The notes: generated by a model from the letters alone, not told the origin. 64,000 bases of DNA from an uncultured Verrucomicrobiae bacterium (GCA_963712025.1 CAVQGJ010000011.1:455929-519928); one strand, 5' to 3'; shown: positions 1 through 64,000, counted from the stretch's first letter. Made by a program: numbers and translations.

Positions 1-527
1 ATCGTTTCGAGCTTGGGCACGTCCAGATCGAACATGCGCGCCAGCAACCCCAGCACAAACATGTTCTTGCCCTTGTCCTTCGCGGTGCCGCCAATGGCTT
101 CAACGGTCTGGCCCGTGATCGGCACGCCGACCGACCGATACCGCTTTTGGTTTTCCTCGGGCTTGACGTTATCCGAGTCGTAAATCAGAATCCCGCCGTC
201 GCGGAGGGTGTTGATGTGGTCGTTGTACGAATGCTGGTAGAACGCAACGAGAATGTCCACGTCATCGCCCGCGCTCAGGACTTCTCCCGTGCCGAGGCGC
301 ACCTGATAAATGCTGGGGCCACCCGAAATCGTCGCCGGAATCGTCATGTACGTCATGACGTCCTTGTCGGTGCGGCCAGCCAACCGCGCCAAAAAACCGC
401 CAATGGCCTGAATGCCGTCCTGTGAATTCCCCGCCAGCCGAATTACTGCATCTTGAATTCTTCGTCCACGCTGGGGCTGTTGGCCGCCAGACGGGGCAGA
501 AGTATCTGCAACTTTTTGATCAATCAT
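1..527 (-). CDS. korA: 2-oxoacid:ferredoxin oxidoreductase alpha subunit (KorA-like), N-terminal ~175 codons; gene continues past the window start
   Basis: Own translation of the minus strand from ATG 527-525: MIDQKVADTSAPSGG..IQDAVIRLAGNSQDGIQAIGGFLARLAGR..GGPSIYQVRLGTGEVLSAGDDVDILVAFYQ..GKNMFVLGLLARMFDL. This is a typical KorA/PorA-type N-terminus. It is absent from the ORF track only because it has no stop in the window. Confidence 0.7.
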   Translation of the reverse strand, partial: MIDQKVADTSAPSGGQQPQRGRRIQDAVIRLAGNSQDGIQAIGGFLARLAGRTDKDVMTYMTIPATISGGPSIYQVRLGTGEVLSAGDDVDILVAFYQHSYNDHINTLRDGGILIYDSDNVKPEENQKRYRSVGVPITGQTVEAIGGTAKDKGKNMFVLGLLARMFDLDVPKLET

Positions 528-718
528 TTCCTCGTGTTCCTTCAAAAAGGGTTCCCAACCAGAGGGAGCCACCCGAGAGCTCGTCACTACAAGTGGAATA
601 TATTATCAGAGAGCTTCCCCCTGTCAACCACGAGACCAACCCCCCAATGGGAAAAGCCATTGACCGGATGGCTGTCATGCGATATTTTCCCGGTGGTGGT
701 AACCCTCAGAGACCAGTT

Positions 719-2125
719 ATGGCTGAGAAGAATAACGCCAACATAAATCGGCACGCCAACGACTTCTACCAGAAGGCGATTCAGGCGGTCGAACGCGGTA
801 ATCTCGATTATGCGATCGAGATGTTCATCCAATGCCTGAACCTCGAGCCGGGTTATACCAAGGCCCGCCGCAACCTGCGCGCTACGCAAATGAAGAAGAC
901 CGAGTCCGCAGGTGGCTTCAAGCGCATGTTGGTGGGCACGAAGCTCCAGCCGCTCTTGGCGAAGGCCAAAATGGCTGTCCAGAAGAATCCCGTCGAAGCG
1001 ATGAGCATCGCCGAACAAGCGTTGTCGGAGGATCCCAAGAACGGCCAGGCCCTGATGACTCTCGCCGAAGCTGCCGAGGTTGCCCAGCTTCCGGACACGG
1101 TCGTGCAAACACTCGAAACATACACCCGGCTCAATCCCAAAGACAGCAAGGCGCTGCATTGGCTGGCGCGCGCGTATATCGCGACGGGACAGCATGATCT
1201 GGCCCGCGAAACCTACGATCGCCTGCTCCAGATCAACCCAAACGATTTCGATGCACAACAGGGCGCCAAGGATGCGACAGCCAAAGGCGCGATGTCGGGT
1301 GGCGGTTGGGAAGGAGATGGATCCTTCCGCGACGCGCTCAAGGACAAGGACGAATCCATCGCCTTGGAGCAGGAATCCCGTGTCGTCCGCGCCGAGGACA
1401 TGGTCGCCAACCTCATTCAGGAGAAGCTTGAGGCATTGTCCAAGGACCCGGAGAATCCGGTGATCCAGCGCGAACTCGGCAAGCTCTACGCCCAGAAAGA
1501 AAACTTTGACGAAGCCCTGCGTTACCTCGAAGCACTGTACGCGAAAGAAGGCGGAACGGATCCGTCTCTCGAACGTGAGATCGGCGACACCAAGGTCAAG
1601 CGCCTCGAAACGCAGTTGAACGCCAAGAAGAAACAACTGGAGACAAACCCGGCCAATGCCGCCGCGCTGCAAAACGAGATCACCACGCTCGAGTCCGATT
1701 TGGACAAGCTCAAGCTTTTCGAAGCCGAGCGTCTCGTGGAACGGTACCCCAATGATCTCATGTACCGGTTCGATCTCGGTGCCCTGTACATGAAAGCGGG
1801 CAATATTCAGGGCGCGATCGAGCAATTTCAAAAATCCCGCGGCCAGCCGCAGCGCCGCGTGGCGTCCCTGAATTACCTGGGCCAGTGTTTCCAGCAGATG
1901 GACCTCCACGACCTAGCCATTGACCAATACAATGAGGCCATCGGCGAACTGCCCACGATGGACGGACTGAAGAAGGACTTGTTGTACAATCTGGGTTTGG
2001 CCTACGAACAACTCGGCGATCCGGAAAAGGCTATCGCCGAGTTCAAGAAAATCGCCGCCGTCGATTTCGGCTATCGCGACGTGCGCGAACGGATCATGCG
2101 CAAACCCGCACCGAAAAAGCCCTAA
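719..2125 (+). CDS. tetratricopeptide (TPR) repeat protein
   Basis: ORF 422..2125. The first ~99 codons overlap the divergent korA start region and look non-coding, so the start was moved to ATG 719 (MAEKNNANINRHANDFYQKAIQAVERGNLDYAIEMF..). TPR-like helical repeats run throughout. Confidence 0.7.
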   Translation: MAEKNNANINRHANDFYQKAIQAVERGNLDYAIEMFIQCLNLEPGYTKARRNLRATQMKKTESAGGFKRMLVGTKLQPLLAKAKMAVQKNPVEAMSIAEQALSEDPKNGQALMTLAEAAEVAQLPDTVVQTLETYTRLNPKDSKALHWLARAYIATGQHDLARETYDRLLQINPNDFDAQQGAKDATAKGAMSGGGWEGDGSFRDALKDKDESIALEQESRVVRAEDMVANLIQEKLEALSKDPENPVIQRELGKLYAQKENFDEALRYLEALYAKEGGTDPSLEREIGDTKVKRLETQLNAKKKQLETNPANAAALQNEITTLESDLDKLKLFEAERLVERYPNDLMYRFDLGALYMKAGNIQGAIEQFQKSRGQPQRRVASLNYLGQCFQQMDLHDLAIDQYNEAIGELPTMDGLKKDLLYNLGLAYEQLGDPEKAIAEFKKIAAVDFGYRDVRERIMRKPAPKKP

Positions 2126-2159
2126 AGTCCCACCGTCTCCCCGCGCACCGTCACCGCAG

Positions 2160-2827
2160 TCAGCCTCCAGCCTCGTCGCATTTCGACCAAACGTCCCGCA
2201 GGTTTCGAACTGCGTCCGCGCGTCGCCCTTCCCGGTCCACGAGAATCGCGCTCATCCCCGCCGCCTGCGCGCCGCGCACGTCTTCTTCGGAACTATCCCC
2301 AACATGCACCGCCCATCCCGCGTCAACGCCCGCCGCCCGAAGCGCCGCCCGGAAGATTTCCACAGCCGGTTTCTCGGCCCCGACTTCGCAGGAGATGGTC
2401 AGGGAATCGAAGTGCCGCGCCAATCCCAGCCCGTCCAGCAGCGCCCGCAGTCGTTCATCCCAATTGGAAAGGACGCCGACGTGCAGGCCGCGCGCCCGCG
2501 CCTCGCGCATCGTGTCCTCGACATCCGGAAAAACCCGCCACACGTCGGGCCGGGCAAACGTCTCAAACAACTCCTCGAAGCACGCTTCGTTCTCCTGCCC
2601 GAGCACGCGAAAGACGAGTTCTCGCCACCATTCCTTGCGCGACACGGTTAGCCCGGGTCGCTTCAACGCCGCCCAGCCCGGCGGAACGCGCCCTCCATCT
2701 CGTCGGCGGTTCGGCTGATCCCGTGTCGCCGGGCCACTTCCGCGTACACGGCCCCGACCGACGGATACGGCCCGATCAGCGTCCCGCCCACGTCGAAGAA
2801 AATCGCCCGCCGCCCAGCCCCGCTCAC
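2160..2827 (-). CDS. HAD-superfamily hydrolase (IA-like), reading frame broken once
   Basis: Motif I (GTG 2827; MSGAGRRAIFFDVGGTLIGPYPSVGAVYAEVARRHGI..) is in the frame of ORF 2663..3445. The rest (..WAALKRPGLTVSRKEWWRELVF..GVLSNWDERL..AEKPAVEIF..VHVGDSSEEDV) is in ORF 2160..2873. The span is 668 nt (3n+2). The GTG start overlaps the folC stop (GTGA). Confidence 0.6.
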
Positions 2828-4152
2828 TGCAACACCAGCTCGCGCGGCGTCTTCGCCCTCGTTCCCGCCGCAAACCCGAGCCGATCCAGCGCCTCGCCCA
2901 CCAGGAACAGCGATCCCGCGATGGCGATCGTTTCCGCGTTCTCGACGCGCGCCTGCGCGTACGCGGCGGAAAGGTCCCGCTCGACCGTGATCCGCGCCGC
3001 CGGGTTCGCCGCCTGGCACCACCGCGCCAACTGGTCGGGCTCGCTCGTCCGTTCGCTGTTGACGGGCACGCACAACACGCGCACCGCCAGCGGCGCGAGA
3101 ATCTGGCACATCTGGTCGTAATTCTTGTCCCGCAGCACGCCGAGGATCAACGTCAGCTTCCGTCCCGCGGCATGTTCGCGCAACGTCGCCGCCAATCGCT
3201 CCGCCGCCGCCGCGTTGTGCGCGCCGTCCAGCACCACCGTCGGGTCGTGGTGCACGATCTGGAACCGGCCCGGCCACGCCGTGCACGCCAGGCCTTCCGG
3301 CACCTGTCTCGCATTGACCGTCAATCCCGACGCTTCGAGCGCCGCAACTGCCGTCGCGCAATTGATCGTCTGATGCGCCCCGAGCAACGGAATCGTCAGC
3401 GGCCCGTAATCCCGGCGCGTGCCCGTCAACTCCACCCGCTGGCACCGCTCGTCTTCACTCAACCGCGTCGCGCCAATCTCCCGCCCCACCACCGTCAACG
3501 TGCTGCTCTGCGCCGCCGCGGCGCTCTGGATCACCGCGAGCGCTTCTTCCGTCGCCGCCGCTGTGACCACCGGCACGCCGGCCTTGATGATGCCGCATTT
3601 CTCGCCCGCAATCTGCGCCAGCGTCTCGCCGAGATACTGCGTGTGATCGAACGCGATGTTGGTGATCACCGAAACCAGGGGCACAATCACGTTCGTCGCG
3701 TCGAGCCGGCCGCCCAGCCCCGTCTCCCACACCACCACGTCCACGTTCTGCTCCGCGAAATACCGCAGCGCGATGGCGGTCACCGCCTCGAAAAACGTCG
3801 GTGCGCGAAACTCCGGGTTGGCGCCCACCGCTTCCAGCACCGGCTTGATCTCCTCGACCAGCCGCACCACGTCGCTCTCGGAAATCGGCTGGCCGTTGAT
3901 CTGGAATCGCTCGCAGAACGACACGAGATGCGGCGACGTGTACAGCCCCGTCTTGTAGCCCGCCGTGGACAGCACCGCGCTCAACATCGCCGCCACGCTC
4001 CCCTTCCCGTTCGTGCCAGCGATATGGATGAATCGCAACGACTTCTGCGGATCACCCATCAACCGCAACAAATACTGCATCGTCTCCAGGCCGAGTTTCT
4101 GGCCGAAAAGCCGGATGCCGTACAGGTATTCGATGGTCTCGGGATATGTCAA
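2824..4152 (-). CDS. folC: bifunctional folylpolyglutamate synthase / dihydrofolate synthase
   Basis: 442 aa; MTYPETIEYLYG..FIHIAGTNGKGSVAAML..YTSPHLVSFCERF. Mur-ligase family P-loop; classic accD-folC synteny. Confidence 0.9.
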   Translation of the reverse strand: MTYPETIEYLYGIRLFGQKLGLETMQYLLRLMGDPQKSLRFIHIAGTNGKGSVAAMLSAVLSTAGYKTGLYTSPHLVSFCERFQINGQPISESDVVRLVEEIKPVLEAVGANPEFRAPTFFEAVTAIALRYFAEQNVDVVVWETGLGGRLDATNVIVPLVSVITNIAFDHTQYLGETLAQIAGEKCGIIKAGVPVVTAAATEEALAVIQSAAAAQSSTLTVVGREIGATRLSEDERCQRVELTGTRRDYGPLTIPLLGAHQTINCATAVAALEASGLTVNARQVPEGLACTAWPGRFQIVHHDPTVVLDGAHNAAAAERLAATLREHAAGRKLTLILGVLRDKNYDQMCQILAPLAVRVLCVPVNSERTSEPDQLARWCQAANPAARITVERDLSAAYAQARVENAETIAIAGSLFLVGEALDRLGFAAGTRAKTPRELVLQ

Positions 4153-4208
4153 AGCATTGACCCAAAAGTTGTCGCCGCCCCACCCTGCCCCGCCCGCCGT
4201 TCTCTCCG

Positions 4209-5087
4209 TTACGCCGCCGCCTTGAACTTCCGCCCGCCACGCCCGGAAAAATAACTCAGCAATTGCGCCAGCGTCTGTTTGAGTTGTTTCCGGTGGACGA
4301 TGAGATCGACCAGCCCGCGCTCGCGCAGAAATTCGCTGGTCTGGAATCCCTCGGGTAACTCCTGTTGCGTCGTCTCCTTGATCACGCGCGGGCCCGCGAA
4401 CCCGATCAACGCCTTCGGTTCGGCGATGATCACGTCCCCGAGCGAGGCGAAGCTGGCCATCACTCCCGCCGTGGTCGGGTGAGTCAGCACCGAGATGTAG
4501 GGCAACCCCGCTTTCGCGTGCAAGGCCAGCGCCCCGCTGGTCTTGGCCAGTTGCATCAGGCTGAGAATCCCCTCGTACATCCGCGCCCCGCCCGATGCCG
4601 ACACGATAATCACGGGAATCTTCAGTTCCGTCGCTTTCTCAATCGCCCGCGTGATCTTTTCGCCCACCACCGACCCCATGCTCGCGCCCAGAAAACTGAA
4701 ATCCATCACCGCCAGCGACACGTCGTGGCCTTCGAGTTTGGCCAACCCGATCACCACCGCGTCGTTCAGCCCGGTCTGCCGGTGATACGTCCGCAGCCGC
4801 TCCGAATACGCCGCCACGCCCGTGAACTTGAGGATGTCCACGCTCACCATGTCCGCGTCGCTCTCGCGGAACGTCCCCTCATCGGCCAGCAGCGCCACCC
4901 GTTCGACGGCGGTCATCGTGAAGTGGTAATCGCATTTCGCGCAGACCTTGGCGTTGGTGACGAGTTCCTTGCTGTAGATGATCTCGCCGCATTGCTTGCA
5001 CTTCACCCACAAACCGCTCGGGATCTCGTGCTTCTTGGTTTTCGTCTCGGAAATCTTCGGCTTTTCTTTTTCTTCGAATACCGCCAT
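4209..5087 (-). CDS. accD: acetyl-CoA carboxylase carboxyltransferase beta subunit
   Basis: 292 aa; N-terminal Zn ribbon (WVKCKQCGEIIYSKEL..CAKCDYHF) followed by the carboxyltransferase domain. Confidence 0.9.
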   Translation of the reverse strand: MAVFEEKEKPKISETKTKKHEIPSGLWVKCKQCGEIIYSKELVTNAKVCAKCDYHFTMTAVERVALLADEGTFRESDADMVSVDILKFTGVAAYSERLRTYHRQTGLNDAVVIGLAKLEGHDVSLAVMDFSFLGASMGSVVGEKITRAIEKATELKIPVIIVSASGGARMYEGILSLMQLAKTSGALALHAKAGLPYISVLTHPTTAGVMASFASLGDVIIAEPKALIGFAGPRVIKETTQQELPEGFQTSEFLRERGLVDLIVHRKQLKQTLAQLLSYFSGRGGRKFKAAA

Positions 5088-5465
5088 GGGCCAGACTCCT
5101 TGTGCGACTCCATTACCCTACCACAATCCTCCGCCATCGCGCCAGCCGGAATTATTTTGGCGTTGTCGCGGGGCGTACTTGGATCCGCGGAACCCTTTCG
5201 CGGCTGACCACATTCACGTCGCATCGGCCGGGCGTCTCTCAGCCGCCAGCCTCCGCCCGGAATTCCGCCACTTGTTTTTCCAGTTCGCGCACGCGGCGAG
5301 TCAACTCCGGCAACTGCTGCACCGCGATCATCTGCCGCTTGGCCCACCCGCCCCCGCGACCAGCAAGACCTCAAAAAAAGCCTTGCCTGTTACGCGTGAA
5401 CCTCCTACGCTGCCCGCATTACCCCGTTTGTTCCAACAACAATGGTGAAAGGAGCGCAGTGTCCA

Positions 5466-6245
5466 ATGAAGCGATTTTTTGTTCTTCTGTTTGCGTTGTG
5501 TGCGAGTTCGGCCATGGCTCAGGTGCCCTTTGGTCACTTCAGCTATACGTTCACGAACGCACCCCTGTGGGATGCCACCGGCACCTACGCGACCACCAAT
5601 ACTGCTGACGGTTTTACCGATACTGCCAGTTCGGACATAATCGTCGCAGCCAACGGGGCGCTTTCGGGCGTGCGCACGGACAAGTTCGACGATGGCTCGA
5701 TTACCGCGGATGTCGACGGGACTCTCACCGGAAAAGTCTCTGGCAAGGGTGCGGCGGTCACGGGCAAACTGAAGGATAACGGACCGGCCAGTGGCGTGTA
5801 TGATGGCGTCTCGTTCACGGGAAACGCCAAGGGAAGTGCCGCCGTGACGTTCGATTCAGACGCATTAACCCTGATTACCCGCGGCTCATGGAAAATAAGC
5901 GCCGACCACAAATCCAAGTCCTTTCAGGGGACCGAGACGAACGCCCTGCCGGCAGGTGTGAACGGTGATTGGACGCTGGAGACCGACATTACCAGCACGA
6001 ACGCCGACAAGCTGGCGGGCACCGGTACGGTAACCCTATCCAACGATCGCACCTTCACCTACACGCTCAGCGGCACCTACAAGGCGACAACCGAAACTGC
6101 CAAGCTGAAACTGATCGGTGCCACTAATGAAGTCGGATATGCCGTCGGATCGAGTCTATCGCTGACCACGACAGGCACGAACATGGTTTTGCAGACGCTC
6201 AAAGGCAAAGTCCTGGGCCAGTCACCCGCGTTCACGGCCCCGTAG
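5466..6245 (+). CDS. secreted hypothetical protein (T/G/S-rich)
   Basis: ORF 5442..6245. Signal peptide MKRFFVLLFALCASSAMAQ from ATG 5466. No recognisable domain. Confidence 0.6.
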   Translation: MKRFFVLLFALCASSAMAQVPFGHFSYTFTNAPLWDATGTYATTNTADGFTDTASSDIIVAANGALSGVRTDKFDDGSITADVDGTLTGKVSGKGAAVTGKLKDNGPASGVYDGVSFTGNAKGSAAVTFDSDALTLITRGSWKISADHKSKSFQGTETNALPAGVNGDWTLETDITSTNADKLAGTGTVTLSNDRTFTYTLSGTYKATTETAKLKLIGATNEVGYAVGSSLSLTTTGTNMVLQTLKGKVLGQSPAFTAP

Positions 6246-6275
6246 TCGAATCACTGCGCGAAAGTTAACTGGGAA

Positions 6276-6306
6276 GCGGCGGGCGTTCAGCAACCACGCC
6301 CGCCGC
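6276..6306. terminator. GC-rich hairpin between convergent genes (possible bidirectional terminator)
   Basis: GCGGCGGGCG (6276-6285) pairs with CGCCCGCCGC (6297-6306), with an 11-nt loop. No clear U tract. Confidence 0.3.
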
Positions 6307-6317
6307 GCCCTGCGCCG

Positions 6318-7082
6318 TTACACTCCCCTCGCCACGGCCAGCGCGACGACCTCCCTCGCGCCAGCTCCGCGCAACGTCTTGGCGCAACTGTCCATCGTGG
6401 CGCCGGTCGTAAACACGTCGTCCACCAGCACGAGGCGCTTTCCCGCAAAGCACTTCTCATCGCGCACGGCGAATGCCCCGCGCAGGTTCCGCGCCCGGGC
6501 TTCGGCATCCAGTTTGGTCTGTGTCCCGGTATCCTTGACGCGGCGCACCTTCCCTTTGAGAACAGGAACATCGAAAACCCGGCCCACCCCGGCCGCGAGG
6601 TATTCGGCTTGGTTGAACTCGCGCTGGCGCTGCTTGTGCGGATGCAATGGCACGGGAACGATGCCGTCGATCTCCCGCCAGTCGATCCACCGTTGCGCCG
6701 CTCCCGACAACCAATCCACCAGATGCCGGCCGAAATACATCTCGCGATTGTATTTGAAACGGAGAATGCAGTCGCGGACGACCCCTTGCGCGCGGCAGGC
6801 GCACACGGTTCGGCTGAAATAGAACCGCAGGTCCTGGCAATAACCGCAGACGAACGTTTCGCCCGTGACCGTCCCCGTGAACGGCGAGGCGCATTGCCGG
6901 CAAAACGGCGGCTCGATCAGTTTGGCCGAGCACACGCACGCGGGACAGACAATGCCGGGATCCGTGTCGGCCAGCGGACAACCGCAGAAGGGACAATTCC
7001 GCGGCCAGACCAGGTCTAACGCGCGGCGTGCCCAGAGTTGGAGGGCGCGGGGTTGCGCAGTGGTTTGAATACCGTCTGACAT
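6318..7082 (-). CDS. comF: ComF family protein (phosphoribosyltransferase-like with N-terminal Cys clusters)
   Basis: C-terminal 254 aa of ORF 6318..7736 from ATG 7082: ..CPFCGCPL..CPACV..CRQC..CGYC.. then the PRTase motif RLVLVDDVFTTGAT. Confidence 0.75.
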   Translation of the reverse strand: MSDGIQTTAQPRALQLWARRALDLVWPRNCPFCGCPLADTDPGIVCPACVCSAKLIEPPFCRQCASPFTGTVTGETFVCGYCQDLRFYFSRTVCACRAQGVVRDCILRFKYNREMYFGRHLVDWLSGAAQRWIDWREIDGIVPVPLHPHKQRQREFNQAEYLAAGVGRVFDVPVLKGKVRRVKDTGTQTKLDAEARARNLRGAFAVRDEKCFAGKRLVLVDDVFTTGATMDSCAKTLRGAGAREVVALAVARGV

Positions 7083-7924
7083 AACCACACCATCAGCACG
7101 AGCAGTGCCACGAGCATCGGCCAGGACGCCACGTCCTGTGTGACATCGACAGTGGCCGACCAGCGCATAAACTCGTTGACCAGCACCCAGCCCGCGTGCA
7201 GCCCAATTGGCAGATATAATGCCTTCGTCCGGGCGTAAGCCAATCCCAAAACGCACCCGGCCAGAAACAGCGATACGAACCCAACGAAAACACCCTTCTG
7301 GACCAACGACTGTGTCACGATCCAGACAAGGCACTGCCAGCCGCTGGCCCACGTGACCTGATTGGCCGGGATGTTCACGCCATTCGGCTTCAGGAAATGC
7401 GCCGCCGAATACACCGCGCCGGCCAGGAGAACGGCGACGGTCATGTTCAGGCGACGTTGCAAGGCGCCTTGCAGCGCCCCGCGGAAGAACGTTTCTTCGA
7501 TGACCGCAACCGCCACACCCACAAACAGGAATTTCACCACGGCACCCGCCATTTGTCCCGAGGTTTTGGTGAACACCAGCCGGTGGCCCCCGAAGACGAC
7601 GATCACGGCAACCATGATCGTCAGTGTCGCCACGCCGAGGATGTATCCGCCCAGGGCGTGCCGCCACCATCCGCGCGCCCGCACGTAGCCGATGTCGCTC
7701 CAGAACCGGAACCCGAGCACCCGCAGCAACGGCCACAATCCAGCCAGCGCCACGAGCATGATCGATCGGTCAAAGATCCGATGGAACGGGTACGTGGCAT
7801 ACACGCGCAGGGCGGACACGCGCGGGGCCACCTGTTGCACGGCCCGGAACAGCCACGGCGCCAGCAGCGCGCCGAGCAGGATGACGGCGACGAAATAAAG
7901 GCCGATGGCCCGGGACGCTCTCAA
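7016..7924 (-). CDS. CPBP family intramembrane glutamic endopeptidase
   Basis: 302 aa, multi-TM. Motifs IEETFFRGALQ and AVYSAAHF. TTG start. The 3' end overlaps the comF start by 67 nt. Confidence 0.7.
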   Translation of the reverse strand: MRASRAIGLYFVAVILLGALLAPWLFRAVQQVAPRVSALRVYATYPFHRIFDRSIMLVALAGLWPLLRVLGFRFWSDIGYVRARGWWRHALGGYILGVATLTIMVAVIVVFGGHRLVFTKTSGQMAGAVVKFLFVGVAVAVIEETFFRGALQGALQRRLNMTVAVLLAGAVYSAAHFLKPNGVNIPANQVTWASGWQCLVWIVTQSLVQKGVFVGFVSLFLAGCVLGLAYARTKALYLPIGLHAGWVLVNEFMRWSATVDVTQDVASWPMLVALLVLMVWLCQTVFKPLRNPAPSNSGHAAR

Positions 7925-8263
7925 TTACGTTTCGCTGGGCCGGTGAAGTTCCTGGGGCGTGAACACCTTGTGCCGCTGGACTTCATTGTCGGCCTTTTCC
8001 GACGGCGAGCCGGGGTCGATGATTTCCGTGTACCGAATCGAGCTGTGGGGAATCCAATACACCTTGGTATCCGCCTCGACCGGCCGCTCCAGGAGCGCGG
8101 CCGATTCCAAATCCGGATGCTCTTGGAACCGCCGCCCGCTGACGCGCACCCCGGTTTCATCAACGTCGGTAATGATGCCCCGAACGATTTCCCGGGGTGT
8201 CTGCGGGTGAAACCGCCGCAAGACCACTTTCACCCGCTGGCTGAGTAATCCGTTTGTGTCCAT
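7925..8263 (-). CDS. hypothetical protein (112 aa)
   Basis: ORF directly downstream of gspD and abutting the CPBP gene. No recognised motif. Confidence 0.5.
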   Translation of the reverse strand: MDTNGLLSQRVKVVLRRFHPQTPREIVRGIITDVDETGVRVSGRRFQEHPDLESAALLERPVEADTKVYWIPHSSIRYTEIIDPGSPSEKADNEVQRHKVFTPQELHRPSET

Positions 8264-8289
8264 TCGTTCCTCTGCGGCGCGACCGGCCT

Positions 8290-10972
8290 CTATTGCGTCG
8301 TAATGTCGCCGTCCTGCAATTTCAGCGCCTTGACCTTGTCCGTTTGACGGTCCGACGAGTAATCGGTCGGCGGCTGCGTCGCGTTTGATTGGCTTGGCGC
8401 CGTTGTGTCGGTACTGTCGCTGCGGGGCGGCGGCGCCGCCTGGTTCGGCTGGTTCGGCGCCATCGAACCGATGCTGTCATTCCGTGGCGACTCGGCCTGA
8501 TTCGGTTGGGCTGGCGACATTGAACCGATAAAGTCCTTGGGCGGCAGCGCCGCGTTATTCGTCCCCGAACTACCCTTGGGGAAATACGTTTCTTCCAACT
8601 CTTCGCTCACGCCCAACATGCGCAGGCGGCGTTTGGCCTCGGCGACGGCCACCAGATCGGAGCGCAATACGACAGGGCGGATGAAGATGATCAGTTCGGT
8701 GCGCTGCCGGTTGTTCTGCTGGCTCTTGAATATCTGGCCGAAGAACGGAATGTCGCCCAGGAACGGCGTCTTGGTCGTCGATACCGACTTCGTCTGCTGG
8801 ATCATGCCGCCGAGAACAATGGTGCTTCGATCTTGCACCGCCAACGACGATTTCGCTTCCCTCTTGAGAATCGTGGGAACAATCGTGCCGCCGATGTTCA
8901 CGTTGGCCCCGAGATCGTTCACCTTCTGATTGATGTCCATCCGCACGTAGCCGTCGGGATTGATCCGCGGGGTCACGTCCAATTCGATGGCGACGTCCTG
9001 GTATTGGATACTGGAGGTCACGCCGTTGGCGGTCAACGTGCCCACGCCGCTGATGAGCGACGATGTCTGCGAGGTCGGCACGGGCACCGACTCGCCCACG
9101 ATGATGTCCGCCTCCTGGTTGTCCATCGTCTGGATCACCGGCGTCGAGAGCACTTTGCTGTTGGACGTGGTGGCGAGCGCGTGAAGCACCGCGTCGAGGT
9201 TCAAATTCCTAAACGTGGTAAAGTACGTAAGACCGCCCGCGCCCCCGGCCAAGGCCGCCGCGGTGGGCAAATTGCTGCTAATCGCGCTGAGCGGCGAGAG
9301 TTGAACGGGCGTATTCCCGTCGGTGCTGTTGCCGCCCGTCCCGGAATACTCGCCGGCCCGCGACAGCCGATTGAACAAATCCACGCCCACGTCCAGCTCA
9401 TTGTTGAGCGTCAGTTCGGCGATCACGACCTCGATTTGCACCTGGGCGACGGACGTGTCGATGCTTCTGACCAGTTCCTGGATGCGCGCCATGTCCTCCT
9501 TGGTCGCCATCACCAGCAGGCAATTCGTCCGCGGATCGGGCAGGATGTGGACGCCTTCCGAGTACTGCAGGAAACCCGTGTTCTGGCCGCCTGCTCCCCC
9601 GCCTCCGCCGCTCATGGGCGGTGGCGGTACGGACGGAGCGCGCGCGCCGGAGGTGGTCGTGCCGGTCGACGACGTGGTTCGCCGCGTCGAAGAAGACGAG
9701 GCAGGGGCCGATCCGCCCGTGATCAATGCGTTCAACAACCCGGCCACATCCTCGGCCGCGGCATAATTGAGCAGAATCACTTTCATCACGATATCGGGCT
9801 CGACCTTCGCATCCAACTCGGCAATGAGCCGGTCGAAAAACCCGAAATTACTTACCCGGGTCAATATGAACAGTTTGTTCGTCCGATCATCGGCTGCCAT
9901 GATGACCTTTCCCTCGACGACCGATTCTTCGCCGCCTTCGACCGTCGGACCCGTCTGGGCCGGTTGTCCGGGCCGGCGGATCGGAGATGGCGGTTGACCG
10001 GGCGCGGCGGCGTGGGCTCCTGCTTGCTCGGCTTCCTGGATGATGGACTGGAGCCGCGCCATGGCGTCGGCCGCTTTGGCGTGCTTGAGGACGTACGTCC
10101 GCATTTCCATCCGCAGGGCCGAGGGTTGATCGACGTAGGCGACAATCTCCATCATTTGTTTCAAGTTCGCCGCCGTCTCCGAGATCAGGATGCTGTTGGA
10201 ATCCTGGAGCGCCATCAACTGGCCATACGGGTGGAGGTACGGCTGCAGCACTGGAACAACATCCGATGCCTTGGCGTTCTTCAGCGGGATGATCTGCGTG
10301 CCCAAGGTGTCGGCCACCGTGGCCGCGGGCCCGACCGGCAGGCCTTCCTGCTTGGCCGTATTGATCTGGACGATCTTCAAGAACTTCTCGCCGAGGGGTA
10401 TCGCGGCGATGTTGTTGATCGCCAGCACGCTATCGAGGGCTTGAATCGCCTCGCCCTTGGTCAGCTTGGACTGACTGCGGAAATTGATCTGCGCGTTGAG
10501 GTTTGGCGCGGAGATGATCGAACGGCCCGTCAGCCGCGAATACCAGTCGAGAATCGCGGTAATGGGCGCTCCTTGGAATTCGAAATCGATGGTGGGCTTG
10601 GTCCGACGATGCGGTCGGACGAGCCGGTGCCGAGCGGCCGACCGAGGTGGCGGCGGCGGAGCCGGCGGTGCCGATTGCGCCGGCGTCGTGCCAACGGGGG
10701 CGACAGACCGGGCGTTGCGGAGGTTGCATGGGCGGCGGTGCCGGTGTGTTCGATTGTGGATGCAGGATGTCCAGAAGTTGCTTCGGCAGGCCATTAGTAG
10801 CTGTGGTTGCCTCATCGGTCGCGTCGGTGTCCGTTTCCTGGTCGGTATCGGTCTGGGAAACCGTGTTGGCTCCGTCGGCGGCGTACGCGACGCCACGTGA
10901 CCGGATTCCCGTTAGGATGGCCAGCCATGCCGATATGACTACACTCAATAAACTCAATCTCAGCTTTCTCAC
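8290..10972 (-). CDS. gspD: type II secretion system secretin GspD (frame broken near the 5' end)
   Basis: ORF 8290..10896 has N0/N1-type domains (TIDFEFQGAPITAILDWYSRLTG..) and a secretin domain (VLSTPVIQTMDNQEADIIVGESVPV..TKTPFLGDIPFFGQIFKSQQNNRQRTELIIFIRPVVL). The signal peptide MRKLRLSLLSVVISAWLAILTG is in another frame, starting at GTG 10972 behind a GGGGAGGA Shine-Dalgarno (SD) ribosome-binding site. The frame break lies at about 10640-10740. Confidence 0.85.
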
Positions 10973-11489
10973 TTATCCTCCCCGTCGAAACGGAATACGG
11001 CGAACACCCGGTTGGATGGGCATCGGCGATTGTGGTTGCCCGGGCTGACCCGGGGCCGGCGAGCCGGCGCGCCGCGCCAACTCCCGGTTTGGCCTCCAGC
11101 ATCAATGTGGCGACTTCCAGGTCCTGTTTCAGCACAAGCTTGGTCGGGCCATTCTCCGACTTTTCAATCTTTACCACCTTGACCGCGCCGATGCTTTCCC
11201 CTTCCGCCTTGAAATCAACGTGCTTGGTATCATTCTCCTGGATGATCGCCAGCAGCGGCTGGTCGTCACCCTCGCTGGCAATCCCCACGAACGTGAACCG
11301 TGTCGAAAAACTGGGTTGTTGGGCATCCTCGGGCAACTCGCCCATTTTCCCGAACGGCGCGCGATCCAGAATGATCTGGTACCGGGAAAAATCCCGCGTC
11401 GGCGGCTCCGCCCCGCCCAGCGGAACTCCGCTCAGCGCGACCGTTAGGGCGCAGAGGATCGCCAGATGCGTGCCGGTTCTCCCGCTCAC
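10973..11489 (-). CDS. PilP/GspC-position secretion-system accessory protein (frame broken near the 3' end)
   Basis: GTG 11489 overlaps the pilO stop (GTGA). Signal/anchor HLAILCALTVALSGVPLGGA. The natural-looking end ..PGQPGQPQSPMPIQPGVRRIPFRRGG-TAA (10975-10973), abutting the gspD GTG, is in the +1 frame. The break is at about 11055-11090. Confidence 0.5.
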
Positions 11490-12025
11490 GATTTCGCCCT
11501 GACTGTTTTGGCGGCGAGCGCCCGCACTTGAATATCGCACCGGAGAATACTCTGATTCTCCGTTCGCGGCGTGACCTGCAATTGCTCCACGCTTATGAAA
11601 CCGGCCGCGGTCTGCAGCTCAAACAGAAACCGCACCAGGGAATCCGTGGTCGCTTCGAGGGCCACCTGTTCCGGCAGCACACGATAGACACCCTTGTCCT
11701 CTTCCGCCATGGGACGACTGGAACTGATTTGCACCCCCGAACTCTTGGCGACGTCCAGGATCTTTTTGCCCACGTCTGAACTTTGTTGAAAGCTCTCGGC
11801 GCGCTGTCCCAGACTTTGCTTGAGTTCGTCATATTGTGTCTGCCACTGTTTTTCGTGATCGATCGTCGCCTCCATCACGGCCAGTAGCTGTTGCTGCGTC
11901 CTGAGCCGGTCGCCTGCCGACCGCCAATTCCGCAACAGCGGAACCACGACGAAATAATTCACGCCAAGGATGATCGCCGTAATGGTGATCACCAGCAGAT
12001 TGCGCTCTCGTTTCGTGACAGCCAT
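11486..12025 (-). CDS. pilO: PilO/GspM-like inner-membrane assembly protein
   Basis: 179 aa; N-terminal TM (LLVITITAIILGVNYFVVVPLL), coiled coil and periplasmic domain. Its position follows the PilN-type domain. Confidence 0.6.
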   Translation of the reverse strand: MAVTKRERNLLVITITAIILGVNYFVVVPLLRNWRSAGDRLRTQQQLLAVMEATIDHEKQWQTQYDELKQSLGQRAESFQQSSDVGKKILDVAKSSGVQISSSRPMAEEDKGVYRVLPEQVALEATTDSLVRFLFELQTAAGFISVEQLQVTPRTENQSILRCDIQVRALAAKTVRAKS

Positions 12026-12031
12026 AAAATA

Positions 12032-13454
12032 TCAGGGCGTTGCCCCCGTGGCAGCTTTTGAGAGTACAAGTGAGGCCAAATTTCGTCAAGCCGCCCGCCT
12101 CCGTGGCGGACCGTTCCGCCTCCACCTTCGAGAACAGGTCGCATTTCTCCAGTCGGCTCTGGAAATCGAGCGCCAGGGCCGGTGTCGGCGCCTGGCCCTT
12201 GATGGTGACCGCCAGGTCCTTCTTGTAGACGAACGACGTCAGTTTCACGTTGTCGGGCAGGAGTACCGCGACCTCGCGCAAGACCTCCAGGGCGGAAGAC
12301 TTCATGTCGAGTTGCTTGGACATGGCGAGCAACTCGCTCTGTAATGCCTTCGCCTTGTGAAACTCGGCCTGTCGCTTGTTGATTTCGTTGTCCAGCCGGT
12401 ACAGGCGTGAATTCCTCAACACCAGGAAAGGTCAGAAACACCGCCAACGCCGCCGCATAGACGACTGCCACCGCAATCGCCCCGCGAATCAGACGTTGCC
12501 GGAACGCCGCCGTCTGCCGTTTCTGACGCCATTCGTCCGGCAGCAGGTTCAAGGAGGGCGCTCCGCTGCCCGCGCATTCCAGACACAAGCTCAGCCCGGG
12601 CGACGGCACCGCGCCATTCGTCAGGAACGACGTCGCCGCGTTCAGTCCACTCGCCACCTTCTCGGCGAACAATTTCGACGGTTCATCCTGTGTCAGGAAG
12701 ATGACGTTGCCCCGGGCGCGTTGCGGCTGGCCGGCCTCGGCGGCCACGAACGTCCGTTGCAGTTCTTCCCGGAGAATCGATTCGGAATCCGCGCCCAGCA
12801 CAATGGACCGCACGGCCAGGATCACCTCGCGGGAATAGACGATCACGTCGGCCGTTGTCGGGCCAAGCATCACCAGCACGTTTCGGTTGTCGTCCGTCGC
12901 CAGCAGATTGCGTTTGCCCAACGCGCGAAACATCGCCAGGGCGTCGACCGAGACGATTTCCGCCTGCAGTCCCGCGGCTTCCAGTGCTTCCACGCGCTCA
13001 TTCACCGTCGCTTTCCGGGCGATGGCGACCAGCACGCGCGTCTGGCCGTCCACGATATCCAGCGGCTCGAAACTGTAGACAACCTCCTCCAGCGGCAAGG
13101 GGGTAATGTTGTCGATCTGAAGGTCGAGCATCTGTTTCAATTCCGCAGGGTCGGTCGCCGGCAACCGCAGGATCTGACAGAGCACATCACCGCAATTCAC
13201 CGCGGTCACGATGCGATGTTCGCCCGGATCGAACTGCTGGCGTAGCGATTGGGCGGCGTACTGCCATTGCAACGGCGCATCGGCAGCGGCTTCTGGCGGC
13301 GTCGCGCTGGCCGTTGCCTCCTGAACGACGGTGACCTCCGCGCCTTCCGCGCGCGCGGTGGTCAGTTCGAGACGGAACCTCCAAACGCCACCGCTGCCCA
13401 GCCGCGGGCGTGGCCGATGTGCGCCAGCTTGCGGGGATTGAGGCTCGGCCTCAC
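12032..13454 (-). CDS. pilM: PilM-PilN fusion (GspL-like assembly platform protein), at least 3 frame breaks
   Basis: GTG 13454 overlaps the gspK stop. A PilM-like region (..VLVAIARKATVNERVEALEAAGLQAEIVSVDALAMFRAL..) is followed by the TM helix GAIAVAVVYAAALAVFLTF. A PilN-type part (LVLRNSRLYRLDNEINKRQAEF..KLTSFVYKKDLAVTIKGQA) then continues in another frame. Breaks are at about 13365-13400, about 12423-12430 and in the T/A run 12056-12059. Confidence 0.6.
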
Positions 13455-14476
13455 GATGCCTCCCTCATTTCCTGCCACATCACGATCTCAATGTTGCCGT
13501 TATCACGGTGCACGGTGGCCAGGATCGTGTGCTTTACGCCGCCGACTTCACCCGTCGATCTGATGGTAAAAAACGAGGAGTTCACTGCCACCAGCCCCTG
13601 CACGGCATGGAGGGTCGCCGCATCAAGGTTGCCGACGGTCGCGAAAAACTCTTCAGCGCTGTGAAATGGAATGTCATCGTCCGTGCCCGGGATGCCGTCG
13701 GAGCCGTCCCGCCGGGCCAGCACGGCCTGCACCTGTACGTCATTGAGCCCGAGCCATCGCCTGCAGCACGATGGGCGGACGCCGTGTTCACGTTGACCTG
13801 ACCCGAGCTCATCGTGGTAAACACGTCGCCCAGTCCGGGTTGGGCCGGGTCTTTGTCGGTGGCGGGCGTTCCATGAAACAACTCCGGCGTCACGCCGCGG
13901 ACGAGCAGCAACTCATCCACCCGATCCATCGGCGCGTCTTTGGCACGATAGGGCGGCGACAGGCTCATGTAGTAATCCGACTTCGCGCCGTTCAGACGGG
14001 TGAGATCGCCCGGGCCGATCCAATCGAGAATGGAATCGACAATGATGTCGCCGTCCGACGGATCGACGTTGAGCAACGTCATCAACCGCTCCAATTGCAC
14101 TTGCGGATGCCGTGTTGATCGGCATCTTGGACTCTTCGTCCGTGATCTTCACGTTGAACACTCCGTCGCCCAGTTCATGGTTCACATACAACTCTTCGTT
14201 GGTCGCCCAGTCCTGATTGAGCGCGTCATAGGCGGCATCCGCCGCCGATTGCTGGTGCAGCAGCAATTGCATCTTCGCCACTTCAATTCCCGAACGCGCC
14301 AGCATCTCGGCTTTCAGCTCCTTGCGCGCGTAGGAGGCAAGCTGCGTCTCGACGTGCATGGTGAAGGCAAACCCGCTAATCAGCAAGGACAATACCATGA
14401 TCACCCACAGGACGATGACGATGGCCACTCCCCGCTGATCGTCGAGGCAACGGGTCCTTGCAGCGTCTCGGCTCAT
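13451..14476 (-). CDS. gspK: minor pseudopilin GspK (about 3 frame breaks)
   Basis: ATG 14476 overlaps the gspJ stop (ATGA). MSRDAARTRCLDDQRGVAIVIVLWVIMVLSLL..KMPINTASA | VQLERLMTLLNVDPSDGDIIVDSILDWIGPGD..VNVNTASA | ..VQAVLARRDGSDGIPGTDDDIPFHSAEEF. The pieces are spread over ORFs 13913..14728, 13582..14100 and 13451..13732. Confidence 0.65.
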
Positions 14477-15259
14477 GGCATCGACGAGCGTCCTCCCGTG
14501 ATCGAGCCGAAGGAATGCGGTGGCGGCGGTGGCGCTGCCGAATTGGTCGTGTTTCCTGTCTCCGTCAGACCGGTCTGACCGGGAATGGGAATACCTCCGG
14601 CGGCGACAAACGCGGCGACCGGAATGTCCACCGGGCGTGTGATGACGAGGGGCGGGAACCGACCGCCCCGCTCGCCAAAGACCACAGTGTACTCGACGGC
14701 CGACGGCGGAAACCCCTCCTCTTCCCACTTCTCGGACCAGCTCCCATCCCGCGGGTCACGGTACCGGACGTAGAACCCGCTGACATCCATCGAAATCACG
14801 TGAGCTTGCGGCGGCTCGAGAGACTTGTCGTCGTTCGGGCGCAATGCCGGTTCATTCACCAGGGCCAGATAGGTGCGCTGATACTGGTCCTGCTCCAGGG
14901 AAATGGTCACACGCCGCATGCCGGCCGAAACAGCTTCGCTCGGCGGCAGGAATGCGTCCGAAGCGGTGACGAAACTTATGCTGTCGCCGAGACCGGGGTT
15001 CTGGGTGGCGATGAAGGCGTACAGCGACGACGGATGGCTGAAAGAAGACCGCCGATTGCGTCAGTTCCATCAGCGCATCCATCACGATCCGTTGCCGCTG
15101 AAAGGCTTCGCTGGCATCGCTGCCGCGCTGCCAGGAGTTCAACGCCGCGCTCCACGTGCTGTACACGGCGGTGACAAGCATGCCGAGAATGGCGACGGCC
15201 AGCAAGACTTCCAGCAGCGTGAAGCCGGCCTGTGTTCCCTGTGAATGGCGTGATGGCAT
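14473..15259 (-). CDS. gspJ: minor pseudopilin GspJ (one frame break)
   Basis: ATG 15259: MPSRHSQGTQAGFTLLEVLLAVAILGMLVTAVY (prepilin motif). Continues as YAFIATQNPGLGDSISFVTASD..MRRVTISLEQDQYQRTYLALV in the frame of ORF 14473..14919. The break is at about 15025-15040 (T run). Confidence 0.65.
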
Positions 15260-15261
15260 AC

Positions 15262-15669
15262 TCAGTGTTCTTTGTCGGGCAGATACCGGAACTCGACGAC
15301 CGACTCGCTGACTTCTTTTCCCCGCTCGTACCAATACACAGTGATCGTTTGCTGCCACATGCCGTCGATGCCTGTGCCTTCGAATTTCCGCGACCATGAG
15401 TAGCCGGGGTAGTCATCGAACTTGCCCTCTTGATCGAGAATGTCCGTTGGCTGCTCCACGCGGAACTCGTAACTCTTGTTGGCCAGAAGGATGTCGGACA
15501 CCGTGTAGTTCTGGATGGAGCGCGCCGCGGCCACATCGCGGCCCAGGCATTCGAGAAGCCCAAACACACAGATCGCCAGGATAAACACCGCCAACAACAC
15601 CTCCAGCAGAAGGAAGCCGGCCTCGGTCCGTCCGTGTGTGGCAGGGTGATGTTGACAGAGGGATTTCAT
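15262..15669 (-). CDS. gspI: minor pseudopilin GspI
   Basis: ATG 15669 overlaps the gspH stop (ATGA). MKSLCQHHPATHGRTEAGFLLLEVLLAVFILAI prepilin-type N-terminus. 135 aa. Confidence 0.65.
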   Translation of the reverse strand: MKSLCQHHPATHGRTEAGFLLLEVLLAVFILAICVFGLLECLGRDVAAARSIQNYTVSDILLANKSYEFRVEQPTDILDQEGKFDDYPGYSWSRKFEGTGIDGMWQQTITVYWYERGKEVSESVVEFRYLPDKEH

Positions 15670-16199
15670 AGTTTGACCGGCCACAACATGCCCCGACAGG
15701 TCACGGGATCGACGACCACTTCCAACCCATTGCCTTTTTCGACGCCGCGGAGCGTTACCGCAAAAGCGTCGCACGTGCCGTTCGGGTAGAACGTGGCCTC
15801 AACCTGCCCTCGGCCCTGCGGCATGAGTTCTCCCAACTGGGCGGAGGATAGCCCGATGCGGGTGGGCATCGGGATTGTCTTGAGTACGTCCGCGTCGCTG
15901 GAGGAACCATCGGCGGTGTCGTTCGTGCTGGCGGCTTGCATCAGCCAGATCGTCTGACGGTCCATGTCGATGTAATAGCCCACGTTTCGCTGGTGCAGCA
16001 CGGCATTGAGCTTGGCGAACTCGCAACTCGTCGCGATCGTGCGCCCGGTCGCATTCAGGACCTCGGTGTTATACGAGCGCACGAAACTGGGGACGGTCAC
16101 GGCGATGATGATGGCGATGATGAACACCGCGATGCTCAACTCGATCAGCGTGAAACCGCTCTCGCGACGGCGTGCGTCATTGCCAGTTGCCAATATCAT
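15666..16199 (-). CDS. gspH: minor pseudopilin GspH
   Basis: MILATGNDARRRESGFTLIELSIAVFIIAIIIAV prepilin-type N-terminus. 177 aa. Confidence 0.6.
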   Translation of the reverse strand: MILATGNDARRRESGFTLIELSIAVFIIAIIIAVTVPSFVRSYNTEVLNATGRTIATSCEFAKLNAVLHQRNVGYYIDMDRQTIWLMQAASTNDTADGSSSDADVLKTIPMPTRIGLSSAQLGELMPQGRGQVEATFYPNGTCDAFAVTLRGVEKGNGLEVVVDPVTCRGMLWPVKL

Positions 16200-16620
16200 C
16201 TTCGTTCCCCGCGACGCCATCGGGACCGGGCGAGGACAGGTCGTAGCTGGTCGTATTATGCGTGCCCGGATTCTGGTAGATATAATCATGGTTCCAAGGG
16301 TCCTTGCGGATGACCGGTGGCTTCAGATACGGGCCTTTCCAGTTGCCCGGCACCGGTGTGCTGCTTGGCGCCACGATCAGCGCTTGCAGCCCTTGCTCGG
16401 TGTTCGGCAATATCCCGTTGTCCAATTCATACAAATCGAGCGCCGCCGAAAAGTTGTGGATTTGATCCTGTGCCGCCGTCTTCTTGGATTCCCCGATCTT
16501 GGGCGCCAGATTCACGACGGCCACGCCGACGAGCATGCTGATGATGATCACCACCAGGAGGATTTCCAGGAGCGTGAACCCCGCCTCCGCACTACGATTG
16601 TGTTGGGGTCTGTTATTCAT
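16177..16620 (-). CDS. gspG: major pseudopilin GspG
   Basis: MNNRPQHNRSAEAGFTLLEILLVVIIISMLVGVAVVNL..DPWNHDYIY. GspG-type size and motifs. Confidence 0.8.
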   Translation of the reverse strand: MNNRPQHNRSAEAGFTLLEILLVVIIISMLVGVAVVNLAPKIGESKKTAAQDQIHNFSAALDLYELDNGILPNTEQGLQALIVAPSSTPVPGNWKGPYLKPPVIRKDPWNHDYIYQNPGTHNTTSYDLSSPGPDGVAGNEDDIGNWQ

Positions 16621-16636
16621 TGCCGCCTCCTCGATC

Positions 16637-17854
16637 TCACTTTCCAATTCCCGACGTGATGGAGAATACCGCCATCAATATGCTCATGACGATACCGCCG
16701 ACGACAACCGCCATGATAATGATAATCACGGGCTCAAGCAACGTCGTGAATATCTTCAGCATCCGCGAGAGTTCCTGCTCGTAGGCGTCGGCGATATTCT
16801 TGAGCGCGGGCACGACCGCGCCGCTCTCCTCCCCGACCGCCAGCATGTCGATGAGCAACGGCGGGAACACCTTGCCCTTGCTGAGCGGTTGGCTGATGCT
16901 TGTGCCGTCGGTCACCCGGGTGCGCGCCTCGCGAATCTCGTTCGCGATGACGCGGTTGGTCATGGTGTCCTCGACAATCTGCAGGGCCGTGAGCACGGGC
17001 ACGCCGTTTTCCAACAGCGTCGCCAGGGTCCGCGCGAACTGGGCCAGCGCGTTGGCCATCAGGATGTTCCCGAAGACCGGCAGCCGCAACTTCAGGACGT
17101 CGAGCGCCAACTTCCCCTCCGGGGTTCGGGCGCGAATCCGATAGACCGTCACCCCCGCGACAGCCAGAAGAACCCCGATCCACCAATAGGCCACGAACTT
17201 GTCGCTGATCCAGATGAGGCACCGGGTCGGCAATGGCATGGTGGTGCCCATTTCCTTGAACATGGCCGAGAACCGCGGCACCATGACCAGCATGAAGAAA
17301 ATAATCGTGCAGATGCCGACCGCGACAATAATCAACGGGTAAATCAGGGCGCCAACAACTTTCTCGCGCACCTCGGCCATCTGCTCCTGATGTTTTCCCA
17401 GACGCAGGAGCACGTCGTCCAAAGAGCCACTGGCTTCACCCGCCTTGATCAGGTTCACAAAGAAGCGGGAGAAAACCTTGGGGTGCTTCGACAGCGAATC
17501 CGACAGGCTCTCGCCCTGGACGATGCCATTCCGCAATTCACTCAGGATGGCCCCCAGCGCCCTCTTTTGCGACCGTCGTTCCAGGGTGCCAAGCGCCTGG
17601 CTCAGCGACATACCGGATTTCAGGAGACTGGACAATTGCTGGGTGAACATGAGCACATCACGGGACTTGACCCGGTTGCCCAAGCTGCTGGCCTTGTCCT
17701 GGGCCAGTTGATCCGCCTCGGCCGAATCCACCGCCAGCGGGAAGAACCCCAGTTTGCTCAGCTCCGCCAATGCCGCGCGACGGTCGCCCGCAGCGAGAGA
17801 CCCGTTCACGACTTCGCCAGCGCGCGTCTTGGCTTTGTATTGGAACGTCGGCAT
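16637..17854 (-). CDS. gspF: type II secretion system inner-membrane platform protein GspF
   Basis: 405 aa; duplicated GspF/PilC domain architecture (..LSSLLKSGMSLSQAL.. and ..LATLLENGVPVLTAL..). Confidence 0.9.
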   Translation of the reverse strand: MPTFQYKAKTRAGEVVNGSLAAGDRRAALAELSKLGFFPLAVDSAEADQLAQDKASSLGNRVKSRDVLMFTQQLSSLLKSGMSLSQALGTLERRSQKRALGAILSELRNGIVQGESLSDSLSKHPKVFSRFFVNLIKAGEASGSLDDVLLRLGKHQEQMAEVREKVVGALIYPLIIVAVGICTIIFFMLVMVPRFSAMFKEMGTTMPLPTRCLIWISDKFVAYWWIGVLLAVAGVTVYRIRARTPEGKLALDVLKLRLPVFGNILMANALAQFARTLATLLENGVPVLTALQIVEDTMTNRVIANEIREARTRVTDGTSISQPLSKGKVFPPLLIDMLAVGEESGAVVPALKNIADAYEQELSRMLKIFTTLLEPVIIIIMAVVVGGIVMSILMAVFSITSGIGK

Positions 17855-17956
17855 GTAATGGTCGTTAGTTCGACACCGAACAGGATACTTTGTTCCGCGC
17901 CGTGCTCAATCCCAAAAGAGCGGGTTGCAGCACGTTCCGCCCCTCCGCCAGGCGGC

Positions 17957-19684
17957 TCACGTGCCGGTCAGTTCTTCGTCTTCCTGCGTGACCCGCGCGA
18001 TTTCTTCCACGGTCGTCATGCCCTGGCGGACCTTGTCCCACCCGTCATCGCGGAGGGTCTTCATCCCCTGGCTGATCGCCATTTGCTTGATGGCGCTGGA
18101 CGAGGCGCGTTCGATAATCAAGGGCCGCAACGCCTCGGACATCACGAGGATTTCGTAGATGGCCGAGCGCCCCTTGAATCCGGTAAACCGGCACTCTTCG
18201 CAGCCGCGCCCCCGGTAGAACTTCACCTTGCCAATGTCCTGGGCGGGAAACCCGACCTCGTGGAGAAATTCAGGTCCGGGTTTGTACTCCTCCTTGCACG
18301 CCTTGCAATTCGTCCGGATCAGGCGCTGGGCAATCAACGCCTCGACCGACGAACTCACCAGAAACGGCTCGATGCCCATGTCGATCAACCGCGTGATCGC
18401 GCCGGGCGCGTCGTTCGTGTGGAGCGTCGAGAACACCAGATGGCCCGTCAGCGCCGCGCGAATGGCGATCTCCGCCGTTTCCAGGTCGCGCACTTCACCA
18501 ACCATGATCACGTCGGGGTCCTGCCGCAAAATGTGGCGCAGGCCGCTGGCAAACGTCAGCCCGATTTCCGACTTCACCGAAATCTGGTTGACGCCGGGCA
18601 GTTCGTATTCGACGGGCTCCTCGATGGTGATGATTCGCTGGTCAATCGAGTTGATCGTGCTCAGAAACGCGTACAACGACGTGGATTTGCCCGAACCGGT
18701 TGGCCCCGTGACGAGGATGATCCCGTGCGGCATATCAATCAGTTTGCGGATGATCTTTTCCTCCTCCTTGTTCAGGCCCAAACTCTCGAGCCCGAGAAAG
18801 ATGCTGCTGCGCGTCAGCAACCGCAAACTGACGCTTTCCCCGTAGGCGGTCGGAATGGTCGAGACACGCACGTCGATTTCCGCGCCGCTGCTGCGGACGT
18901 TGATGCGACCGTCCTGCGGGAGGCGGCGTTCGGCGATGTCCATGTTGGACATGACCTTGATGCGTGAGATGATCGCGGCCTGGAACCGTTTCAGGTGCGG
19001 CGGCACGGGCGTCTGGTGCAACACGCCGTCTACGCGATAGCGGATGCGCAGGTCGTTCTCCATCGGTTCCATGTGAATGTCGGTCGCCCGCTCCTTGTAC
19101 GCCTCCCCGATGATCTGGTTCACAAATTTGACGACGCTCGCCTCTTGGTCGCCGCTTTCCAAATCGTCCTTCGTCACTTCGGCGATCTCGTCGATGTCCA
19201 GCACGTTCTTCTGCAACAGCTCGTCCAGTGTCTCCGCGCCAACCCCGTAATAGCGTTTCAGGGCCTTGGCGATGTCGGCCTGGGTGCACAAGGCCAGTTG
19301 GACGCGCGATTTGGTCACGAGCCGGACGGCTTCGAGCATGGTGAGATTGAACGGATCATGGGCGGCCACCAGTAGCGTCCCGTTCTCGGCGCGCATCGGC
19401 ATGACGTTGTGCTGGAACACTACCTTGGTCGGGACCTTCTGGCGCGCGACCGCGTCGATCTCTTTGTCGGTGATCCGCGTGAACGGCAGGTGCAGCGCCT
19501 GGGCCAGAGCTTGGAGCAGCTTCTCTTCGGGCGCGACTCCCGATTTCACCAGCGTAGTGATGAGCGGCTGCGCGGCTGACTGCGGGGCCGACAGCGCCTC
19601 GGAAATCTGCTTTTCCGTGAAAAGTCCCGTCTGCTGAAGCAGTTGCCGCAGATCCACCGGTATTGTGTCGACAGTCGCTACCAT
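17957..19684 (-). CDS. gspE: type II secretion / type IV pilus assembly ATPase GspE
   Basis: Start moved to ATG 19684 (MVATVDTIPVDL..). Walker A VTGPTGSGKSTSLY. Tetracysteine CKACK..CEEC. GspE/PilB N-terminal domain. Confidence 0.9.
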   Translation of the reverse strand: MVATVDTIPVDLRQLLQQTGLFTEKQISEALSAPQSAAQPLITTLVKSGVAPEEKLLQALAQALHLPFTRITDKEIDAVARQKVPTKVVFQHNVMPMRAENGTLLVAAHDPFNLTMLEAVRLVTKSRVQLALCTQADIAKALKRYYGVGAETLDELLQKNVLDIDEIAEVTKDDLESGDQEASVVKFVNQIIGEAYKERATDIHMEPMENDLRIRYRVDGVLHQTPVPPHLKRFQAAIISRIKVMSNMDIAERRLPQDGRINVRSSGAEIDVRVSTIPTAYGESVSLRLLTRSSIFLGLESLGLNKEEEKIIRKLIDMPHGIILVTGPTGSGKSTSLYAFLSTINSIDQRIITIEEPVEYELPGVNQISVKSEIGLTFASGLRHILRQDPDVIMVGEVRDLETAEIAIRAALTGHLVFSTLHTNDAPGAITRLIDMGIEPFLVSSSVEALIAQRLIRTNCKACKEEYKPGPEFLHEVGFPAQDIGKVKFYRGRGCEECRFTGFKGRSAIYEILVMSEALRPLIIERASSSAIKQMAISQGMKTLRDDGWDKVRQGMTTVEEIARVTQEDEELTGT

Positions 19685-19743
19685 CACATTTTCACCTCTA
19701 CGATATGAGACACCACATTCCTTGTCAATGGCACAAGAAATCG

Positions 19744-19763
19744 GGTAGTGTCCTAATTTGAAA
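19744..19763 (+). repeat. left terminal inverted repeat GGTAGTGTCCTAATTTGAAA (flanked by TSD AGAAATCG at 19736-19743)
   Basis: Exact reverse complement of 32020-32039. The tip matches the IS1-family end consensus GGnnnTG. Confidence 0.85.
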
Positions 19764-20165
19764 ACTTCGCATAGCAGGGTCAATCAGGCCCATGGCAAGA
19801 AAAGGCCAACATTCCCCCATCCTGACCCCAGCCTTATTGACTGGAAGCGAATCGACAAGGGCATTCTGCATGAGGTGCGCGTCCTGCGAGCCAACGGCAT
19901 CGAGACGACGGAATCCTGTCAGGGCGGACACGGGCATCCGTTCCCGGAGCCTACGGTGCGATTCTGCGGTGGAGAAGCCGCCGGATGGTTTGCGCTTGGC
20001 ATCGCGATGCAAGAGCGCCTAGCGGTGAACGAGCTTCGGAGAATCTGGCGCATTATTGATGGCGTGCCCACTGGCCCGGAATGGGAAATAACATTCGATC
20101 ATCCCGGTGTCGGGCCATGCCCGGTGGATAGAGGAGACGGGAAAGCCACTTGGCGCTGGCGCTAA
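19758..20165 (+). CDS. hypothetical protein (up to 135 aa; start uncertain)
   Basis: ORF with a TTG start inside the left TIR and no early ATG. ..GIETTESCQGGHGHPFPEPTVRFCGGEAAGWF.. No recognised domain. Confidence 0.4.
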   Translation: MKTSHSRVNQAHGKKRPTFPHPDPSLIDWKRIDKGILHEVRVLRANGIETTESCQGGHGHPFPEPTVRFCGGEAAGWFALGIAMQERLAVNELRRIWRIIDGVPTGPEWEITFDHPGVGPCPVDRGDGKATWRWR

Positions 20166-20169
20166 AGCC

Positions 20170-20394
20170 CTACTTGCCTTTTCGGTCTAGCTCATTGCAA
20201 TCGTCACACAACGGTTTCCCGCCCGTACCCTTCCGTCGATTGTGCGGAGGTATCTCACTGCCCGGTCCGCATTTTGGGTTGTCGTGATGGTGTTTCTCTT
20301 TTACGGAATACCACGTATTTTTCCCGGCGTGCTTGGCGATGGAAAGCCCGCTTCCCAATCCTTTGGAGCGGTTGCCCGCTGGCTTGTTTTTCAT
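20170..20394 (-). CDS. small Cys/His-containing hypothetical protein (74 aa)
   Basis: MKNKPAGN..KHHHDNPKCGPGSEIPPHNRRKGTGGKPLCDDCNELDRKGK. Resembles a widespread family of small GTGGK..C..C proteins. Confidence 0.5.
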   Translation of the reverse strand: MKNKPAGNRSKGLGSGLSIAKHAGKNTWYSVKEKHHHDNPKCGPGSEIPPHNRRKGTGGKPLCDDCNELDRKGK

Positions 20395-20457
20395 GCGGGC
20401 TGTTATCGCGCCATGCGGACGCCTAGACAACCAGAAAAGCGAACACCCCGGCATCCA

Positions 20458-20721
20458 TCATTCCCTCTGGATGTTGACATTCGCTCCGCCATCGGAAGTG
20501 ACCACACAAATCAGCCTTCCGGTCTCCTCGCTCCTGTTGTTCTCCCATTGGACCGGACGTAAGCCTCTCCGGTCGATTTCCCATCCGAAGCCCGACTCGT
20601 GGTTTCCGTGCTCGCTGCGCACAATCCACGCGCCGCATTCGTCTTTACGCGCTTTGGCCGGGTCATGGCTTGCTACCGTATCGCCATTTCTCCACGCTTG
20701 CTCTATCAAATCCTCATCCAC
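20458..20721 (-). CDS. HNH-endonuclease-like small protein, catalytic core apparently deleted
   Basis: ..RKDECGAWIVRSEHGNHESGFGWEIDRRGLRPVQWENNRSEETGRLICVVTS. The family normally reads GWEIDH-about 15 aa-NLRPLQWENN. Confidence 0.55.
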   Translation of the reverse strand: MDEDLIEQAWRNGDTVASHDPAKARKDECGAWIVRSEHGNHESGFGWEIDRRGLRPVQWENNRSEETGRLICVVTSDGGANVNIQRE

Positions 20722-20904
20722 AGTAGCCTCCCGTGTGACACATGATTACTGGGTAGTCGAAACGCGAAGGCCCGGCCATCCAACCTGACCGGAAGCCAAG
20801 TCCGGGGGAAGGACAGCCGAGCCGTCGCAGTCAGAGCCTACGAGCCTTCCGAATTGCTGTCAACACCATCACGCAACTCAGCGGCTTGGGCTGGTAGCCG
20901 GATT

Positions 20905-21132
20905 TCATCGGCGGTTCTTCTTTCGCTTTGGAGCGGAAAAATCCCGAGCAGGCATCCACACCGCATCCATTTTCGGCTTCTTGTCCGGTGCCGACATACC
21001 GATGAGTCTCAGCGACCGGAAGGCAGCCTCCTTGTCGCGGAATGCGGCCAGCGGGCGATACTCGCCATCGTACAGGGCCGAAATCACGTACACTTTCTTC
21101 GTCGGTACGATTGGAATTAGTTGGTTGCTCAT
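20905..21132 (-). CDS. small hypothetical protein (75 aa)
   Basis: ATG 21132 lies 4 nt after the stop of the upstream TPR gene. MSNQLIPIVPTKKVYVISALYDGEYRPLAAFRDKEAAFRSL.. Confidence 0.5.
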   Translation of the reverse strand: MSNQLIPIVPTKKVYVISALYDGEYRPLAAFRDKEAAFRSLRLIGMSAPDKKPKMDAVWMPARDFSAPKRKKNRR

Positions 21133-21135
21133 GCT

Positions 21136-21741
21136 TCATCCTCCTTGGCCTTGGCGATGGTCTGTCGTCAATCCATTGCCAACACTGTCTCGCAACTCAG
21201 CGGCTTGTTGGCATGTCTCTGCTGATTCTCGGATTCGGCCAAGCCGAAACAGAATCTTGCCACGGTGGTTTATCACACGGGCCGCGTCCTTGCGCATTTC
21301 GGGATATGGATTTGCGCTCATCAATTCACGGTAGAGCCGGATGGATTCGTCCACCGTTTTCAATGCCTCATCGAACCGATTCAGTTGAAACAGCGCATCG
21401 GCTTTGGTCGATAACGCATAAGCGATGTCGATTCGGTACTGAGTAGCGCCCGCCTCGACCGCCTTCCGGTAATTGTTAATGGCGGCATCGTTGCTTGCCA
21501 CTGATTCTTCGTACTGCATAAGGCGAAACAGAACTTCGCCAGCATAGTATTGAGTCTGAGCCAAATCGGTTACGGATTCGACCCCACCATCTCGTGCGAG
21601 CCGCTCGAAAATTTCCGACGACTCATGGAATCGCTCAAGCGCCTCTTTGTAAGAATCCCCATCAATACACTTCAAGCCGTCACGGGCCGCCGCAACAGCG
21701 CCATCACGGATAGCTGCGTGGTCTTTGATAGTTTCAGCCAT
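21136..21741 (-). CDS. TPR-like helical repeat protein (201 aa), cassette A
   Basis: Paralog of 22786-23292 (shared ..VASNDAAI..AGxxxYxIxIAYALSTxADALxxLNRFxExL..). C-terminus CQQAAELRD. Confidence 0.6.
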   Translation of the reverse strand: MAETIKDHAAIRDGAVAAARDGLKCIDGDSYKEALERFHESSEIFERLARDGGVESVTDLAQTQYYAGEVLFRLMQYEESVASNDAAINNYRKAVEAGATQYRIDIAYALSTKADALFQLNRFDEALKTVDESIRLYRELMSANPYPEMRKDAARVINHRGKILFRLGRIRESAETCQQAAELRDSVGNGLTTDHRQGQGG

Positions 21742-21760
21742 GTTACATACCTCCTAGCAT

Positions 21761-22264
21761 CTAGCGGACAAAGGTGTGTCCTCCCCATCCGCGCCGGTGG
21801 CGTCGCCCAAATTCCGCCTCGGCCAGTTTGTCGCACCAATCTGTGCGGCCTGATTCAACCAGTGTGCGGATAGCTCGCGCTGCGTCGGAGTACGACTGCT
21901 CGGCGCTAACGCCACACGCCGCATTGGAGCGAGCGTCTATCAAGAATGCGATGGCCGCAGATTCGTCTGTGTCACGAGCGTTGTCCCATGTCTCGCGCCA
22001 TCCACCGTTTTTGACGCGCTCCCGACACGATGGACAAGCCCACACCCCTTCAATGCGATTAGCCTCGCGGATGTCGAGTCGGCCCGGGCAGAATTCACAG
22101 AATCGGAACGGTTGCTGTTCCAGCGCCTTCGCGCCAGCCGTGCCTAGACAGCACAAGCAAATGAATTCACTCCGACCAGCAACGGTCGGGTGTGTCTGCA
22201 TGTGATTCCATTGGCCCCGATAGAGACCGACCTTGCCGCAGAGTTGGCAGACCTGCGAACCCAT
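21761..22264 (-). CDS. Cys-rich (multi zinc-ribbon-like) hypothetical protein (167 aa), first gene of cassette A
   Basis: CQLCG..CLCC..CEFCPG..CPSC motifs. Directly preceded by structured leader copy A. Confidence 0.55.
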   Translation of the reverse strand: MGSQVCQLCGKVGLYRGQWNHMQTHPTVAGRSEFICLCCLGTAGAKALEQQPFRFCEFCPGRLDIREANRIEGVWACPSCRERVKNGGWRETWDNARDTDESAAIAFLIDARSNAACGVSAEQSYSDAARAIRTLVESGRTDWCDKLAEAEFGRRHRRGWGGHTFVR

Positions 22265-22284
22265 CTTGTCCCGTTTCCCTTCCT

Positions 22285-22466
22285 GCGATCAGGACAAACA
22301 GAAACCGCGCTCGGTCAGGAACGCGGTTCAATCTGCGTGGAGTTACTGTTCGGACGGTCATTCGCCGCCCGCACATCGACCGGAGCAACTTACTCTGGTC
22401 AAGCCACCGTGGGACTCCCGCCCCGGTTGGCAGATTCGGCTTTCACCGAATCGTTCCTGATGCTGG
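22285..22466 (-). ncRNA. candidate structured 5' leader RNA, copy A (ends in a terminator-like hairpin 22303-22328 plus a U-rich tract)
   Basis: About 85-90% identical to 24046-24257. Several hand-foldable hairpins. Promoter immediately upstream, RBS and ATG about 20 nt downstream. Confidence 0.55.
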
Positions 22467-22470
22467 CGCG

Positions 22471-22498
22471 ATTATACACCACGCCGTCGCTGAGTCAA
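22471..22498 (-). promoter_or_regulatory. sigma70-like promoter for leader A
   Basis: Minus strand TTGACT (22498-22493), 16-nt spacer, TATAAT (22476-22471). The conserved leader begins 5 nt downstream. Confidence 0.55.
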
Positions 22499-22505
22499 GC
22501 TCGGA

Positions 22506-22760
22506 TTAGAGCATCTCGACTTGATTGCTTCTTACACCATCCGCTTTTGGACTGGCAAACGGGTCTATGCGCGGCGGACAATCGAGGCGTTCAGTCTTGT
22601 TCAACAAGCCCTCGATGGTGAGAATCTGAACACGCGGATAGTCCTTGTCACTCCACAGTTTTGATGTGTAGCAGTTTGCCTCCACTGCTTCCAATTTCAT
22701 CTTCGACGTTGGCGGGTCGAGTGTGATGAGCACGCCCGCCTTGAACCCCTGATTGCCCAT
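22506..22760 (-). pseudogene. C-terminal fragment of a DNA methyltransferase
   Basis: ..KAGVLITLDPPTSKMKLEAVEANCYTSKLW..YPRVQILTIEGLLNKTERLDCPP. This is the typical C-terminus of N6/N4 methylases, and no upstream catalytic part is present. Confidence 0.55.
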
Positions 22761-23292
22761 GTCTGCCTCGCACGACTGACGAAACCTGGCGGATGGATTC
22801 CTCCACGACTGTCAACGATTCCTTGAATCGATTCAAGCGATACAAGGCATCGGCATTGGTGGACAGCGCGTAAGCAATGTGGATTTCGTACTCGCTCTGG
22901 CCTGCGTTGACCAATTCCTGCCACAACCGGATGGCCGCGTCGTTGCTGGCGACACATCCCTCGTACTTGGCGTTGTGGAAGAAGCCTTCGCCCGTGTCAT
23001 AGTGCGCCTCCGCCAAATCGCAGGCGAATTCGGCATGGCCGCGATTGACCAGCCGCTTGAATACTTTCAATCCCCTTCGGAAACACGCGAGCGCCTCTTT
23101 GTGGTGACGGTCATGGAGCAACTTCAACCCTTGCGTCATCACGTCTGCCGCGTCATTTCGCTCTTGTTCTGACACAATCTTGTCGGCCATCTGGTTAGCG
23201 AACGCCTCGAATTCGGCTTTCGTGGCACCGCCGCTAATGAATCCAAGCGGCACCATGTCCGGTGTTTGGATGAATGGGGGGTTAGGATTCAT
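22648..23292 (-). CDS. TPR-like protein, cassette B second gene, truncated and fused into the methylase remnant
   Basis: ATG 23292 (MNPNPPFIQ..). Paralogy to 21136-21741 stops after ..TVVEESIRQ (about 22786). The remaining ORF reads out of frame across the methylase fragment. Confidence 0.5.
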   Translation of the reverse strand: MNPNPPFIQTPDMVPLGFISGGATKAEFEAFANQMADKIVSEQERNDAADVMTQGLKLLHDRHHKEALACFRRGLKVFKRLVNRGHAEFACDLAEAHYDTGEGFFHNAKYEGCVASNDAAIRLWQELVNAGQSEYEIHIAYALSTNADALYRLNRFKESLTVVEESIRQVSSVVRGRHGQSGVQGGRAHHTRPANVEDEIGSSGGKLLHIKTVE

Positions 23293-24025
23293 GGTCGGTT
23301 GCGCCTCCACTCTTGACCTGAGCGTGCAATTCGGCGGCTCGCTGATAGCACGCGCTGGCCTCCGCTGCCCGATGCAGCCCCTTCAACGCATGGCCTTCGC
23401 ATCGCAGCGACCAGATGAGGACATTCTTGAATCGCTTTTCGTCGGTGGGGCCGCTTATCCCGTCCAGAGCTTCAACCGCGCCGTGAGCGCAAGTCACGGC
23501 TTCGTCAAATTGTCCACGGTTGCAAAAGATGATGCTTTTTTCCGCGAGTACCCATGCCGTCTCCTGTAGCGCGTCGGCCCGCAACGTGCCGCCAAGCAAC
23601 CGCTGGTAGACGGCCAGAGCCTCACCGAGTCTAGTCAGTGCATCGTCGAATTTTCCCGCCTTTCGGAGCGACTGGCCAATGGTAAAGAGCGTGATGCCGA
23701 ATTTCAACACCATGGGTTCACTCCATCGGTCAGACCAGTCGAGATACGCCGCGCCCACTTTGGCGAAAACGCCCAGTCCTTCGTCAAATTGGCGTGAGTG
23801 AACAAAATGCAGCGCATAGTCAAGCAGCGCGTCTACTCGTTCCGGCGGCAAATACGTAAGACCCCGATGCGCGGCAGCGCCGCCAATGATTTGGATGCCG
23901 CCGCCAATCATCTGGTCGGTGATGTCCTGAATCTCCACCTTGCTGCCGTCGGTCGTCGCCGGGTCATACTCGCCAAGGTCGGATAATCGCTTCGGTGCTT
24001 CTGACTGATTGCTGGTCCCACACAT
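23282..24025 (-). CDS. TPR-like helical repeat protein (247 aa), first gene of cassette B
   Basis: Helical repeats. The C-terminus CYQRAAELH resembles that of the other cassette proteins. Preceded by leader copy B. Confidence 0.6.
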   Translation of the reverse strand: MCGTSNQSEAPKRLSDLGEYDPATTDGSKVEIQDITDQMIGGGIQIIGGAAAHRGLTYLPPERVDALLDYALHFVHSRQFDEGLGVFAKVGAAYLDWSDRWSEPMVLKFGITLFTIGQSLRKAGKFDDALTRLGEALAVYQRLLGGTLRADALQETAWVLAEKSIIFCNRGQFDEAVTCAHGAVEALDGISGPTDEKRFKNVLIWSLRCEGHALKGLHRAAEASACYQRAAELHAQVKSGGATDHES

Positions 24026-24045
24026 GATGCACCCTGTCCTTTCTC

Positions 24046-24257
24046 GCGATCAGGACAAACAAAAACCGCGTTCGTCAGGAACGCGGTTCAAACTGCGGAG
24101 TATTTTGTTCGGGGATTCCAGTCCAGAGGGCTCTAATTGCCCAAGGAGGGAACCACTCCCGCACATCGACCGGAGCTACTCGCTCCGACCAAGCCACCGT
24201 GCGAACTCCCTCGCCGGTTGGCAGATTCGGCTTTCACCGAATCGTTCCTGATGCTGG
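24046..24257 (-). ncRNA. candidate structured 5' leader RNA, copy B (terminator-like hairpin 24064-24088 plus UUUUUGUUUGU)
   Basis: Same blocks as copy A with a 30-nt longer central hairpin. Compensatory substitutions occur in two stems. Confidence 0.55.
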
Positions 24258-24261
24258 ACAG

Positions 24262-24290
24262 AGAATATCAGGTAACAGATTCGATTGCAA
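24262..24290 (-). promoter_or_regulatory. sigma70-like promoter for leader B
   Basis: Minus strand TTGCAA (24290-24285), 17-nt spacer, TATTCT (24267-24262). Confidence 0.45.
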
Positions 24291-24296
24291 GCGAAT

Positions 24297-26691
24297 TTAG
24301 GCGGGCTGCTTTTCAGATGCTTCCCATCGCGCGCTGGACGCCTTGACCGATTCGTAGTTGGCATCAAGGCTCGGCTGTAAAAGCACAAGCGCAGCAATGC
24401 GACGGGCCATCGCCGTAACTTCTTGGACCTCCTCAACCCGCAACGAGCGGCCAAGCAGCGCATCTTCTCGGTAGCTAAGCCATTTCTTGATGACCTGATA
24501 GCCGCCGATGGTGTAATCCCATATCTGCCAACGCGCCGCGCAATCGCACCGGGAAGTAATAGGCGTCGTCGCGCAACGCATGGTCGTCGCCTAGCAACCG
24601 TGTAAAACAAAATGGCACGCCTTCAGGATTTGCCTTTCCTGTGCATCGTGTAAGCAAGAAACTGTTGCCGGGCCAACATTGCGCCCAAAGCGTAGGACGC
24701 GGTTCGTTCCAAAGCGGTCTGACCCCACTGTAATAGCAGTAGCGGGTATCGAAGGGGCGAACGAAGTATGCTCGCAAATGTGATGGCACGAACTTTTCGA
24801 CGGCAAGAATCTTATTTCTAGTCTTCCTAGCGTCAAATCGTGCCGCGTTCTCGACTAGACCACCTCCTGCTGCCGCAAGCGTTTCCCAAGTCACGTTAGG
24901 GTCACAATATCTTCTCATCCGCTGTTCAAGCGTCGCTTGGTCAGTGTCAATTAGTGTCCCGCCGCGTTTCTCCATCAGACCATTGGGCGGAGCCTGCGCG
25001 CATAATTCAGAAATCTTAGGCCACTTTGCATAGTGGTCGGCAACATTGCCCGGGACGGAACGAGAACCGATTGCTTTTCTTTGGTTCCGCTATGGCGAAT
25101 TTCTCCTCGAATTGCCAAGCACGACCAAAATATCGCCCTCATGTTTCACCTGATTGGCAGCGTCGTACTCCTGTTTCAATTCCGGCATGTTCATTTCCAG
25201 TTGTTGCAGCCGAGCCTTGCCCTCATTAGATGGCGGTTGCCAGCCGGTGAGTGAGTTCGTCAGATAAACACGGACGCGATCAGTCTCGGTGAGCGGGGCT
25301 TTCAGGTTTTGCAACAATAAGCCGATTTGAAGGTGAGAAACCACAAATGGTGCCGGTAAATCTCGAATCCAAACAGACGTTCAAGCGTTGCCTTTTTAAG
25401 CTCGTCTGGAACGGTGGCATCGCCACTATTCTCTTGGAGGGTCGCGTGAATCCTCCTGATGACTTCCAGCAAATAACCCGCCGTTCCACAACAGGGGTCA
25501 AGCACGTGGACGTGCTTGTTGGCGAATCCGTCCTCCAAATCAAGTTCTTCACGCAATATCTTGTCCACTCGCTCAACTTGGTAACGGATAATTTCTCGCG
25601 GGGTCAGCCAGACGCCAAGTTGCTTTCGTAATTCCGGGTCGAAGGCCTTTAGGAATGGCTCATAGAAGTATTGCACGGCCTGATGCTCGTCAAACCGAGC
25701 AAAGAAAGTGGTGCGCTCCACTCGGTTAAGTAGGTTTTCCGTCCACCCTAGGACTTCCGTAAGACCAAGAGGTTTCAATTTGGACGGCGAGGAAACCTGT
25801 TGAAACAACGCTTGGATAACGGGCAGCCTGAGATAATCGACGCACTCCCGCCAGCGAAAGTCATTTTTCCGGGTTGGATTTTCCTTGTGCCATAGAACCC
25901 ACCCGGAGAACACGCCATAGAAAAGCGTTTGCACAAGTGTCGAATGGAAAAAGTGTTGAGCTTCTTCATCCGAGAACTTCATACCCAGTCCTTCTTCCAA
26001 TGCTGTTCGCGTTGAGGCCAATGCTGGCAAATCGGCCTGCTGTTCGACATGGATGCGAGCATCGCGAGCGTAGGACGCGAGAAACCAAGCGACCATTTCT
26101 GGTTCAATTATCGTGGAGGAATTGAGCATCACCCGCTTCAAGTATTCTGCTATCAATTCCCCATGACGCTCTGCCGTCTTGCGAGCATGGTCAGTAGCTC
26201 TCCAAAAATCATCCTCGTTGGTTGCCAAGGAGTAGGTCTCCAGTTCTACTGGCTTTCCATTCGTGTCACGTCCAACCAAGAGAAAGCTCCAGAAATTTGT
26301 CACCAATACTTGACCGTATTTTCCCAAGTACCGTATGACCTGCTCGCCCTTCGCCACATCCCGCAGAGATTCTCCGGCGGGTTTGGCTTCGATTACTCCG
26401 CGGTCGGGGTCCAACTCAGCTAATGGAGGCACGGCTTGGTTTTGTTTGAGCAAAGATGTCGTGAATAATCCGAAGTCGGGAATTCCTTTGCCGTGGTTCT
26501 TCGGATGGTTGATGGAGGTGATCTTAGGTTTGAGTGTGTCGCCAATTGTATTCAGTAGATCGGAGAGAGCCGGGTATCCTGAAGTTTCGTCCGTACCTGC
26601 TCCACGAATTGACTGCACGCGGTTGAGATAGCGTTCTAGCGCCTCGGTAAACTTCGACGTAGTGGTTTTTTCAGGTTTCATCGTCATCATC
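24297..26691 (-). pseudogene. MmeI-like type IIG restriction-modification enzyme remnant (several frame breaks plus an internal deletion of the NPPY region)
   Basis: N-terminal PD..EAK nuclease-like motif (GIPDFGLF..RGVIEAKP). SAM motif I VLDPCCGTAGYL. ..GFEI|LPAPFVVSHLQIGLLLQNL.. ILVVLGN is followed directly by FEEKFAIAEPKKSNRFSFRP. Type-ISP-like C-terminal domain ..WDYTIGGYQVIKKWLSYRE. The pieces lie in ORFs 25302..26879, 25090..25344, 24475..24975 and 24297..24581. Confidence 0.65.
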
Positions 26692-26961
26692 ATCCCACGG
26701 GTCCGGGTAATACCCGGTGTCGTCAGCAATCGCCTTGCTGACACGTTCCGGTATCGAGCCATCCTTGCAAAACTGTCCGGCTTCCTCTGCGGTGACTGGA
26801 ATGGCATCGTTCCATTCACCGACTGTGCCCTTCCAGGGTTTCCACTCGCCGTTGTCGAAAGTGAGTATGCCCCCGCCATCCCTCATCGGCTCTGGGTCGA
26901 TTAACTGGCGAGCGCGGGTTATTGAATATCTGCCATATAGGTCATCGCCCATGCGAGTCAC
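26671..26961 (-). CDS. small hypothetical protein with acidic tail (96 aa)
   Basis: Its start overlaps the upstream gene's stop by 4 nt, and its own stop overlaps the start of the RM remnant. Ends ..YYPDPWDDDDDET. Confidence 0.5.
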   Translation of the reverse strand: MTRMGDDLYGRYSITRARQLIDPEPMRDGGGILTFDNGEWKPWKGTVGEWNDAIPVTAEEAGQFCKDGSIPERVSKAIADDTGYYPDPWDDDDDET

Positions 26962-28067
26962 GAAGCCTGCTTGTCCAACTGTTTCACCCGGTTCTTTAGC
27001 TCGACTTCACGCGCGGCCCATTCCTTGCCGAGCGCCGCGTGCTCCAAGCAGTCAAATAATTCTTCGCTGGTCAAACCACCGTTGCCTAGCAACTTGCCCA
27101 CCGCTTCCCGGTCGCGCTCGACAGCCAACTGCATTTGTTCGAGGTCTTTCACGCCCGCGAACGTCTGCTTGCGGATGGATAGCAGGGTGTCCTTCACCCG
27201 TTCCAACAGGTCGAGATTGCGCAGGAATTTCTCGACGACCAGATTCACCGCGTCCAGCCGGACCGCCAACGTCTTGCCATCTTTCTCGGCTTGCGCTCGT
27301 TCAATGACCATGCGACGCGCCAGCAAGTAGGCGATACGCAGTGGCTCGAAATTGTACCGGGCGCGATCAGTGATGGCCACGAAGCCGCGTTCCTCGAAAT
27401 ACCGTAGTGACCCGACCTCACTTTTGATGGCATCCTTCGCCGTCGCGTCGTCAAGTACGATGATTTGCTCGTCCGACTTTCGGTTGGCCTTCATTTCCAA
27501 CAATTGCGATAACACCGTGTCACCATCCGCGACCACGGCCCGCTTCGCAATCGTACCGAGAGCCATTCCGACTACCAATTTACTTTCGACAGCGATGATT
27601 CGCGGCGACGGCAAGCGAGGGTCGTTGACGGTCACGAGAATATCGCCGGTCTTATTCAGTTCATCCTCAGCCGTCGCGCCGGTAAGCGCCACGGTGTCAG
27701 CTAGTTTTTCGGCTCGAATGATGTCTTTGAGCACGTCGCTGTATTCGACTTCCGCCTCCGCGCCTTTGCGGGTCGTACCGGCCAGAATCTCGCGGTTCTT
27801 ATAGAGCAGTTTGAGGCTTTCGAGTTGCACACCAAGCTCGTCCTCAGTGCGGGCAAGGAACGCGCTTACCCGGTCCTCCATGAGCGCCAGTGACCCGATG
27901 CCGACGGCCTTCCGTACTGCATCGGCGCGGTCGTCGGCCTTGGTGTTGGACAGGTATTCAAACACCAACGGATGCGTGAGCGTGAGGTGGTCAACGACGA
28001 CGGACTTGCTCTCCGCGTCCATCGTGACCTTTTCCTTGTCCGGCACTTTCGCTGGTTGCTTGCTCAT
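26958..28067 (-). CDS. coiled-coil protein with PD-(D/E)xK-like nuclease motif (DUF2130/RmuC-like pattern)
   Basis: 369 aa. ..TRKGAEAEVEYSDVLKDII..TGDILVTVNDPRLPSPRIIAVESKLV.. (D..ExK spacing). Long helical N- and C-terminal regions. Confidence 0.55.
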   Translation of the reverse strand: MSKQPAKVPDKEKVTMDAESKSVVVDHLTLTHPLVFEYLSNTKADDRADAVRKAVGIGSLALMEDRVSAFLARTEDELGVQLESLKLLYKNREILAGTTRKGAEAEVEYSDVLKDIIRAEKLADTVALTGATAEDELNKTGDILVTVNDPRLPSPRIIAVESKLVVGMALGTIAKRAVVADGDTVLSQLLEMKANRKSDEQIIVLDDATAKDAIKSEVGSLRYFEERGFVAITDRARYNFEPLRIAYLLARRMVIERAQAEKDGKTLAVRLDAVNLVVEKFLRNLDLLERVKDTLLSIRKQTFAGVKDLEQMQLAVERDREAVGKLLGNGGLTSEELFDCLEHAALGKEWAAREVELKNRVKQLDKQAS

Positions 28068-28381
28068 TTGCGCCCTTCTTTCTCTTTGATCTCACTGACG
28101 ATGGCCGCTTGTACCGCCTTTTGCGGCGTGTCTATCGGCGGCACTCCCAACACGGCCACGTACTTCGTCTTTTCGTCCTGTGCGCCGTCCAGATGGCTCC
28201 ACGCATAACATCGCTTGGCCTTCGGATGGCCGACCAAATCGAACACTTCCACGATACCGCGCCATGCTGTCTTGCCCTGAAAGACTTCATGCACCGGCAC
28301 GGATTCGATGTGCTTGGAATCGCAGCCGTGCAGCTTGCCGATCACGGCCCGCAGTTCTTCGACGTATTCAGGATTCGCCAC
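28064..28381 (-). CDS. small conserved hypothetical protein (105 aa)
   Basis: MANPEYVEELRAVIGKLHGCDSKHIESVPVHEVFQGKTAWRGIVEVFDLVGHPKAKRCYAWSH.. Its start overlaps the transposase stop by 14 nt. Confidence 0.55.
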   Translation of the reverse strand: MANPEYVEELRAVIGKLHGCDSKHIESVPVHEVFQGKTAWRGIVEVFDLVGHPKAKRCYAWSHLDGAQDEKTKYVAVLGVPPIDTPQKAVQAAIVSEIKEKEGRK

Positions 28382-29198
28382 AGCGTTCTATCAGTTCCGC
28401 AACCGTCCACTGGCTGCTTTCCACGCCTGCCGCTTGTGCGGGAGTCATGCGAATAGCCCCATGCGATTTGCAGAAATTATAGTACGCAAAACTCAGCGCG
28501 ACCGCAGCCTTAAAATTCGGCAGCTTCTTGCTAAAGGCGTTGGTCAACCGGGTGAGGCGTCGGCAGTGCATCCGTAGAGTGTGATTCTGTTTCTCGACAT
28601 GCGAGGTTGTGATTCGGGCAACCAGTGGGTTGCCTTGGATAATTTTCCTTTCGACTTCCACGACCTCTGCCGGGCTGTACCGGCTCGCCGCTTCCTTCGT
28701 GAGATTCGTGACGGAGTAGGTTTTTACAATTTGCCCATAATCGACTTCGCTGCCGAACCCGTAATCGACAGCTTCGGGATAAGTACCAAGAGCGTCTGAC
28801 GAAAGCTGGACGCGATTCGCCAGCCGTCCAGCCAAATCATCCATGAATCGCCGTGCAAAATACCGGTCGCGCTGGCCCACGACAAAGGCAGGAATCAATT
28901 TAGTATCGCAGTCCAAGGCAATCCATGTCCAAACATCGCCATACACGCGCGCCCGTGCCGCGTTCTTTCGCTTGGCTCCAATGAAGCCCCAAATTTCATC
29001 AACTTCGACGTTGCGGCATGGCAGGTTGACCATTTTCGCATCCATGATGGCCTCACAGGCAGTGCCAACGCGGAGGCCTAGCCTCATAATCGTATCCCTG
29101 TGGATGCCCGTCATCCGCTCAATGGAGCGGATGGAATTGCCTTCGGCCAAAGCGCCGATCACCACCGCCTGTTTGTCTGGTTTCAAGTTGTTTGCCAT
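28368..29198 (-). CDS. IS1-family transposase (single-ORF type)
   Basis: 276 aa. N-terminal HTH (EGNSIRSIERMTGIHRDTI). DDE region VEVDEIWGFIGAKRKN..VWTWIALD..LSSDALGTY..TSHVEKQNHTLRMHCRRLTRLTNAFSKK..YYNFCKSH. Confidence 0.8.
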   Translation of the reverse strand: MANNLKPDKQAVVIGALAEGNSIRSIERMTGIHRDTIMRLGLRVGTACEAIMDAKMVNLPCRNVEVDEIWGFIGAKRKNAARARVYGDVWTWIALDCDTKLIPAFVVGQRDRYFARRFMDDLAGRLANRVQLSSDALGTYPEAVDYGFGSEVDYGQIVKTYSVTNLTKEAASRYSPAEVVEVERKIIQGNPLVARITTSHVEKQNHTLRMHCRRLTRLTNAFSKKLPNFKAAVALSFAYYNFCKSHGAIRMTPAQAAGVESSQWTVAELIERCGES

Positions 29199-29226
29199 AT
29201 CGCACCTCTATTCTTTATGGGATTTA

Positions 29227-29272
29227 GTGTACTACAGAAAGTAATGAAGTCAACAACTATTTTGTAGTACAC
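29227..29272. promoter_or_regulatory. operator-like palindrome between the divergent transposase and RHH genes
   Basis: GTGTACTACA (29227-29236) and TGTAGTACAC (29263-29272), a perfect 10-bp inverted repeat with a 26-nt spacer. The core GTAGT resembles the element TIR tip. Confidence 0.45.
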
Positions 29273-29290
29273 AAACTTTTCTTTTGTGCT

Positions 29291-29473
29291 ATGCTTCCTT
29301 CCATGAGCAAACGCATGGGACGGCCCAAGCTGCCCAAGGACGAAGCCCGCAGCATCGTCTTCCAGATTCGTATTTCGCCAAAGGAGCAACGGCGCTTCAA
29401 GGCAGCGGCCCGCAAGGCTGGCAAAGAACCGACCGAATGGGCCAGAAACGCCTTGCTTTCTGTGGCCCTTTAG
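29291..29473 (+). CDS. small ribbon-helix-helix-like DNA-binding protein
   Basis: MLPSMSKRMGRPKLPKDEARSIVFQIRISPKEQRRFKAAARKAGKEPTEWARNALLSVAL. The beta-strand then two-helix pattern is typical of the CopG/Arc type. Confidence 0.5.
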   Translation: MLPSMSKRMGRPKLPKDEARSIVFQIRISPKEQRRFKAAARKAGKEPTEWARNALLSVAL

Positions 29474-29484
29474 CGTATAGAGAT

Positions 29485-29578
29485 TGGCGGAAGCTGAGGG
29501 AGTCGAACCCCCATCGCTGGTCAGAGCGAGACCATTGGGGTGTAAAGTCCAGTTGCGCACCGGCGCGGGTCAGCTTCC
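29485..29578 (-). tRNA. selC-like (tRNA-Sec / allo-tRNA-like) gene with a non-canonical anticodon arm; possibly a pseudo-tRNA
   Basis: GGAAGCUGACCCGCGCCGGUGCGCAACUGGACUUUACACCCCAAUGGUCUCGCUCUGACCAGCGAUGGGGGUUCGACUCCCUCAGCUUCCGCCA. It has an 8-9 bp acceptor stem, a T arm with UUCGACU, a D stem with the 4-nt loop CGGU, a long variable hairpin and an encoded CCA. Confidence 0.5.
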
Positions 29579-29913
29579 AAAAGTGATAGCCTACGCGGGC
29601 CGTGCACAAGATCAGTGGAAGCTGAGTGTGCGCGGCCCGCCCTTTTGTATCCTCGCGCTTGTCCCGGACCGGCCATGCCAGGGGGCGCTCGCGACTAATA
29701 CTTGGTGCATCATGGCGATTTCCTTTCACACGCGCACCATATCGAATCGTGCCTGACCACGTAAGAGACCGGATGGAAAGCGGCCCGTGGCGTTCACGGG
29801 ACACGCTGCCGAGCGGGGGAAGTCTCAGGGGGGACAAGAAGGGGGTGCCTTGGTGTCCCCAAGGGGCTACTGAGGGGGTGCCTTGATGACCCTGCGGGAA
29901 AGCGGACGCGAGA

Positions 29914-30501
29914 CTACTGCGGCGGCCCGCGTTGGAGAAACCTCAGTCCAATCCGATGGCAAAGTTTCTTCGTGCGTCCAATATCACCAACAATGCTCTT
30001 TTGAAGTTTGGAACACAGCCACTCGTGGACTTGTGGAATGCTCCGCAGAGCATTGACCTCGGTTTGGTGTTGCAGGAGTATCTGGTAGATCACCAGAGCC
30101 GTTGTCGCCGCTTTTGGAAGGCGCTCAGGATGCCGGTCATATTTCTGGAAGCATTTAATGCCGTGAAGGAATCCCCGGATGAAGTCCTCGCTTTCTTCCA
30201 GAGTCGAATTCGTGAGCGTGAGCCGTACCGTCGTACCGATAATCACCAGCGTTGACTGGCATTTATCCACCACCAGCTTCGCCTGTTTTGGCGATAGCTT
30301 TTTCATTCCGAGACTGCGACGGTCACGAATGCGGGCGAATTGCGCGAACTGGTATCCCTGCATGGCCCCTTGCCGGAACTTGGTTGATGGTTTTGGGCCG
30401 AGTGGAACGTACATCCGAAAGATGAGATTCGTGACGTTGCCCACCCAAAGCGGCTCCTTGGGGTCCGGCCAAGTGGCGTTCGTTTCGCGTTCCGGTGTCA
30501 A
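29914..30501 (-). CDS. hypothetical protein (up to 195 aa)
   Basis: ORF only. A possible internal start is MKKLSPKQAKL. No recognised domain. Confidence 0.4.
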   Translation of the reverse strand: MTPERETNATWPDPKEPLWVGNVTNLIFRMYVPLGPKPSTKFRQGAMQGYQFAQFARIRDRRSLGMKKLSPKQAKLVVDKCQSTLVIIGTTVRLTLTNSTLEESEDFIRGFLHGIKCFQKYDRHPERLPKAATTALVIYQILLQHQTEVNALRSIPQVHEWLCSKLQKSIVGDIGRTKKLCHRIGLRFLQRGPPQ

Positions 30502-30615
30502 CGCGAGTCACGTTACTACTTCGGTCGCAGGAAAGGCAATTGCACTCTTGCGGTCAGAGTTTGCGCGTGACTACATCACCGGGAGTTGATATAAGCACGA
30601 CGTGGCAGGAATTCC

Positions 30616-31062
30616 ATGAAAGCTGAAATCTTTACCCTTTGCGATGCAGCAACAGCAGATGCGACAACGGGCAAGTTAAACATTCTCGGGAGTTTCGACC
30701 GATTTTGGTTTCCTCAGATGCCCGCAATGACACCGTTCTTTGCCTTGGCAGCCAAAATCCGATTCACGCAGAGCGAGGAAGGAAACAAGAAAATTCGGAT
30801 TCTGTTTATGGATACTGACGGAAAACCGGTAATACCTAAGCTTGAGGTCGTGGCACCAGTTCGTTTTGCACCAAACGATACGACTGCCACTTTGCAGTTT
30901 GCGATGATACTTCCACCGCTAAAACTAGCGAGTTTTGGGGACTACTCGATTGAGTTATCTGTAGACCAGACGGAATTGGCGACGTGCCAGTTGTCTGTGC
31001 GACAATCTCCCCCGTCGCCCCTGTCACCGCAACAATTCCAACCGCCGCCGCCGCCTTCATAA
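30616..31062 (+). CDS. hypothetical protein (148 aa) with Pro-rich tail
   Basis: MKAEIFTLCDAATADATTGKLNILGSFDRFWFP.. ATG preceded by GGAA. Lower GC than the core genome. Confidence 0.5.
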   Translation: MKAEIFTLCDAATADATTGKLNILGSFDRFWFPQMPAMTPFFALAAKIRFTQSEEGNKKIRILFMDTDGKPVIPKLEVVAPVRFAPNDTTATLQFAMILPPLKLASFGDYSIELSVDQTELATCQLSVRQSPPSPLSPQQFQPPPPPS

Positions 31063-31324
31063 GAAAACCCCTCGTGCTATACCAGCCAACGAATCTCCGT
31101 GGATACGGTATAGCCGCGCATGTCTGATTGTCAACCAGTTTGATGCAGACTGGCATTTGAGAAATCTCGTGTACCACCAGAATGGTCGCGCCAATGACCA
31201 GAAGAAGGAGCGGGACCCAAAGCTGTCCGCTTCTGTCAGCGAGCATCATGACCGGAGCCGTTACAGCCGCCCAAGCCAGCGAAAAACGCCAGACGAACCG
31301 ATTATTGCTTTTGAGAATACTCAT
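30836..31324 (-). CDS. putative small membrane protein; 3' end uncertain (the ORF runs antisense into 30616..31062)
   Basis: N-terminal about 85 aa have two hydrophobic helices (FSLAWAAVTAPVMML, LWVPLLLLVIGATILVV). The remainder is probably not translated as such. Confidence 0.3.
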   Translation of the reverse strand: MSILKSNNRFVWRFSLAWAAVTAPVMMLADRSGQLWVPLLLLVIGATILVVHEISQMPVCIKLVDNQTCAAIPYPRRFVGWYSTRGFLMKAAAAVGIVAVTGATGEIVAQTTGTSPIPSGLQITQSSSPQNSLVLAVEVSSQTAKWQSYRLVQNELVPRPQA

Positions 31325-31574
31325 TTTTCAAGTCCCTATATACCTTCAGCACTATTCTAGCCACAATTGCAGTAAATACAAGCGCGTCCGTGATGGCGGA
31401 AATGCTCACCAAATACTCGATTAGCAATATGACGTGTGACGGTTCATCATACCGCATCGCCAGTTTCTCAATGAGAGCAAGACCAACTGCGAACACAAGC
31501 AGGCACAGGCAGAGAATGAATAGTTCAAACGAGTCCCTGATGGTCTGCTTTGTCCCTGCCGAGAGAATCTCCAC
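31302..31574 (-). CDS. small membrane protein (90 aa), AT-rich
   Basis: Hydrophobic helices (LFILCLCLLVFAVGLALI; SISAITDALVFTAIVARIVL). Overlaps the next ORF's start by 23 nt. Confidence 0.4.
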   Translation of the reverse strand: MEILSAGTKQTIRDSFELFILCLCLLVFAVGLALIEKLAMRYDEPSHVILLIEYLVSISAITDALVFTAIVARIVLKVYRDLKNEYSQKQ

Positions 31575-31675
31575 ACGGTTTGTTGTACCGCAAGGTCATC
31601 ATTTACGGAAGCCAAATCAGACGCGGCCCGTTTCCCGTTGACGCGATTCACGCACTGGTGCGATGATGCCGCACC

Positions 31676-31981
31676 ATGAATCCACCGCTCCCGTCCAGAT
31701 TAGGCAAGACATCGCACCGGAAGAACATTCATGGCCACCCGATGGTCTATACTGTGATTGACGAGGATGTATTTATCGCTGCGACAAATCCGAAGAAGGC
31801 GTTTGCGATTCATAAACTGAAATCTACTGATGGCCGAGAGAATTTTCGCATCGGTTACTATATGATTGCTGAACGTCCACGAGTGAAGGGGAAGTGGGCA
31901 TGGGGTCAATTTGCGCCAACAATGTCCAAGGAAGAAATGATAGCTATTTTTGACCGAGCCAAGGCAAAGGGCTGGATTTGA
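31676..31981 (+). CDS. small hypothetical protein (up to 101 aa)
   Basis: ..MVYTVIDEDVFIAATNPKKAFAIHKL..FRIGYYMIAERPRVKGKWAWGQFAP.. Last ORF before the right TIR. Confidence 0.45.
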   Translation: MNPPLPSRLGKTSHRKNIHGHPMVYTVIDEDVFIAATNPKKAFAIHKLKSTDGRENFRIGYYMIAERPRVKGKWAWGQFAPTMSKEEMIAIFDRAKAKGWI

Positions 31982-32019
31982 GGCGAAAGTAGCCCAACCA
32001 CTCACGTCAAGAGCCGGAA

Positions 32020-32039
32020 TTTCAAATTAGGACACTACC
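32020..32039 (-). repeat. right terminal inverted repeat (flanked by TSD AGAAATCG at 32040-32047)
   Basis: TTTCAAATTAGGACACTACC on the plus strand is the reverse complement of 19744-19763. Confidence 0.85.
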
Positions 32040-32110
32040 AGAAATCGGCGGATTTGCGTAATGCACACGGCAACAGCCCTGTAGTGCCGCCAGCAGAGGA
32101 CCATCGGCGC

Positions 32111-34126
32111 TTACCAATGCCCGGCCTGATGGCGAATCGAGAATTCCTGGTAGTGGGTCTTGGGGAGTTCGGCGATGAATCGGGACGGACGCTGGAACCC
32201 GCCCGTGTCGCCGCCGGTCACGCGAAAGACCGGATACGAGAGATACAGTTCGTCCTTTGCCCGCGTCACGGCGACGTAAAACAACCGACGTTCTTCCTCC
32301 TCGCCTTCCAAATTGTCGAGCGACCGCGCGAGCGGGAACATGCCGTCGCAGAGCCCGATCACGAACACGGCGCGCCACTCCTGACCTTTCGCCTGGTGGA
32401 CGGTGCTGAGCCGCACGAACTCCTGTTCGTTCGACGCCCGCAATGACGCGTCCTCGGCTTCCAGGTTCGTCAGCAATGCGAGTTGGCTGAGGAAATCGTC
32501 GATGGTCTCGAACTGCATCGCGAACGCGGCCAGTTGATGCAAATCTTCCTCACGCGACCGCGCATTTGGAAATTTCACCTTCAGATAGCTGGCGTAGAAC
32601 CCCTCGATCACCTGCTCGATCATCTCCGCCGCGCGTCTGGGCTCCACCTGGCGCAATTGATTCAACACCTGCGCCGCCTTCTTCCAGTCATCGACCGCCT
32701 TTTTCGGGATCGCCTCGCTCGTGAGCAGCAACGGTTTGCCCTCGGCCAGGACCGGATGGAACTTCGCCCAGAGTTTCTCGGCGGTTTTCGCGCCGATGCC
32801 GGTCAGCAGTTTCAGGATGCGCTTGAACGCCATCTCATCGTGCGGGTTGACGGCGATTTTCAGGAAGCAACTGACATCCTTGACGTGCGCCTGCTCGAAG
32901 AACCGCAGTCCGCTGGTGATGACGTACGGGATGTTGCGCCGCGTCAGTTCCATCTGCAATTCCATCGCGTGATAATGCGCACGGTACAGCACGGCCACGT
33001 CGTTGAGCGGCACGCCTTCGTCCCGCAACTCCAGAATGCGCTGGGCGACGAAGGCCGACTGCTGGTTGCTGTCGGGGCACGGGATGAGCCACGGTTTGGC
33101 GCCGCCGGAGCGCACGGCCATCAGGTTCTTGGCGAACTGGCGGATGTTGCCCTTGATGGCGTCGTTGGCGAGCGCGAGGATGCCGGGGACGCTGCGGTAG
33201 TTGACCTCGATCTTGAACGTGCGCGCGCTCGGGTACCGCTGCGGGAACCCGAGGATGTTGCGATAGTTCGCCCCGCGCCACGAATAAATCGATTGCGCGT
33301 CGTCGCCGACGACCATCAGGTTGCGATGCACCATCGCGATGGAGTCGATCAACTCCGCCTGGATCTTGTTGGTGTCCTGATACTCGTCGACCAACACGTG
33401 CAAGAACTGTTCGCGATAGTGCGCGGCGACCTCGCCGTACTCCTGAAACAGCCGCAGCGTGTTGACCAGCAGATCGTCGTAGTCCATTGCGTTGGCCTTG
33501 AGCTTGCGTTCGCGGTACACCTCGCGCAACGTCTTGATCGGCCCAGCCAAATGCGAGAAATAGTCGTATTGTTCGGCCAACACCTGTTCGACGGTGCGCT
33601 CCGTGTTCACCGCCAGCGAGTAAATCTCCGCCAACACGTCGCCTTTCGGAAACCGCTCCTGCTTGGTGTCAATCCCCGCTTCCGTCACGCACGCATCGAG
33701 CATGTCCTTCGCGTCCTCGCGGTCGAGGATGGTGAAATCGTTGCCGAAACCGAGCAGCTTCGCGTGTCGGCGCAGGATCCGATTGCCGATGTGATGGAAT
33801 GTCCCGCCCCAAATCGAGGAGATATCCGTCGGAAGCAGATTCTCAACGCGCCGCAACATCTCCTTGGCGGCCTTGTTGGTAAACGTCAAGAGCAGGATCC
33901 GTCCCGGCGGGACCCCGTGCTCGACCAACCACGCCACGCGATACGTAAGCGTGCGCGTCTTGCCGCTGCCCGCGCCCGCAATGACCAGCATCGGCCCGGA
34001 ATTCGCCGTGTCGTCCGCGCCCGTAGCCGTCACCGCGGCATACTGCTGGTCGTTGAGTTCCGCGCGATAGTCGATGTGCAGGTCCCGCGCCCCGTGCGCG
34101 GGCTGCAAAATGTACTCGGGGGCCAT
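32111..34126 (-). CDS. uvrD: ATP-dependent DNA helicase, UvrD/PcrA/Rep family
   Basis: 671 aa. Walker A AGAGSGKTRTL, motif II VLVDEYQDTN, motifs ..VGDDAQSIYSWRGA.., ..LSTVHQAKGQEW.., ..RRLFYVAVTRAK. Confidence 0.85.
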   Translation of the reverse strand: MAPEYILQPAHGARDLHIDYRAELNDQQYAAVTATGADDTANSGPMLVIAGAGSGKTRTLTYRVAWLVEHGVPPGRILLLTFTNKAAKEMLRRVENLLPTDISSIWGGTFHHIGNRILRRHAKLLGFGNDFTILDREDAKDMLDACVTEAGIDTKQERFPKGDVLAEIYSLAVNTERTVEQVLAEQYDYFSHLAGPIKTLREVYRERKLKANAMDYDDLLVNTLRLFQEYGEVAAHYREQFLHVLVDEYQDTNKIQAELIDSIAMVHRNLMVVGDDAQSIYSWRGANYRNILGFPQRYPSARTFKIEVNYRSVPGILALANDAIKGNIRQFAKNLMAVRSGGAKPWLIPCPDSNQQSAFVAQRILELRDEGVPLNDVAVLYRAHYHAMELQMELTRRNIPYVITSGLRFFEQAHVKDVSCFLKIAVNPHDEMAFKRILKLLTGIGAKTAEKLWAKFHPVLAEGKPLLLTSEAIPKKAVDDWKKAAQVLNQLRQVEPRRAAEMIEQVIEGFYASYLKVKFPNARSREEDLHQLAAFAMQFETIDDFLSQLALLTNLEAEDASLRASNEQEFVRLSTVHQAKGQEWRAVFVIGLCDGMFPLARSLDNLEGEEEERRLFYVAVTRAKDELYLSYPVFRVTGGDTGGFQRPSRFIAELPKTHYQEFSIRHQAGHW

Positions 34127-34144
34127 CGTAACAATAGTCAGCCA

Positions 34145-34459
34145 TTACCGCTTCAACGCCCGCGCGAACATCACGGCGGCCATCAGGCTGAGGATCGCGA
34201 GCATCCCCGCCGGCATAAACCGCCGTTTCTTGGCGTAGCGAATGGCGAACAAGACCACCAACAGAAGCGCAATGACTTCGGCGGCTACGAGACTGTCCAG
34301 CGAGCCACGCCATACGCCGAACCCGGTGACCAGCAGCACCAACCCGAAACCAACACCCGAGATCAGCGAAGCTTTGCTGCCCACCCTGGCGAATCCCGCG
34401 ATGCCGCCCAAAATCATGATCACGCCGTACACCCACACCTCAATTGCCGTATTTTCCAT
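34145..34459 (-). CDS. TMEM14/UPF0136-like small membrane protein
   Basis: ATG 34459. Four hydrophobic helices in about 104 aa (GVIMILGGIAGF..SLISGVGFGLVLL..). Confidence 0.6.
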   Translation of the reverse strand: MENTAIEVWVYGVIMILGGIAGFARVGSKASLISGVGFGLVLLVTGFGVWRGSLDSLVAAEVIALLLVVLFAIRYAKKRRFMPAGMLAILSLMAAVMFARALKR

Positions 34460-34607
34460 GGCTACCACCTTAACCGATGGGCACTGACTTTGTCCAGAGT
34501 ACGGGCGAGCCGGTCACGAGCTTCTTTACTTGCGCAGTTGGAAGCCCTTGTGCTACAAATGCGGCACGGAACTTGCACCAGTTAGCCCGGAACCAAGGAG
34601 ACGTTTC

Positions 34608-35579
34608 ATGAGCATGAAAAGAATGCCGAGGTTGTTGTTGTGCGTTTTTGTCGTCACCGTGGGCATGGCTGTTTCTGCACGCCAATCTTTCGCGCAGAAT
34701 CTGGTTGCCCGCAGCCAGTTGCGGCGAACGGTGGATTCTTCCGATCACACACTTTTCGGAAGTGTACTTGTTCAGAAGTTGGCGTCCGGCAAGCAAGAAG
34801 TGTACGTCCAAGTAAGCGGCCTTGGCGAGGTTAACTTCTATGTCGCTCTTGGCCCAATCAGTACGTTTTATAACACAAATTCGCTGGAAAACCTGATCGC
34901 ACCGTTGAACCGGGCCAAGCTCTCGACTGGAGCTTGGAATCGCAGACTGGTGGGCAATGGCTCCGCGCCTTTGGAATTCCAAGAAGTTGACGTGGGCGAT
35001 CTGACCGAACTCGCCGGCCGCTATCTCACTGTCGGCGAGCCGGGCAATGACGAATTGGTCCAGAACACCGCTTTTACCAACGTCGTTAATGGCATCACAA
35101 ACATTATCACCGGGACCTTTATCCCGTTGCCTCCGCCATCGGTCACCAATGGCATTCTCGACATCCTGTGGGCACCCATTCCAACCCTCAGCAGCGACCC
35201 AGGCGCCACCAGCTTCAATCACACCCTGAAGTTGAGCCTTCCGGGCCCTCCGAATCCAAGCCCGAACGCCATTGGAATTCTCAAAACGCGCTTTAACAAC
35301 GCCAGTGGTGAGTCCTTGTTCCAACTCAGAATCAGCCACATGACCAAAGGCCAGACGTACTCCGTCTGGATCGCCAATGACGCAATAGCCCCGACCGCAC
35401 TAGTCAAGGCGGGCGACCTGACCCTAACTGCGGGAGGTTCCTCGGGCACGTTTATTCGCGACACGAGGTTCGGCGATCCCATCCCCCAGAATTACGGGAA
35501 TCCGGGCGAGCTATCGGGACGGGTGATTCAGGTTCGCGATGCCTTTGATGTCATCCATCTGAGCGGCGTGATCCCGTAG
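34608..35579 (+). CDS. secreted hypothetical protein
   Basis: Start moved to MSMKRMPRLLLCVFVVTVGMAVSARQSFAQ (signal peptide). No recognised domain. Confidence 0.6.
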   Translation: MSMKRMPRLLLCVFVVTVGMAVSARQSFAQNLVARSQLRRTVDSSDHTLFGSVLVQKLASGKQEVYVQVSGLGEVNFYVALGPISTFYNTNSLENLIAPLNRAKLSTGAWNRRLVGNGSAPLEFQEVDVGDLTELAGRYLTVGEPGNDELVQNTAFTNVVNGITNIITGTFIPLPPPSVTNGILDILWAPIPTLSSDPGATSFNHTLKLSLPGPPNPSPNAIGILKTRFNNASGESLFQLRISHMTKGQTYSVWIANDAIAPTALVKAGDLTLTAGGSSGTFIRDTRFGDPIPQNYGNPGELSGRVIQVRDAFDVIHLSGVIP

Positions 35580-35741
35580 CCTCCGCTTGCCTCTTCGACA
35601 GATTGCGACGGGCGGCCCGAGTTCCGGGCCGCCCTGTTCGTTTCTTCGAGAAGCGCCCTTCCCTCTCGCCGCAACGAAATATCCTCGACATTCCCGCCGG
35701 GAAAATGGTTTGCTCGGTGTCGAGTGTTCAAGGAAGACATC

Positions 35742-37967
35742 ATGACCAATTTCCGGATTCTGGCGACCATTGTCCTCATCGGGTTTCTCAGTTCCCGCTG
35801 TGACGCCTTCACGAACTTCGTCGCGTGGACCCAACTTTACGGCTTCACCGGCGGCGCCGATGGTGGGCTCCCGGAATCCTGGCTCATTCAGGCCAGCGAC
35901 GGGAATTTCTACGGCACGGCGTCCCAGGGCGGCGCCAACAACTCCGGCACCGTGTTCCGTCTGACCATGGGCGTGACAAACATCGTCGGGACGATAACGA
36001 ACCTTGCGACGGTGACGACCTTGTACAGTTTCACGGGCGGCGATGACGGAGCCACCCCGGTCGCCGGGCTCTTCCAGGGCACCGACAGCAATTTCTACGG
36101 AATGACGACGCGCGGCGGCGTCAACGATACTGGCACGGTGTTTCAGATCACGCCTGACGGGACATTGACCACTTTGCATGGCTTCACCGGCGGCGCCGAC
36201 GGCGGCTATCCGCTGGGTGGGGTCATCCAGGGCAGTGACGGGAATTTCTACGGGACGACGTCCCAAGGCGGCGCGAACAACACCGGCACCGTATTCCAGA
36301 TCACCCCGGCCGGGACATTCACCACCTTGTATTCGTTTTCCGGCGGCACCGATGGCGCCATCCCGGCAGCCGGTCTGGTTCAAGGCACGGACAGCAATTT
36401 CTATGGAACAACTTCGATCGGCGGCTCGAACACCTACGGCACGGTGTTTTCGATTAGTTCCAACGGCGCGTTCACGTCGATCTATCAGTTTAACAAAGCC
36501 GACGGCAGATACCCCGCCGCGGCGCTCATCCAAAGCTCCTCGGACGGATATTTCTACGGGACGACTCCCCTCGGCGGGAACCGTGGCGAAGGGACGGCCT
36601 TCAAGGTCAGCTCGCAAGGGACGTTTACCACACTCTTCGACTTTGGCGGGTCGGACGGCGAACGGCCCGGCTCGTCTCTCCTGCAAGCCAGGGACGGTTT
36701 GTTTTACGGTACGACCTTCCTCGGGGGGTACCGCTACGGCACGCTGTTCCAGATGAACTCGAATGGCGTGTTCAACACCGGAAATGGCGGGGCCAACACC
36801 CTGGGCCGTTTCCTCGGTGACGTCCTGGGGGGCGTTCCGTACGCGGCCCTCGTCCAGGGCGCCGATAACTATTTTTATGGAACGACGGGCTACGGCGGGC
36901 CCGGTCTCCACGGCACGGTGTTCCGATTCACGGCGTTCCCGGGTGGAACCTATACCGGTCTCGCTACGCAAACCAACGACCTCACCGCGGCCAGTTCCGG
37001 CTTTCTCAATCTCAGCCTCCGGTTCACAGGATATTTCACGGCCAGGCTCACGATGGGGAATAAATCGTCGATGTTTAATGGAACGCTTAATCCTTCGGGC
37101 ACTACAACGAACTTCGTCACTCCCAGCGGCCAGAACCCGCTTCAGGTTGTATTCCAACTGAATAACGGCGGCGGCGGAACCAATGAAATCGACGGCACCG
37201 TCTCGAATGGAGTGTTCACGTCCGAGTTTCTGACGGATGCCGCGGGCGTGTTCGTCAACACGAATCCGTGTCCACAGTTCGGCAAATTCACCTTCATCAT
37301 CGCTCCGGCCAACACTAATGACACGAGCGTTCCCCAGGGATTCGGCTACGGAACGCTGACCGTCGCGAGGTTCGGCAAGGTGAACCTGCACGGCGTCCTC
37401 GGTGACGGCACTCCGTTCCGAGCCAACGGCCCCATCTCCAGCATCGGCACCTTCCCAATCTACGACCTCCTCTACAATGGAAAGCTCGGCTCCGTCCTCG
37501 GACGCATCAGCTTCCCCGCCACGAACGCGTTCGGCGCGACCCTGGATTGGTTCAAACCACCCGCCACGTCCAGCAACGGCTTCTACCCACGCGGGTTCAC
37601 GACCAGCCCGACCTTACAGGGCGCCGCTTACATCACGCCGACGAAGACGAACAGCCTGATCGTCGCCGGCCCCGCCCAGGTCACCCTCGCGGGCGGCAAC
37701 CTGTCGAGCAACATCGTCAAGGACGTGCTCATCGACTCCAATGGAGTCGTCACTGTCACCAATCCCGGCCCCGACAACCTGTCTTTCGGCATCGCGCTAT
37801 CCACTGGTCTGTTCAGCGGCGGCTTCACCAACCAGGACATCAACAAGATCGTGTTCTTCACCGGCTACCTGCTTCAGACCAACCAACTTGAGACCAGCCA
37901 AATTGGCGCCGGCCTCTTCTTCGGAACCAATCAAACCGGCTACGTCCTCATCCAACCCGCTCCCTGA
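35742..37967 (+). CDS. secreted GloVer (Gloeo_Verruco) tandem-repeat protein
   Basis: Signal peptide MTNFRILATIVLIGFLSS. At least 8 repeats of the form FTGGxDGxxPxxxLxQxxDGNFYGTTxxGGxNxxGTVFxI. Confidence 0.8.
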   Translation: MTNFRILATIVLIGFLSSRCDAFTNFVAWTQLYGFTGGADGGLPESWLIQASDGNFYGTASQGGANNSGTVFRLTMGVTNIVGTITNLATVTTLYSFTGGDDGATPVAGLFQGTDSNFYGMTTRGGVNDTGTVFQITPDGTLTTLHGFTGGADGGYPLGGVIQGSDGNFYGTTSQGGANNTGTVFQITPAGTFTTLYSFSGGTDGAIPAAGLVQGTDSNFYGTTSIGGSNTYGTVFSISSNGAFTSIYQFNKADGRYPAAALIQSSSDGYFYGTTPLGGNRGEGTAFKVSSQGTFTTLFDFGGSDGERPGSSLLQARDGLFYGTTFLGGYRYGTLFQMNSNGVFNTGNGGANTLGRFLGDVLGGVPYAALVQGADNYFYGTTGYGGPGLHGTVFRFTAFPGGTYTGLATQTNDLTAASSGFLNLSLRFTGYFTARLTMGNKSSMFNGTLNPSGTTTNFVTPSGQNPLQVVFQLNNGGGGTNEIDGTVSNGVFTSEFLTDAAGVFVNTNPCPQFGKFTFIIAPANTNDTSVPQGFGYGTLTVARFGKVNLHGVLGDGTPFRANGPISSIGTFPIYDLLYNGKLGSVLGRISFPATNAFGATLDWFKPPATSSNGFYPRGFTTSPTLQGAAYITPTKTNSLIVAGPAQVTLAGGNLSSNIVKDVLIDSNGVVTVTNPGPDNLSFGIALSTGLFSGGFTNQDINKIVFFTGYLLQTNQLETSQIGAGLFFGTNQTGYVLIQPAP

Positions 37968-38016
37968 GCGAACCGGCCTTTTCGGATTTCCGACGATAGC
38001 CGCTCGCGCCCCGCCC

Positions 38017-38748
38017 CTACCCTTCCAACTGCTTCAAATCAATCCGTCCGTCGTACAGCGCTTTGCCGATGACCACGCCCACGAGGTTGGGAAGGTGTTC
38101 CGCGAGGTGTCGCAGACGGAGAACATCGTCGAGACCCCCAATCCCGCCGCTGGCGATCACGTTGCAGGTGACGGCACCGCAGACCGAGGTAATCGCGCTG
38201 TAATTCGGCCCCGTCAACATCCCGTCCGTTGATACGTCCGTGAAAATGATGTTCTGGACGCCGAGCCGGGTCACCTGCTGGGCAAATTCATTCGCCGTGA
38301 GCTTCGTTTTCTCCGTCCAGCCTTTCACCGCAACAAAACCGTCGCGCGCGTCGATGCCCACGACGATCCGGGTGTGAAAATCCTGGACCAGCGCACTGAC
38401 GAAATCCGTCGAGCCGCACGCCGAGGTGCCCAGCACCACCCGGGTGACGCCCATCTGCAACGCCTCCTCGACTTGCGAGCGGCGACGCAGACCCCCGCCG
38501 AGTTGAATCGGAATCTGCACGGCCCGGAGGATCGCCCGGACTCCGTCCCAATTGCGTGGTTCGCCTTCGAACGCGCCGTCCAGATCGACGACGTGCAGGT
38601 ACCGCGCCCCGTCGTCCTCCCAGCGCTTCGCCACTGCGCCGGGATCCTCGCTGTACACCGTGGCCGCCTCGGCGCGTCCCTGTTGCAAACGCACCACCTT
38701 TCCACCCTTCAGGTCGATGGCGGGAAAAATCAGAAAAGGTCTTTTCAT
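38017..38748 (-). CDS. hisA: HisA, ProFAR isomerase
   Basis: 243 aa. FPAIDLKGGKVVRLQQG..GGGLR..ASGGIG. Confidence 0.85.
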   Translation of the reverse strand: MKRPFLIFPAIDLKGGKVVRLQQGRAEAATVYSEDPGAVAKRWEDDGARYLHVVDLDGAFEGEPRNWDGVRAILRAVQIPIQLGGGLRRRSQVEEALQMGVTRVVLGTSACGSTDFVSALVQDFHTRIVVGIDARDGFVAVKGWTEKTKLTANEFAQQVTRLGVQNIIFTDVSTDGMLTGPNYSAITSVCGAVTCNVIASGGIGGLDDVLRLRHLAEHLPNLVGVVIGKALYDGRIDLKQLEG

Positions 38749-38756
38749 AAGGGATA

Positions 38757-38784
38757 CAGAAGTCAGGAGACAGTAGACAGAATG
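38757..38784. repeat. inverted-repeat arm (3' side of the four-helix-bundle ORF)
   Basis: CAGAAGTCAGGAGACAGTAGACAGAATG. 23 of 28 positions are complementary to 39129-39156, and the terminal 10 are perfect. Confidence 0.7.
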
Positions 38785-39131
38785 GCCGAGGCGTAAGCGT
38801 CTAACAATCGGCTCACCTCATCAAGTTCGGTTTGCAGTTCGTCCGTTTTCCCGTAGCCCAAGTCGGCCGCAAGGATCAAATAGTATCGGCATTCCTCCAA
38901 CGACCCTTGGGCGGTGTTCATAAAACGCGCCTTGTCAGCGCGCCCCTTTTTCTTGAAACCTTCGGCGATGTTGGCTGGGACGGATACCGCTGCACGCCGC
39001 ATCTGTCGAGCCAGACCATATGTTTCGGCGTTGGGAAAATTACCGCTGAATCGATAGAGCGCCAGCACCAATTCATGTGCCTTTTGCCAGACAATCAAAT
39101 CCCGAAAGGACTTGGACGGCGGGCGGTTCAT
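38763..39131 (-). CDS. four-helix-bundle protein (23S rRNA intervening-sequence protein family)
   Basis: 122 aa. MNRPPSKSFRDLIVWQKAHELVLALYRFSGNFPNAETYGLARQMRRAAVSVPANIAEGFKK..SLEECRYYLILAADLGY. The ATG overlaps the hisH stop (ATGA). Confidence 0.85.
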   Translation of the reverse strand: MNRPPSKSFRDLIVWQKAHELVLALYRFSGNFPNAETYGLARQMRRAAVSVPANIAEGFKKKGRADKARFMNTAQGSLEECRYYLILAADLGYGKTDELQTELDEVSRLLDAYASAILSTVS

Positions 39132-39775
39132 TCTGTCTCCTGTCTTCTGTCTCCTGTCTTCTTGCCTAAGCCGACGAAATTTTCCAACATCTTCAATCCA
39201 ACGCCCTGCGATTTCTCGGGGTGAAACTGGGTCGCGTACACGTTGCGCGTCCAGAGCATCGAGCAGAACTCGATCCCGTACTCCGTCGTGCCGCAAACGA
39301 CCGATGCTTCTTTCGGCTTGCAGTAGTAGCTGTGCACGAAATACACGCGGCTGCCGTCAGCCACGCCGTCGAGCAACGGACAGCCCGGCTTTCGGATTTG
39401 GAGTTGGTTCCAGCCCATGTGCGGCACCTTCAGGCCGTTGGCCCCGACTCGGAGTCGGGGCACCGTGCCGGGGAACACCGCCAATCCGCGCACGCCCGCC
39501 GTCTCCTCGCTCGACTCGAACAACGCTTGAAACCCGAGGCAAATCCCGAGGAACGGTCGCTTCGTCCCGATAAAATCGCGGATCGCGCCGGTCAGCCCCG
39601 CCTTCTCCAGGTTCGCCATGCAATCCCCGAACGCGCCGACGCCCGGCAGCACCACGGCGTCCGCCGCCAGCACCGACGGGGCGTCGCTGACGATGTGCAC
39701 GTCGGCCCCGACCCGCGCCAGCGCTTTCTCCACGCTCCGCAGGTTGCCCATTCCGTAATCAACAAGCGCAATCAT
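39128..39775 (-). CDS. hisH: HisH, imidazole glycerol phosphate synthase glutamine amidotransferase subunit
   Basis: 215 aa from ATG 39775. MIALVDYGMGNLRSV..LPGVGAFG..GICLGFQALF..HSYY..FHPEKS. Confidence 0.85.
   Translation of the reverse strand: MIALVDYGMGNLRSVEKALARVGADVHIVSDAPSVLAADAVVLPGVGAFGDCMANLEKAGLTGAIRDFIGTKRPFLGICLGFQALFESSEETAGVRGLAVFPGTVPRLRVGANGLKVPHMGWNQLQIRKPGCPLLDGVADGSRVYFVHSYYCKPKEASVVCGTTEYGIEFCSMLWTRNVYATQFHPEKSQGVGLKMLENFVGLGKKTGDRRQETE
39129..39156. repeat. inverted-repeat arm (5' side; also encodes the hisH C-terminal tail and the SD and ATG of the inserted ORF)
   Basis: CATTCTGTCTCCTGTCTTCTGTCTCCTG. Contains a tandem GACAGGAGACAGAA unit on the minus strand. Confidence 0.7.
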
Positions 39776-39822
39776 CCCGTCCGACACAATAGCGAAAACT
39801 CGCTCAGAGGGGAAGCTCCGCC

Positions 39823-41200
39823 TCACGGCACCGGACGCCGCGGCAGCAGCCGGCTGATCGCCCGGCTCGGCGTTTTCACCAGCAGTTCGCGCAAGAACGC
39901 ATCGGTCGTCATCGCGCGGGCCTCCGAGACACGGCTGCGTAGCGCCACGGCGACCGTCATGCCGACCGCCATCGCCGCGTACAACAGGCTGTACTGGTTC
40001 CATTGCCATCGCGACCACGAACCGCCCCAACCCGCCAGGGCATCGAGCAGGATCCCCCAGAAAATCGGGAAGATGCCCGATATCAAGCTCGTCACCACGG
40101 TGTACAACGCAAAAAAATGACTCCGCCCCATCTGCCGGCACCGACGCCATCACCAGCCGCGTGTTCGCGAGGTTGAACGCCCCCATGCCGATGGCCGATG
40201 TGGTTTGAACCAGGATGATTGCCAGCAGTCCGAACGGCAATACGTGCGCCGCCACCGAACACCAGAGGCTCAGGTGCACCACCAAGGTCGCCGTCGCCAG
40301 TCCCAGCAGCGGACGGCTCCCCACCCGGTCCACCAGACGGCCGAATCCCCACAGGCACGCCGCGCTCACGAAGCTCCACAACACCATCATTCCCAGGATC
40401 AGGGAATCGGTTGCCGCAAACGAGTCGCGCAACAACGGAATCCAGATGACGCCCGCGCCCGCTATGGAAAACAACAGCACCGCGTTGTAGACCATCAACC
40501 TGAAGAACGGCGGATGAAACAGCATCTCTTTGTAGGGCACGTTCTCCGGGCTGGCCGCCGTCGGCGGCACCGGCACGTCCGGAATGCGCCGCAGGAACCA
40601 CAGGCTCAGAAGAATCGCCACAAAACCCCCAGCAAACAGCAGCCCGTACGCGTACTTCGCTTCTGGCGCCTTCAGGTAGATCGTCGAGATGATCATCGTC
40701 CCCAACGTCGCCAGCGCCGCCGACGTTTGATCGCCCGACACGTACCGACCGCGCACTTCCTCGGGAATCCAGTGGGTCATCCACGGCAAATATCCGCACA
40801 GCGAGATGCCGCGCGACGCGTTGAACGCGAACAACAGAAACAGCAACAGCGAGATCCGCGTCATCGGGTCGATTTTCCCCGGCAGCATCGCCACACCCGC
40901 GATCCCGAGTATGAACGCGCTCCGTAGCGTCCACCCCCGCACCACGAACGCCCGATACCCCATCTTCTCCACGAACTGCGCGGCGGGAATCTGGAGGATG
41001 TTCATCAGCGACGGCAGCGCCACGACGATCCCCAACACCGTTGCCGACGCCCCCAGCTTCTTGAAATACAGAAGCATCGGCGTGCTCGTCATCATCGTGA
41101 ATGACGCCGTGTTGAACACTTGGAACAAATACGCATTCCACACTCCCTCGGGCATCCGGGCGGGCGCGTGCAAGGTCCGTTGGGTCTCGACTTCTGTCAC
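39823..41200 (-). CDS. MFS transporter (one frame break)
   Basis: About 12 TM helices. The N-terminal ~355 aa lie in ORF 39128..41200, and the C-terminus (MGRSHFFALYTVVTSLISGIFPIFWGILLDAL..) lies in ORF 39823..40131. The break is at about 40128-40140. Confidence 0.65.
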
Positions 41201-41311
41201 GAGATCAAGTGATGGAGAACTTTGCCGGCCCGGTCAACACAATTGATTTTGACCGGCGCGGTGGGAGCCGCATACGATGCAACAGCGTGGAGTGACCGTG
41301 GCGACGTGCTT

Positions 41312-42592
41312 CTACGCCGCGTCTTTCGATTGCTTCTTGCGGATGAGGGGTTCGCGTTTGCCGTCGACAACGCCGCGGTTGATGGTGACTTCGGCGATGT
41401 CGTCGCGCGACGGGATCTCGTACATCAAATCGAGCATGAGCTTTTCCAGCAGCGATCGCAGCGCGCGCGCGCCCGTCCCCTTCTTCAAGGCCGCCTCGGC
41501 CAACGCCTGCAGCGCGTCCTTGGTGAAATTCAGGTGCACGCCTTCCATCGCGAACAGCTTACTGTACTGCTTGATCATCGCGTTCTTCGTCTCGGTGAGA
41601 ATGGCGATCAACTCGGGCTCGGTCAACTCGCGGAGCACCGATACCACCGGCAGCCGCCCGACAAACTCGGGGATCATCCCGAATTTCAGCAGGTCTTCCG
41701 GCTCGACGCGCTCATTGACGTTGCCGCGCTCCGACACAGACTGGGGCTCGTCCTCTTTCCCAAACCCCAACGCGTGCCCGCCAATGCGGCGCTGGACGAT
41801 CTTGTCCAAACCGATAAACGCGCCGCCGCAGATGAACAAAATGTGCTCGGTATTGACCTGGATGTATTCCTGATGTGGGTGCTTGCGACCGCCCTGCGGC
41901 GGCACATTGCACGTGGTGCCTTCCAGGATTTTGAGCAACGCCTGTTGCACGCCTTCGCCGGAAACGTCGCGGGTGATGCTGGCCGAATCGCTCTTGCGCC
42001 CGATCTTGTCAATCTCATCGATATACACGATGCCCAGCTCGGCGCGTTTCACGTCGTAATCGGCGTTCTGCAGCAATCGCAGGATGATGTTCTCAACGTC
42101 TTCACCGACGTAGCCCGCCTCGGTCAGCGTCGTGGCATCGGCGATGCAAAACGGCACATCGAGCACGCGCGCCAGCGTCCGCGCCAGCAGCGTCTTGCCG
42201 GACCCGGTCGGGCCGATCAGCAGAATGTTGCTCTTCTCGATCTCAACGTCGCGATGCTCGTCCAGCTTGACCGATTTGTCGGAACTCCCGCCGTCCTGCT
42301 GGATGCGCTTGTAGTGGTTGTGAACGGCCACCGCAATGCTCTTCTTGGCGCCCTCCTGCCCGACGACATACTGGTCCAGCTCGCGACGGATCTCGGCCGG
42401 CTTGGGGACACTCAGCTTGAAACCGGACGCGTGCTTGCCTTTCGAATTACCGAGTTCCTTGTCGAGGATGCTCTTGCAGACGGTAATGCAGTTGTCGCAG
42501 ATGTACACGCCCGGACCGGCAATGAGCTTGCGCACTTCCCCGTGGGTCTTCCCACAGAAGCTGCACATCGTCAGGTTGGTCGGTCGAGCCAT
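41312..42592 (-). CDS. clpX: ATP-dependent Clp protease ATP-binding subunit ClpX
   Basis: 426 aa. Zn ribbon CSFCGK..CDNC. Walker [12 protein letters not shown]. Confidence 0.95.
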
Positions 42593-42600
42593 GGACTTTC

Positions 42601-43227
42601 CTAGGCGGCTTTCTCCGGTTTCTTCTCGGGATCGCGCCGAGATTTGACCACGTCATCGACGAGTCCGTAATCACGCGATTCCGCCGCGGACATGAAGAAG
42701 TCGCGGTCCGTATCCTTCGCAATCGTCTCAATCGGTTTGCCGGTGTGCAGCGAGAGGATTTCATTCAGACGGTCGCGCATCCGCAATATCTCTCTTGCCT
42801 GGATGCTGATGTCCGAAGCCTGGCCCTGCACGCCGCCCCAGGGTTGATGGATCATGATGCGCGCGTTGGGCAGCGCGAACCGTTTGCCCTTCGAGCCGGC
42901 CGCCAGCAGCACCGCCGCCATGCTCGCCGCCTGGCCGACGCAATAGGTCGTCACGTCGCACTTCACGAACTGGATGGTGTCGTAGATCGCCAGCCCAGAC
43001 GTGACCGAGCCGCCCGGCGAATTCACGTAGAGATTGATGTCCTTGGCCGGCTCCTCGGACTGGAGGTACAGCATCTGCGCGATGATGACGTTGGCGACAT
43101 TGTCGTCAATGGGGGTCCCGATGAACACGATGCGGTCCTTCAGCAACCGCGAATAGATGTCGTAACCGCGTTCACCACGACCGGTCTGCTCCACCACCAT
43201 CGGCACTAGTATCTGGGCTTTGTCCAT
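42601..43227 (-). CDS. clpP: ATP-dependent Clp protease proteolytic subunit ClpP
   Basis: Start moved to ATG 43227 ([29 protein letters not shown]..). Catalytic-site context GQAASMAA. Confidence 0.9.
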
Positions 43228-43296
43228 TTGCGTTCCTTTAGTGTTGAATAGTAGCACTTCCCTTGCCGTCTGCAACCGGCTTCCGCTCGGGCTACG

Positions 43297-44608
43297 TCAC
43301 GATTCCGTGACGACCTCGACCTTGGCGTTGTCCACCAGGAAATCCAGGGTCTTGCCGACCAGGATCTGTTCCTCGACCTCGCCCAGACCGCCTTTTTCGG
43401 CCAGTTGGGCTTTCAGGCGCGCCGGCGTCGTGCGGGAACGCTGCGCCATTTGCCGGATCCGCTCCTCGACTTCGGCCTCCTCGACCTTGATCTTCTCGGC
43501 GGCGGCAATCGCGTCGAGGATGAACGACGTGCGCAACCGGTCCTTGGCGCTCTTGGCCGCGAACCCGTAGATTTCATTCTTCTTTTCTTCGAGCTGTTCC
43601 TTGGTCGCCCCGCGCAGGCTGTTCTCGCGGACGACATCGTAAATAATGCTGCGGGTCTCCTGCTGGACAAGCGACTCGGGAAGTTCAAACTCGACCTTGG
43701 ACAGCAGGTGCTCGATCACCTGGCGGCGCGCGTCGGACTCCTGTTGCTCCTCCACCTCGCCTTCCAGGCTCTTGCGGACGTTCTCCTTGAGCTTGGCGAG
43801 GCTGTCCATGCCGAGCTTCTTGGCAAACTCGTCCCCGAGTTCCGGCAGCTTCTTCTCCTTCACACGCAACAACATCGACAAAATAGGTCGCTTTCTTGCC
43901 GGCCAGCGGTGCTTGTGGGAAGTCCTTGGGAAAATCGATCAACACCTGGCGCTTCTCGCCGGCATTGGCTCCAACGAGCTGATCGCAAAAGCCCGGCAGG
44001 AACGAATCCGAGGAGATCAGCAGCCAGAAATCCTTGTTCTCCCCCAGCCCTTTGGCGTCCGGTGACAGTTCGCCTATGGGTTTGCCGTCCGCCACGCCGG
44101 TGTAATTGACCACCGCGAAATCGCCGGTCTTGAGGCTGCGGCCTTGCACGTCGACAAAATCCGCCTGCTGATCCCGCAACGTGTCGAGCGACTTGTCAAC
44201 GTCCTCCTCCTTCACCGCGATCGTCTTCTTCTTCACCGAAATCCCCTTGTACTCCGGTAGCGGAAATTCCGGGGCCGTGTCGACCGTGGCGGTGTAGACC
44301 AGCGGGCGACCGGGTTGGTATTCGACACCGTCGATCTTCGGGTAGCCCACGACCTTCAAGTTCTGATCGTGCAGGGCCTCGCGATAGCTCTCGGGAATCA
44401 GCCGTTTGCGCAGTTCCTCGTCGATCTGGCCCGCATAGCGTTTCTCGACCATCGGTTCCGGCGCTTTGCCTGGACGAAACCCGGGAATCGTGGCCACCTT
44501 GCGGAATTCCTGTAAAATCTCGGCGCGGGTGCCCGCGACACGCTCGGCGGCAATCTCGACTCGTAGCGTTTTGCGGCACGGCGCGGCATTCTCGATCGTA
44601 ACAGCCAT
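43297..44608 (-). CDS. tig: trigger factor (one frame break)
   Basis: N-terminal part MAVTIENAAPCRKTLRVEI..FRPGKAP.. in ORF 43685..44608. C-terminal part ..LLRVKEKKLPELGDEFAKKLG.. in ORF 43297..43881. The break is at about 43865-43880. tig-clpP-clpX synteny. Confidence 0.85.
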
Positions 44609-44883
44609 TGGTCTTTAATCTCCCCCCATCGTTAGGTCATCCACCGTATAGAATGGCGATGAAGCGCGCAAGTCGCAAAGTTGCGCCGTGCCGGGCATTG
44701 GTTTGTGGGCAATTTTGAGACTCCGAAAGGGAACGCCGCGTCTTTTTTGTCCGTTTCGGCCAAAATCGGCCCCATCGACCCTGGATTTGGCGCTTTTGGC
44801 ACCGTTGGCACCGACCCTGCTAACCTAACATTCACCCTATACCACACCATACCTCGTCGAAGGCGCTTCTCCACGCCAGTCGA

Positions 44884-44920
44884 CAAAAGAGGCCGAGGCC
44901 CCAAACCTCGGCCTCACCCT
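44884..44920 (-). terminator. intrinsic terminator downstream of mgtA
   Basis: Minus strand GAGGCCGAGG-UUUGGGG-CCUCGGCCUC followed by UUUUGUCG. Confidence 0.65.
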
Positions 44921-45002
44921 TTTGGGGGATCGGCGCCACGGACAATTTACCCGCGTGATCGGTTCCTCGCTGGGATCCGCCCTTGCCGCCAGCACCCGAC
45001 CA

Positions 45003-47750
45003 TTACACCCACGATTTGCGAACCAGCCACATCTTGATTACTTGCGTCAATCCGACGTAGCACAGCAGCGTCAGGAACAACAGTGGCCAAAACAGCAGCG
45101 GCAGCGGCACGAACCCCAGCGGCGCGGCCACCGGTGAGAACGGCAGGTAGGCCCCGACAGCCATGATCAACAGCGACGTCATGGTCAGTTGCCAACTCGC
45201 CCGGGATTGGACGAAGGGGATCAAGTTGGTGCGGATGACGTGGATGATGAGTGTTTGCGTCATCAGCGATTCGACAAACCAACCCGTGTGAAACAAGGAA
45301 GCCGCATACGTCTCATCCGGCGTGGTCGCATGCGCGAACCGTGCCACCAATTCCACTGGCGGCGTGAGGTTGAGCTTGTTGCATTTGAACAGAAACCACA
45401 TCATCGCATAGGTAGTGTAGTCAAAGATCGAACTGATCGGCCCGATGAACAGAATGAATCGCGCGATCTCGCCGATCTGCCAGGGACGCGGCTTGGCAAT
45501 CTGTTGCGGCCCGACATTGTCGGTCGGGATCGGCACCTGCGAGAAATCGTAGAGCAGTGTGTTCGTCAACACCTGGATCGGCGCCATGGGCAAATACGGC
45601 AGCCACGCGCTCGCGCCGATGACGCTGAACATGTTGCCGAAGTTCGAGCTCGCGCCCATGCGAATGTACTTGAGGATATTCACGAAGACCTTGCGGCCTT
45701 CCAACACGCCTTCTTCCAGCACCATCAAACTCTTTTCGAGCAGAATCACGTCGGCGGATTCCTTGGCGATGTCCACGGCGTTGTCCACGGACACGCCCAC
45801 GTCGGCGGCCTTCAGCGCCGGCGCGTCGTTGATGCCGTCGCCCATGAACCCAACAACGTGGCCTTTGCCTTGCAGCGCCTTCACGATGCGCTGCTTGTGC
45901 GCCGGCGACAGCCGGGCGAACACATCGGTTGTCTCCACCGCATCCGTAAGCTGCGGGTCGGTCATGGTCTCGACGTCACGGCCCAGCACGATTTTCTCCG
46001 CGTCGATGCCGACTTCACGGCAGACCTTGCGGGTGACGAGGTCGTTGTCGCCGGTCAGGACCTTGACGGTGATGCCGTGCTGTCGCAACGCGGTGATGGC
46101 TTTGGCGGCGGTGTCCTTCGGCGGATCGAGAAACGCCAGGTAGCCGGTCAGCACCAGGTCACATTCGTCGGCCTTGGAGTACGCATCTCGTTTGTCCAGC
46201 TTCTTGGTCGCGACCGCCAGGACACGGAAACCGTCCGAATTCAGGTCGTTGACTTCCGCCATCAGGTCGTCGGCCAAAATCGGCTCCATCGGGAAAATCT
46301 CGCCCTCATACTCGAAGTGCGTGCACTTGACAAATACCGCCTCGGGCGCGCCCTTGGTCAGCAACTGCCGCGCGCCATCCGATCCCTCGACCGCAACGGA
46401 CATCATGCGCCGTGAGAAATCAAACGGCAACTCGTCCACCTTGGTGTACGCATCGAGCGAGAGTTCGCCGCGGAGTTCCTTGTGTTGCAGCACGGCGCGG
46501 TCGAGGACGTTCTTCAGACCGGATTGAAAATGGCTGATGAGATAGGCGTCGCGCAGCACTTCCTCGTTTTCCTTTTTGAAAACGTCACAATACACTTCGA
46601 GAATGACGTGATCCATCGTGAGCGTGCCCGTTTTGTCGGTGCACAGCACGTCCATCGCCCCGAAATTCTGGATGGAATTGAGCCGCTTGACGATGACCTT
46701 CTTTTTCGACATCGCCAGACCGCCCTTGGAAAGGCACACCGACACGATCATCGGCAGCATTTCGGGCGTCAGCCCGACGGCGACGGTCAATGCAAAGAAG
46801 AACGCCTCCTTCCAGTCGTGTTTGGTGATGCCATTGATCAGGAACACCAGCGGCACCATCACCGCCATGAACCGGATCATCAGCCAGGTGAATTTCTTCA
46901 CGCCTTTGTCGAACGCCGTTTCCACCGGCTGCCCGATGAGGCTGCGCGCCATGGTCCCGAAATAGGTGTGCGCGCCGGTGGCGACAATGGCCGCCGTGGC
47001 CGTGCCGCTCTCGACGCTCGTGCCGAGGAAACAGAGGTTTGTACGTTCGATGGGAGACACTTTGTCGCGCGTGTCGCGTGCGTCGGTCTTCTCCACCGGC
47101 AACGATTCGCCGGTCAACGTGGCCTGGATGAGAAACAGGTCCTTGGCGGAAAGGAGACGGACATCGCCGGGAATCATGTCGCCCGCGGACAGCTTCACCA
47201 CGTCGCCCGGCACGATCTCCCGCAACGGGATTTCCTTCGGCTGCCCGTCGCGGATGACGGTGGCGGTGACCTTGATCATCGCCTTGAGCTTGGCGGCGGC
47301 ATTGTCGGCCTTCGTTTCCTGGATGAATCGTAGCGACAATCCCAACACCACCATGACCAGCATCACCACGCCGCCGATGTAGTCGCTGGAAGATTCCGCC
47401 GTCGCGAAGGTCAGGATGGCGAGAATCGTGAGCAGGATGACGAGCGGATTGATCGCGGCAGTATATAGACGGTCCAGCCAGCCGTGCCGCTTCTCTTGCG
47501 CGATTTCATTGGGACCGTATTGCTCCAGCCGGGCCGCGGCCTCATCTTCAGTCAGGCCGGCGGGCGAAGTGCCGAGCAGTTGCAACACTTCGGCGGCTTC
47601 CTTCGTCGCCGCCTCCCGGACAGTATCCGCAAGCCGGTCCGTTGCGCCGTTTTTCGCGCCGCGCGAAAAAAGCTTCGCGCCCGCTCGCTTGACAACGTCC
47701 TCCGTCTCGACCACGCCCGGCAGTTTGAAATTGGGTCGGAACAAGCTCAT
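45003..47750 (-). CDS. mgtA: magnesium-translocating P-type ATPase
   Basis: Start moved to ATG 47750 (MSLFRPNFKL..). DKTGTLT phosphorylation motif, TGDN, GDGINDAPAL. MgtA-like N- and C-termini. Confidence 0.85.
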   Translation of the reverse strand: MSLFRPNFKLPGVVETEDVVKRAGAKLFSRGAKNGATDRLADTVREAATKEAAEVLQLLGTSPAGLTEDEAAARLEQYGPNEIAQEKRHGWLDRLYTAAINPLVILLTILAILTFATAESSSDYIGGVVMLVMVVLGLSLRFIQETKADNAAAKLKAMIKVTATVIRDGQPKEIPLREIVPGDVVKLSAGDMIPGDVRLLSAKDLFLIQATLTGESLPVEKTDARDTRDKVSPIERTNLCFLGTSVESGTATAAIVATGAHTYFGTMARSLIGQPVETAFDKGVKKFTWLMIRFMAVMVPLVFLINGITKHDWKEAFFFALTVAVGLTPEMLPMIVSVCLSKGGLAMSKKKVIVKRLNSIQNFGAMDVLCTDKTGTLTMDHVILEVYCDVFKKENEEVLRDAYLISHFQSGLKNVLDRAVLQHKELRGELSLDAYTKVDELPFDFSRRMMSVAVEGSDGARQLLTKGAPEAVFVKCTHFEYEGEIFPMEPILADDLMAEVNDLNSDGFRVLAVATKKLDKRDAYSKADECDLVLTGYLAFLDPPKDTAAKAITALRQHGITVKVLTGDNDLVTRKVCREVGIDAEKIVLGRDVETMTDPQLTDAVETTDVFARLSPAHKQRIVKALQGKGHVVGFMGDGINDAPALKAADVGVSVDNAVDIAKESADVILLEKSLMVLEEGVLEGRKVFVNILKYIRMGASSNFGNMFSVIGASAWLPYLPMAPIQVLTNTLLYDFSQVPIPTDNVGPQQIAKPRPWQIGEIARFILFIGPISSIFDYTTYAMMWFLFKCNKLNLTPPVELVARFAHATTPDETYAASLFHTGWFVESLMTQTLIIHVIRTNLIPFVQSRASWQLTMTSLLIMAVGAYLPFSPVAAPLGFVPLPLLFWPLLFLTLLCYVGLTQVIKMWLVRKSWV

Positions 47751-47835
47751 AACGCAAATGCCCGGCTTACATACACGCGTCGATGGAATTTTGCACGGAG
47801 AATTTTCGGAATACGGCCGTATGGACGACGTGGCC

Positions 47836-48777
47836 CTACCCTTGCCGCTGATACCACGCCACGGCTTTCTCGATGCCCTCGCGGAACCCGACACGAGGTT
47901 TCCACCCGAGGAGTTTTTCGGCCTTCGAAACGTCGGCCTGGCTGTGGAGGATATCGCCGGGGCGCGGCGGGTCAAACTTCGGCTGGATGTTCTTGCCGAG
48001 AATCTTGTTCACCGTGTCCACGAGATCCAACAACGAGACCCGGCCGCCGCAGGCGATGTTGAACGCCTGTCCAAGCGCTTCCTTGGGCGCCTGACAGGCG
48101 AGCAGGTTGGCTTCGATGATGTTTTCGACGTGCGAAAAGTCGCGCGTCTGTTTCCCGTCGCCGTAGATCGTCGGCGACTGGTCCTTCAGGATGGCGGTGA
48201 TGAACCGCGGGATGACCGCCGCGTACTGCGATTGCGGGTCCTGCCTCGGGCCAAATACATTGAAATACCGGAGCGAGATCGTCTCCAGCCCGTACAGTTG
48301 CCGGAAGATGGTGCAGTAATACTCGCCGGTGATCTTGTGGACGGCATACGGCGACAACGGCGATGGCGGCATGTCTTCGCGCTTGGGCAACGTCGGCGTG
48401 TCGCCGTACACGCTGGAGGAGGAACTGAACACCACGCGCTGGACACCCGCGTCCCGCGCCGCGATCAACAGGTTCACCGTGCCCAGGATGTTGGCTTCGC
48501 TCGTGGTCCGCGGGTCCTCCACGGAGCGGATCACGCTCGGCATCGCGCCCAGGTGAAGCACGAAACGCACGCCGTTGACCGCCTGCGCCACCGCCTTGGG
48601 ATCGCGCAAATCACCTTCGACAATCTCCGCCTTGTCGGCAAACGCTTGGATGTTCCCCCGTTTGCCGCTGGAAAAATTGTCGAAGACGCGCACACGGCGG
48701 CCCAGCCCCACCAAGTGCTCGGCAATGTTCGAGCCGATGAACCCGGCTCCCCCGGTGACCAAATAGTCCATACTCAT
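47836..48777 (-). CDS. SDR-family NAD-dependent sugar-nucleotide 4-epimerase (WbpP/TviC-like)
   Basis: 313 aa. GGAGFIGSN Rossmann motif. YAVHK catalytic motif. Located downstream of ugd. Confidence 0.75.
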   Translation of the reverse strand: MSMDYLVTGGAGFIGSNIAEHLVGLGRRVRVFDNFSSGKRGNIQAFADKAEIVEGDLRDPKAVAQAVNGVRFVLHLGAMPSVIRSVEDPRTTSEANILGTVNLLIAARDAGVQRVVFSSSSSVYGDTPTLPKREDMPPSPLSPYAVHKITGEYYCTIFRQLYGLETISLRYFNVFGPRQDPQSQYAAVIPRFITAILKDQSPTIYGDGKQTRDFSHVENIIEANLLACQAPKEALGQAFNIACGGRVSLLDLVDTVNKILGKNIQPKFDPPRPGDILHSQADVSKAEKLLGWKPRVGFREGIEKAVAWYQRQG

Positions 48778-48804
48778 TCTCCCCTGCCCACGCTGCGGTG
48801 CATA

Positions 48805-50098
48805 TCACCTGCCGATGCTCTTGTAGACAAACCCCAACTCGGCCATCTTCTGCGGGTCGTAGAGGTTGCGACCGTCCAGCACAATGGGCTGGCCCATGAC
48901 GCCGCGCAGCTTTTCCAGGTCAAGCTGGCGGAATTCGTCCCATTCGGTGCAGATCAGGAGCCCGTCGGCTCCCGTCGCCGCCGCGTACGGACCATCGCAA
49001 AACTCCACGCCCGGCAACAACTCACGCGCCTTGTCCATCGCCTTGGGGTCGTACGCGCGGATTCTGGCGCCTTCCTTCTGCAAGGGACGGATGACATCGA
49101 GCGACGGCGCGAGCCGCATATCATCCGTGTTCGGCTTGAACGCCAGCCCGAGGACACCGATGGTCTTGTCCTTCACGATCCACAAGCTGTCGTGGATCAT
49201 CTTCAGAAAGTACTGAATCTGGTCCGTATTGATCTGCTGCACTTCCTTGAGCAGGCGGAAATCGTAGCCCAGCGCATCGGCGATGTGAATGAATGCGCTT
49301 ATATCCTTCGGGAAACACGACCCGCCATAGCCGAGGCCCGCGTTCAGGAACGCCCGCCCGATGCGCTTGTCCAGCCCCATGCCGTTGACGACATCGGAAA
49401 TGTTGGCGCCGCTGGCTTCGCAAATCACCGCCAGCGCGTTGGCATAGGAAATCTTCAGGGCGAGAAACGAATTGCAGGCGTGCTTGATCAACTCCGCGCT
49501 GTTGATGTCCGTGATGATGATCGGCGCGTGGAACGGCGAATAAATCTCCTTCATCTTGGCGACGGGCCGCGGGCTGCCAACGCCGATGACCACCCGATCC
49601 GGTTGCATGAGGTCTTGCACGGCGCAGCCCTCCCGCAGGAACTCGGGGTTGCTGACGACGTCGAAGTCAACCTTGTGCTTGTTGTAGCGTTTGATGGTCT
49701 CCGCGACCTTCTCCCCCGTTTTGACCGGGACGGTGGATTTGTCCACGATGATCTTGTACTCCGTCATGGTGCCGGCGATCTCGCGCGCCACCCGCTCGAC
49801 AAAACTCATGTCCACCGAGCCGTCGGGATTGGGCGGCGTGGGCACCGCGATGAAGACCACCTCGGAGTTTTTCACCCCGTCGGCAATTTCGCCCGTGAAC
49901 CGCAACCGCCCCGTGCGCGACATTGCGCTTGACGATTTCCTCCAGGCCCGGCTCGTAAATGGGGATGCCGCCGGCCCGCAGCACTTCGACCTTTTTCAGG
50001 TCGTTATCCACGCAGATCACCTCATGGCCGACTTCGGCGAAACAGGCGCCGGTCACCAAACCCACGTATCCCGTTCCGACAATGCTTATCTTCGGCAT
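48805..50098 (-). CDS. ugd: UDP-glucose 6-dehydrogenase (one frame break)
   Basis: N-terminus [39 protein letters not shown] in ORF 49667..50119. The rest ([23 protein letters not shown]..) lies in ORF 48805..49923. The break is at about 49915-49925. Confidence 0.85.
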
Positions 50099-50121
50099 AC
50101 TGTCGCTATTTCCTCTCACAC

Positions 50122-52717
50122 TTAGTTCACCGCGATGACCGCTTCCGGATAGGCCTTCAACGTCAGGCTGAAGAACGCCGTCATTTCATTGGGTGTGCTT
50201 CCCGATGCGTTCCGCTGCTCAAGATACCGGAATCCATAGGTAATGTACCAGTCGTGTGTTTCCTGACGCAAGGTGTACTCTTGCTCCTCCCACGCGCCAT
50301 CCTGAAGGTCCACCCGCTCGTACAGGTGCGCCGTCCAGTGGCGCGTCAGCTTGTACGCCCAGTCCACACTCACCAGGTTGCTGTCCCCCCGCAGGTATCG
50401 CGTGCCCACTCCCAGCGTCCAGCGGTCGGCATCGATCAGGCGCAGGGCCGTGTTGAACTCGCGCATGATCCCGCCATTGATCTGGTATCGCCCAAACGTG
50501 TCCAACGAGCACCACCGATACGGACGAAACTCCATCGTGCCAAAAAAATCGGAAAAATCGGTCTCGCCAGCCGTCTTCTCAACTTCATAATCCGTCCAGC
50601 CCGTCAGATCGATCAGATTCCACGCCTGGTTGTCCCGCCGGGTCTGCACGGTTTGGCGCAGCCCGAAACGGATGGTGTCCTCGCCCGTAATCGAGTCGAT
50701 CGCATTATTCGCCGGAAAGTCCAGCGGCGAATAGCGCGTGACGGACAGGCTGTCGCCCCCCAACAGCGTGACATCGCGCACGGAATCGAATTGAAACAGG
50801 TCGTTGGTCGCGCGGTCGACACGCGGGATCCACTGGTAGTCCGCGAACGGTTGCAGGATGTGCCGCAGCCCGTCGATGTGCAACCAGTCGCTGTGCACGT
50901 CGTCCCACTCCCGCGAGATCTTGAACGATGTCTCCGCGCCCAGATCGTACACGACCCGGGTCACGTTCTGCGTCTCCGGGGCATCTGACGGCGCGCGCGA
51001 ATAGTAATCGCCGCGGATCCCGGCGCGCGGAACCACCGACAACCAACCGCCCACCATCGACGGCACCACAATCTGATGAAACGTGTCCGCCCGGACCGCG
51101 TTGCCCACGAAATCCGGGCTTTCGCCCGTGCCCACAATGTTCGTCGGGCCGGCCACGTCGTGGTATTGCCCGACGCTGCTTTCGCCTTCATAGAAGAACG
51201 GCGTGTTGCCCAGGCGCGTTCGGTCCACCGCCAGTTTCGCTTCTGGGAGACGTTCCACCTCCGTAAAGAACTTGTCGAACTGCGGCCGGACAAGAAACGA
51301 CAGCGTATAGTCCGGTCCGGCCTTCGTGATGTCCGCCACCGAATCGGGCGCGCGGTCGTGGTCGAATTCATGGCGGAAATAATCGTGGATCACCTCGGCG
51401 TCGCTCATCTTGTTGAGATCGACGGTGACCGTCACGTCATTGGTCAAATACTGCTTGTGCTGCCACTCGACGCGGTAGCGGGCCGCGGAGTTGGTGACGA
51501 AGCCGGTCGCGGGCGGGTTGGTCACGCCGCCCGTCACCGTGGTCCCGCCGGGTTCGGACTTGTCCGGCTCCGCGTCGTCAATAAAGTAGCCGGTCAACAA
51601 TCCCTGAGCCGCCGAGCCGAACCGATACTTCACGTCCGCGCCGGTGCCGAAGCCGCGTTCCGTCCGCCCGTCGGCGTGAACGGTCAGGTCCATGTACTTG
51701 TTCACTTTCCAGGTGAAACTGGACAGCACGAACGCTCCCCACAGCGAGTTGTCGCCCACGCTCACCACCATCGGCGGCATGTCTCCCTTCAGCGACCAGA
51801 TCACGAGGGGCGACCACAGCACCGGCACGTTCCCCTGATGCACCGTGGCGTCGTGCAACACCAGTCGGTCACCCGTCCACGTTTCGCCGTGCTTCGCTTG
51901 CAGAGTATAGCCGGGGTGCTCCAGGTCGCTGGTCGTGACCGTGGCACGGGCGAACACATAGTGGTTGGTGCCCACCTGTTCAAGGTCGTGGACCTGCAGG
52001 TAGACGGGATCGACAAACCCGCTCGCTTCGTCCGCCTTCAACCGCCGCGTGGCGAAGTTGTAGTACGCCGCTGGCGCGATCCATTCCTGGGCGCCCTGAT
52101 TGATCCGTACATGGCCCTCGGCCCACGCTTCATTGGTTTGCTTGTTGAACCGTATCCGGTCGGCCACCAACGTGACATCCTTGTCCCGCATCAGGGCATT
52201 GCCCTCGGCGAGAAACGTCTTCGCGACGTTGTCGAATGTCATCTTCTCCGCGTTGATCGTTGGACTCGGAGTTGGGCCGACTTCGGCAGCCGCCGGCTCC
52301 GCCACCATGTTGGTCGGCGGCGGCACGGTCACCGTCATGTTCGTGGCCGGCTCAACAACCACATTTGTGACTGCCTCTGGTGTCGCATTCGTCGATGGCC
52401 CGACCGATGGGGTCGCGGAAGACTCTGGGAGCGTGTTGGTCGCCGGCTCCGTGACGGCGTTGGTGGTGGGCTCAACAACCACATTCGTGGCCAACTCGGT
52501 TGTCGCATTCGTTGCCGGCTCGACGGTCACATTTGTCGCCGCCTCTGGTCGTCGCATTCGTCGATGGCGCGACCGGTGGGGTGACGGAAGACTCCGGGAG
52601 CGTGTTGGTCGACGGCTCGACCGTCACGTTGGTCGCCACCGGCTCGTCGGCGCGCACAGTCATCGCCCAAGCCGCCAGCGCCGCTGCCAACCACAGGAAT
52701 CGCCCCACTCTCCTCAT
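50122..52717 (-). CDS. lptD: LptD/OstA-like outer-membrane LPS-assembly protein with repetitive N-terminal linker (one frame break)
   Basis: OstA-like N-domain (..[31 protein letters not shown]..) and a large beta-barrel region. The signal peptide [23 protein letters not shown] is in ORF 52472..52717. The break is at about 52549-52556. Confidence 0.65.
52258..52651 (-). repeat. coding tandem repeats (about 8-9 aa units, consensus EPATNVTV) in the LptD-like N-terminal linker
   Basis: ATNVTVEP / STNTLPES / ATNATTEL / ATNVVVEP / TTNAVTEP / ATNMTVTV and related units, read directly from the translation. Confidence 0.7.
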
Positions 52718-53373
52718 AAAAGCGGGCGAACGCTAACACATCCCGCGTCGCGCCAGCAAGGCGAAAGCCCCATCACCACCAGGCACAAAAATCGCCTGCC
52801 CATCTCATTCCTGCGAGGCGAACTCGCAAAACTGCGGGCGCAGGCGCGCGGGAACACTTTGTTCATCGGAAATAGCGCCCGTAGTCCCGTGGTTTTCGAA
52901 ATCCTCTGTGATCGTGCACGAAGCCTGCTTTCTCTCCCCGCGTCAGCCAACAAATGGGAAACAATCACATGAAAAGATCAAGAATTCCTCCCACCAATCT
53001 AACCGACTGGATTGAGTTCTGTTGGCTGTACGTTGTCAGCCCGGTCTTCCGGTCCGCGCCAAACAAGCGCAAGGCGTACTTCGAGCACCGCCTCGGCAAG
53101 ATTTACAACATGCCCTGCTTCTGAGTTCCCCCCGCCTCGCGCGTGAATTCTGGCGACCTTTGGCCCTCAATCGGGCAAGGCGTTTACTCCCTGCTCTGGT
53201 TCTGTCAATGAACCGCGGCTGGATCCGCGTCAAAATCTGGCGTTAGGAAAGAGCGGTTGTCGGTAGCGCCCACTCTTGGCGATTGGTTGCGAAGGCATCC
53301 GGCGCGTCAGAATTTGTGCTCGCAATTGCGCGGACAACCGTGGTAGACTTCCTATTCTACGAGGCTTGGACGT

Positions 53374-54282
53374 ATGAAGAGAACGCTGAGAATCACCTCT
53401 CTTGGAGTCTTCCTGCTCCTTGGTTTCTGCTTTGCAGTCCCCCTCGCACATGCTGATACTATCTACGCATCCGCGTATGGTTTCGACGAGATATTGAAAA
53501 TCGACTCGAATGGGTCCGTGTCCACCTTCGCCTCTGTTGGTTCTGGACTGAACAACCCGCTTGGCCTTGCCTTCGACAATAACGGCAATCTCTACGTAGC
53601 TAATTCTGGCGATAACACGATTGAGGAATTCAATTCGAGCGGAACCGGGTCGATCTTCGCCACATCGGGATTGAGCCTTCCCATTGGTCTTGCCTTCGAC
53701 GCCAGCGGCAATCTCTTCGTCGCCAACGCTGCCAACAGTACGATTGAGGAATTTAATCCGAACGGAACCGGCACGGTGTTCGCCACCGCAACCTCGGGCT
53801 TGAACGGCCCCGTTGCGCTCGCGTTTGACGGCAGCGGCAACCTCTTCGTTGCAAACCAGGGTAACAGCAGCATCGAGGAATTCGGCTCAAGCGGAACCGG
53901 GTCGGTCTTCGCCACATCCGCCTCGGGCGTAAGCAATCCATATGGCCTTGCTTTCTACGGCGGCGATCTCTATGTGGCGAACTACAGCGGCAATACGATA
54001 GAGAGATTTAATTCGAACGGACAAGGATCGATCTTCACGTCGACGAACCTGCTAGCGGCTCCTATTGGTCTCGCCTTCGACAGCAGCGGCAATCTCTTCG
54101 TCGCGAACCATTTCACCGCTTCAATTCTGGAATTCAATTCCAGCGGTGTCGGCTCCGTGTTCGCTTCGGGCTTAGGTAACCCTACTGATCTCGCCATCGA
54201 CGTTCCCGAGCCATCGTCGTTTCTGCTGGCCGTGCTCGGAGTCGTATCCCTCGCCGCGCTCCTCAAACGCCACCGCGCATAA
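53374..54282 (+). CDS. NHL-repeat beta-propeller protein with PEP-CTERM sorting signal
   Basis: Signal peptide. Six repeats of the form PxGLAFDxSGNLFVANxxNxTIEEFNxxGTGSVFA. C-terminal VPEPSSFLLAVLGVVSLAALLKRHRA. Confidence 0.85.
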   Translation: MKRTLRITSLGVFLLLGFCFAVPLAHADTIYASAYGFDEILKIDSNGSVSTFASVGSGLNNPLGLAFDNNGNLYVANSGDNTIEEFNSSGTGSIFATSGLSLPIGLAFDASGNLFVANAANSTIEEFNPNGTGTVFATATSGLNGPVALAFDGSGNLFVANQGNSSIEEFGSSGTGSVFATSASGVSNPYGLAFYGGDLYVANYSGNTIERFNSNGQGSIFTSTNLLAAPIGLAFDSSGNLFVANHFTASILEFNSSGVGSVFASGLGNPTDLAIDVPEPSSFLLAVLGVVSLAALLKRHRA

Positions 54283-54319
54283 CGTCAGGATTACAGCGTC
54301 CGTGTTGAGAGCGGTCGCG

Positions 54320-54700
54320 TCAGCGCGCGGCGACCACTTCGATCTCGATCAGCGCGTCCTTGGGCAGTCGGGCGACCTGCACCGTCGAGCGCGCCGGCGG
54401 CTCCTTCGCGAAATACGTCGCGTAGACCCCGTTCATCGCCCCGAAATTGTCCATGTCACTCAAAAACACCGTGGACTTCACCACGTTGCCGAAATCCAGA
54501 CCTTGCGACTTCAACAAGCCGCGGATGTTCTCCAGAACGCGCGTCGCTTGTTCGGTGATCCCGCCCGCCACCATGTTTCCCGTCCCCGGATCGAGCGGGA
54601 TTTGCCCCGCGCAAAACAAATAGTCCCCGGCCCAGACGGCCTGTGAATAGGGCCCGATCGCCTTGGGGGCGGCATCGGTCGCCACGATTTGACGTTTCAT
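54320..54700 (-). CDS. ridA: RidA family reactive-intermediate deaminase
   Basis: 126 aa from ATG 54700. APKAIGPYSQAV..AGQIPLDP..ARSTVQVARLPKDALIEIE. Confidence 0.85.
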   Translation of the reverse strand: MKRQIVATDAAPKAIGPYSQAVWAGDYLFCAGQIPLDPGTGNMVAGGITEQATRVLENIRGLLKSQGLDFGNVVKSTVFLSDMDNFGAMNGVYATYFAKEPPARSTVQVARLPKDALIEIEVVAAR

Positions 54701-55179
54701 TCGTTTGTCTCCGTTGTTGGTACCGTTGAATCCTCCGGACCCCACGCCAGCCACGCGGCCATCGCCAGCAACACGAAATCCTCGGCCAGCGCCGTGACGC
54801 CCACCCGTCGCGCATCGACGGTGCCGAAGCAGCCGCAACGGATGTCATACCCGTGGGCCAGCGCCCAGCCGATGGCCGCCAGGAAGACGACCATCAATCC
54901 GGTGATCACCAACGCGCTCGCGCGTTTCCAGGCGCCGAGAACCAACAGTCCGCCCGCCAGCAGTTCAATCCACGGCAGGGTGATGGCCACGAGGTTGGTC
55001 AACGCCCGCGGCGGGACGTGGTAATTGGCAACGTCCTCGGCGAACTGTGTCAGGTCGGGAACATGCGAGAACTGGATCCCATGCGCGTGGCTCACCTGCA
55101 CGTTCCCGATCTTGATGACGGCCGAGACGATGAACACGCCGCCGATGATCACCCGCAGAATCAGGTTCACAATCTTCAT
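54697..55179 (-). CDS. MauE/DoxX-family membrane protein
   Basis: 160 aa from ATG 55179. Four TM helices. CGCFG motif. Paired with a rhodanese gene. Confidence 0.7.
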   Translation of the reverse strand: MKIVNLILRVIIGGVFIVSAVIKIGNVQVSHAHGIQFSHVPDLTQFAEDVANYHVPPRALTNLVAITLPWIELLAGGLLVLGAWKRASALVITGLMVVFLAAIGWALAHGYDIRCGCFGTVDARRVGVTALAEDFVLLAMAAWLAWGPEDSTVPTTETNE

Positions 55180-55640
55180 GGCTGGTCCCCGGCGTGCGTC
55201 AACAGCCCCGCGGTGTGCCACGTCGTCCAGCCATTGGCAAGCAGGTGCACGTTGTGATACCCGAGCTCGCGCAGTCGGTCCATCAGCCGATGGCTCAGGT
55301 CGCAGTCTGGCCCATCGCAATAGACGACAATCGCGGAATCGGATGTCAACATCGGTTGGATTTGCGGGTAGTGGTCGTCGAATTCCTCGATCGGCAGGCT
55401 CAAGGCGCCGGCGATGTGCCCGGCTTGATAGTCCGCCGTCGCGCGCGCATCGAGAAACAACGCCGTCCCGCTGCCCCACAACGCTTTCGCCTCTTCCAGC
55501 GCCACCGTGTCTTTGGCCTGGGGCGGGGCTTTCGGTGGCGTGAGGAATGGGATCCGCCGCGGCGATAGCGCGTTGGCGGCCAACCCCGCCGCCGCGCCGG
55601 CCATCACGATCACCAGCGCCTGCCGGAGCGTGCGCGCCAT
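55176..55640 (-). CDS. rhodanese-domain protein with N-terminal membrane anchor
   Basis: ..ALFLDARATADYQAGHIAGALSLP..IVVYCDGPDCDLSH.. (active-site Cys loop). The start could instead be 55697. Confidence 0.7.
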   Translation of the reverse strand: MARTLRQALVIVMAGAAAGLAANALSPRRIPFLTPPKAPPQAKDTVALEEAKALWGSGTALFLDARATADYQAGHIAGALSLPIEEFDDHYPQIQPMLTSDSAIVVYCDGPDCDLSHRLMDRLRELGYHNVHLLANGWTTWHTAGLLTHAGDQP

Positions 55641-55700
55641 CCCTCCACCGGCCACTGTCGCAGGACGATGATCGCCGGTATCGTAATCTTCCTTCAAGTG

Positions 55701-56781
55701 CTACGGCAGAGACGGGCGTCCATCGTTGCTCTTCAGCACGATGATCGTCACCGGTATGACAATCTTCGGTTGCGCGGACGCGTTCGAATCAAAGCTGATC
55801 GTGCCCCGCTCTGATTGCTTCGGCGATTCCGTGAGCTTGGCCACCACGTTGTACACCTTCCCCGTCTCGACGGTCACCAGCTCTACCGTCAGGTTCGTCA
55901 AGCTGGTGCTTAAATTCGTGATCTCGAGGGCTTTGTCAGAACGCGTGGAGGACACGGTGATCCGGCGGACCGGCAGCGACTGCGCATCCTGCATGGGTGT
56001 GTGCGACGAATCCGTGATCGGCCAGTAGAGTTGTTCGTGATCCAGGACCAGGTCGCCAAGCAGACGCCCGGCGACACCCACCGTCATGGCGGGCTGGCTG
56101 ATGCCATCGAGGTAAACCTTCACGTTTTCATTGATGGGCCGAGGGGTGCCGTCGGGACGGGCATCGATCACGAGTTTGGCCGATTGGTCGTTCGATCCCT
56201 CAATGGGTTCCACATGCACGGTCAGGAATTTGCTGCTGGGCTCGGTCTTCGCCACCACCAGCTTCTGGCCGTCGACCCGGTGTAATACCACGCTCAGGTT
56301 GGTCGTCGCCCCCGGACGGAGTGCTCCCAGGGAAACTTGTGGCGGCGTGGCATCGAGGATCTGTTTCATTTCGATTTTGATCGACAGGCTCACGCTCGGG
56401 CTCGGCCGGGTCGTTGGAGGGGACGGTGATGTGCTTCTCCAACCGCCCGCGCTGGTTGCCGACACGGACGGTGAAAACCAATTGCCCGCTGTCACCCGGC
56501 TTCAGGACATCGGGCTTCACGCTGGCGACCGTGCAGCCGCAGGATGGCTGGGGCTTGTTGAGCTTCAGTTCGGCGGCGCCGACATTCTGATACGTGAACG
56601 TGCCGGTCACGGAGTCCACCAGCGACGTCGCGCCGAAATCGTACACGGTCTTGTCGAACTGGATTTTGGGCGCGCCCGCAGGAGGCGTCGCCGCTGCCGC
56701 CGGGGTGTTGGTTCCGTCCGCGCGGGCGACGCCAACCGTCGCCAACGCCAGTACTATCGCTGCCAGCAATTGTCGCTTCAT
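55701..56781 (-). CDS. DUF1573-domain secreted protein (one frame break)
   Basis: Signal peptide MKRQLLAAIVLALATVGVARA. DUF1573 core FDKTVYDFG..TFTYQNVGAAELKL..PSCGCTV. Continues in ORF 55701..56495. The break is at about 56395-56425. Confidence 0.7.
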
Positions 56782-56945
56782 GGTTGTTCTTGCAATCTCC
56801 GTTTTCGTTGAACTTGGTGTTGTCCGCATCTTACTAGGCCCCCGACCGTCTGACAAGTGCAACTCTTCAGGTATTTCACCCGCAAAAGAAGTTGCATTTG
56901 ACCAGGGTCCGGTTGAAGATTTCCCGGTGGCCTTTGACAGCGATC

Positions 56946-57887
56946 ATGTATTTTCCACTCAATGTTTTTCTGCAATCCCTCGCGGTGGCGACCACCACCG
57001 CGGGCATGGATAATCTCTCGGAACCCCAGCTTATCGCCCGCTATCCGGCCATTGCCGCCACGACCGCCGTCCTGCTTTCGGCCGGGTTGATTTGCGATCT
57101 CTACCTGCTGTTCCGATTTGCGCGGCCGACCCTGTCCAATTACCCGTCGACCGACAACGGCCCGACGCTCAAGATCGACCCGAAACCATGGAATATGCGC
57201 GATTTGCTGGCTGCCGCCAGTTCGCTCATCCTCGTGCTCGTCGCCGGCGAGTTGGTGGTCACCCTCATCTTCTACCTGGCCCATCGGGATCAAGATGGCG
57301 CCCTGCCCTGGCTTCTGGCCACGGACATGACATTGCGGGTCGTCATTCTCTTTGCCTTCGTGGCTGCCTTCCGGCAACGTGGTATTGATTGGCGTCGGGC
57401 GATCGGCCTTCGCGGTATCTCACCGGCGAAATCCATCGCCTTCGGGGCAATGGCCTTTCTCGCCATCCTTCCCCCGCTGGCAATCGCGTTTGCCGTCTGC
57501 TCACAGGTTTGCCACCTTGTCGGGATCAAGGAAGAGACGCAGCCCATTGCCGACCTCCTGGCCAGTTCCGACTCGATGGCTGTCGTGGTCCTGATTGCGG
57601 GCTTCGCCGTCGCCGTCGCGCCCGTGTTCGAAGAGTTCCTCTTTCGCGGTTTCGCGTATCCCGTGCTCAAGCAACGGTGGGGCGCGTGGAGGGCTTTGCT
57701 GGTCGTATCCGCAGTGTTCGCCGCGATCCATTTTCACCTGCCGTCCCTCGGGCCGCTCTTCGCCTTCGCCATCGGGCTCGGGCTCGCCTACGAAGCCAGC
57801 GGCTCCCTGCTGGCCCCCATTACCATGCATGCGTTGTTCAACACCGCCAACGTCGCGCTGGTCCTGTACGTGCGCGCCCACTCATGA
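56946..57887 (+). CDS. CPBP family intramembrane glutamic endopeptidase
   Basis: Multi-TM. EEFLFRGF and AAIHF..HALFN motifs. Start uncertain (56892-57006). Confidence 0.7.
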   Translation: MYFPLNVFLQSLAVATTTAGMDNLSEPQLIARYPAIAATTAVLLSAGLICDLYLLFRFARPTLSNYPSTDNGPTLKIDPKPWNMRDLLAAASSLILVLVAGELVVTLIFYLAHRDQDGALPWLLATDMTLRVVILFAFVAAFRQRGIDWRRAIGLRGISPAKSIAFGAMAFLAILPPLAIAFAVCSQVCHLVGIKEETQPIADLLASSDSMAVVVLIAGFAVAVAPVFEEFLFRGFAYPVLKQRWGAWRALLVVSAVFAAIHFHLPSLGPLFAFAIGLGLAYEASGSLLAPITMHALFNTANVALVLYVRAHS

Positions 57888-58843
57888 AACACCGGCGCAA
57901 ACAACACCCCACGGTCCGTGACCTCGGCGAATTTGGATTGATCCGCCAACTCCGCGGCATCGTCGGTCCCTCCGGGAATTCGGTCGTGCGGGGGATCGGC
58001 GATGACTGCGCGGTCTTGCGCGGCGACGACCCGCGCAACTACCTGCTCTACACCTGCGACCCCGTGGTCGAAGGCATCCATTATCGACCGACCGACCCCC
58101 CGCGCAAAGTCGGCTGGAAAGCCATGGCCCGCAACCTCAGCGACATCGCCGCCATGGGGGGTGTGCCGCGTTGGGCCGTCGTCAGCATCGGGCTGCGGCG
58201 CGATACCGACGCCCAGTGGGTGAAACAACTCTATGCCGGCCTCCAGGCGGCGGCGAAAGCATTCGGTTGCCAGATTGTCGGGGGCGACACGACACACGTC
58301 CGACACGAACAGTTCGTTGTGGTCGCGGTGGTCGGCGAGGTCGAGCGATCGCGGCTCACCTTGCGTAGCGGCGCGAAGCTCGGGGATTCGATCCTCGTGA
58401 CGGGCACACTCGGCGGCTCGTCGCGCGGGAAACATCTCTCGTTCACCCCGCGGATTCACGAAGCGCGGTGGCTGGTGGCCCGGTTTCCCGTCCATGCCAT
58501 GATCGACCTGAGCGACGGATTGTCCAGCGATCTGCACCGCCTGGCGGAGGCCAGCCCGCGCGGTATCGCCTTCGAGATTCACGCCGCCGAAATCCCGATG
58601 AGTCACGCGGCTCGCGGCAATCTGGCCGCCGCGCTCGGCGACGGCGAGGACTTCGAGCTGCTGTTCACCGTCGATCCGCGGCAGGTGACCGCGCTCCGCC
58701 AGAAATGGGCGCGCCGATTCCGCACCGAACTGACCGAGATCGGCCGAGTCGTGAAGTCCAAACACAAAGTCGCGCTCATCCAACGGGACGGTTCCCGACA
58801 ACTTCTTACTGCCGCGGGCTATGATCATTTCGCAGCCAGTTGA
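57884..58843 (+). CDS. thiL: thiamine-monophosphate kinase
   Basis: ATG 57884 overlaps the upstream stop (ATGA). GEFGLI..GIGDDCAVL..DPVVEGIHY..ARNLSDIAAMGG..GGDTT. Confidence 0.85.
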   Translation: MKHRRKQHPTVRDLGEFGLIRQLRGIVGPSGNSVVRGIGDDCAVLRGDDPRNYLLYTCDPVVEGIHYRPTDPPRKVGWKAMARNLSDIAAMGGVPRWAVVSIGLRRDTDAQWVKQLYAGLQAAAKAFGCQIVGGDTTHVRHEQFVVVAVVGEVERSRLTLRSGAKLGDSILVTGTLGGSSRGKHLSFTPRIHEARWLVARFPVHAMIDLSDGLSSDLHRLAEASPRGIAFEIHAAEIPMSHAARGNLAAALGDGEDFELLFTVDPRQVTALRQKWARRFRTELTEIGRVVKSKHKVALIQRDGSRQLLTAAGYDHFAAS

Positions 58844-59243
58844 CACTCACAGCGTCGAGGAAACGCTGCGCTTCGGGGAACGATTGGGCCGCGAACTCCA
58901 GCGCGGCGACGTCGTCGCCTTGTGTGGCGATCTCGGCGCGGGAAAAACCGCTCTCGTCAAGGGCATCGCGCGCGGGTTGGGCATCACGCAGGAGGTGACG
59001 AGCCCTACGTTTACTCTCGTACACGAATACCCGGGCGGGCGCCTCCCGCTGTTCCACATCGATTTGTATCGGCTCGACAACCCGGAGCAGGCATTGGCGA
59101 TCGGCATTGAAGATTACTTGAGCGGTCCCGGTGTGACGGCGATCGAATGGTCGGAGAAAATCGACTCGCTGCTGCCGGCGACGGCGACGCGCATCCGTAT
59201 CACCGTGATGGACAACGACGCGCGCCGCATCGAGGTCGCATGA
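58821..59243 (+). CDS. tsaE: tRNA t6A37 biosynthesis ATPase TsaE
   Basis: 140 aa. GDLGAGKTALVKG..SPTFTL..HIDLYRL. Confidence 0.85.
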   Translation: MIISQPVDTHSVEETLRFGERLGRELQRGDVVALCGDLGAGKTALVKGIARGLGITQEVTSPTFTLVHEYPGGRLPLFHIDLYRLDNPEQALAIGIEDYLSGPGVTAIEWSEKIDSLLPATATRIRITVMDNDARRIEVA

Positions 59244-59917
59244 TCACACTGGCCATTGACACCTCGACCCCGCGTGGCGCCGTGGCGCTGTTGCGTGACG
59301 ACAACCCGCTGGCCGAGGAAACGTTCGACCGCTCCCGGGCCGGTCAAAACCTTTTCGATGCGGCGGCCAAGCTGCTTTCGGAGAACCATCACGGCGTGGC
59401 GGACATCGGGTTGCTCGCCGTCGGACTGGGACCGGGGTCGTTTACCGGGATTCGAGCCGGTATTGCGGCGGCCAAGGGACTCGCTTTGCCGCGCCGGCTG
59501 CCGATCAAGGGCGCCAGCAGCTACGATGCGCTGGCCTTGACCGCGCTGCCGAAGATGCCGCGCGATTGCCCGCAACTGTGCGTGTTGGGCGACGCCCGGC
59601 GGGACGAGATTTATTTCGCGCTGTACGATCAAGCGGGCCGCCGCGTGAAGGACTGCCGGATCGCCACGCTCGAAGCCGTCGCCGACGAGATTCACCATCC
59701 GATTTGGTTTGTCAGTTCCGAAATCGACCGCTACAAGAGTGCCTTGGCGTCGCTCTTTGGCGGTTTCGCATCGGTTGCGGAAACGCCGATATTTCCCAGC
59801 GCCGCGGCGGTGGGCTGGCTGGCCTTTCACCGCTTTCGAGACGATGGCAATCAAGGTGACGAAAATGCCGAGCCGATTTATTTGCGGGCTCCGCAGTACA
59901 GGAAAATTGGAATATGA
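59240..59917 (+). CDS. tsaB: tRNA t6A37 biosynthesis protein TsaB
   Basis: ATG 59240 overlaps the tsaE stop. MITLAIDTSTPRGAVALL..GLGPGSFTGIRAGIAAAKG. Confidence 0.85.
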   Translation: MITLAIDTSTPRGAVALLRDDNPLAEETFDRSRAGQNLFDAAAKLLSENHHGVADIGLLAVGLGPGSFTGIRAGIAAAKGLALPRRLPIKGASSYDALALTALPKMPRDCPQLCVLGDARRDEIYFALYDQAGRRVKDCRIATLEAVADEIHHPIWFVSSEIDRYKSALASLFGGFASVAETPIFPSAAAVGWLAFHRFRDDGNQGDENAEPIYLRAPQYRKIGI

Positions 59918-61371
59918 CAGAACCCAACGAGAAGCCGGTTCCTCAATGGTCGGCGAACCCCGGTGGCCAGGAGCATATTACCGACACGGGCCAGAAGGCG
60001 TTTCAGATCAATCTCGATGCCAAGAAGTACGGCACATTCGCGGAAATCGGCGCAGGCCAGGAGGTTGCGCGCTGGTTTTTCCGGGTCGGCGGCGCGGCGG
60101 GCACGGTGGCCAAAACCATTTCGGCCTACGACAAAACGGTCAGCGATGCCATCTACGGCACCATCGACCGCTATGTGAGCCGCAAACGGCTCCAACAAAT
60201 GCTCGATTACGAGTACAACCTGCTGATCGAGCGGCTCGACGCGTCCCGCGGCGCGGAAACGTGTTTCTTCGCGTTCGCCAACACGGTTGCGGCGCACAGC
60301 TACACGCGCCGGGATGATTCCAATGGCTGGCTGGGCATCAAGTTCCAGTCTGCGCCCCGCGCCGAACCGTCCCAGATCATGATCCATGTCCGCTTGTTGG
60401 ACGAGGAGAACCTCCGCGAGCAGGAGGCTCTGGGCATCATCGGCGTCAATCTCATCTACGGCGCGCTGGTCCATTTCGAACGGCCGCACTACCTCATCAC
60501 CTCGCTGCTGGATCAATTGAGCAAGAGCCGCGTCGATGTCGACATGATCAAGTTCTCGGGCCAGGCCTTCGCCCAGGTGGACAACCGCCTGATGAGCCTC
60601 CAGTTGGTCGAGCAAGGGCTGACCGAGGCGGTGATGTTCACCGTCGACGGTGACGTCGTGCAGCCCTCGGAAGTTCTCTACAAGAAACCCGTGCTCGTCG
60701 AGCGCGGCACGTTCCGGCCGGTCAACAACCTGCACGTCGACATGTTGGAGTGTGCGCGCCGCCAATTCGCGGCGGCGGCGCCGGAAAACAAGGACGCGGT
60801 TGTGCTCATGGAAATCACGATGCGCAATCTGCTCCAGAACGTAAACATTCAGCCCGCGGATTTTCTGGCCCGTGTCGATACGATTGGCACCATTGGCAAG
60901 ACCGTCCTCGTCACCCGACACGGCGAATTCTTCCGCGTGATTGAGTACTTGCGCCGTTCGACACAGAATTCCATTGGCATGGCCGTGGGCATGCCCACCG
61001 TCCAGGAACTGATGGAGCCACGATACTACGCCGGGCTTCCCGGCGGGATACTCGAAGCCCTCGGCCGACTCTTCGCAGGGCCGGTGCGGCTGTACATCTA
61101 CCCGCGCAAGGACGAGCACGGACACCTCATCACTACCAAAAATATTCCTGTCCCCGATAACGAGAAATTCTTACTGGCCCACTTGCAACAGCAACATCTC
61201 TCCGAGGATCTGGAGGGCGTCAACCTCAAGAATCTCGACATCAAGTACGCTGACTTGCTGAAGAGGATTCGCGCCGGCGACCCCGAGTGGGAAACCATGG
61301 TCCCGGCCGCCGTCCGCGACATTATCAAGTCCCGAAACTACTTCGGCTTCGGCGGCGGCAACGACGAGTGA
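59914..61371 (+). CDS. conserved hypothetical protein (485 aa), translationally coupled to tsaB
   Basis: ATG overlaps the tsaB stop (ATGA). ..KYGTFAEIGAGQEVARWFFRVGGAAGTVAKTISAYDK.. No family name that I can assign with confidence. Confidence 0.65.
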   Translation: MTEPNEKPVPQWSANPGGQEHITDTGQKAFQINLDAKKYGTFAEIGAGQEVARWFFRVGGAAGTVAKTISAYDKTVSDAIYGTIDRYVSRKRLQQMLDYEYNLLIERLDASRGAETCFFAFANTVAAHSYTRRDDSNGWLGIKFQSAPRAEPSQIMIHVRLLDEENLREQEALGIIGVNLIYGALVHFERPHYLITSLLDQLSKSRVDVDMIKFSGQAFAQVDNRLMSLQLVEQGLTEAVMFTVDGDVVQPSEVLYKKPVLVERGTFRPVNNLHVDMLECARRQFAAAAPENKDAVVLMEITMRNLLQNVNIQPADFLARVDTIGTIGKTVLVTRHGEFFRVIEYLRRSTQNSIGMAVGMPTVQELMEPRYYAGLPGGILEALGRLFAGPVRLYIYPRKDEHGHLITTKNIPVPDNEKFLLAHLQQQHLSEDLEGVNLKNLDIKYADLLKRIRAGDPEWETMVPAAVRDIIKSRNYFGFGGGNDE

Positions 61372-61742
61372 GACGGCACGCTCCGATTCCAGCCGCTGTC
61401 TCGGATGCGTGCTTTCAGCCTATTTAGAACTGTTTCAAAGGATTCAATTCCCAAACCTTTCAGGTACTCTCCTGACCCTACCAAGACAAAGAGCATCCCC
61501 CCTGCAGTTGCCCCCACGACTGCCCGGTAATATTTTAGATAAAAAACTGCCCTCGGAGACAATCCAGAATGGAATGCGTCTCTAGCCAGGCACATCGCCC
61601 CGAAGACAAATGCCAAGCACAGACACATGATCAACGAAAACCGCGCCCAGCGTGGCCGCTGGGTCGAGTATACAAGAGATCTTGCCAGCATCCACAGCAC
61701 AAAGATGGTACCACATGAATCAATAATCGTGTGTGTTTCCAA
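61338..61742 (-). CDS. hypothetical membrane protein (134 aa), lower GC
   Basis: Three or four hydrophobic helices. The 3' end overlaps the convergent upstream gene by 34 nt. Confidence 0.4.
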   Translation of the reverse strand: METHTIIDSCGTIFVLWMLARSLVYSTQRPRWARFSLIMCLCLAFVFGAMCLARDAFHSGLSPRAVFYLKYYRAVVGATAGGMLFVLVGSGEYLKGLGIESFETVLNRLKARIRDSGWNRSVPSHSSLPPPKPK

Positions 61743-61850
61743 TCGGGTTATCCCCCAAGCTGGCTTCCATGCCCATCAGTTTACTCGCGTTCCCAGCCAC
61801 GCTCAAGCCGTTTTGCTAGGCGCGAAAGTGTTTCACGACAAAAACATCGC

Positions 61851-62258
61851 TCACGGCACGATCTGAAAACCCATCTGTTTGAAATGGCGGTCGGTGGTCA
61901 GTGCCTGTTTCAGTTTGAGTTGTTGCATGACCACGAAACTGGCGCAGTCGGTGAATGAGAAATCCTTGTCGGCGTACCGAAAGAACACATGCCGCGCCTT
62001 CTCCGCGCGTTCGGGCGTGATCGGTTCCCATTGCAACCGCGCGCTTCCGTCAATCTGCTTCCACCACGCTTCCGCCGCCGACAACCCGAGCCGAAACCGA
62101 ATCAAGGTCAGTGTCTCATCTACGACGTAGTCGGTCGTCACCAACGCACCTTTGCGCTCCAGCCAACGGTCACGCGCCATCGTCGCCCGGTCATGAGCCC
62201 GGTCCGCCGCGTCCGCACAGGCCATCCAGCCCGCCGTATCGACGAACAGGCCTTTCAT
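61851..62258 (-). CDS. vapC: type II toxin VapC (PIN domain ribonuclease)
   Basis: 135 aa. FVDTAGW..TTDYVVDETL..FSFTDCASF..TTDRHF acidic PIN residues. Confidence 0.8.
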   Translation of the reverse strand: MKGLFVDTAGWMACADAADRAHDRATMARDRWLERKGALVTTDYVVDETLTLIRFRLGLSAAEAWWKQIDGSARLQWEPITPERAEKARHVFFRYADKDFSFTDCASFVVMQQLKLKQALTTDRHFKQMGFQIVP

Positions 62259-62503
62259 TTGCCGTAGAGCACCGCATCATGGTCGCGAGCACTCAATCCA
62301 TCCCGCGACCTGCCCAGCGCCGGGGCGCGGTAGAGGGAATCGCTCTCCAGCTCGTCTTGCGGAACTGACGTCGCATCCACGGGGACGATTTCAAATGCGG
62401 GCCGGCTCCGGTACAGCACGGTGAATCGCGTGCCCTTTTTCACGCGACCGACAACATCCGGCAGCCGCCGCCGCAGCTCCTTCACATTAATCAATGTACT
62501 CAT
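62255..62503 (-). CDS. type II antitoxin (Phd/YefM-like)
   Basis: 82 aa. MSTLINVKELRRRLPDVVGRVKKGTRFTVLYRSRPAFEIVPV. 4-nt overlap with vapC. Confidence 0.7.
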   Translation of the reverse strand: MSTLINVKELRRRLPDVVGRVKKGTRFTVLYRSRPAFEIVPVDATSVPQDELESDSLYRAPALGRSRDGLSARDHDAVLYGK

Positions 62504-62728
62504 GCTCGATTTCTCAGGTTCACATTAAGATGAACCTGAATGCCCCGCGTGTCAAGCGTCCGGAATACTCGTCAGAGTCACGCCCTGGATCGGGCATTCC
62601 TGCGTGAACGAGATGATAGCTGGGCAGTCACCCTTTCAAATCGACATCCATGACGAGAACTGGACACTTTCAGTGTTCTCCAGTAACTTCCCACCAGATA
62701 ATGACGGCAACGCGACAGACTCATCGGT

Positions 62729-63241
62729 ATGTTGGCCGTAGTGATTCTGGCTTCCGCAGTCGTTTGGGGGCAACTCGGCACCCCCGCGAATCCGCCTTCT
62801 GCGCCGGTGACGACCCCGGATGTCTCGGCAAACACGAACAGGCCCGTTGCGGCCCCGGTGGCCGTTCCCCAACCCGCCATGACCGTGGAGCCGGTGCCGC
62901 CTCCCATCACCGTGCCCCGTCCCGCCGAGGTAGTAATTCCATCGGCCACAACACCCCCGCCCGCGTCGTCGGCGACAATTCCCCCATCACGCGCCATGCC
63001 GTTACAAATACCGACGACCCAAGAATTGCTCACGAAATCGATCGCGTCGGCCCCGGGAGGATCCCAACAAAAGCTCAACGCCATTGCCTCTTCCCCGCTT
63101 ACGCTGTCCACCACCAACGAGGTGGCGCCGGACGTTGGCGCGGCAACCCTGTTCCCGTCCTCGACAAACCCGCCCGCCGGTCAACCCAACCCGTGGCAGA
63201 AGAACAATCCACTCCTGAAGGGGGTCGATTACCACTGGTAG
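62729..63241 (+). CDS. Pro/Thr-rich hypothetical protein with N-terminal anchor
   Basis: MLAVVILASAVVWGQ.., then low-complexity P/A/T/V sequence. Competing ORFs on both strands make this uncertain. Confidence 0.4.
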   Translation: MLAVVILASAVVWGQLGTPANPPSAPVTTPDVSANTNRPVAAPVAVPQPAMTVEPVPPPITVPRPAEVVIPSATTPPPASSATIPPSRAMPLQIPTTQELLTKSIASAPGGSQQKLNAIASSPLTLSTTNEVAPDVGAATLFPSSTNPPAGQPNPWQKNNPLLKGVDYHW

Positions 63242-63286
63242 ATCAGTCTGTTCTTCGAACCTCGTTGACGCTCGACCGATGGCGAT

Positions 63287-63697
63287 CTAGTTTAACCGGA
63301 TACCACGTTCCACATCCGACTTTGCTTTGCGGATGAGTTCGTCGATTACATTCTCTCCGGTCGCCAACGCAAACTCATCGGCGGTCTGAAATGTCGTCGT
63401 GTAGCAAAAGCGATTCACGCGCAAGTTGTCCTTGAATACTCGCAACTCGACCCGAGTCTCGTTGGCAGTGTGACGAATTTCATATTCTTCCCCATTGGAA
63501 GCCGTAAACGTAATCGATCCATGGTCGGCGTACATTATTTCCTCCTTTCCCTGCCTGAAACGTACATCGTACGGGACCAATTTCAAGGGCAGTGTCCCGG
63601 TTTGCCATCGGATGAAGGGGCAATGCGCGAGTGCACTTTTTTCAGGGTCGTTTGCAAAACAACTGACTTGACTCGTGTGCTTCGCGGTGCTAGTCAT
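63287..63697 (-). CDS. hypothetical protein (up to 136 aa)
   Basis: ORF only; lower GC. A possible internal start is MYADHGSITFTASNGEEYEIRH. Confidence 0.4.
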   Translation of the reverse strand: MTSTAKHTSQVSCFANDPEKSALAHCPFIRWQTGTLPLKLVPYDVRFRQGKEEIMYADHGSITFTASNGEEYEIRHTANETRVELRVFKDNLRVNRFCYTTTFQTADEFALATGENVIDELIRKAKSDVERGIRLN

Positions 63698-63780
63698 GAA
63701 ACGGAGGGACGTTGATTGGTCTCAAGGCGGCGTAAACATTCGAGTTCCAAGTTGCGCTACATGAGGAGGCTACCGCACTT

Positions 63781-64000
63781 ATGGGAGAGAGCATACTCGT
63801 CATTGACGACGATCCGGCAACGCTTGATTTTCTGATGGAACGCCTGAGCCCCGAGGGGTTCAGGATCTCCACGGTTGCGACGGGGCAGGACGGCATCGAC
63901 CAAGCCATCAGTCTTCAGCCCGATTTGATTCTACTCGATCTTCGCATGCCGGCTCGCGACGGCGTGAGTGTTTGCAAGGCGATACGCGCCAACCCGAAGA
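63781..64000 (+). CDS. response regulator receiver domain (partial, runs off the window end)
   Basis: Own translation: MGESILVIDDDPATLDFLMERL..PDLILLDLRMPARDGVSVCKAIRANPK. Confidence 0.8.
   Translation, partial: MGESILVIDDDPATLDFLMERLSPEGFRISTVATGQDGIDQAISLQPDLILLDLRMPARDGVSVCKAIRANPK

Follow-up and report, generated by a model that had tools for sequence, protein, structure and literature searches.

What is a gene of the S23p/IVP family of four-helix-bundle proteins doing between hisH and hisA, and what is the repeat structure that encloses it? We addressed this question in a stretch of 64,000 nucleotides from an uncultured Verrucomicrobiae bacterium, hereafter called the window. The locus comprises three co-oriented genes on the minus strand: hisH, coding for the glutamine amidotransferase subunit (39128..39775; Pfam GATase, E 5.5e-24, closest homologs named HisH), hisA (38017..38748; Pfam His_biosynth, E 6e-76) and, between these two, an ORF of 122 aa (38763..39131; PF05635 23S_rRNA_IVP, E 4e-36). 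The neighbors of this ORF and its repeats are, besides hisH and hisA, an MFS transporter gene, clpX and the gene of a repeat protein. The ORF is present in a single copy, no second one being found in the 64-kb window.

The ORF and the two arms that bracket it form a cassette of 404 nt (38755..39158, minus strand), in which each arm is composed of four tandem heptamers. The 5' arm (39131..39158, minus strand) reads GACAGGA GACAGAA GACAGGA GACAGAA and is reported by TRF at 39131-39162 with a period of 14 and a 100% match. The 3' arm (38755..38784, minus strand) reads CA followed by TTCTGTC TACTGTC TCCTGAC TTCTGTA (heptamers at 38782-38755) and pairs with the 5' arm in the predicted folds: the arms are paired in both the MFE and the centroid structures of the RNA, with a z-score of -3.95. 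As an inverted repeat, 38756-38784 and 39129-39157 are complementary at 25 of 29 positions. A previous sequence-only reading of this DNA had described a four-helix-bundle ORF bracketed by inverted repeats, which the PF05635 match and the position of the arms confirm. It had located the arms correctly, but the complementarity that it gave as 23/28 is in fact 24/28 (25/29 with one extra base), and the perfect 10 bp (CATTCTGTCT / AGACAGAATG), which it had assigned to the outer end of the stem, are found at the ORF-proximal, i.e., loop-proximal, end. The heptamers had escaped that reading.

The arms are tightly interwoven with the translation signals of the ORF, as that reading had also noted. The 5' heptamers lead without a gap into the start codon (ATG, 39131-39129), so that the final A of the array is the A of the ATG, and the Shine-Dalgarno sequence (SD) is the GGAG of the third unit (GACAGGA), located five bases ahead of the AUG and inside the 5' arm. 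At the other end, the 3' arm codes for the last six residues of the protein, ILSTVS, and for its TGA stop (38765-38763). The 5' array is, in addition, the coding frame for the last ~10 codons of hisH (KTGDRRQETE) and for the hisH stop: the C-terminus of HisH reads ..KKTGDRRQETE and the hisH TGA overlaps the ATG of the ORF (ATGA). The hisA ATG lies 14 nt past the cassette stop, with no SD-like purine run visible in this 14-nt spacer. No promoter-like site was found in the scanned stretch around the cassette, and the terminator search did not call the arms, its three weak matches being close to the 1.8 expected from shuffles. An internal promoter and an intrinsic terminator were rejected on these grounds.

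A palindrome may arise by chance near an ordinary small gene, and the first evidence bearing on this possibility comes from the window itself. The motif GACAGRAGACAG, searched with at most one mismatch, has 5 matches in the 64-kb window, all of them within the two arms, vs a mean of 0.52 in shuffled controls, none of which (0/100) reaches 5.

The encoded protein scores 123.9 bits with PF05635 (cut-off 33.8) and 115.2 bits with the NCBIfam model TIGR02436, "four helix bundle protein" (cut-off 24, E 1.6e-33). Its nearest solved structure is that of Xanthomonas Xcc0516 (PDB 2gsc, E 1.1e-20, residues 10-107), a protein reported as a pentamer (PMC4990558), and a second structure match is 2rld (E 4e-4). 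The conserved R-x3-S-x3-N-x2-E segment is present in the window protein as RAAVSVPANIAE. Comparison of the window ORF with its relatives gives dN/dS values of 0.07-0.13, showing that the protein evolves under purifying selection. The family is huge, with 20,845 clusters at 50% identity (E up to 1e-3), and no homolog of the window protein was found in the phage collection.

Avd, the accessory protein of diversity-generating retroelements (DGRs), belongs to a homologous four-helix-bundle fold family, and the ORF could on this account be taken for the Avd gene of a DGR or for a remnant of one. The similarity is weak: the window ORF scores 24 bits (E 6e-5) with PF22296 (bAvd) and 29.2 bits with NF033474, far under the respective curated cut-offs (40 and 80 bits). 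The ORF translations within ~3 kb include no reverse transcriptase, no TR/VR repeat pair was seen next to the cassette, and its neighbors are the transporter, hisH, hisA, clpX and repeat protein genes named above, which makes a DGR origin highly improbable.

To see whether the arms accompany the gene elsewhere, we collected homologs in one scan of species-representative genomes and one scan of metagenomes, which gave 160 loci with homologs 62-81% identical (Verrucomicrobia, Nitrospirota, Acidobacteria, Cyanobacteria, Ignavibacteria, Chloroflexi, Desulfobacterota, Firmicutes and others). An arm was defined as at least three in-phase units on a side and was scored for 143 full-length genes, from more than 10 phyla, that had flanking sequence. 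Of these homologs, 89 carry both arms vs none of 741 control ORFs from the same loci, and at least one arm is found in 124/143 vs 9/741; 19 of the 143 have neither. The proposal of the sequence-only reading that genes of this family travel as small cassettes bounded by inverted repeats is thus borne out as regards architecture. The flanks reveal this build at nearly every locus, and the units of both arms follow the consensus H-CAG-R-A-K. Upstream, they take forms such as GAGTCAG, AATTCAG, GAGCCAG or GAGACAG and close in ..CAGAATG; the 3' end of the gene reads ..ATTCTGACTCCTGACTCCTGA in other loci. The register is precise: in 53 of 75 loci, the first CTG precedes the end of the stop codon by exactly 18 nt, and in 27 of 75 the last CAG is directly followed by AATG.

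The two arms of a locus are also matched to each other. The variable base ahead of CAG covaries between them (Spearman 0.59-0.60, p ~2e-8), and the arms of one locus are more complementary than arms swapped in from other loci (p = 0.008). The same arm-gene-arm build occurs on a finished isolate replicon, pNPUN02 of Nostoc punctiforme, and is therefore not a metagenome artefact. Across the loci L001-L080 (~0.4 Mb), heptamer arms enclose either a member of this family or nothing, and no other cargo was found between them.

That 23S rRNA may contain intervening sequences (IVSs) with S23p ORFs has been known since the early 1990s, and "four helix bundle" genes outside rRNA are known as well. To our knowledge, the origin and function of these IVSs have so far remained unexplained. 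The window cassette bears a close resemblance to them.

The IVS in helix 45 of Coxiella burnetii 23S rRNA is 428 nt long and contains an S23p ORF (Warrier et al. 2016, PMC4990558). Its two ends pair as a 28-bp stem that RNase III cuts in the middle, and two to three GACAGAT units plus one GACAGAA lie directly before its ATG, the number of heptamers differing among strains; the ORF is reported as decaying and probably untranslated (PMC4990558). Leptospira carries another 23S rRNA IVS with an S23p ORF, cited in the same paper. We identified a further case on plasmid AZO_p2 of Azospirillum lipoferum 4B, where an LSU rRNA gene (Rfam RF02541, 2693 bits) surrounds a 39%-identical homolog that is flanked by GACGGAT GACAGAG GACGGAG GACAGAA and the reverse complement, closing a long stem. 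The Coxiella and Azospirillum elements thus have the same ORF family, PF05635, and the same type of heptamer as the GACAGGA/GACAGAA of the window, and in Coxiella, as in the window, the heptamers run directly into the ATG. The analogy with rRNA IVSs drawn by the earlier reading proves closer than it had claimed, since heptamer arms are shared.

There are also differences. In the window, the element lies at an operon junction of an mRNA instead of in 23S rRNA (helix 25 or 45), and its 5' arm also encodes the C-terminus and stop of hisH; the window ORF has a good SD and is under purifying selection, whereas that of Coxiella is reported as decaying. Being located between hisH and hisA, with no Rfam match within 37500-40500, the window element is a variant of the IVS, distinct from the classical type in rRNA. 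Of the close homologs checked for rRNA context, none lies in rRNA, and no 23S motif was informative; the weak 23S motif matches of L054 and L142 were rejected as not rRNA. Judged from sequence, the link between the window cassette and the rRNA IVS is homology of the whole element, and the cassette is of the same type as the elements in 23S rRNA helix 45 of Coxiella and Azospirillum. The locus is therefore probably best explained as an IVS-type element, an S23p/IVP gene within inverted H-CAG-R-A-K arrays, housed in an mRNA operon.

Comparison with relatives shows how this element sits at the hisH/hisA junction. Two close relatives (L081 and L082) have the synteny of the window, MFS-hisH-hisA-738-aa gene, with hisH and hisA 93.8% and 90.9% identical to those of the window at the nucleotide level, but lack the ORF; in this empty site, hisH overlaps hisA by ATGA. 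This supports the earlier claim of an insertion between the two genes, and the cassette has taken over the ATGA stop/start overlap that joins hisH to hisA in the empty site. A third junction (L085) is empty and keeps one heptamer-like unit (AAGAAGACAGG). Filled hisH-hisA junctions were recovered at eight loci in total, those with the window synteny being L083, L084, L166 and L016. In two further relatives (L167 and L168), internally deleted remnants are fused into hisH; they are identified as decayed cassettes by the two 5' heptamers, the cassette ATG and the few codons that they retain. The site is thus polymorphic among relatives, being filled, occupied by a deleted remnant, or empty.

The C-terminal tail of HisH follows the cassette. 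HisH proteins ending in ..KKTGDRRQETE or ..GVRSQESE have a cassette downstream, while most others stop soon after ..ENFVxLxKK, and KKTGDRRQETE was found only in HisH homologs with the ORF or its deleted remnant on the contig. That the cassette supplies the tail, as had been suggested from the window, is therefore supported; the search for the same tail without the ORF returned only L167 and L168, both decayed cassettes, and hence no counter-example.

At the eight filled loci, third-codon positions of the ORF are 36-58% identical, apart from one closely related pair at 83%, and the arms are mostly 80-100% identical, the exception being the 5' arm of L087. Conservation of the arms where synonymous sites are saturated indicates that they are selected at the nucleotide level. 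Together with the motif count in the window and the arms of the homologs, it refutes a chance palindrome beside an ordinary small gene, a reading that has nothing in its favor beyond the view of a single locus and whose probability we regard as close to nil.

In a tree of HisH, filled loci are dispersed, with the window nested among empty relatives. The junction pattern fits either an old insertion followed by repeated loss or the transfer of filled alleles between relatives. The closest empty junction (L081) is remodelled instead of cleanly excised, so that neither a target site nor a duplication can be defined there, and a clean insertion/excision junction was rejected. Base composition speaks to the age of the copies: the GC content of the ORF tracks that of the host with a slope of 0.89, staying ~6 points lower in hosts of every GC, which indicates that most copies are old residents and not new arrivals. 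The dip in the window, where the cassette has ~53-54% GC vs 61% in its flanks, was rejected as a sign of recent arrival because such a deficit is a family trait.

For the IVS-type element, we propose the following mode of action. The cassette would be transcribed from the promoter of the host operon, and the ORF would be translated by coupling to hisH, via the SD within the last heptamers; with no SD after the cassette, hisA probably depends on reinitiation. Where the RNA is untranslated, the arms would pair as a stem of ~29 bp that masks the SD and AUG. A point against the stem is that translating ribosomes would melt it, the last codons of hisH being the 5' arm. By analogy with the Coxiella stem, the ~29-bp stem is a likely substrate of RNase III: excision by this enzyme is experimentally established for Coxiella and other rRNA IVSs, and by extrapolation from Coxiella the stem may process or regulate the his transcript, as the sequence-only reading had proposed. 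A cleavable stem could allow the element to be tolerated at little cost in essential transcripts, be they rRNAs or operons. The element would behave as a selfish cassette of long standing, which lineages gain, exchange and lose.

Some observations weigh against this reading: 19 of the 143 homologs lack both arms, most copies are old residents, and no transposase, recombinase or target-site duplication was found. In addition, the sequence of the heptamers is conserved beyond what pairing demands, which suggests a sequence-specific partner, none being needed by a plain RNase III stem. Moreover, the mismatched arm pairs across homologs comprise 75 G-U and 69 A-C, without any wobble bias on the sense strand, so that the symmetry of the arms fits a role at the DNA level as well as it fits an RNA stem. 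With both observations, a DNA-level or a protein-binding role of the arms is equally possible.

The arms could then act as DNA, being terminal inverted repeats or recombination sites of a mobile cassette that is moved by its own protein or by a factor in trans, with gene-less hairpins as MITE-like derivatives and the RNA stem as a by-product. Hairpins of this kind exist: about 17 gene-less hairpins with the same arms were found in the 0.8 Mb examined, and some keep CAGAATG...ATTCTG around a short loop, resembling internal deletions of the cassette. At L018, the operon order is cas4-hairpin-IVP-cas1-hairpin-cas2, and two hairpins of this locus are near-identical, with the loop GAAGATTTTAT in common. 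A mobile cassette would also agree with the conserved heptamers and the missing G-U bias, with the patchy filled state over the HisH tree, with close homologs (63-74% aa identical) across numerous phyla as well as on conjugative plasmids of cyanobacteria, and with the comparison of the window and L166, whose cassettes are 86.6% identical at the nucleotide level vs 78% for the flanks. However, no transposase, recombinase or integrase is encoded in or beside the cassette, and no target-site duplication was seen. The remodelled L081 junction and the cassette GC, ameliorated to the host, also weigh against DNA-acting arms, as does the synonymous saturation between most same-site copies, which implies long vertical residence. 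Finally, the polarity of the arms is fixed with respect to transcription and points to a role in RNA or translation. We consider DNA-acting arms a tentative possibility, which is compatible with an IVS-type element.

The positions of the cassettes in operons are in favor of the IVS-type element, which usually lies co-oriented between closely spaced genes: of 111 loci, 90 have an upstream neighbor that shares the strand of the cassette, 13 of these with an ATGA overlap, and 68 such a downstream neighbor, many starting 12-22 nt past the cassette. In another reading, the element is a domesticated module of benefit to the host, its protein binding heptamer RNA or DNA and tuning the expression or stability of the operon, and is kept because translation of hisA depends on it. 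Some junctions recur across lineages, namely hisH/hisA (the eight loci above), sites upstream of aspartokinase-like and response-regulator genes, and cas operons; 18 genes of this family have been described in cas loci, where repeats are unmentioned (Zhang and Ye 2013, PMC3936711). This recurrence would be expected of a useful module, and so would the strong purifying selection on protein and arms and a hisA without an SD of its own after the cassette. Against it, the closest relatives (L081, L082 and L085) do without the cassette, the remnants represent loss without replacement, the host contexts are functionally unrelated, and the literature found gives the family no function. Domestication therefore appears rather unlikely.

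Several known systems resemble the cassette in part. REP/BIME sequences with their RAYT transposases, and MITEs, are likewise short inverted-repeat hairpins between genes within operons, and they share with the cassette the existence of gene-carrying and gene-less versions with the same arms (e.g., L018). In contrast, the cassette gene encodes a 122-aa helical bundle without a known nuclease or transposase fold, and the arms are tandem heptamers without visible target-site duplications. Integron cassettes are similar in being small promoterless units of a single ORF, dependent on an upstream promoter and bounded by imperfect inverted repeats. They differ in that they have a single attC at the 3' end, where the arms described here are split around the ORF, and the only cargo of heptamer arms at the loci examined was this one protein family. 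The ORF translations near the cassette, whose neighbors are housekeeping genes, give no sign of an integrase, attI or cassette array.

What was known before is the rRNA IVS with its S23p ORF and heptamers; what appears to be new is the occurrence of the element at operon junctions across phyla, the selection on its arms and its gene-less derivatives. In the literature searched, nothing beyond the Coxiella paper was found on heptamer strings or connecting PF05635 with heptamers outside rRNA, nor any account of a heptamer-armed element at operon junctions across phyla, of arm selection or of gene-less derivatives. With the IVS-type element, what had been a peculiarity of rRNA becomes a general element, open to testing in tractable hosts, Nostoc punctiforme among them. 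It accounts for odd C-terminal tails of host proteins, of which HisH ..KKTGDRRQETE is an example, and for the "four helix bundle protein" genes that interrupt operons, including cas operons, and the heptamer arms provide a recognizable signature for annotating this gene family.

A broader and more speculative proposal, which we regard as less likely than not, is that S23p/IVP genes and heptamer arms make up one widespread class of tiny cassettes that colonizes both rRNA helices and operon junctions in numerous phyla. The protein, a homolog of the reverse transcriptase-binding Avd, might recognize H-CAG-R-A-K and act as a mobility or RNA-processing factor, and the gene-less hairpins could be non-autonomous derivatives. 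If true, it would settle what the rRNA intervening sequences are, a question of long standing.

The arms also recall tandem heptamer arrays described in other bacteria, namely TAACTGA arrays in cyanobacteria and Beggiatoaceae (PMC4679880) and the heptamer repeats of Nostoc (bioRxiv 10.1101/2022.06.06.494920). These, too, are intergenic 7-nt arrays near start codons and are patchily distributed across phyla, and TAACTGA read on the opposite strand (TCAGTTA) has a CAG core, as in the cassette arms. Yet their repeats are direct, no inverted partner or enclosed gene is described for them, and neither publication mentions the S23p/four-helix-bundle family. We take a kinship between the two kinds of array as a lead and not as a result. 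Distant subfamilies of the cassette use other heptamers, of the CTGCC type in three plasmid copies, and one Pseudanabaena copy has direct arrays of AAAGCTA / AAAGCCA.

The adaptation operon of a Nitrospirota metagenome-assembled genome (L018) combines the cassette with inverted heptamer arms that enclose no four-helix-bundle ORF, in the order cas4, gene-less heptamer hairpin, four-helix-bundle cassette, cas1, hairpin, cas2. The hairpin and cassette features of this CRISPR operon lie at 1507-1581, 2878-2973, 3001-3369, and 4432-4519, and the loop GAAGATTTTAT is common to two hairpins. A hairpin resembling those of L018 is found immediately upstream of cas2 in a second related locus, L003. Distant members of the four-helix-bundle family, carried by the plasmids pPg_01 of Pseudanabaena galeata (L176) and pANA02 of Anabaena sp. 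90 (L171), are located between cas6 and cas4. The arrays that flank the Pseudanabaena copy are direct, not inverted: AAAGCTA is repeated about 12 times on the upstream side, and AAAGCCA about 10 times on the downstream side.

In other hosts, the cassette is placed directly upstream of what appears, as judged from the first codons only, to be the same gene in different lineages (L009/L039, L014/L052, and L013/L031/L034). The genes 3' of the cassette start with MALIVQKYG or MSLIVQKYG (aspartokinase-like), MSKLLIVDD (response-regulator-like), or MKIPLK. Two loci related to each other (L054, 278-436; L142, 355-513) carry matches to the Rfam family TwoAYGGAY RNA (RF01731), scoring 48-51 bits, some 2 kb before the cassette on its upstream side. 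Long nested or tandem heptamer hairpins of up to 11 units stand on either side of the cassette in L130, a single short metagenome contig, at 55-285 and 701-904.

Across all related loci, the GC content of the cassette ORF lies about 6 points below that of its flanks and tracks the GC content of the host with a regression slope of 0.89 (r = 0.86). The dip was rejected as a mark of recent transfer, since the offset is constant over hosts of 33% to 68% GC.

Upstream of hisH in the window, the coding sequence of an MFS transporter gene on the minus strand is divided over two reading frames at 40055-40134: the ortholog from L081, a close relative, matches frame -1 with its residues 4-385 and frame -2 with its residues 359-461. 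The division is a frameshift, so that the gene is a pseudogene or the assembly contains an error, and it gives rise to an artificial 690-aa ORF reading into hisH in the window translation. On the hisA side, the adjoining 747-aa ORF (35724-37967), whose orthologs in L081 and the cassette-filled locus L084 have no Pfam match, contains a long tandem repeat with a period of 153 nt (36066-36409). Another long tandem repeat of the window, at 53561-53786, has a period of 123 nt.
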